Shown: piece by piece, positions 1 to 31,175 of the stretch
Layout of the letters: each line of letters begins with the position of its first letter
How positions within the stretch are numbered: position 1 is the first letter of the stretch
NCBI GenBank assembly: GCA_044869735.1
Contig: JBIOXR010000105.1
Coordinates: forward strand, 1 to 31,175
Direction: 5' to 3'
Source of the DNA: Chlamydiales bacterium
Lineage (GTDB): Bacteria > Chlamydiota > Chlamydiia > Chlamydiales > JAAKFR01
DNA: 31,175 nt
Notes under the pieces: generated by a model
Told to the model about the DNA's origin: nothing
Database searches by the model: none
What the model saw: only the letters and a program-made list of their open reading frames with translations
Program-made: the position numbers and the translations under genes

Positions 1-2
1 TA

Positions 3-515
3 AAAAAAGGGGTCTGCTTTGGCGAATGTGCCCTTCTCTTCCTTCTTGCAAAAGAGTTTCCCGAGGAGCCCATGGAGAGAATTTTAGAGCGTCTGAACGA
101 CGGTTACAACGTTCATCAACTCGGTTATTATCAAACTTTAATCGAACTACGCATTTTTTTTCAGGAGGAAAACTCCGCCATTCAAGAGTGTTTTCCATTT
201 GAAAAACCCGAACCTCTTGGATCAAACAACCTCAGAGAGCAACTGCGAGCAAACATTACCTCCTCTGACCAGGTTCTCTTCGTCTACAATGAATCCGAAG
301 GGCATGTCCTTTTTTTACGCATCAATCCCGAAAAAGAACTCTTCTGTTTTTATGACCCAGCCATTGAGGGTGGATATTATTCTTTTGAATCGGAAAAAAA
401 ACTTTTAAAAGCTTTCACTACTTTCTACAGAGCAAACTATTCTACAAAAAAAGAGACTTGGATCGAGTCTTATTCCCTCAAAGAAGTAGAAAGCACGGAG
501 AGCGATTCAGATTAG
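3..515 (+). CDS. 5'-truncated YopT/AvrPphB-like (peptidase C58-like) cysteine protease, candidate effector
   Basis: The frame of the 72..515 ORF is open back to the window edge and reads KKGVCFGECALLF (Cys at 15-17). Downstream are EGHVLFL (His 303-305) and FYDPAIEGGYYSF (Asp 354-356), giving the C...H-x16-DP arrangement of C58 papain-like proteases. The start lies outside the window. Confidence 0.6.
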   Translation, partial: KKGVCFGECALLFLLAKEFPEEPMERILERLNDGYNVHQLGYYQTLIELRIFFQEENSAIQECFPFEKPEPLGSNNLREQLRANITSSDQVLFVYNESEGHVLFLRINPEKELFCFYDPAIEGGYYSFESEKKLLKAFTTFYRANYSTKKETWIESYSLKEVESTESDSD

Positions 516-607
516 AATCGACTATAGCCCCTTCCTTTTTTCTTGCCTTTAGAAAGAGGTCTGGGTTATTCTTTTTGTCTTTATGATCTTTTCTTTTGGG
601 GACACTT

Positions 608-1327
608 ATGGCTGAGGCACCTATTTCGCCATCAATACGCAAAGAATTAGCCTCTTTTTTGAAAGAACAAAAAAAGCCTGAACTGCTCACAGCCTATCTT
701 TTTTTTGTGGAAAAAAAATTTAATTTAAAACCTGTTGCCTCTCTACGCGACAAGCTCATTTATAAAAATAGCGAAGATGCGGTGGAAAAACTAGAAAAAG
801 AGGGGAAAATCTGGCGCGAGACAGAAATAAAAATAGGGATAGGTCCTCCTTCAGTTAATGAAGAAACCAAAAAAATTTATATTTGTCCTTTTACAGGGAA
901 GGTATTTGGAGATAATACGCACCCAAATCCTCAAGATGCCATCTACGATTGGGTCTCGAAATGCCCCGAAAATACCGAAAGGAGTGGTGGTGTGAAAGCC
1001 AAGCGCTTTTTTGTTTCAGAAGATCCCGAAGTGATCAAAAACTACATCAAACCCACCAAAGAACCCCTCACGAAAATTGTATTCTCTTCCGCTGCTTCTG
1101 GCAAACTTTATCAAACAAAAGATGCTATCATAGAAGAGTTTAAGAACGATTATCTCAAACCGATGACTTTGGTGCAGGTTCAAAATCAGAACCGATTTCA
1201 AATGGAAGGGGAATTGCTCGAGTTTGTCCAAGGTCAACTCCAAGAAGAAAAGATCACCCGTTTTGTCGAAGGGTTGGCAGAACACGAAGAGTTTTTACCC
1301 TATGTCACTAAATGGGTAGAAGGGTGA
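608..1327 (+). CDS. Conserved chlamydial hypothetical protein (DUF2709-like)
   Basis: Motif YICPFTGKVFGDNTHPNPQDAIYDWVSKCPEN resembles the Chlamydiota-restricted DUF2709 family as I recall it. It lies directly upstream of tsaE-dnaQ. ATG at 608 preferred over 596. Confidence 0.7.
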   Translation: MAEAPISPSIRKELASFLKEQKKPELLTAYLFFVEKKFNLKPVASLRDKLIYKNSEDAVEKLEKEGKIWRETEIKIGIGPPSVNEETKKIYICPFTGKVFGDNTHPNPQDAIYDWVSKCPENTERSGGVKAKRFFVSEDPEVIKNYIKPTKEPLTKIVFSSAASGKLYQTKDAIIEEFKNDYLKPMTLVQVQNQNRFQMEGELLEFVQGQLQEEKITRFVEGLAEHEEFLPYVTKWVEG

Positions 1328-1764
1328 TTTTCACCTCGTTTTCTCCCGAAGAGACGCTTGCTTTTGGTAAAAGAGTAGGAGAGCACGCTCCTTTAGGTAC
1401 CGTTTTTTCTTTTTTTGGTGATCTTGGGTCGGGAAAAACTACTTTCATCAAAGGGATTCTCTCTGGAGTAGGAATAGATCCAGAGGAGATCACGAGCCCT
1501 ACCTTTACCTATATGCATAGTTTTACATCAAAAAAGAATCCCGCCATCTCGATCTACCATTTTGATCTCTACAGACTTAAAACAACTGAGGACTTCATCA
1601 CATTGGGTTTTCATGAATATTTACAAGAAGAAGGAGCCATCTGTTGTATTGAATGGAGCGACAAGATCGCTTCCCTCCTCCCTAAAAACACCATCTCGTT
1701 AACTCTCTCCTACCAAAACACCACCCAAAGAATCATCGAAGGTAATATTCCATGGCTCTCTTAA
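1312..1764 (+). CDS. tsaE: tRNA threonylcarbamoyladenosine biosynthesis ATPase TsaE (YjeE)
   Basis: Walker A GDLGSGKTTF, plus SPTF, HFDLYRL and IEW motifs; 150 aa. Confidence 0.95.
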   Translation: MGRRVIFTSFSPEETLAFGKRVGEHAPLGTVFSFFGDLGSGKTTFIKGILSGVGIDPEEITSPTFTYMHSFTSKKNPAISIYHFDLYRLKTTEDFITLGFHEYLQEEGAICCIEWSDKIASLLPKNTISLTLSYQNTTQRIIEGNIPWLS

Positions 1765-2504
1765 AAGATGAAGTTTTTGTCTGCCTAGATACCGAAACTA
1801 CGGGCCTAGATCCGCACAAAGATCGCATTGTCGAAGTTGCTGTTTGCACATTTAATTTTCAAGGGATTATCGAAAGCTTTGCATCGCTTATCGACCCCGA
1901 ATGCCCCATCTCAGAAACCTCTCTAGAAATTCATCGCATCACTCCAGAAATGTTGCAAGGGAAACCTAAAATTGAAGAGGTCCTTCCGCAAATTCTGAAG
2001 ATCATTAACCGAAAAATCATCGTGGGCCATGGGATTGGTTTTGATCTAGCTTTGCTCATCAATGCCGCAAAAAGGCACTCTTTACCCCACGGTCTCTCTT
2101 TACTCACGCTCATCGATACCCTACGCCTTGCAAGGTACTATGGGAATAGTCCTAATAATTCTCTCGAAAATCTCGGTAAACATTTCAATGTGCCTGTAGA
2201 TGAGACTCATAGAGCGATGAGCGACGTGATGACAAACATTGAAGTATTTAAACATCTGGCCAAGGGGTTCCGCACAACCGAAGAGCTGTTAAAGCTTCTT
2301 TCACGCCCGATCAGAATGAAAGTTATGCCTCTTGGAAAATACAAAGGAAGACTCTTTTCCGAAATTCCCCAGCAGTATCTCGAACACGCGGCTTCGTTGG
2401 ATTTTGATCAGGACCTTCTCTATAGCATCCGCGTTGAACTTAAGAACAGGAAAAAGGGAAACGGATTTACTCAATCCGCAAATCCATTTCTCACATTGGA
2501 ATAA
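1752..2504 (+). CDS. dnaQ: DEDDh 3'-5' exonuclease (DnaQ/Pol III epsilon-like) with small C-terminal MPLGKYKG domain
   Basis: ExoI LDTETTG, ExoII GHGIGFD, ExoIII HRAMSD; C-terminal MPLGKYKG...IPQQYL module. Confidence 0.85.
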   Translation: MALLKDEVFVCLDTETTGLDPHKDRIVEVAVCTFNFQGIIESFASLIDPECPISETSLEIHRITPEMLQGKPKIEEVLPQILKIINRKIIVGHGIGFDLALLINAAKRHSLPHGLSLLTLIDTLRLARYYGNSPNNSLENLGKHFNVPVDETHRAMSDVMTNIEVFKHLAKGFRTTEELLKLLSRPIRMKVMPLGKYKGRLFSEIPQQYLEHAASLDFDQDLLYSIRVELKNRKKGNGFTQSANPFLTLE

Positions 2505-2523
2505 GCCCCCTGCCCGTGCCCGT

Positions 2524-3183
2524 TTAAGGCGAGAGGCGGCTCCTCACCCACTGCCCGTTAGCTTTGACATAGACGAGTCGGTCGTGTAAGCGGTTTTTTC
2601 TACCTTGCCAAAATTCTAACCGATCGGGAATGAATCGGTATCCTCCCCATTGAGGGGGATAAGGTATTTTCTGCTTCTGGAATTTGTTTTTAAAAAAGGC
2701 GTAGGCCGCTTCCAATGCTTCTCGATCGACTAGTGGAGTACTTTGTTGAGAAGCCCAAGCTGCGATTTGAGCACCTCGTGGCCTTTTAGCAAAGTAGTTG
2801 CGAGAGACTTTCACCGTTGTTTTTTCCACCACCCCTTCTACCACGACTTGGCGGTAAATTTCCTTCCACCAAAAGCAAAGAGAAGCCGCGTGATTGTGCG
2901 ATAGTTGACCCGCTTTACGACTCGTATAATTGGTATAAAAAATAAACCCCCCTTCTTTATCTATCCCTTTTAACAACACTGTGCGCGAAGAGACTCTGCC
3001 CGAAGGAAGGGCAGTGCTAAGCACCATCCCATTGGGCTCCATGACCCCTGCAGTGATAGCCTCTTTTAACCATAGGGAAAACTGTTGCAGGGGATCAAAA
3101 AAAGCCTCCTCTTCTAAAAGGGGGGTGTTCCCGTATTCTTTCCTTATTCTTTCGAGAAAACTTTTTTTTACTGGATGAACCAC
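2524..3183 (-). CDS. pdxH: Pyridoxine/pyridoxamine 5'-phosphate oxidase
   Basis: SSRTVLLK, FYTNYTSRKA and EFWQGRKNRLHDR motifs. Confidence 0.95.
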   Translation of the reverse strand: MVHPVKKSFLERIRKEYGNTPLLEEEAFFDPLQQFSLWLKEAITAGVMEPNGMVLSTALPSGRVSSRTVLLKGIDKEGGFIFYTNYTSRKAGQLSHNHAASLCFWWKEIYRQVVVEGVVEKTTVKVSRNYFAKRPRGAQIAAWASQQSTPLVDREALEAAYAFFKNKFQKQKIPYPPQWGGYRFIPDRLEFWQGRKNRLHDRLVYVKANGQWVRSRLSP

Positions 3184-3226
3184 ACTTCAATTGATATACG
3201 TAAAGAAAGATTTTGGAAAATAAAAA

Positions 3227-4426
3227 GTGGCTAAACTTAGCGTAAAGGATCTCCCTATCCAAGGGAAAAAAGTACTCGTTCGGGTCGATTACAACGTGCC
3301 TCTCGACAACGATCTCCATGTAATCGATGCAACCCGGATAAAAGAGACAGCACCCACTATAAATTTTATTTTAGAACAAGGAGGCTCTGTCATTCTCATG
3401 AGCCATTTGGGTCGACCGGAAGGAGAGGTTGATCCCGAGCTCTCTTTAGCGCCATGCGCAAAAGCACTGGAAGCCTTCCTCAAACGGCCTGTTATTATGG
3501 CTCCCAATTCCCTTGGAGAAAAAACGAGCCTAGTAGTGGAAAAACTCGTTCCTGGCCAGGTGGTGCTCCTCGAAAATCTCCGGTTTCACCGGGCTGAGGA
3601 GTTTCCCGATGAAGACCCTTCGTTTGCGAAAAAATTAGCCCTTTACGGAGATTTATACGTCAACGATGCCTTTGCCGCGTGCCACAGGAAGCATAGCTCT
3701 ACGTATACGATTGCCCCCTATTTTAAAGGCAAAGCAGCCGCAGGATTTCTCTTGGAAAAAGAGATCCAAAATCTAAATCTTCTTCTCATTTCTCCCCAAC
3801 GCCCCTTTTATGCCCTTATCGGAGGGGCGAAAATCTCCTCAAAGATCGGAGTTTTAAAATCATTACTTTACAAAATCGATGCTCTTTTTTTAGGAGGGGG
3901 CATGGCTTTTAACTTTCTCAAAGTTAGAGGAGTTGATGTTGGGGCTTCCCTGGTTGAGGACTCCCTTCTTTCTGCCGCAGAGGAAATCATTGAGTTGGCT
4001 AACAACCGCGGAATTCCCCTGATTCTACCTGTTGATTTTATGGTCTCTAATCTGGCTAGCGATGAGGGAGTTATCTCTTTGGTTGATTTAAAAAAAGGTT
4101 TTAACAAAAGCGATATTGGCCTCGATATTGGCCCCCAAACGATCTCACTTTTTAGAGACAAACTGCAAGATGGTAAAACAATTTTTTGGAATGGTCCGTT
4201 AGGAGTGTATGAGTTTCCGGTTTTTGCCAAAGGGACCCAAGCTATTGCCAAAACCCTAGGCAATCTTAAGGCTACGACATGTGTCGGAGGAGGAGATTTA
4301 GTTGCCGCCATTCAAGACACAGGGGTTGCAGACAAAATCACTCACATCTCCACGGGCGGTGGGGCCACTTTGGAATATATCGAAAAGGGAACTTTGCCCG
4401 GGATTGAAGCTCTTACAGATAGATAA
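3227..4426 (+). CDS. pgk: Phosphoglycerate kinase
   Basis: RVDYNVP, MSHLGRP, LLENLRFH and STGGGATLE motifs; GTG start. Confidence 0.98.
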   Translation: MAKLSVKDLPIQGKKVLVRVDYNVPLDNDLHVIDATRIKETAPTINFILEQGGSVILMSHLGRPEGEVDPELSLAPCAKALEAFLKRPVIMAPNSLGEKTSLVVEKLVPGQVVLLENLRFHRAEEFPDEDPSFAKKLALYGDLYVNDAFAACHRKHSSTYTIAPYFKGKAAAGFLLEKEIQNLNLLLISPQRPFYALIGGAKISSKIGVLKSLLYKIDALFLGGGMAFNFLKVRGVDVGASLVEDSLLSAAEEIIELANNRGIPLILPVDFMVSNLASDEGVISLVDLKKGFNKSDIGLDIGPQTISLFRDKLQDGKTIFWNGPLGVYEFPVFAKGTQAIAKTLGNLKATTCVGGGDLVAAIQDTGVADKITHISTGGGATLEYIEKGTLPGIEALTDR

Positions 4427-4428
4427 TC

Positions 4429-4457
4429 TTGCTGATTAAAACTTAATCCTTTATAAT
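4429..4457 (+). promoter_or_regulatory. Putative sigma66/sigma70-type promoter P1 upstream of the NTT gene
   Basis: TTGCTG (4429-4434), 17-nt spacer, TATAAT (4452-4457). Confidence 0.6.
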
Positions 4458-4476
4458 AGTAGTGAGCGTTAAGCGG

Positions 4477-4505
4477 TTCCAAATAATTACAAGGTACATT
4501 ATAAT
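4477..4505 (+). promoter_or_regulatory. Putative sigma66/sigma70-type promoter P2 upstream of the NTT gene
   Basis: TTCCAA (4477-4482), 17-nt spacer, TATAAT (4500-4505). Confidence 0.55.
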
Positions 4506-4568
4506 GCGACTTTGTTGGGGCTTTGATAAGATGTTTCTCTTGAATTCTCCTTACCCCAGAAGGGTGTA

Positions 4569-6146
4569 ATGAGTATGGCGGGAATCAAGCCGATTTTTTC
4601 TTACCTGCGTACTCTTTTCTGGCCAGTCTATGGCCATGAGATGCGTAAGTTCTTACCCCTTTTCGTTCTAGCCTTCTTCATTGGATTTAACTACAACATC
4701 TTACGAAATGTCAAAGACGCCCTTTTGGTGACTGCTGAATCGTCGGGCGCCGAAGTCATTCCTTTTATTAAAGTTTGGGGAATGGTTCCGGGCGCGATCC
4801 TAATGACCTATATCTATAGCCGCTTAAGCAATCGATTGCGCCGAGATAAGGTCTTTTATACGATGATTAGCCTTTTCCTCGCTTTCTTCGCTTTCTTCGC
4901 CTTTGTCCTCTTTCCCATCCGAGAACAACTCCACCTCCATGCGGCGGCTAATTTCTTGCAAGCTCACCTCCCCGTTGGATTTAAAGGTTTGATCGCCATG
5001 CTCCGTTACTGGAGCTTTAGTAGCTTTTATATCATGAGCGAACTCTGGAGCAGCACCATCTTATCTATGCTCTTTTGGGGGTTTGCCAATGAGATTACTA
5101 AGCTTGGGGAGGCGAAACGATTTTATGCCCTCATTGCCATTGGGTTAAACCTTGCTGCCATCTCGTCGGGACAAACAGGAGTTCTCTTTGGCAGTTCTTT
5201 CCTCCACTCGCTCTTCCCTCTATCGACAAATCCATGGGAACAGACCCTGTACTCTCTGACTACGATTGTTCTCGCCTCAGGAGTCGCTATCCTGATTCTC
5301 TATCGTTATATCGTACGTAAGGTTCTCACCCCTTCAGAGTACATCGAAGCGAAACAACCGGACCAAAAAGAGGGCGATGCCCCCATCAAAATGTCTCTTC
5401 GGGAAAATTTCTCTTACTTGGCTAAATCGAAATACCTCATCAACGTTGCGATCATTGTCCTTGCCTATAATTTGTTGATCAATCTGATCGAGGTGATCTG
5501 GAAAGATCAAGTGAGTCAACTCTACCCCAATCCCAACGATTTTAATGCCTACATGAGTCAGATCACGACCGTCACGGGGATTATTTCTCTCTTTACCTCG
5601 CTTTTTCTCTCTGGCCTCTTTATTCGCAAGTGGGGTTGGACGTTTACCGCCTTGATTACGCCTATGATCCTTTTGGCTACGAGCATTGGATTTTTCACCT
5701 TTTTCTTTGGAAAAGAGCACCTCATGGGGATCGTGACACTTCTAGGCACCTCTCCATTAGCTCTAATAGTTTTCTTTGGATCGGCCCAAAACTGCCTCTG
5801 TCGTGGGGCAAAATATACTCTCTTTGATGCCACCAAGGAAATGGCCTTTATCCCGCTCAATTATGAATCCAAACTCAAAGGGAAGGCAGCTATCGATGGC
5901 ATCGGCTCGAGACTCGGAAAATCGTGTGGATCTCTCATCCATCAAGGACTTCTCATGGTGTTTTCCACCATTTCGGCAAGCGCCCCCTACGTTGCCTCTT
6001 TCCTCTTAGTAATTTTCTCTTGCTGGCTCGTCGCGGTTCGTTCCTTGGGCAAGCAATTTAACGCCTTGACAACAGGCAGCCCTTCGACCCCTTCTCTACC
6101 AGAAGTTAAAGAGAGAGTCGCAGAGACTACTGCCGTGGTTTCTTAA
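4569..6146 (+). CDS. TLC-family nucleotide transporter (NTT), Npt2-like
   Basis: About 12 hydrophobic segments; GAEVIPFIKVWG, SELWSS, FWGFANEIT, EAKRFY, KEMAFIPL and KGKAAID motifs. SELWSS and GLNL match Npt2 as I recall it, rather than Npt1 (SELWGS, GANV). Confidence 0.92.
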   Translation: MSMAGIKPIFSYLRTLFWPVYGHEMRKFLPLFVLAFFIGFNYNILRNVKDALLVTAESSGAEVIPFIKVWGMVPGAILMTYIYSRLSNRLRRDKVFYTMISLFLAFFAFFAFVLFPIREQLHLHAAANFLQAHLPVGFKGLIAMLRYWSFSSFYIMSELWSSTILSMLFWGFANEITKLGEAKRFYALIAIGLNLAAISSGQTGVLFGSSFLHSLFPLSTNPWEQTLYSLTTIVLASGVAILILYRYIVRKVLTPSEYIEAKQPDQKEGDAPIKMSLRENFSYLAKSKYLINVAIIVLAYNLLINLIEVIWKDQVSQLYPNPNDFNAYMSQITTVTGIISLFTSLFLSGLFIRKWGWTFTALITPMILLATSIGFFTFFFGKEHLMGIVTLLGTSPLALIVFFGSAQNCLCRGAKYTLFDATKEMAFIPLNYESKLKGKAAIDGIGSRLGKSCGSLIHQGLLMVFSTISASAPYVASFLLVIFSCWLVAVRSLGKQFNALTTGSPSTPSLPEVKERVAETTAVVS

Positions 6147-6679
6147 TCGGATTTCTTATTTTCCTGCTGCTGTTCTTTTAGAAAAATTCTACGGTACTTA
6201 AAAATTAATTCAAAAAAGGCAAAAACTGCCATTACCGTAAAAAAGAGATAGATATAACCAGTAAAGACGAAACTGCATGAAAGACCGAGTAAAATGACGA
6301 ATTGAGCAAAAGTGGTCATTTTCCCCCAAAAGATGGCGCTCCATTCATATTTTTTCCACCCTCCCACGCAAAGCAGATAGACACCGAAACAACAAATAGC
6401 TATTTCTCTAGAAAGGAAGGCGAGGAGTTCCATATCGGTAAGTCTTTTTTCTAAAAAAAAGACTCCGCTGGCAAAAAAGATGAAAAAACGGTCCATCAGA
6501 GGATCGAGAATAGCTCCGAATTGGCTTGCTGTCTTTGTCTTCCTCGCTATAAAGCCATCGAGGAAATCGGTCAAAGCAGCGAGAAGCGTGGCAACTAAGC
6601 GGATAGCGACGTTAGATTGTAGAAAAGCGAATGCAAAGCTTGCTCTTGAAAGCGATAAGACATTCGAAAAAGTTAACAT
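6143..6679 (-). CDS. pgsA: CDP-alcohol phosphatidyltransferase (PgsA-like)
   Basis: Signature TDFLDGFIARK...FGAILDPLMD. Confidence 0.85.
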   Translation of the reverse strand: MLTFSNVLSLSRASFAFAFLQSNVAIRLVATLLAALTDFLDGFIARKTKTASQFGAILDPLMDRFFIFFASGVFFLEKRLTDMELLAFLSREIAICCFGVYLLCVGGWKKYEWSAIFWGKMTTFAQFVILLGLSCSFVFTGYIYLFFTVMAVFAFFELIFKYRRIFLKEQQQENKKSD

Positions 6680-7299
6680 TAATCGATTTCTTTTTCTGTT
6701 CGGGCCCTTTTTCTTTTATACCAAACGAAGAGAAAAGTTGCGATGGCAAAAACAGCAAAAATCGCAATATTGATTTTTGTAATTAAATGAGAGAAAAGCC
6801 ATTCACTTTTCCCAAAGTAATAGGCCAAAGAAAAAACAGCAGCTGTAGAGAAAAGGCATGCAAATAAATCGACGATTAAAAATTTCCCTAAACGCATTTT
6901 CCCCATTCCCGCCGTTAAAAAAAGAGGGTAACGGAATCCAAAAGGGATAAACCGCCCAAGGATGAGAGTTGTAATCCCATGCTTTTCATAATGTTGGCGA
7001 ATCCACTCCACTCTATCTTTACTAATGATCTTGGAAAACCACTTCAGTTTCAATAGCGGTGGACCTAACTTTCTGCCAGTAGAATAGACTAAAATATCTG
7101 CGATAAAAGCACCAAAATAGATGGCAGCATAGATCTTCCAGATGTTATCGGGGACGATTGTGCCAGCTAAAACACCTCCGCCAATGATGACGAGATCTTC
7201 ACTAATAGGCAGGCTTAATCCTGCCATAACTAACAAACAGAAAATTACATAGTGTGCAGCTTCGGCATGAGAGATGATAAAATTGAAAAGTGTTTCCAT
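6679..7299 (-). CDS. DedA-family membrane protein
   Basis: LPISEDLVII.GG and LGRFIPFGFR motifs; hydrophobic; 206 aa. Confidence 0.9.
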   Translation of the reverse strand: METLFNFIISHAEAAHYVIFCLLVMAGLSLPISEDLVIIGGGVLAGTIVPDNIWKIYAAIYFGAFIADILVYSTGRKLGPPLLKLKWFSKIISKDRVEWIRQHYEKHGITTLILGRFIPFGFRYPLFLTAGMGKMRLGKFLIVDLFACLFSTAAVFSLAYYFGKSEWLFSHLITKINIAIFAVFAIATFLFVWYKRKRARTEKEID

Positions 7300-7420
7300 A
7301 TTTTTTTAAATATATCACAAAAAAAGAAATTGAAAAACAAAGAAATCAAATTTTGTTCAATTAACAAAATTAAGTAATTCATTTGATGTAAAAAATAATT
7401 TTATTTTTTATTCTATAGAT

Positions 7421-7584
7421 AGAGACGTTCGTTGAATGAAACAAGTAGCGATTTTTGATGGATTTTTTTTCCCATTTTGCATGCGTTCCGAAGGACATAC
7501 TTGAATAAGTAGGCCAAGGAATGCATGTAAAATGGGGAAAAAAAGACGCAAAAACCGCTCTTGTCTCATTCAACGAACGTCTCT
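7421..7584. repeat. Palindromic intergenic element, copy 1 (164-bp rod-like inverted repeat, MITE/ERIC-like architecture)
   Basis: Perfect 19-bp terminal IR AGAGACGTTCGTTGAATGA (7421-7439) / TCATTCAACGAACGTCTCT (7566-7584). Near-continuous pairing runs inward to the apical TACTT-GAAT-AAGTA (7498-7511). The 27-nt core at 7492-7518 is identical to the reverse complement of 26697-26723. Confidence 0.9.
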
Positions 7585-7596
7585 TAGGGTACCTAA

Positions 7597-8670
7597 ATGA
7601 ATTTCAAATCAACCACTGCTCTCCTTGTGGGGAGTGGTGCATTAGTTGGACTATTGATCGGCGCTCTGGGGGTTATTCTTGGGGAAAAAAGAAATTCCCC
7701 AAATCCTATCCCATATCCACCCCCGCTCTGCCCTTTTGAAAATTGCATAGCGGCGGTCGGATGCATTCAACCTCTTAGAGATGAGCTTTGGATTGGAGTT
7801 CCTTTTGCTGAGGTCATTCAAGATGTTTATGTACAAGAAGGCGATGTCATCCCCAAAGGAGGCAGACTCTTCTCTCTATGCACCACTGCATTAGAAGCAA
7901 AAAAAAATCAAGCTAAAGCCGCGTTTACCACTGCTCTAGCTGAATATTCGCTACAGTTGTCACTACCGAGGGCAGAGACGATTCCCCCTCTAGAAGCTGC
8001 ACTAGAAGCTGCTAATGCTGAATACGAAGACTCACTCAAACACTATGAGCTTTACAAAAATGTCGATGAACCAAAAGCGATCAGTTTGGATGAATTAAAC
8101 CAGAGGATGTGGGCGGCCATTGCCGCCAAATTCAGAAAAGAACATGCAAGGGCCAATCTCGAGCTCGTAGAATCAGGAGCTTGGGTGAAAGATATTGAGA
8201 TTGCCAGAGCGAGGGTAATAGAGGCCAAGGCATGGATCGATGCTGTTGAAATCGAAATCGCTCGAGCGATCATCCGAGCTCCCTGTGATGGAGAAGTGCT
8301 TCAAATTAATATAAATGAAGGAGAAGCTGTTTCGGGGACGACAGTTCTGACACAACCTCATATCCGTTTTGGAGATACCCATCGATTCAGAATCTTGGTC
8401 AATATTGACGAAGAACAAATCTGGAGAGTGATAAAAGGCGCTAAGGCTAGAGCTTTTGCAAGAGGAAACAGCTCCATTTACGTCGATCTCGATTTTAATC
8501 GAATACAACCACTAGTTGTTCCAAAACAAGCGATTGCGAATCAACCTAAAGAACTGGTCGATGTTCGGGTTTTACAAGTGATCTATGAATTCGATCGAAA
8601 CGACCTCCCTTTTTACGTGGGTGAGCTCGTCGATGTTTATTTGGAAGGGAAACCCGATGAGATTACTTAA
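7597..8670 (+). CDS. HlyD/DevB-like membrane-fusion (periplasmic adaptor) protein
   Basis: N-terminal TM anchor; lipoyl-like halves EVIQDVYVQEGDVIPKGGRLF and IIRAPCDGEVLQININEGE flanking a coiled coil; DVRVLQVIY near the C-terminus. Confidence 0.88.
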   Translation: MNFKSTTALLVGSGALVGLLIGALGVILGEKRNSPNPIPYPPPLCPFENCIAAVGCIQPLRDELWIGVPFAEVIQDVYVQEGDVIPKGGRLFSLCTTALEAKKNQAKAAFTTALAEYSLQLSLPRAETIPPLEAALEAANAEYEDSLKHYELYKNVDEPKAISLDELNQRMWAAIAAKFRKEHARANLELVESGAWVKDIEIARARVIEAKAWIDAVEIEIARAIIRAPCDGEVLQININEGEAVSGTTVLTQPHIRFGDTHRFRILVNIDEEQIWRVIKGAKARAFARGNSSIYVDLDFNRIQPLVVPKQAIANQPKELVDVRVLQVIYEFDRNDLPFYVGELVDVYLEGKPDEIT

Positions 8671-10069
8671 ATTTATCCTCTCTGTAGCACCTTTTCTTTT
8701 ACATGGTTGTGCCCATTTTTACTGCCCTGTATGCCGAGTGCCTTCTTGTTATATAGAAACTCCACAAGAGACGCCTATAGAATGTAGCTATGCACTCTGC
8801 CAGTGGTGGGAGCAATTTAATGACCCCCAACTAGTCTCCCTTGTACAAGAAGCGATTGCCTGCAATTATGATTTCCGCATTGCCTTGGAAAAAATATGTG
8901 TTTCCAGAGGATGTTATCAGCAAGAATTCGGACGCCTTCTCCCACAACTTGATTTAGATTTTTCAGTCACCCGCACCAGAAACAGCGAAACGTTGGCCAA
9001 CTCCGAATTCTTGGGTGCGACTTTTGTGAATTACTTTTTAGCAGGCTTTGACGCTTTCTGGGAAATCGATCTCTTTGGCAAAAATTGGAATGCCAAAGAG
9101 GCTGCTTTGTTCGATTTTTTTCAATCGAGAGAGCATGCGCGTGATGTTTTAATCACTTTAATTAGCGAAGTTGCAGAGAGTTACATCACCCTCTTGGCCA
9201 TTGTAGATCTTCAGAAAATAGCCTTGAGCCATATTGAAAATGAAAAACAACTCGTCATGGTAACTGATGCTCGTTATGAAGGGGGCTTGACCGATGCAGT
9301 AGATGCATTAAGAGCTAAAGCTCTTCTCGATGAGAAAGAGAGTGCTTACCACCAACTCGAACACCTAAAAAAGGCAGAGATCTTTCGCATTGGCACCCTT
9401 CTGGGGCGTCCTCCTGAAGAAGTGGCCTGTTCTTTCCAACATTTACCCTCTTTGCCTCTAGTCGAAGGGATTATTCCTCTAGGACTGCCTTCCGATCTCC
9501 TCTGTCGCCGGCCAGACATCCGCCAGGCCGAATATAAACTCCATGCCGCTGGCGCGCGACTTTTAGAGGCCCAAAAGCAATTACTTCCCACGATTTCTTT
9601 AACAGCAACTTTTGAGTGGCTGACTCGAAGCTTGCCTCTCCTCTTCAAACCCGATAGTCGCAATTGGATGGGAGGCCCTGCTGGTTTAACAATGCCCATT
9701 TTTGAAGGTGGCATCTTGCGCGGGAATATCATTGTAAAAAATGCTAGGCAAAGAAGCGCGGCATTAAATTATGAAAGAGCCTTTATCTTTGCCTTGCAAG
9801 AGGTGGAAACCACAATGACGACTTATGTGGAAGAGATGAAAAAAGTGTTCTACCTAAAAGATGAGGTTGCCTCCAACAAGGAGGCTCGCGAGCTTGCCGA
9901 AATTCTCTATTTCAATGGAGTGGGGGACTTCAAGCTCGTCATTGATATTGAAAGGGATCTTTTTGATGCCGAAATACGTCTTGCTGAAAGCAAACGCAAC
10001 GCCATGGCTAATCTGATTGCTCTTTATAAAGCTCTCGGAGGGGGTTGGGAATGTATCGATTTGCAGTAA
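8657..10069 (+). CDS. TolC/OprM (NodT-type) outer-membrane efflux lipoprotein
   Basis: Lipobox FLLHGC after the ATG at 8657; WWEQFNDPQL, WEIDLFG, PSDLLCRRPDIRQAE and C-terminal LYKALGGGW motifs. Confidence 0.92.
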   Translation: MRLLKFILSVAPFLLHGCAHFYCPVCRVPSCYIETPQETPIECSYALCQWWEQFNDPQLVSLVQEAIACNYDFRIALEKICVSRGCYQQEFGRLLPQLDLDFSVTRTRNSETLANSEFLGATFVNYFLAGFDAFWEIDLFGKNWNAKEAALFDFFQSREHARDVLITLISEVAESYITLLAIVDLQKIALSHIENEKQLVMVTDARYEGGLTDAVDALRAKALLDEKESAYHQLEHLKKAEIFRIGTLLGRPPEEVACSFQHLPSLPLVEGIIPLGLPSDLLCRRPDIRQAEYKLHAAGARLLEAQKQLLPTISLTATFEWLTRSLPLLFKPDSRNWMGGPAGLTMPIFEGGILRGNIIVKNARQRSAALNYERAFIFALQEVETTMTTYVEEMKKVFYLKDEVASNKEARELAEILYFNGVGDFKLVIDIERDLFDAEIRLAESKRNAMANLIALYKALGGGWECIDLQ

Positions 10070-11121
10070 AATTGTTATTTAAAGACAAAAAAAAATTTCT
10101 CACCTTTTTGTTCGGCTTGACATTCATTACCTTCATCATCATCCAACAGATGGCACTTCTTCTTGGCTTAATGGGACGCACTTACGGATTCATTAGCGAC
10201 ACCCATCAACCCAACATTTGGGTCATGGATAAAAATACCAAGAGCGTTGAGGAGATCATCCCCATGCAAATCAACAATCTTTACAAAGTAAGGAGTATTC
10301 CAGGAGTCGAGTGGGCGGTCCCCCTCTATAAAGGAAAAAATCGCATTCGGTTCAAGTCTGGTGATGAAAAAATGTGTCATCTCATTGGCATCGATGACTC
10401 TACACTTATTGGAGCCCCTCCCAAAATGCGCAAAGGGCAAGTAAAAGATTTACGAAAACCCGATGCGATTTTTCTCGATCAACCCTTGGGCAACATTGGG
10501 GAGAGAGTCGAAATTAATGACCATCGTGCTATCATTGAAGGTTTTTGCCACATCTCAAAACCCCTTCACGAAATACCCACTATCTATACTTCCTTTAAAC
10601 GAGCCTTAGAGTTTTCACCTCCAGAAAGAGAGCTCCTCTCTTTTGTATTAGTGAAAGCGAAACCGCATGAATCATTACAAGCGCTCTGCAATCGCATTAA
10701 AGCGCAGACCGGGTTAGCGGCATATACTTCTCCAAAATTGAAACAACAGACTCTTGATTATTATTTCCGCCATCTTTCCCTTTTCCCTAGTTTTTCCTTT
10801 GTTCTCCTCCTCGGTTTGCTTTTGTCGCTGTTTGTCGCAGGCTCTATGGTATCTCAATTTATGTGCTCTTCTTGGAAACGATGGGGAGTGTTCTCCCACC
10901 AACGATCCCTATGGAAAGTGCGGTATTTCCAAGCTCTTCTCATTTCTTTTTTCGCAGGAGGGATCGCTATTGGTCTTGCCAGCTTACCGATGTTTTTTCC
11001 CCATAAAGAAATGGCCTATAAAATGACCGGCTCTCTCTATTTTGGAAGTCTTGCCCTTTTATTATGCGTCGTTTTTTTCGCTACTTTCTTTAAGAGGGTG
11101 TTTACAACTACTTTTTATTAA
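10051..11121 (+). CDS. MacB/FtsX (DevC)-like ABC transporter permease, divergent C-terminal half
   Basis: N-terminal TM followed by a periplasmic domain (IWVMD, KVRSIPGVEWAVP, IGIDDSTLIGAP) and C-terminal TM segments. No ATPase gene next to it. Confidence 0.8.
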   Translation: MYRFAVKLLFKDKKKFLTFLFGLTFITFIIIQQMALLLGLMGRTYGFISDTHQPNIWVMDKNTKSVEEIIPMQINNLYKVRSIPGVEWAVPLYKGKNRIRFKSGDEKMCHLIGIDDSTLIGAPPKMRKGQVKDLRKPDAIFLDQPLGNIGERVEINDHRAIIEGFCHISKPLHEIPTIYTSFKRALEFSPPERELLSFVLVKAKPHESLQALCNRIKAQTGLAAYTSPKLKQQTLDYYFRHLSLFPSFSFVLLLGLLLSLFVAGSMVSQFMCSSWKRWGVFSHQRSLWKVRYFQALLISFFAGGIAIGLASLPMFFPHKEMAYKMTGSLYFGSLALLLCVVFFATFFKRVFTTTFY

Positions 11122-12310
11122 CAGACCATACCCCTTTTGCCGCTTGGATTTTATTTAATGCAGTGTTAGTCCAAACGATGAAAGCATTTCCTTTCTGGTC
11201 GATGCTTACATTGGGGTGCTTTGACTCTTGAGTGGAAGGAGAGACTTCAAAAGGTGTGGACCAATTAGCTCCATTGAAGGAGCATGCTTTCACACTTCCC
11301 TGATCTTCCCATACAACAACAGTTCTTCCCAAAAGATCCATATCGATACATACAGAGCTGCCGGTCGATTTCTTTGTCGACGCGATAGAGCGAGGAGACA
11401 CCCATCCCTTTCCGTTAAAACGGGCCACTTGGATAGTGTTTAAGGTCTGGTTTTCCCATGCTACCAAAGCTCCTCTCGATTCTTTTAATTTAAAGCAAGG
11501 AGGTCCAACTATGTGCCCTGAGGGGGATATATTTTGCGGGTTACTCCAAGAGGTACCATTATAAAAGGAAGCTTGAATGGTTTGCGTGGACATATTACTC
11601 CATAGAAGTAAGGCTATACCCGAGGAATCGAGGGAGATTCTTGGAAAAGCACAATCTGTTCCTGCCAAAGAGATAGGAGAAATCATCGAGCCCTGCTCTC
11701 CAATAAAATAAGCGACTTGTATTTCTCGCGTCGTCTCGTCGATCCAGGTTATCATGGCTGACCCATCCTCTTGTACGCTTATATCAGGATGGGCGACTTG
11801 AGATTTCGTCCAAGAGATATCTTCCGGTTCTATCCATCTTTTTCCATCAAAGCGCGCGATCTGAATTATCTTTAGCTCATGATTATCCCAAGCTGCAAAA
11901 GCCATGCCGTGGGTGTTCATCCCCAATTTCGGAGTGGTTGCTCTCTCATAAAGACTCGATATATTCCATGGCGGGGACCAGTTTTTCTCTTCGTAGAAGA
12001 CCCCTTGGATGCAATCGTAAATAGTATTGTCCCAAATCACAAGGGCTCGCCCCAGTGCATCCATTGCCACCTGTGGATCGTAGCTCATTTCCGTAGATAG
12101 ATGGGTCTCTGCTTCCCATGTGCTCCCATTGAAAATGGCAGCATCGATTCCACCGGAAACCCCTTCCCACGCTGCAATAGCCTTTCCTTCATAGGCGGCG
12201 ACACGCGGTTTGTGCCCCTCTCGGCCCAGGTCTACGGGCGCTTCCCAACGAAAACTGCCATACATAGGAAGGGCGAAGGAGAGCAAAAAAAGTAAAAAAA
12301 GCTGTACCAC
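11108..12310 (-). CDS. Secreted repeat protein, probable 8-bladed beta-propeller
   Basis: GTG start and signal-peptide-like N-terminus. Eight ~45-aa repeats with consensus W-x-x-P-x-x-(I/L)S...P-x-(I/V)-x-x-D-x-x-G-x-A-x-x-x-W...IQ-x-x-x-F-x-G. Confidence 0.75.
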   Translation of the reverse strand: MVQLFLLFLLSFALPMYGSFRWEAPVDLGREGHKPRVAAYEGKAIAAWEGVSGGIDAAIFNGSTWEAETHLSTEMSYDPQVAMDALGRALVIWDNTIYDCIQGVFYEEKNWSPPWNISSLYERATTPKLGMNTHGMAFAAWDNHELKIIQIARFDGKRWIEPEDISWTKSQVAHPDISVQEDGSAMITWIDETTREIQVAYFIGEQGSMISPISLAGTDCAFPRISLDSSGIALLLWSNMSTQTIQASFYNGTSWSNPQNISPSGHIVGPPCFKLKESRGALVAWENQTLNTIQVARFNGKGWVSPRSIASTKKSTGSSVCIDMDLLGRTVVVWEDQGSVKACSFNGANWSTPFEVSPSTQESKHPNVSIDQKGNAFIVWTNTALNKIQAAKGVWSVNKK

Positions 12311-12360
12311 GTCGCAAATTTTAATTTCATATTAAGATAAAAAGCAAAAAAAACTGGTTC

Positions 12361-12369
12361 TGATATAAT
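12361..12369 (+). promoter_or_regulatory. Extended -10 element upstream of polA
   Basis: TG-A-TATAAT at 12361-12369, ending 7 nt before the polA ATG (12377); no SD in between. Confidence 0.5.
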
Positions 12370-12376
12370 TCAACCC

Positions 12377-15052
12377 ATGTCGAAAAAACTTTACATCTTG
12401 GACGTTTCGGGGTTTATCTTTAGAGCCTATTTTGCTCTTCCTCCAATGACAAATCCCCAAGGTGAGGCCACACAAGCTCTTTATGGGTTTATCCGCTCTG
12501 TTCTGAAGCTGTTCAAAGATTTTTCACCTGAACACATTGTTGCTGTATTTGACGGTCCCGACAATAAAAAAGTCCGGCAAGAAATCTACGAAAAATATAA
12601 ATCAAACCGTGTCCGCGCACAACCAGATCTTCCTCCACAGATCGAATGGGCCAAACGCTTCTGTGAACTTAGCGGAATTCCCCATGTAGAAGTACCCGGA
12701 GTTGAGGCCGACGATACGATGGGAAGCATTGCCCAATGGGCTGCTAAAGAGGGGAACGACATCTATATTTGCACAAGCGACAAAGATCTTGGCCAACTCG
12801 TCGGCACAAATATTTTTCTCATCAATCCATGGAAAGAGAATCTCATCGTCGATCGAAAAAAAGTTGAAGAACTCTACGGAGTCCCTCCAGAGCAAATCAT
12901 CGACCTGCTGGCTATTATGGGAGATTCCTCTGACAATATTCCCGGCCTTACGGGATTCGGTCCAAAAACAGCGGTAGCGCTGTTAAAGGAGTTTGGCTCT
13001 CTTGAGAATCTAATGAAAAATATCGACAAAGTGAGTGGGGCTAAAAAACAAGAAACACTAAAAACCGAATCGGAAATGGCTTATCTCAGCCAACGGTTGG
13101 CAACCATCCACACCGATATCCCTTTTGAAAAAGACCCCTCCTTTTTTTCTCCGCGAACTCCCGAGTTAGAAGGACTAAAAGAATTCTATCAACAGATGAG
13201 TTTCAACTCTCTACTCCGCGAATTAGACACCTACCTAGAAAAAGAAGGGAAAAAAACTCTCGAAGAAGAGAAGGTACGTTATACTATTGTCGAAAGCGAA
13301 GAGAAGCTCGATGAGCTATTACATAAGCTTTCTCAGGAAAAAGAAATCGCTGTAGATGTAGAGGCGACCTCACTCCATCCTCTTGTCGCACTCCCCGTGG
13401 GGATCGGTTTGGGATACCGCGAAGGAGAGGCATGGTATCTTCCCTTCAATGGAAAACTCGATAGCCGACTCCTGATTTCGAAACTAAAGCCGTTTTTCGA
13501 AAATAAGACCCTCCGATTTTATGGCCATAACGTAAAATACGATTGCCACGTCCTAGAGAATGTCGGCATCACCATCACCCACCTCTCTTTTGACACCATC
13601 TTGGCCTCCTACCTTCTCAACTCCCACCAAAGGCGTCACTCTCTCGATCATCTCGTTCTCCACTATTTCGGCAAAATAAAAATTCCCTTTAAGTCGCTCA
13701 TAGGATCGGGAAAGAAAGAGATTCCCTTAGACCAAGTACCTATTGCAAAGGTAGCAGATTATTGTTGCGAAGATGTCGATTATACCATCCGATTAAAACA
13801 CCTTCTCGAAAAAGAAATCGACAAGCAGAAAATGGGTCCTCTTCTCTATGAACTTGAGCTCCCTCTTTCTAGAGTCTTGGGAAAAATGGAGCGCGCTGGC
13901 ATTGCTTTAGACGCCTCCTTCTTGCATAAAATGTCAGAGGAGATCAAGCAAGAATTGTTGGAGCTTGAAAAGGAGATCTACCACCTTGCAGGCACTACCT
14001 TCAATATCGCTTCTCCTAAACAACTCTCTGAAATCCTCTTTGAGCGGCTTAAAATAAAACCTTTAAAAAGAACTGCGACGGGCCATTCAACGAGTGCAGA
14101 AGTTTTAGAGGCGATTGCCGCCACTCATCCCATTGCAGAAAAAATTATTTCCTACCGCGTACTCGATAAGCTCCGCTCGACTTATGTCGACGTTCTTCCA
14201 GAGCAAATCGACCCCAATACAGGTAGAATCCATCCTACATTTACCCAATACGTAGCCGCAACTGGGAGGCTGGCTTGCCAAGACCCGAACCTTCAAAATA
14301 TTCCTATACGAAACCCCCTAGGTAAAAAAATCCGCGAGGCTTTTCGACCGGGAAAACGGGGGTGGAGTTACCTCGCTGCTGATTACTCCCAGGTAGAACT
14401 TCGCCTTCTCGCCCATTTTAGCGAGGATCCCCATCTTATCAAGGCTTTCAAAGAGGGAAAAGATATCCATACGCATACCGCCTCGTTAATCTTTGATCTC
14501 CCCTTAGAGAAGGTCTCTAAAGAACAGCGAGAGCAGACAAAGGCCATCAATTTCGGAATTATTTATGGGCAACAGGCCTATGGACTCTCCCAAGAGCTCA
14601 AAATCGACATCAAAAAGGCGGCCGAGTTTATAGACGCCTATTTCAAGCGCTATCCTCGGGTCCTCGGCTTTATTGAAGCGTGTGTGAAAGATGCCTATGA
14701 TACGGGGAAAGTAAGTACCATGATTGGCCGAGAGAGGAAAATCCCCGAAATCCACAGCAACAATGCAGTGGCGAGGGCTGCGGCCGAAAGATTGGCCATC
14801 AACACTCCCCTACAGGGGAGTGCTGCCGATCTTATAAAAATCGCTATGCTTAAGATCGACCATGCCTTGGAAAAAAATAAGATGAATAGCTTTCTCATCC
14901 TTCAAATCCACGACGAGCTCATTTTTGAAGCCCCTGACGAGGAGCTTCCCCTTCTCCAAAAGATAGTCAAAGAGGAAATGGAGGGCGTTTTTAATTTAAA
15001 AGTCCCTCTCGTCGTGCATCTATCCATTGGCAAAAATTGGGGTCAATGTTAA
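12377..15052 (+). CDS. polA: DNA polymerase I
   Basis: 5'-3' exonuclease (FRAYFA, EADD, GDSSDNIPG), 3'-5' exonuclease acidic residues (VDVE, HNVKYD, YCCED) and polymerase motifs (ADYSQVELR, KAINFGIIYG, QIHDEL). Confidence 0.99.
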   Translation: MSKKLYILDVSGFIFRAYFALPPMTNPQGEATQALYGFIRSVLKLFKDFSPEHIVAVFDGPDNKKVRQEIYEKYKSNRVRAQPDLPPQIEWAKRFCELSGIPHVEVPGVEADDTMGSIAQWAAKEGNDIYICTSDKDLGQLVGTNIFLINPWKENLIVDRKKVEELYGVPPEQIIDLLAIMGDSSDNIPGLTGFGPKTAVALLKEFGSLENLMKNIDKVSGAKKQETLKTESEMAYLSQRLATIHTDIPFEKDPSFFSPRTPELEGLKEFYQQMSFNSLLRELDTYLEKEGKKTLEEEKVRYTIVESEEKLDELLHKLSQEKEIAVDVEATSLHPLVALPVGIGLGYREGEAWYLPFNGKLDSRLLISKLKPFFENKTLRFYGHNVKYDCHVLENVGITITHLSFDTILASYLLNSHQRRHSLDHLVLHYFGKIKIPFKSLIGSGKKEIPLDQVPIAKVADYCCEDVDYTIRLKHLLEKEIDKQKMGPLLYELELPLSRVLGKMERAGIALDASFLHKMSEEIKQELLELEKEIYHLAGTTFNIASPKQLSEILFERLKIKPLKRTATGHSTSAEVLEAIAATHPIAEKIISYRVLDKLRSTYVDVLPEQIDPNTGRIHPTFTQYVAATGRLACQDPNLQNIPIRNPLGKKIREAFRPGKRGWSYLAADYSQVELRLLAHFSEDPHLIKAFKEGKDIHTHTASLIFDLPLEKVSKEQREQTKAINFGIIYGQQAYGLSQELKIDIKKAAEFIDAYFKRYPRVLGFIEACVKDAYDTGKVSTMIGRERKIPEIHSNNAVARAAAERLAINTPLQGSAADLIKIAMLKIDHALEKNKMNSFLILQIHDELIFEAPDEELPLLQKIVKEEMEGVFNLKVPLVVHLSIGKNWGQC

Positions 15053-15672
15053 AATTGAGAAAAGTTGCGGTCACAGGGACAGTAGCGTCTGGCAAATCAT
15101 CTGTTTGCCGGATCTTAGAAAAATATGGCGCTTACGTTGTAAGCGCTGATAACATCGTTCATGAGTTTCTAAAATCCGATAAAAACCTAAATAGGAAAGT
15201 TATTCAACTTCTTGGTTCAGACGTTGTCGTCGGCAAAAACATAGACAGAGCTGAAATTGCAAAAAAAGTTTTTTCTAATGAAGAGCTTTTACAAAAGCTA
15301 GAAATGGTGATACATCCCGAAGTTAAAAAAGAGTTAGAGCGGCTTTATAAAGCTGCTGTCGCTAGAGGAGAGCACCGCTTTTTTGTGGCTGAGATCCCTT
15401 TGCTATTTGAATGTGGGTGGGAAGAATCTTACGACGCTACCATTGCTGTACTTGCAAACAAAGAGATCTGTAAACAGCGCTTCTTATCGCAAAATAAAGG
15501 GGGAGAAGACCAATTCGATCGACGGAATCGAAGGATGCTCTCTCCTGAAGAAAAAGCAAGGCGAGCCGACTTTGTGATCATCAACGAAGGATCGCTAGAA
15601 AATTTAGAACAACAAGTTAAATCAACCATCACCCTTTTAGAGGCATCAAATGGAAAAAGAGACAGAAAATAA
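15046..15672 (+). CDS. coaE: Dephospho-CoA kinase
   Basis: [22 protein letters not shown] and EIPLLFE motifs; start overlaps the polA stop. Confidence 0.95.
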
Positions 15673-17023
15673 TCAGGTGACACAACCTTTTCCAGAAAGG
15701 AGAGGTCCCCTTCCTCCACCTCCTTTTGAACCCATTGAAAAAGAGATTGAGCCCACCACACCTGTCAAACTCACCAAGATCTCTGATATCCAGAGAATGA
15801 ATATCGAAGAACTCAACCAATTTGCTCGCAACGTCGGCGTGAAGCACATTGGATCCCTCACAAAATCACAGCTTGTTTTCGAAGTGGTAAAAACGCTCTC
15901 CGAGCGGCCCGATGAAATGCTCTATGGAGAAGGTGTCCTCGAGGTGCTCCCCGATGGCTTTGGATTCCTCCGCTCCCCGATGTATAATTATCTCCCCTCC
16001 GCTGAAGATATCTATGTCTCGCCAGCCCAAATCCGTCGTTTTGACCTGAAAACAGGAGATACTATTTCAGGAACGATCCGTTCCCCACGTGAAAAGGAGA
16101 AATATTTTGCCCTTCTCAAAGTAGATACGATTAATGGAGTACAGCCCGACAAAACCAAAGAGAGAGTTTTCTTTGAAAACCTTACCCCTCTTTATCCCAA
16201 TGAACGCCTTGTCATGGAGACGGCAAAAGATCGTATCTCTATGCGCGTTCTCGACCTCACTGCTCCTATTGGAAAAGGGCAGCGCGCCCTCATCGTAGCC
16301 CCTCCGCGCTCTGGAAAAACGGTCATTTTGCAAAACATCGCCCATGCGATTGCCGTGAATAATCCCAAAGTATTGCTCATCGTCTTGATGATTGGAGAAC
16401 GACCCGAAGAGGTCACCGACATGAGCCGCCAGGTTAAAGGAGAAGTCATTGCCTCTACCTTCGATGAACCCCCTGAAAGGCACGTCCAAGTGGCCGAGAT
16501 GGTGATAGAAAAAGCGCGACGCATGGTGGAGCAGGGACAAGATGTCGTCATTCTCCTCGACTCTATCACGCGGCTTGCAAGAGCTTACAATACCGTGCAG
16601 CCCCATTCGGGCAAAATCCTCTCTGGTGGTGTCGACGCCAATGCTTTACATAAGCCCAAGCGCTTTTTTGGTGCCGCGCGCAATATCGAAAATGGCGGAT
16701 CGCTCACAATCATTGGTACAGCCCTCATCGAAACGGGCTCGCGTATGGACGAGGTGATTTTCGAAGAGTTCAAAGGCACGGGCAACATGGAGCTCGTTCT
16801 TGACCGAAGACTCGCCGATCGTCGTGTATGGCCAGCGATCGACCTCATCAAGAGCGGTACGAGAAAAGAAGAGCTCCTCTTCCACCCCCATGAGCTCGAA
16901 AAAGTCTATGCGCTACGCCAGGCGTTGGCCGATCTCACTCCGCTCGACGCCATGAACCTCTTGCTCGGACGTCTCAAAAAGACCAACAGCAACGCCGAAT
17001 TCTTGCTTTCATTCAAGGAGTAG
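15650..17023 (+). CDS. rho: Transcription termination factor Rho
   Basis: [45 protein letters not shown] and EFKGTGNME motifs. Confidence 0.99.
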
Positions 17024-17042
17024 TAAAGAAAAATAAGAAATG

Positions 17043-17132
17043 CGGAAAGAGAGGGATTCGAACCCTCGATACCCCTTAACAGGGTATGCGTCCTTAGCAG
17101 GGACGTGCTTTCGGCCACTCAGCCATCTTTCC
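17043..17132 (-). tRNA. tRNA-Ser(GCT), long variable arm, CCA not encoded
   Basis: Minus strand reads GGAAAGATGGCTGAGTGGCCGAAAGCA-CGTCC-CTGCTAA-GGACG-CATACCCTGTTAAGGGGTATC-GAGGGTTCGAATCCCTC-TCTTTCC-G: 7-bp acceptor stem, anticodon GCT, TTCGAAT T-loop, discriminator G followed by CAT. Confidence 0.97.
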
Positions 17133-17144
17133 AGAGGAGGAAGA

Positions 17145-17173
17145 AGCATAGGAAGAATCCCCTTTTTGGGCAA
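17145..17173 (-). promoter_or_regulatory. Putative sigma66 promoter of tRNA-Ser
   Basis: Minus strand TTGCCC (17173-17168), 17-nt spacer, TATGCT (17150-17145). Confidence 0.65.
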
Positions 17174-17177
17174 CGAG

Positions 17178-17207
17178 TTTACAATTTGGAGAGAAATGGG
17201 TTATTGT
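17178..17207 (+). promoter_or_regulatory. Putative promoter of dnaB, back-to-back with the tRNA promoter
   Basis: TTTACA (17178-17183), 18-nt spacer, TATTGT (17202-17207), ending 7 nt before the ATG at 17215. Confidence 0.45.
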
Positions 17208-17214
17208 GGCGGGC

Positions 17215-31175: not shown

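Follow-up and report, generated by a model that had tools for sequence, protein, structure and literature searches.

Palindromic repeats at start codons of environmental Chlamydiales as a probable family of MITE-like mobile elements

What kind of sequence is a long palindrome that occurs twice in a short stretch of a chlamydial genome, with the same apex and with arms that differ between the two occurrences? The window analysed here, by which we mean the whole stretch of 31,175 nt, belongs to a 1.45-Mb MAG of 154 contigs that is 91% complete and has 44% G+C. The 27-mer AGGACATACTTGAATAAGTAGGCCAAG forms the apical core of both copies and is found exactly at positions 7492-7518 of the plus strand and 26697-26723 of the minus strand; no further match with at most three mismatches occurs elsewhere in the window, nor does any occur in 100 shuffles. 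The box GATTTTTGATGG (7450-7461 in copy 1 and 26754-26765 in copy 2) is separated from the core by 30 nt in both copies, GCAAAAA follows 29 nt past the core in both, and the inner stems differ in sequence between the copies and keep their complementarity. The core, its distances to the two boxes and the pairing of the inner stems had been noticed in a sequence-only reading of the DNA and were confirmed, as was the remark that the wobble pairs in the inner stem of copy 1 are G-T on the plus strand.

Copy 1 is a complete palindromic element at 7421-7584 of the plus strand, identified by its hairpin fold and by the covariance model R1, with a score of 123.4 bits in the forward direction vs 47.7 bits in reverse. 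It folds into one 164-nt hairpin, with a minimum free energy (MFE) of -96.9 kcal/mol on the plus strand (z = -17.2) and -87.3 kcal/mol on the minus strand. The terminal inverted repeats are AGAGACGTTCG and CGAACGTCTCT, and the outer arms (AGAGACG.../...CGTCTCT) place the copy in a subfamily that we call type B. On the same strand, the conserved left box GATTTTTGATGG (7450-7461) pairs with the conserved right box GACGCAAAAACCGC (7545-7558), and the apical core (7492-7518) is a small hairpin, ACTT-GAAT-AAGT, between GGACAT and AGGCC. Two divergent genes flank the element: a VTT-domain (DedA-like) gene on the minus strand (6679-7299; PF09335), which starts 121 nt to the left of it, and an HlyD-family membrane-fusion-like gene on the plus strand (7597-8670; PF13437), whose ATG stands 13 nt past it. 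Copy 1 sits in the 5' leader or promoter region of the HlyD-like gene. A scan of copy 1 for sigma-70-like promoters and terminators found nothing inside the element, and no match to an IHF site was found in the core when it was checked by eye.

Copy 2 is a type A element on the minus strand, defined by its termini (tTGAACCTATCC and GGATAGGTTCAT), by its arms and by R1 (129.3 bits at 26651-26769). With the outer arms included it extends over 26630-26841 and is longer than in the first parse, and its left arm is split. Its length of 212 nt is due to a 45-bp palindromic element of a different family, which, with a TA, is nested in this arm (26780-26824, minus strand) and has a TA on each side (26778-26779 and 26825-26826). 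Five copies of the 45-bp palindrome occur in the genome, among them copies in contigs C60, C83, C118 and C56, and some of the five are at contig ends; the one in C83 (1-34) is at the extreme end of its contig. Copy 2 occupies the exact junction between the sdhA stop and the sdhB start. The stop codon TGA (26840-26838) of the sdhA-like flavoprotein gene (26838-28766, minus strand; PF00890 and PF02910) lies within the left terminus of the element, and the ATG (26631-26629) of the gene for the sdhB-like iron-sulfur subunit (25867-26631, minus strand; PF13085) is made of the final AT of the element and a G. This copy is partly decayed and has the rarer orientation; both copies of the window are atypical members of their family.

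That there is a real repeat family, as was first proposed, is evident from the host genome and from its relatives. Pattern search, BLAST and R1 found five full copies in the host genome (C105 twice, C129, C149 and C21), one deleted copy and three distant relatives, and these counts come from a fragmented assembly in which more copies may be hidden. The deleted copy (L006, C54:1323-1415) has kept the left half and the core, joined directly to the right outer arm, and has lost the right inner arm. The three distant relatives, C82:4269-4379 on the minus strand and C148:501-603 and C21:3058-3176 on the plus strand, are hairpins of 170-200 nt with about -100 kcal/mol; the layout of box, T-run, stem, loop, A-run and box is kept in them, and their apical loops and outer arms differ, which suggests a wider superfamily. 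By BLAST and R1, the element is present in 17 of 28 related genomes (titled Rhabdochlamydiaceae) in one to about 45 copies, the latter in genome G026, and it occurs in three further families of the order Chlamydiales. The earlier expectation of many copies per genome thus holds for some relatives and fails for the host genome itself. The termini in G026 number 52 and 54 (106) and are mostly 146 nt apart. When public genomes were scanned, one genome per species, the core pattern was found in more than 118 stretches, nearly all of them in MAGs titled Rhabdochlamydiaceae, Parachlamydiales, Chlamydiales, or Chlamydiae; the small remainder is close to the number expected by chance.

None of the resources consulted contains this family. 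At the gathering thresholds of Rfam, the window passes only for one tRNA and the element matches no family, in agreement with the initial opinion that no described family has such a core; in E-value mode copy 1 is matched best by generic models of miRNA hairpins, with scores far from reaching the threshold. A search of IMG/VR gave no match to the element terminus, literature searches found no description of a chlamydial MITE, and chlamydiae are not mentioned in a 2024 review of prokaryotic MITEs. We are apparently dealing with an undescribed family of mobile palindromes of ~165 bases that is common in environmental chlamydiae.

The arms of the palindromes covary, as had been claimed from the two copies of the window. 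Among 63 forward matches drawn from many genomes and aligned to R1, standard pairs fill 96.2% of cells vs 80.6% after shuffling, compensatory changes are seen in 25 of the 35 pairs (305 cells), and the covariation score is 0.463, compared to 0.152 in shuffled alignments (0 of 500 reach 0.463) and 0.09-0.13 with slid partners; these figures are generous, because the alignment (A4) was fitted to the structure of the model and the copies share descent. The covariation of the stems was also seen in independent runs of MAFFT and RNAalifold. The box variants of related copies are compensatory, GATTTTTAAAGG occurring with GACTTAAAAAGC and GATTTTCGAAGG with GACTCGAAAAGC. The terminal repeats covary too (ATGAGGCTATC with GATAGCCTCAT; ATGAATATATC with GATATATTCAT), which points to pairing itself as the conserved property. 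Even the apex takes part: the core stem of the C149 and C21 copies is AGTT/AACT instead of ACTT/AAGT, and several elements defined by termini alone have other apical hairpins, which also covary. Hence the 27-mer, originally described as an invariant core, keeps this status in the dominant subfamily and loses it family-wide; the geometry is conserved.

Strong covariation together with conserved internal loops and a conserved apex is also what could be put forward for a host-encoded cis-regulatory structured RNA, i.e., a leader, a riboswitch-like structure, a thermometer, or a protein-binding site that was repeatedly recruited before genes and has the core as its ligand or protein site. The position of the element, always beside a gene start, agrees with such an RNA, and so does the fact that the 27-mer strand is the sense strand in the host genome and in all type B copies. 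The same strand has an excess of G-U over A-C mismatches (314 vs 80). However, much of this excess comes from a few inherited columns, and the strand that it favours is usually antisense, so that we judged the asymmetry to be weak evidence for a transcribed strand; in the majority of relatives, the sense strand of the neighbouring gene is the one opposite the 27-mer.

More can be learned from the insertion sites. The insertions are found in the AT of start codons, very often at ATGA stop/start overlaps. Convergent genes flank the element at 0 of 74 loci, and one element end always faces a gene start. In 48 of 101 copies, one end forms an ATG from which an ORF of 60 codons or more runs away from the element; the end involved hardly ever changes (47 + 1 vs 3 + 1), and about half of the type A copies have no junction ATG. 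A co-directional upstream gene is present in 35 of the 48 ATG-forming copies, and in 16 of these 35 its stop codon is the TGA in the terminal ATGA. In G026, 13 of 20 copies lie directly before the ATG of a gene, in the sense of the ORF; the copies are related by descent, and this count, like the others across copies, overstates independence.

Relatives provide the corresponding empty sites. At the sdhA-sdhB junction of 25 relatives the element is absent, and the two genes overlap as ATGA or, in nearly all others, are separated by a spacer of no more than about 20 nt (two are longer). The murE-like and metI-like junctions are filled in G026, and the orthologous sites in G020, G024, G014, G012, and G027 are nearly all empty, with ATGA overlaps or short spacers. 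The VTT/HlyD pair retains its synteny in six relatives, with a ~115-nt spacer and no hairpin, and by this comparison copy 1 appears to be a lineage-specific insertion. A different long hairpin (L277; MFE -85 kcal/mol) is found in the VTT/HlyD spacer of genome G013, where it would be an independent insertion in the same spacer. The simplest reading of the filled and empty sites would be a 161-nt element plus a duplication of the AT of the start codon. The filled/empty pairs at sdhA-sdhB, murE-like, metI-like, and VTT/HlyD sites fit such a 2-bp duplication, a typical trait of MITEs, with the qualification that the duplicated AT is palindromic itself and not strictly separable from the inverted repeat.

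The main form of the element is a 165-bp unit, consisting of 161 nt and an AT at each end, with the ends ATGAACCTATC.../...GATAGGTTCAT. Of 105 distinct copies, 73 measure 165 nt and 103 fall within 163-167 nt. The inner domain is enclosed in relatives by the conserved ends ATGAACCTATCYCAC...GTGRGATAGGTTCAT, which are terminal inverted repeats. Copy 1 and its three closest siblings have the common inner domain and different outer arms (AGAG...CTCT), and since the same inner domain is found inside different outer arms, the family is modular. The copies are single palindromic units, and no tandem arrays were seen among them. There are also derived forms, namely internally deleted copies and copies with nested insertions. 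One internally deleted copy of 55 bp (L202; G020:C1:1500992-1501046) lies between a PP2C-like ORF and the start of an IscS/NifS-like gene (MIYLDNNATT); the upstream PP2C-like ORF extends 12 codons into the element and then ends with TAG. Genome G026 contains in addition 73-bp and 254-257-bp repeat families (L197, L198, L200, L201, and L203), which have the same 13-nt ends ATGAACCTATCCC and unrelated interiors; one of these repeats, at L203, is nested next to a 165-bp copy.

With units of 161-167 bp, up to about 45 copies per genome, terminal inverted repeats and filled/empty pairs, the family has the size, copy number, ends and insertion pattern of MITEs. We consider it probable that the hairpins are copies of a non-autonomous, full-length palindromic, MITE-like mobile element family of environmental Chlamydiales. 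A host-encoded regulatory RNA, toward which the sequence-only reading had leaned, fits less well and is in our opinion unlikely, given that the flanking genes are unrelated (sdhB, HlyD-like, murE-like, metI-like, iscS-like, and others), orthologous sites are empty in relatives, the copy number varies from 0 to about 45 among related genomes, and the conserved strand is antisense to the gene in most copies. Terminal inverted repeats, nested insertions and internally deleted copies also speak against such an RNA, as does the lack of an Rfam match; a MITE-like insertion with inverted ends and polymorphic sites fits these observations best.

No cognate autonomous IS, i.e., no transposase gene with ends matching those of the element, was found in a non-exhaustive search among DDE_3, DDE_Tnp_1, and Y1_Tnp genes, so that the case for mobility is made entirely by the distribution of the copies and by the filled and empty sites. 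An IS630-type or HUH/RAYT partner had been suggested at the outset. The DDE_3 (IS630-type) genes are absent in three of the five genomes tested, including the host genome, and are nearly absent from G026. The DDE_Tnp_1 genes do occur, with inverted repeats unlike the ends of the element. A 2.76-kb stretch between two termini at L105 was considered as an autonomous unit and proved to be an ordinary gene beside a decayed copy.

The HUH enzymes require a closer look, as they would offer another explanation for the covariation. A REPIN- or PATE-like element would be moved as a folded single strand by a RAYT or by an IS200/IS605 TnpA; the need for a hairpin would then maintain the pairing, and strand-specific insertion would produce the orientation. 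The hairpin does extend over the full length, and even the termini covary, as if pairing and not sequence mattered; the orientation bias of 47 to 4 and the excess of G-T wobbles on one strand are in line with the same mechanism. At the same time, Y1_Tnp does not co-occur with the element, being absent from the highest-copy genomes (G026, G024, G020, G012, and G000) and abundant in G028, where there is one weak copy. Perfect terminal inverted repeats and the apparent 2-bp duplication are unlike the ends of IS200/IS605, and there is no conserved 4-5-nt target beside one end only. Taken together, these data make movement by an HUH enzyme quite unlikely.

Another feature of the MITE-like elements is an open frame. 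It is read on the complement of the 27-mer strand, which usually is the sense strand for the neighbouring gene, begins with the element's own ATG and has no stop in the first 51 codons in 68 of 105 copies, compared to 0-11 copies for the other five frames. This frame is closed in 50 copies by the TAG of GGGATAGGTTCAT, with 4 nt left to the ATG of the gene, and in the 166-nt variants it runs to a TGA that overlaps this ATG. The frame is open more often than in column shuffles (51 of 73 copies; the shuffles average 35.9 and never exceed 45). In copy 1 and copy 2, where the 27-mer strand is the sense strand, every frame has stops.

The ATG start and fixed stop would be natural if the repeat were a multiplied gene for a small protein of 52 residues (MNLS...SWPTYSSMSCE...), but the substitution pattern led us to reject this reading, which is extremely improbable. 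Variation is not in excess at third positions, with entropies of 0.85, 0.85 and 0.77 for the three codon positions, and only 23% of the codon differences that involve a single base are synonymous. The amino-acid identity averages 47% where the nucleotide identity is 67%, and the core is crossed in one frame in some copies and in another frame in others, the total length being kept. By these measures, the internal peptide is under no coding selection.

The role of the open frame may rather be sought in translation of the neighbouring genes. After insertion, the left end still gives the upstream gene a TGA, plus an ATG, and the right end brings a GGGA/AGG Shine-Dalgarno-like stretch and the AT of the downstream ATG. 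Ribosomes would read through and unwind the hairpin, using the internal frame, would then terminate shortly ahead of the restored start and initiate again at the gene, and translational coupling would in this way survive the insertion. The end-to-end hairpin would hold the old stop and start codons side by side, and we infer that this juxtaposition would explain how the arms stay complementary while their sequence drifts. Such a scheme agrees with the account of mycobacterial MIRUs and with both published coupling models in a recent review (PMC12548453). It accounts for neither the conservation of the apical core, nor movement, nor the two copies of the window. One may speculate further that the MITE-like family represents a distinct, "translation-neutral" class of mobile DNA, that is, a hairpin transposon which targets ATGA sites and start codons, depends on a pairing-dependent machinery recognising the folded ends and the apical loop, and provides a stop, a Shine-Dalgarno-like stretch, a start codon and a read-through frame of its own, by which operon coupling would survive; hosts may then tune the expression ratio of the neighbours with the copies. 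We put this forward as a tentative and rather doubtful possibility.

Comparison with ERIC, CIR, and RPE elements, made when the repeat was first noticed, was apt, and other known systems can be added. By analogy, the element seems to resemble the MIRUs in function and the Rickettsia RPEs in form. MIRUs are direct tandem units of 46-101 bp and are not known to have an end-to-end hairpin, terminal inverted repeats or a conserved apical loop. Compared by description, they belong to another phylum and form tandem units, in contrast to the single palindromes found here. The likeness is in the position. MIRUs lie within operons or at start codons, and for the latter site a coupled ORF inside the inserted repeat is reported (PMC12548453); here, too, start-codon insertions carry an internal ORF, which stops 4 nt short of the ATG or shares an ATGA with it and would, judging from the sequence, be coupled to the gene. 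The RPEs are palindromic elements of about 100-150 bp from an obligate intracellular bacterium, which tolerate translation and keep an open frame (PMC10969869). The differences, again by description, are that RPE-1 to RPE-10 are inserted in frame within genes and are translated into the protein product, whereas the chlamydial elements were found at stop/start junctions and not in frame within protein genes; most of their frames stop before the ATG of the gene, and the element ends its frame with a stop and restores the start codon. Further, conservation is reported for the RPE peptide and is not seen for that of the chlamydial element.

The Correia elements (CREE/NEMIS) and ERIC/IRU are similar in being MITE-like, 100-160 bp long, with inverted ends and long hairpins, and co-transcribed with their neighbours. 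In Correia elements the duplicated target is TA, an IHF site and parts of promoters are present, and the pairing is mostly at the ends. The chlamydial element, in contrast, duplicates the AT within ATG and pairs over its whole length, and no promoter or terminator was found in copy 1. REPs and REPINs are likewise hairpin repeats whose arms evolve by compensatory change; the chlamydial element is larger and does not co-occur with RAYT/Y1 genes, and we know of no REP counterpart to its start-codon position.

The family is of importance both for genome annotation and for the biology of its hosts. Short-read assemblies of chlamydial MAGs are interrupted at the copies, and gene callers can be misled on start codons; a covariance model of the family would therefore be useful for annotation. 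With dozens of coupled junctions, each extended by the same 163 nt, the family also provides a natural set on which models of RNA unfolding and re-initiation could be tested. Finally, the family shows how selfish DNA can spread in the very gene-dense genomes of obligate intracellular bacteria: the element lands on the few bases common to a stop codon and the next start, and it brings the replacement signals with it.

Follow-up and report, generated by a model that had tools for sequence, protein, structure and literature searches.

Judged from sequence, the two hairpin-forming repeats in the window analysed here (a 31,175-nt stretch that constitutes contig C105 of genome G000, an assembly of 1.45 Mb in 154 contigs with 44% G+C and 91% completeness) are members of a non-autonomous foldback transposon family (MITE, 161 bp) in environmental Chlamydiota. 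The family probably combines placement flush with the start codon of a neighboring gene with a translational relay, in which ribosomes would translate a short frame running through the whole element and re-initiate at the gene behind it. More tentatively, and with slightly less than an even chance in our estimate, these elements represent a transposon that has evolved to translational transparency, one that rebuilds both a start and a stop codon, carries a strand-specific relay frame and colonizes the operon junctions of compact intracellular genomes.

The family was recognized through a 27-nt string, AGGACATACTTGAATAAGTAGGCCAAG, which the initial annotation had reported twice in the window. 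These are indeed the only two occurrences (Table 1); none is expected by chance (100 shuffles), and no third site appears in the window even when 3 mismatches are allowed. The blocks said to flank the core are likewise found in both copies, with GATTTTTGATGG lying 30 nt upstream and GCAAAAA 29 nt downstream, and the inner stems quoted for them do pair, those of copy 1 with three G-T wobbles on the plus strand. While the cores had thus been placed correctly, the extents of the repeats had not, since each core is the apex of a far longer hairpin of ~160 nt, with folding energies of −96.9 kcal/mol (z −16.3) in copy 1 and −100.2 kcal/mol (z −13.1) in copy 2. Copy 1 is flush with neither of its neighboring gene starts. 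Copy 2 owes its extra length to a second small palindrome that interrupts its 5′ arm. This palindrome belongs to a separate family of small repeats of ~47 bp (TATAGTTGATTCAGG...CCTGAATCAACTATA), also seen in this genome at C60:1896-1940, C56:13416, C36:1068 and C118:30048; half copies of it stand directly before start codons with an AAGGA site, and the unit may be a promoter or leader motif.

Table 1. Coordinates of the elements and associated features (positions without a contig or locus label refer to the window)
Feature	Position	Strand	Description
Copy 1 of the foldback element	7422-7583	+	GAG-type variant ends GAGAC...GTCTC; flanks ATA/TTA; divergent intergenic region between a VTT/DedA-like gene (6679-7299, −) and an HlyD-like gene (7597-8670, +)
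GATTTTTGATGG block, copy 1	7450-7461	+	5′ arm; first of three GATTTT repeats with ~12-nt spacing
Apical core, copy 1	7492-7518	+	27 nt; 5-bp mini-stem TACTT/AAGTA, loop GAAT
GCAAAAA, copy 1	7548-7554	+	3′ arm; partner of the GATTTTTGATGG block
Copy 2	26632-26839	−	208 nt; standard ends GAACCTATCC...GGATAGGTTC; occupies the entire sdhA-sdhB junction
sdhB start ATG	26629-26631	−	immediately follows the last base of copy 2
Apical core, copy 2	26697-26723	−	27 nt
Nested palindrome, copy 2	26778-26826	none	47-49 bp, TATAGTTGATTCAGG...CCTGAATCAACTATA, in the 5′ arm
sdhA stop TGA	26838-26840	−	one flanking T plus the element's first two bases, GA
Further copy, this genome	C129:4065-4225		GAG-type ends; one core mismatch
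Further copy, this genome	C54:1322-1429		GAG-type ends; internal deletion, core truncated
Further copy, this genome	C21:8105-8256		GAG-type ends; variant core, apical mini-stem C:G to G:C (compensatory)
Further copy, this genome	C149:14740-14897		GAG-type ends; variant core, apical mini-stem C:G to G:C (compensatory)
Derivative, locus L121	G020:C1:1500992-1501046		55 bp; only the two terminal repeats and a short joining loop

Exact and profile searches found six copies in this genome. The core, described initially as invariant, is so in the two window copies only; the other copies show a mismatch, a truncation or a variant mini-stem. The expectation that the element would be abundant genome-wide fails for this genome (six copies in 1.45 Mb, at 91% completeness) and holds for relatives, one of which, G322, carries at least 34 copies of this subfamily. 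A degenerate core pattern searched in one genome per prokaryote species matched 102 stretches, all in Chlamydiota MAGs save one chance match; overall there are ~100 core matches, two of them chance ones (L104 and L253) and the rest in chlamydial MAGs. The carrier MAGs are labeled Rhabdochlamydiaceae, Parachlamydiales or "Chlamydiae bacterium", with a few labeled Verrucomicrobiae. With one chance match among viral contigs and none among plasmids, an origin from phages or plasmids was rejected.

Among 80 non-identical copies, nearly all are 161 bp long, start with GAACCTATCC and finish with GGATAGGTTC. When these two ends, 130-155 nt apart, were searched in 401 genomes of the same order, 67 genomes from many families contained the pair, with up to 44 exact-end pairs per genome, and the reversed-pattern control gave 0. 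Many of the matches have a different interior and yet form a full-length hairpin of about the same size, and the other subfamilies with these ends carry different apices. In our reading of these matches, the window family is one subfamily of a wider superfamily that shares its termini and the full-length hairpin.

The combination of terminal inverted repeats, target duplications and empty sites identifies the elements as mobile DNA. They are short, have no transposase gene (the sole frame encodes a 52-codon peptide with no Pfam match), possess conserved terminal inverted repeats, duplicate their target and occur as dispersed copies with presence/absence differences. The 2-bp flanks are the same on both sides in 61 of 79 copies and are mostly AT. 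Among the flank pairs other than AT/AT, 10 of 28 are identical (AG, AA, CT, TT, GT and GA) against an expectation of 1/16 (p = 4e-6), and other subfamilies show duplications of CT, TT, TA and GT. The five copies of this genome with GAG-type ends have 3-bp direct repeats (TTA, TAA, TAA and TAT; ATA/TTA at copy 1), as compared with 2 bp for GAAC-type ends; we take the two kinds of ends to carry the same inner module. Empty sites are also available. The gene start at locus L014 recurs in three sister species without the element, in a form that fits a duplicated AT, and in ~20 relatives sdhA and sdhB mostly show an ATGA overlap or a gap of 0-15 nt where the window has the 208-nt copy 2. Decay products comprise half elements, internally deleted copies, the 55-bp derivative at L121 and solo ends directly before gene starts. 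Solo ends of the form GTGAGATAGGTTC followed by ATG precede a cmk-like gene (L124:3029-3050) and a dut-like gene (L158, ~2643-2661), and here the terminus appears to have been kept as a ribosome-binding region after the remainder was lost. Integron attC sites, REP/RAYT elements and IS200/IS605-type hairpins were rejected by reasoning, as neither the duplications nor the conserved parts agree with them.

The elements show a strongly oriented relation to gene starts. With genes called by simple open-frame rules, and with copies that come from MAGs and are not fully independent (some are possibly orthologous), the left end in core orientation abuts CAT, the start of a leftward gene at distance 0, in ~41 of 79 copies, while the right end does so in ~5 (p = 4e-8). 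A symmetric transposase cut cannot give such an orientation bias, and therefore some feature of the element makes one orientation tolerable before a start. In the flush configuration the AT of the start codon is duplicated, so that the upstream AT and the first G of the element form a new ATG and the original ATG follows the last base. An overlapping upstream stop is often rebuilt as well, as a TGA made of a flanking T and the GA of the element; the junction before insertion is in these cases read as an ATGA stop/start overlap that the element has split and remade on both sides. The commonest setting, seen for 36 copies, is between two genes that are both encoded on the strand opposite the core; 17 copies separate two genes of the core strand, and a further 17 are placed between divergent genes. 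Copy 2 has the orientation of the sdhA and sdhB genes, which is the minority orientation of the family.

What distinguishes the favored orientation is an open reading frame through the hairpin. In 64 of 79 copies, a through-frame read from the junction ATG (the duplicated AT plus the first G of the element) along the complement of the core strand runs for at least 140 nt; it usually ends at a TAG within GGGATAGG, which leaves 4 nt to the flush ATG. Its counterpart on the core strand stays open in 2 of 79 copies, with a median stop at nt 57, and the other frames are closed. Column-pair shuffles that keep composition and pairing leave 43.8±3.5 copies open against 63 observed; when one representative is taken for each of 22 clusters (<85% identity), 17 frames stay open, a number attained by 1 of 500 shuffles (11.2±1.8). 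The encoded peptide is not conserved as a protein, as the entropies at the three codon positions are near-equal (0.87, 0.81 and 0.77). A real small protein was rejected on these grounds, there being no third-position excess and the inner frame being shifted in some copies, which nonetheless stay open to the same stop.

To relate frame and placement, we scored each strand of 143 end-defined elements, taking a frame as open when it extended to within 20 nt of the 3′ end so that the copies of G020, whose stop precedes the ATG by 16 nt, counted as open. Open frames were flush with a start in 50 cases and not flush in 39, as against 7 flush and 190 not flush for closed frames. Of the 50 open flush cases, 37 have their relay stop 4 nt ahead of the ATG, and 3 show an ATGA overlap. 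The association recurs in the other subfamilies, with 10 open and flush, 5 open and not flush, 1 closed and flush and 94 closed and not flush (p = 7e-10), frame-bearing types outside the window's subfamily measuring 158, 160, 161, 162 and 173 nt. Where a subfamily meets an early stop on either strand alike, its duplications vary and its members almost never adjoin a start codon directly; AT/AT duplications flank 19 of 55 such elements versus 64 of 88 frame-bearing ones. Within the window's subfamily, 46 of 59 flush copies have an intact frame versus 29 of 50 others (p = 0.04), which lends modest support. Copy 2 itself has no relay frame and is flush with sdhB in the closed orientation. Its AGGA, 7 nt before the sdhB ATG, could act as a Shine-Dalgarno site, and coupling of sdhA and sdhB across the element could occur only via a terminating ribosome that melts the base of the hairpin.

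Covariation between the arms, proposed from the two window copies, is borne out across the family. In the 79-copy alignment, 95.4% of the cells of 58 pairs are standard pairs, changes have occurred on both sides in 41 of the 58, and the covariation score is 0.41 versus 0.15 for shuffles and ~0.10 for slid partners. The internal loops keep their positions throughout the alignment, and the apical mini-stems covary between variants. Moreover, of the two strands the one bearing the core forms the more stable fold in 77 of 79 copies (−77.9 kcal/mol, as against −66.6 kcal/mol for its complement, a difference of ~11 kcal/mol), and it shows 246 G-U against 67 A-C combinations. All of this is what one would expect of a structured RNA or single-stranded DNA whose apical and internal loops are recognized by a protein while the arms covary, or of a cis-regulatory mRNA hairpin such as an RNase III site or stabilizer. 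We nevertheless consider this explanation unlikely. The G-U excess is confined to a few columns, and the stronger fold of the core strand arises because a few pairs (columns 52:124, 39:135, 53:123, 18:152 and 31:142) are T:G in many copies; among rare variants the two types are symmetric, at 71 G-U versus 67 A-C. A mutation bias behind the excess was also rejected, as it would need C-to-T changes on the template strand of most copies. The 34 copies in G322 are the most informative about resident elements. Here the stems have changed from consensus at 3.9% of positions, the 27-nt core at 5.3%, the internal loops at 6.7% and the terminal 12 nt at 11.3%; single changes in pairs comprise 51 G-U versus 55 A-C, and the majority are uncompensated. 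These rates and the symmetry show that resident copies are without extra constraint on the core and without a strand-specific pairing constraint, so that neither purifying selection copy by copy, nor a better-kept core, nor pairs maintained through G-U was found. In operons, in addition, the transcript mostly bears the weaker-folding complement of the core strand (36 versus 17), which leaves the stronger fold of the core strand a puzzling observation, since the mRNA usually bears the complement.

The initial claim of a protein-recognized folded RNA or single-stranded DNA under selection is not supported by these findings, given the inverted repeats, duplications, empty sites and decayed copies that mark mobile DNA, the core of G322 copies that decays like the stems, and apices that differ among subfamilies with the same ends. 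Kink-turn or tandem G-A motifs at the internal loops were rejected because they are not conserved among the aligned copies. As for known RNAs, the comparison with Rfam that had been proposed gave no family at the gathering threshold for either copy, and only sub-threshold matches of the elements to generic long-hairpin models; the sole Rfam-level RNA gene in the window is a tRNA-Ser (anticodon GCT) at 17042-17132 (−). We infer instead that the conserved fold and apex are a property of spreading lineages, in which they would be maintained during propagation, and not of each resident copy.

A third possibility is that the conserved features are signals in duplex DNA. Alignment columns 28-62 and 110-140 hold three GATTTT(T) tracts, ~12 nt apart, in the 5′ arm and matching A-tracts in the 3′ arm. 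The phasing of the T-tracts, which are present also in other subfamilies, suggests bent DNA or repeated binding sites. That the tracts, together with the apical palindrome TACTTnnnnAAGTA (a 5+4+5 inverted repeat), form the site of a nucleoid or regulatory protein is in our view very improbable, even though the tracts are among the best-kept columns: the apex is not specially conserved in resident copies and differs among subfamilies, no promoter-like site lies in the two window copies, and the effects of strand and orientation point to translation rather than to duplex DNA. A scan for promoters and terminators in the two window copies found none, and candidates noted by eye, for example TTGATT-17-CAGATT, fail the scan criteria. 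On both strands T-runs always precede the stems and A-runs always follow them, and there is therefore no intrinsic terminator in either direction.

The remaining alternative is a purely selfish MITE, in which the palindrome results from a foldback origin and arm-to-arm correction by template switching, and in which frame and placement arise as side effects of composition and survivorship. In an AT-rich 160-mer, one of six frames being open is nothing unusual in itself, no signal of codon position is seen, resident copies lack extra core constraint, and whole subfamilies without any frame are also successful; the stems of G322 copies are moreover slightly better kept than the loops, as arm correction predicts. 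The orientation bias of the flush copies would remain unexplained by this account, however, and so would a frame that is open beyond the column-pair shuffles, even where its inner part is shifted. Flush placement, furthermore, tracks the open strand in several unrelated subfamilies, and the stop falls 4 nt before the ATG in most open flush cases. On balance, the purely selfish explanation seems to us quite unlikely.

We therefore return to the foldback MITE with a translational relay, whose proposed course is as follows. The element, moved in trans by a DDE transposase, would insert at a dinucleotide. Should this be the AT of a start codon, the rebuilt ATG would be served by the signals that already precede the gene, or by an overlapping stop of the gene before it, and ribosomes would translate the relay frame, melting the hairpin; Rho-dependent polarity may also be prevented in this way. 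The ribosomes would then terminate 4 nt before the true ATG, by the Shine-Dalgarno-like GGGA or AGGA that the terminus supplies, and re-initiate. Elements that are frameless or reversed would block the gene behind them and disappear from sites of this kind. Such a relay would make insertion nearly silent in compact operons.

The parent transposase was sought through the ends. Extra GAACCTATCC-type ends in G004, G014, G020 and G024, the four carriers among the nearest relatives, revealed no transposase-bearing element, and no transposase in G020, G125, G221, G322 and G353 (DDE_3, rve, DDE_Tnp_1 and DDE_Tnp_1_2, with their ends inspected) had matching ends, in MAGs, which often lack IS copies; the individual element loci analyzed likewise contained none. 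The richest carriers, G125 and G353, have almost no DDE matches, PF13586 gave zero matches in carrier genomes, and partial matches of the element in G322 are truncated copies adjoining gene starts and not IS ends. Ends that begin with GA or GAG and duplications of 2-3 bp at A/T-rich targets recall what we take to be traits of the IS5 family (IS1031 and IS427 groups), which offers a lead; in contrast to this likeness, the PF01609 matches of the carriers have other ends. The relay peptide was also considered as the N-terminus of a transposase and rejected: among 1.84 billion proteins it has only matches of 43-131 aa, and none in Pfam. Those predicted proteins, which represent the frame of the element, form 65 representative clusters from public metagenomes (P0002-P0066), 24 of them exactly 52 aa long, and the longer members suggest fusions with neighboring frames.

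The initial comparison with ERIC, CIR and RPE elements is apt in that the family is a dispersed palindromic repeat of the ERIC/Correia/RPE kind, and the remark that no described family has such a core still stands, with no Rfam family and no paper describing it found. By analogy of function and form, Correia elements, ERIC, RPE and the Neisseria REP2 appear nearest (PMC3184786). Correia elements (CREE/NEMIS, Neisseria) are MITEs (~100-160 bp) that have terminal inverted repeats, duplicate 2 bp of target, adjoin genes, are co-transcribed, form a long hairpin and alter the expression of neighboring genes (PMC3184786). The chlamydial element resembles them in its size class, inverted repeats, 2-bp duplication, position beside genes and ends that pair into a long hairpin. 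It is set apart by duplication and host, as Correia elements duplicate TA whereas the chlamydial element duplicates mostly AT, with any dinucleotide possible, and belongs to another phylum (Chlamydiota as against Neisseria) with apparently unrelated sequence. The two window copies also differ from Correia elements in having no promoter-like site (an IHF site was sought by eye only, against the consensus). To our knowledge, neither a start-codon-flush position nor a frame through the whole hairpin has been reported for Correia elements.

RPEs, too, are palindromic repeats (~100-150 bp) of obligate intracellular bacteria, and their capacity to be translated lets compact genomes tolerate them (PMC3184786). 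They are, however, in-frame peptide inserts inside genes, whereas the chlamydial copies lie at stop/start junctions or in intergenic regions and have a short frame of their own with its own start and stop. The Neisseria REP2 and the Borrelia IR repeats are also among the closest systems. REP2 lacks terminal inverted repeats, does not belong to the foldback transposons and fuses its start to the gene, in contrast to the separate frame of the chlamydial element, which ends just before the gene. Transcription has been reported for a pneumococcal BOX element in which a 42-aa frame is predicted (PMC3184786). Like the chlamydial element, ERIC/IRU and BOX are transcribed imperfect palindromes in intergenic regions; they appear to share no sequence with it and have a different host range. 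ERIC elements in Yersinia have orientation-dependent effects. We know of no description, for ERIC or BOX, of a rebuilt stop and start or of a link between frame strand and flush placement, and our literature search found no description of a chlamydial MITE, nor of any MITE that sets a relay frame between a stop and a start codon.

Taken together, these elements make up a widespread, previously undescribed superfamily of mobile elements in a phylum with reduced genomes that are considered poor in such elements, and they offer markers by which strains can be typed and assembly breaks in chlamydial MAGs recognized. Two cautions follow for annotation and for RNA discovery: dozens of 52-aa "hypothetical proteins" in metagenomes are the frame of this element, and strong covariation in a repeat family need not imply a functional RNA. 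If the relay is true, it would be a new way for a transposon to inhabit operons without polar damage, as well as a natural portable module for translational coupling over a large structured spacer.

Follow-up and report, generated by a model that had tools for sequence, protein, structure and literature searches.

The described systems closest to the element reported here are repeats of the ERIC and RPE type, as a first-pass annotation of this DNA had already remarked of its architecture. ERIC (or IRU) is an imperfect palindrome of 127 bp with terminal inverted repeats, a target duplication, TA at its termini and a contiguous open frame; it has no known transposase, and it is co-transcribed with its neighbors and exerts an orientation-dependent effect on mRNA that involves ribosomes (PMC2229807). 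YPAL, or RU-2, of Yersinia is a long stem-loop of 168 bp with a 56-codon open frame, which was reported to be co-translated with upstream genes (PMC2229807). RPEs are translatable palindromes with one open frame whose host is an obligate intracellular bacterium of compact genome, and R. bellii carries 526 copies of which 53 lie within protein genes (PMC1458961, PMC2229807). The Correia elements (NEMIS) of Neisseria measure 107–155 bp, possess long inverted repeats and a 2-bp duplication, lie near genes and are co-transcribed; their RNA hairpins have been proposed as RNase III targets, and they have no identified transposase (PMC2229807). Finally, RUP of Streptococcus pneumoniae, a MITE mobilized by IS630, likewise combines small size and inverted repeats with a 2-bp duplication; apart from RUP, no bacterial repeat element has been found to resemble the ends of a transposon (PMC2229807).

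We analyzed a contig of 31,175 nt from a Chlamydiales bacterium (hereafter, the window), in which two copies of a long palindrome occupy two intergenic sites. Both are probably copies of one non-autonomous miniature transposon, similar in kind to ERIC, YPAL, RPE and Correia, and tolerated at gene junctions. The features most telling for its biology, all of them missed earlier, are the 2-bp target duplication, the codon-supplying ends and, on the opposite strand, an open reading frame that has been maintained.

Two copies in the window and the family around them

The 27-mer AGGACATACTTGAATAAGTAGGCCAAG, which the first-pass annotation had singled out, is exact at both 7492–7518 (+) and 26697–26723 (−), with zero matches expected in shuffled sequence. 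The spacing it gave is likewise identical in the two copies, with 30 nt from the end of GATTTTTGATGG to the core and 29 nt from the core to GCAAAAA, and the inner stems it quoted pair at both sites. Its count of three G–T wobbles in the inner stem of copy 1 does not stand: there are two in that 15-bp stem, and copy 2 has none. Both cores form the apex of a long, near-perfect hairpin of ~165 nt, with folding energies of about −96 to −110 kcal/mol.

Copy 1 is a complete hairpin element of 164 nt at 7421–7584 (+), with a fold energy of −96.4 kcal/mol and a score of 150 bits (at 7420–7585) against R1, a covariance model built from 20 aligned copies of eight genomes. Its subfamily has the ends (TA)GAGACGTTCG...CGAACGTCTC(TT), and its flanks are TA/TT. 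The 5′ internal-loop motif GATTTTTGATGG (7450–7461, +) is among the most conserved columns of 129 family members; the apical core folds into a mini-hairpin, TACTT-GAAT-AAGTA, between small internal loops; and the 3′ internal-loop motif GCAAAAA (7548–7554, +), part of GACGCAAAAA, is conserved as well. Opposite the core runs a stop-free stretch of 74 codons (7382–7603, −), which corresponds to the conserved frame of the family without its initial ATG and contains ...LFASFF...WPTYSSMS...KKSIKN... in translation. Copy 1 fills 164 of the 297 nt of the divergent spacer between a VTT/DedA-family gene (6679–7299, −; Pfam) and an HlyD-like/OEP pair, the HlyD-like gene of which lies at 7597–8670 (+; Pfam). 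It is located in a divergent promoter region and supplies no codon to the neighboring genes.

Copy 2 (26631–26840, −; 166.6 bits with R1) belongs to the major subfamily, with the ends (T)TGAACCTATCC...GGATAGGTTCAT and the flanks TT/AT. It is 210 nt long because an unrelated 45-bp mini-hairpin repeat (26780–26824, −), flanked TA/TA, is nested in its left arm; this hairpin belongs to a separate repeat family with further copies in the same genome (e.g., C60:1896–1940, at 98% identity). Besides the exact core, the motifs GATTTTTGATGG (26754–26765, −) and GCAAAAA (26661–26667, −) were confirmed in position. Copy 2 sits precisely between sdhA and sdhB (both identified by Pfam) with its core strand in sense, which is the minority orientation in the family. 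The TGA stop of sdhA (26838–26840, −; ORF 26838–28766) lies within the left terminus of the element, and the sdhB start ATG (26629–26631, −), preceded by GGATAGGTTC, takes its first one or two bases from the right end of the element or from the target duplication. The bottom-strand frame is broken in this copy. The two copies in the window are thus both atypical, copy 2 in its minority orientation and broken frame, copy 1 in having other ends and donating no codon.

The 1.45-Mb assembly holds a third copy, with one mismatch, on a different contig, and R1 recovers seven clear copies (E ≤ 7e-9) and one or two degenerate ones from this source genome. The expectation of many copies genome-wide is too high, the number found by R1 in the 1.45-Mb assembly being a modest seven to nine. 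These copies fall into subfamilies with differing outer arms and variant apexes, including a compensatory change of ACTT/AAGT to AGTT/AACT in the apical mini-stem; the core described as invariant is so within one subfamily, whereas the apical tetraloop and the apexes vary across the family.

The family is large and extends to other Chlamydiota, with R1 matching 48 of 151 genomes of the phylum in each of two samples. The richest families had matches in 14 of 17 and 13 of 22 genomes, and one family of small genomes (1.0–1.2 Mb) had none in 27. Copies per genome range from one to ~20, with at least 19 model matches in each of G129 and G216; several G129 contigs end within the element, and the copies of that genome are too diverged for a comparison of private mutations. 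The exact core pattern occurs in at least 118 stretches of species-representative genomes, and among the matches listed the titles name Chlamydiae or related groups, or no taxon, together with a few Verrucomicrobiae. One core-pattern match in a giant-virus bin falls within an ORF, without the element architecture, and was taken as chance; a search of a plasmid collection returned zero matches. Within the window, a tRNA is the sole match to Rfam 15 at gathering thresholds, and at E ≤ 10 only far sub-threshold look-alikes of miRNA hairpins are added. In the searchable literature we found no small repeat family described for environmental chlamydiae. The remark that no described family has this core has thus held up against both Rfam and that literature, and the element is likely to be specific to non-Chlamydiaceae Chlamydiota and, by all appearances, undescribed.

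Pairing, strand bias and mobility

We refer to the strand that bears the 27-mer core as the top strand and to its complement as the bottom strand. The element measures 163–167 nt, comprising ~161 bp and a 2-bp target duplication, and contains no transposase gene; its sole open frame is a stretch of 52 codons whose sequence is unconstrained. In the consensus of 129 copies, read on the top strand, an outer arm (ATGAACCTATCyCACTATTC... in the major subfamily, (TA)GAGrsGT... in that of copy 1) is followed inward by the conserved GATTTTTGAnGG, by ATTTTTTCnCAGATTTT and by a variable inner stem. Beyond the apex, CAGGACATACTTGAATAAGTAGGCCAAG, come the mirror-image stem, GnGAAAAAAG, ACnCAAAAAGC and the closing arm ...GAATAGTGrGATAGGTTCAT. 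Terminal inverted repeats are present, with GAACCTATCyCAC... pairing with ...GTGrGATAGGTTC, and the pairing continues throughout the element. It is interrupted by two conserved asymmetric internal loops, in which GATTTTTGAnGG stands opposite GACnCAAAAAGC, accompanied by T-rich and A-rich stem segments. These two loops and the apex, all of them asymmetric, are the most conserved parts of the element, while the intervening arms vary yet remain paired. Since the asymmetric loops are conserved, the palindrome has not been regenerated by simple arm-to-arm copying.

That the arms covary around conserved loops, as had been proposed from the two copies of the window, is substantiated by 92 distinct sequences. 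Over 49 pairs, standard pairs fill 95.6% of cells, compared with 82.8% after shuffling and ~50% with slid partners, figures that are generous, given related sequences and an alignment fitted to the model, though the signal is very large all the same. Two-sided changes occur at 38 of the 49 pairs (570 cells), a level reached in none of 500 shuffles, although the shared descent of family members means that such statistics overstate independence. The pairing itself is under selection. The two strands are further not equivalent: in 17 of 21 copies the better fold is that of the top strand, and transition mismatches in the stem, read on the top strand, comprise 276 G–U against 112 A–C. The excess persists whether a gene lies at the left end (285 vs. 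95) or there is no terminal gene (267 vs. 128); where a gene lies at the right end, as in a few copies, it is weak (29 vs. 21). A G–U bias on one strand would fit selection on a single-stranded fold, and to this extent it agrees with the earlier suggestion of selection on a folded ssDNA or RNA.

Evidence for mobility comes from comparisons of loci and from the flanks. In G020, five near-identical copies occupy unrelated loci, at one of which the terminal ATG of the element is the start of leuS; four relatives use the same leuS start codon with an element-free upstream region. Where copy 2 sits in the window, most of 26 relatives have sdhA and sdhB separated by 0–20 nt or overlapping at ATGA, and the element is missing from this junction in all 26. 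Taking GAACCTATC...GATAGGTTC as the element proper, 78 of 94 copies have identical flanking dinucleotides, namely AT/AT in 69, TA/TA in three, AA/AA and AG/AG in two each, and GA/GA and CT/CT in one each. As most of these duplications are the palindromic AT, the argument for direct repeats rests on nine copies: the 25 copies with flanks other than AT/AT include nine direct repeats, against 1.6 expected, and a single inverted one. The element therefore duplicates 2 bp of its target site and strongly prefers AT. Truncated forms occur, among them C54 in the source genome and a 55-bp arms-only form in G020, along with derivatives whose apex has been replaced. Across subfamilies the interior is better conserved than the termini, the reverse of classical MITEs. 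Its copies are scattered, differ in presence between relatives and have direct 2-bp repeats at their flanks, and the element corresponds to the operational definition of a bacterial MITE in all but the cognate transposase.

What enzyme might mobilize it? In five genomes searched for an autonomous parent with matching ends, no pairs of terminal repeats lie 0.7–3 kb apart; pairs are spaced only 55–350 bp apart, and solo remnants accompany them. The copy-rich genomes G129 and G216 have no matches to DDE_3, rve or DDE_Tnp_1, and G129 has none to Y1_Tnp. IS630-like elements of G205 and G225 were considered as a source and set aside, their ends being unrelated. Y1_Tnp (PF01797), the domain of HUH transposases, occurs in 28 of 48 element-bearing and 43 of 102 element-free genomes, which is no useful association with the element, and it is absent from the source genome and from the copy-rich G129, G057, G035 and G012. 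The transposase sharing ends or core that the first-pass annotation had envisaged was thus not found among the IS630-like or Y1_Tnp candidates of these genomes.

Gene junctions and the bottom-strand frame

The relation of the element to its neighboring genes was analyzed in 90 distinct canonical copies, requiring an ORF of at least 75 codons for a donated ATG and calling a copy bottom-strand sense when the complement of the core reads in the direction of the gene. The terminal ATG is the start of a neighboring gene in 53 of the 90 copies (46 bottom-strand sense and seven top), the terminal TGA is the stop of the upstream gene in 27 (19 and eight, respectively), and both codons are donated in 19 (16 and three). 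In bottom-strand sense, the stop is donated to the incoming ORF within A-TGA-ACC. The 46 start-donating copies in bottom-strand sense precede 44 distinct gene families, among them those of LeuRS, Hsp70, adenylate kinase, RuvB, a Mur ligase and a metallophosphoesterase, and with so many different families downstream they represent independent events. Because the Pfam domains of these examples begin at or near residue 1, their donated ATGs are the native starts. None of the 90 copies is internal to a gene, two are fused in frame to the downstream ORF, and only one of 126 copies has convergent flanks, so that the element is nearly always upstream of a gene. All three close copies of the source genome are co-oriented with the gene downstream.

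How the ends supply these codons follows from their sequence. Those of the major subfamily read ATGAACC...GGTTCAT, and with such ends placed in the AT of a start codon or of ATGA, each end therefore carries an inward TGA stop. Duplication of AT at ATGA rebuilds both TGA (AT plus the GA of the element) and ATG, and insertion into a stand-alone ATG rebuilds the ATG alone. Read outward, each end gives GGGATAGGTTC-ATG, that is, a Shine–Dalgarno-like GGGA, a 7-nt spacer and a start codon, which likely constitutes a ribosome-binding site. The frequent start-codon sites, which make up half of the insertions, may reflect a choice of target or survivorship.

Between its two ends, the bottom strand is open in most copies for 52 codons, from the far terminal ATG to the TAG of GA-TAG-GTTC-AT, 5 nt ahead of the near ATG. 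This through-frame is open in 46 of the 62 copies of exactly 165 nt, compared with 14.0 after random relocation of the substitutions of each copy, 15.2 after relocation among variable columns only and 24.0 after column shuffling; the highest value in 500 runs was 35. Length variants of 164 and 166 nt are likewise open, and in total 62 of the 90 copies are open end to end; of 35 copies whose ends are non-canonical, 66% have this frame open, against 0–6% for the top-strand frames. The two sides of the internal loop differ by 1 nt, such that the through-frame stays open (TTT AAA) and its mirror on the top strand is closed (TTT TAA). At the apex, the top strand has TGA-a-TAA-g-TAG. Of the 46 start-donating copies, 38 keep the through-frame intact, versus 16 of the 44 others (Fisher p = 1e-5), and it is intact in 36 of 44 when counted by gene family. 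The three codon positions are equally variable (0.96, 0.92 and 0.88 bits), and only five similar called proteins were found among 5.8 billion, none in a Pfam family. With no signature by codon position, what is under selection is freedom from stop codons and not the peptide.

These properties may be united in a model in which the ribosome itself carries translation across the insertion. The element would be co-transcribed with its neighbors, and in the RNA hairpin the far end would pair with the near end, burying the downstream ribosome-binding site and AUG. A ribosome ending at the far UGA, or initiating at the overlapping AUG, would open the foot of the stem, translate the relay frame, melt the hairpin and terminate 5 nt from the downstream AUG, whereby translational coupling across the junction would survive the insertion. 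The relay model explains why start donors are mostly in bottom-strand sense (46 vs. 7) and why their frame tends to be intact; the chances that ribosomes take such a step through the hairpin seem to us close to even, if marginally below. It counts against the model that the foot of the hairpin contains the AUG of the relay frame, and a G–U bias on the strand opposite the through-frame is not something that the model predicts. Look-ups for one locus of G020 and one of G098 returned no RNA record, and two runs labeled as transcriptomic contributed two short contigs that barely touch the element. The hairpin, with its conserved apex and loops, is probably also needed for propagation, as the form that a mobilizing enzyme would recognize. 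Taken as a whole, the picture of a transposon specialized for translation starts, which lands in the AT of ATG or ATGA, is translationally transparent and has its hairpin recognized by an enzyme of possibly new type, is offered tentatively, as an attractive possibility that we hold at somewhat less than even.

Could the palindrome instead be a derivative of a single-stranded-DNA transposon, of the IS200/IS605 or REP/RAYT type, reduced to the palindrome and recognized as a folded core strand by an HUH tyrosine transposase? The two- to threefold excess of G–T over A–C mismatches on the core strand would fit, as would the conservation of unpaired, asymmetric loops and the commonness of Y1_Tnp in the order (71 of 150 genomes). 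However, the element is a 165-nt hairpin with a 2-bp duplication, and Y1_Tnp is missing from the source genome and from copy-rich ones. As far as we know, IS200/IS605 and REP elements leave the target unduplicated, and their subterminal hairpins are short (20–40 nt), unlike a single palindrome of 165 nt. We consider such an origin unlikely. A dedicated cis-regulatory RNA, such as a leader, a thermosensor or a protein-binding 5′ UTR fixed at the genes it controls, would account for the very stable fold, the covariation and conserved loops, the position immediately upstream of genes with a ribosome-binding site and AUG within the stem, and the co-orientation of the three close copies of the source genome. 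Yet there is no association with a class of genes (the 44 downstream families are of diverse Pfam types), the element is absent at orthologous positions in relatives and occurs in both orientations, and the target duplications, the decayed and nested derivatives and the missing Rfam match all speak against it, rendering fixed regulation very unlikely.

Two further explanations place the function in the DNA or in the encoded peptide. A portable promoter or curved-DNA cassette, whose sigma-70-like promoters and phased T/A tracts drive the neighboring genes while the full hairpin goes untranscribed, finds some encouragement in the TTGAAG-N17-TAGAGT (top) or TTGACT-N16-TAGAGT (bottom) read by eye in some copies, in T5, T6 and T4 tracts ~11 bp apart, and in copy 1 occupying most of a divergent promoter region. 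The hexamer pairs are not conserved, though (nine of 71 for the top strand and, for the bottom, 23 of 71 with a weak TTAAAA-N18-AAAAAT); a scan of the copy 1 region places its only promoter-like spacer site outside the element and none inside; and many copies lie within operons, at stop/start junctions where no promoter is needed. This explanation, too, is quite unlikely. If the functional unit were instead a protein of ~52 residues encoded opposite the core, with the palindrome incidental, one would expect the frame to be open far above chance and bounded by an ATG start and a stop codon, as it is. Against this stand the equal variability of the three codon positions and the free change of the peptide through compensatory changes in the stem, the scarcity of similar called proteins, and the subfamilies without a terminal ATG that keep the frame open nonetheless, and we regard a functional protein as highly improbable.

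Comparison with described palindromic families

Environmental chlamydiae live as obligate intracellular bacteria, and their genomes are compact and dense in operons; the element is widespread in the phylum. Its presence bears on annotation, in that assemblies break at contig ends within it, operon spacers are inflated (as in sdhAB), and it sets the start site of more than half of the neighboring genes. That start codons have been occupied recurrently and independently in 44 gene families, by an element with a stop-free frame, suggests a testable case of how selfish DNA persists in dense genomes; such an element would carry its own stop, relay frame, ribosome-binding site and start. The parallel with the translatable palindromes of Rickettsia further suggests convergence in intracellular bacteria.

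The described families differ from the chlamydial element each in its own way. ERIC belongs to a different phylum, with no sequence similarity shown, and the chlamydial duplication is mostly AT; the donation of start and stop codons and the deep, phylum-wide covariation are features of the chlamydial element that go unmentioned for ERIC in the cited account (PMC2229807). YPAL is like it in its near-equal size, long stem-loop and open frame, but comes from another lineage with no shown sequence relationship, whereas the chlamydial ends rebuild stop and start and the frame is intact mainly where a start is donated. RPEs typically lie in frame inside genes, while the chlamydial element keeps to gene boundaries (internal in none of 90). 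Correia elements have a TA duplication, an IHF site and putative promoters, in contrast to the AT duplication and codon-supplying ends seen here, where no IHF or promoter motif is established. RUP has ends that match IS630-Spn1 and stops in all six frames, unlike the chlamydial element, to which the ends of the IS630-like elements of G205 and G225 are unrelated and which keeps one frame open. In function, the element is most like four families, ERIC, YPAL, RPE and Correia, and it is probably a member of none of them: its phylum is a different one, its duplication is AT, none of the 90 copies lies within a gene, and its ends rebuild the codons of its neighbors.

Arms and apex of the hairpin

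In both copies of the element, the 5′ arm carries T5, T6 and T4 tracts at a spacing of about 11 bp (7450-7490 in copy 1), and A-tracts in the 3′ arm (7519-7555 in copy 1) mirror them; the phased tracts of the two arms predict intrinsically curved DNA. At the apex, the core strand reads TGA-a-TAA-g-TAG (7492-7518 on the + strand in copy 1; 26697-26723 on the - strand in copy 2), which places stops in all three frames, and the apex of the complementary strand would encode W-P-T-Y-S-S-M-S in the conserved open frame. Since the TGA is absent from the tetraloop variants, the three-frame stop may be incidental.

Decayed and apex-replaced forms, and a probable chance match

Two loci hold decayed members of the family. 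An element of the copy-1 type that has lost the 3′ inner half lies elsewhere in the window's own genome (C54:1321-1477), and a 55-bp derivative reduced to the arms is found in the related genome G020 (C1:1500992-1501046, L244), where its terminal ATG is the start of an IscS/NifS-like ORF (MIYLDNNATT). Apex-replaced variants occur in a further related genome, G225 (C2:247981-248180, L241; C2:321166, L243), with arms and internal loops canonical and a longer or unrelated sequence in place of the apex; a 219-nt length class of the element occupies at least four loci in the same genome. In the viral collection the core pattern matched once, on a contig of a giant-virus bin (L276:13517-13539). Because that match falls within an ORF of 569 codons and has no other part of the element around it, it is most likely due to chance.

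Other features of the window

The sole Rfam match in the whole window is a tRNA on the - strand (17043-17132, 58.8 bits), whose length of 90 nt suggests a long variable arm. The HlyD-like ORF (7597-8670) and the OEP/TolC-like ORF (8585-10069) overlap, as listed, by 86 nt (8585-8670); the true start of the OEP/TolC-like gene probably lies downstream of 8585.

Nested within the left arm of copy 2 is a 45-bp mini-hairpin repeat (TAGTTGATTCAGG...CTGAATCAACTA; 26780-26824, - strand) flanked by TA on both sides. The same genome holds a further copy at 98% identity (C60:1896-1940), another at a contig end (C83:1-34), and partial copies on contigs C118 and C56. This repeat looks like a second, TA-targeting MITE unrelated to the main family.
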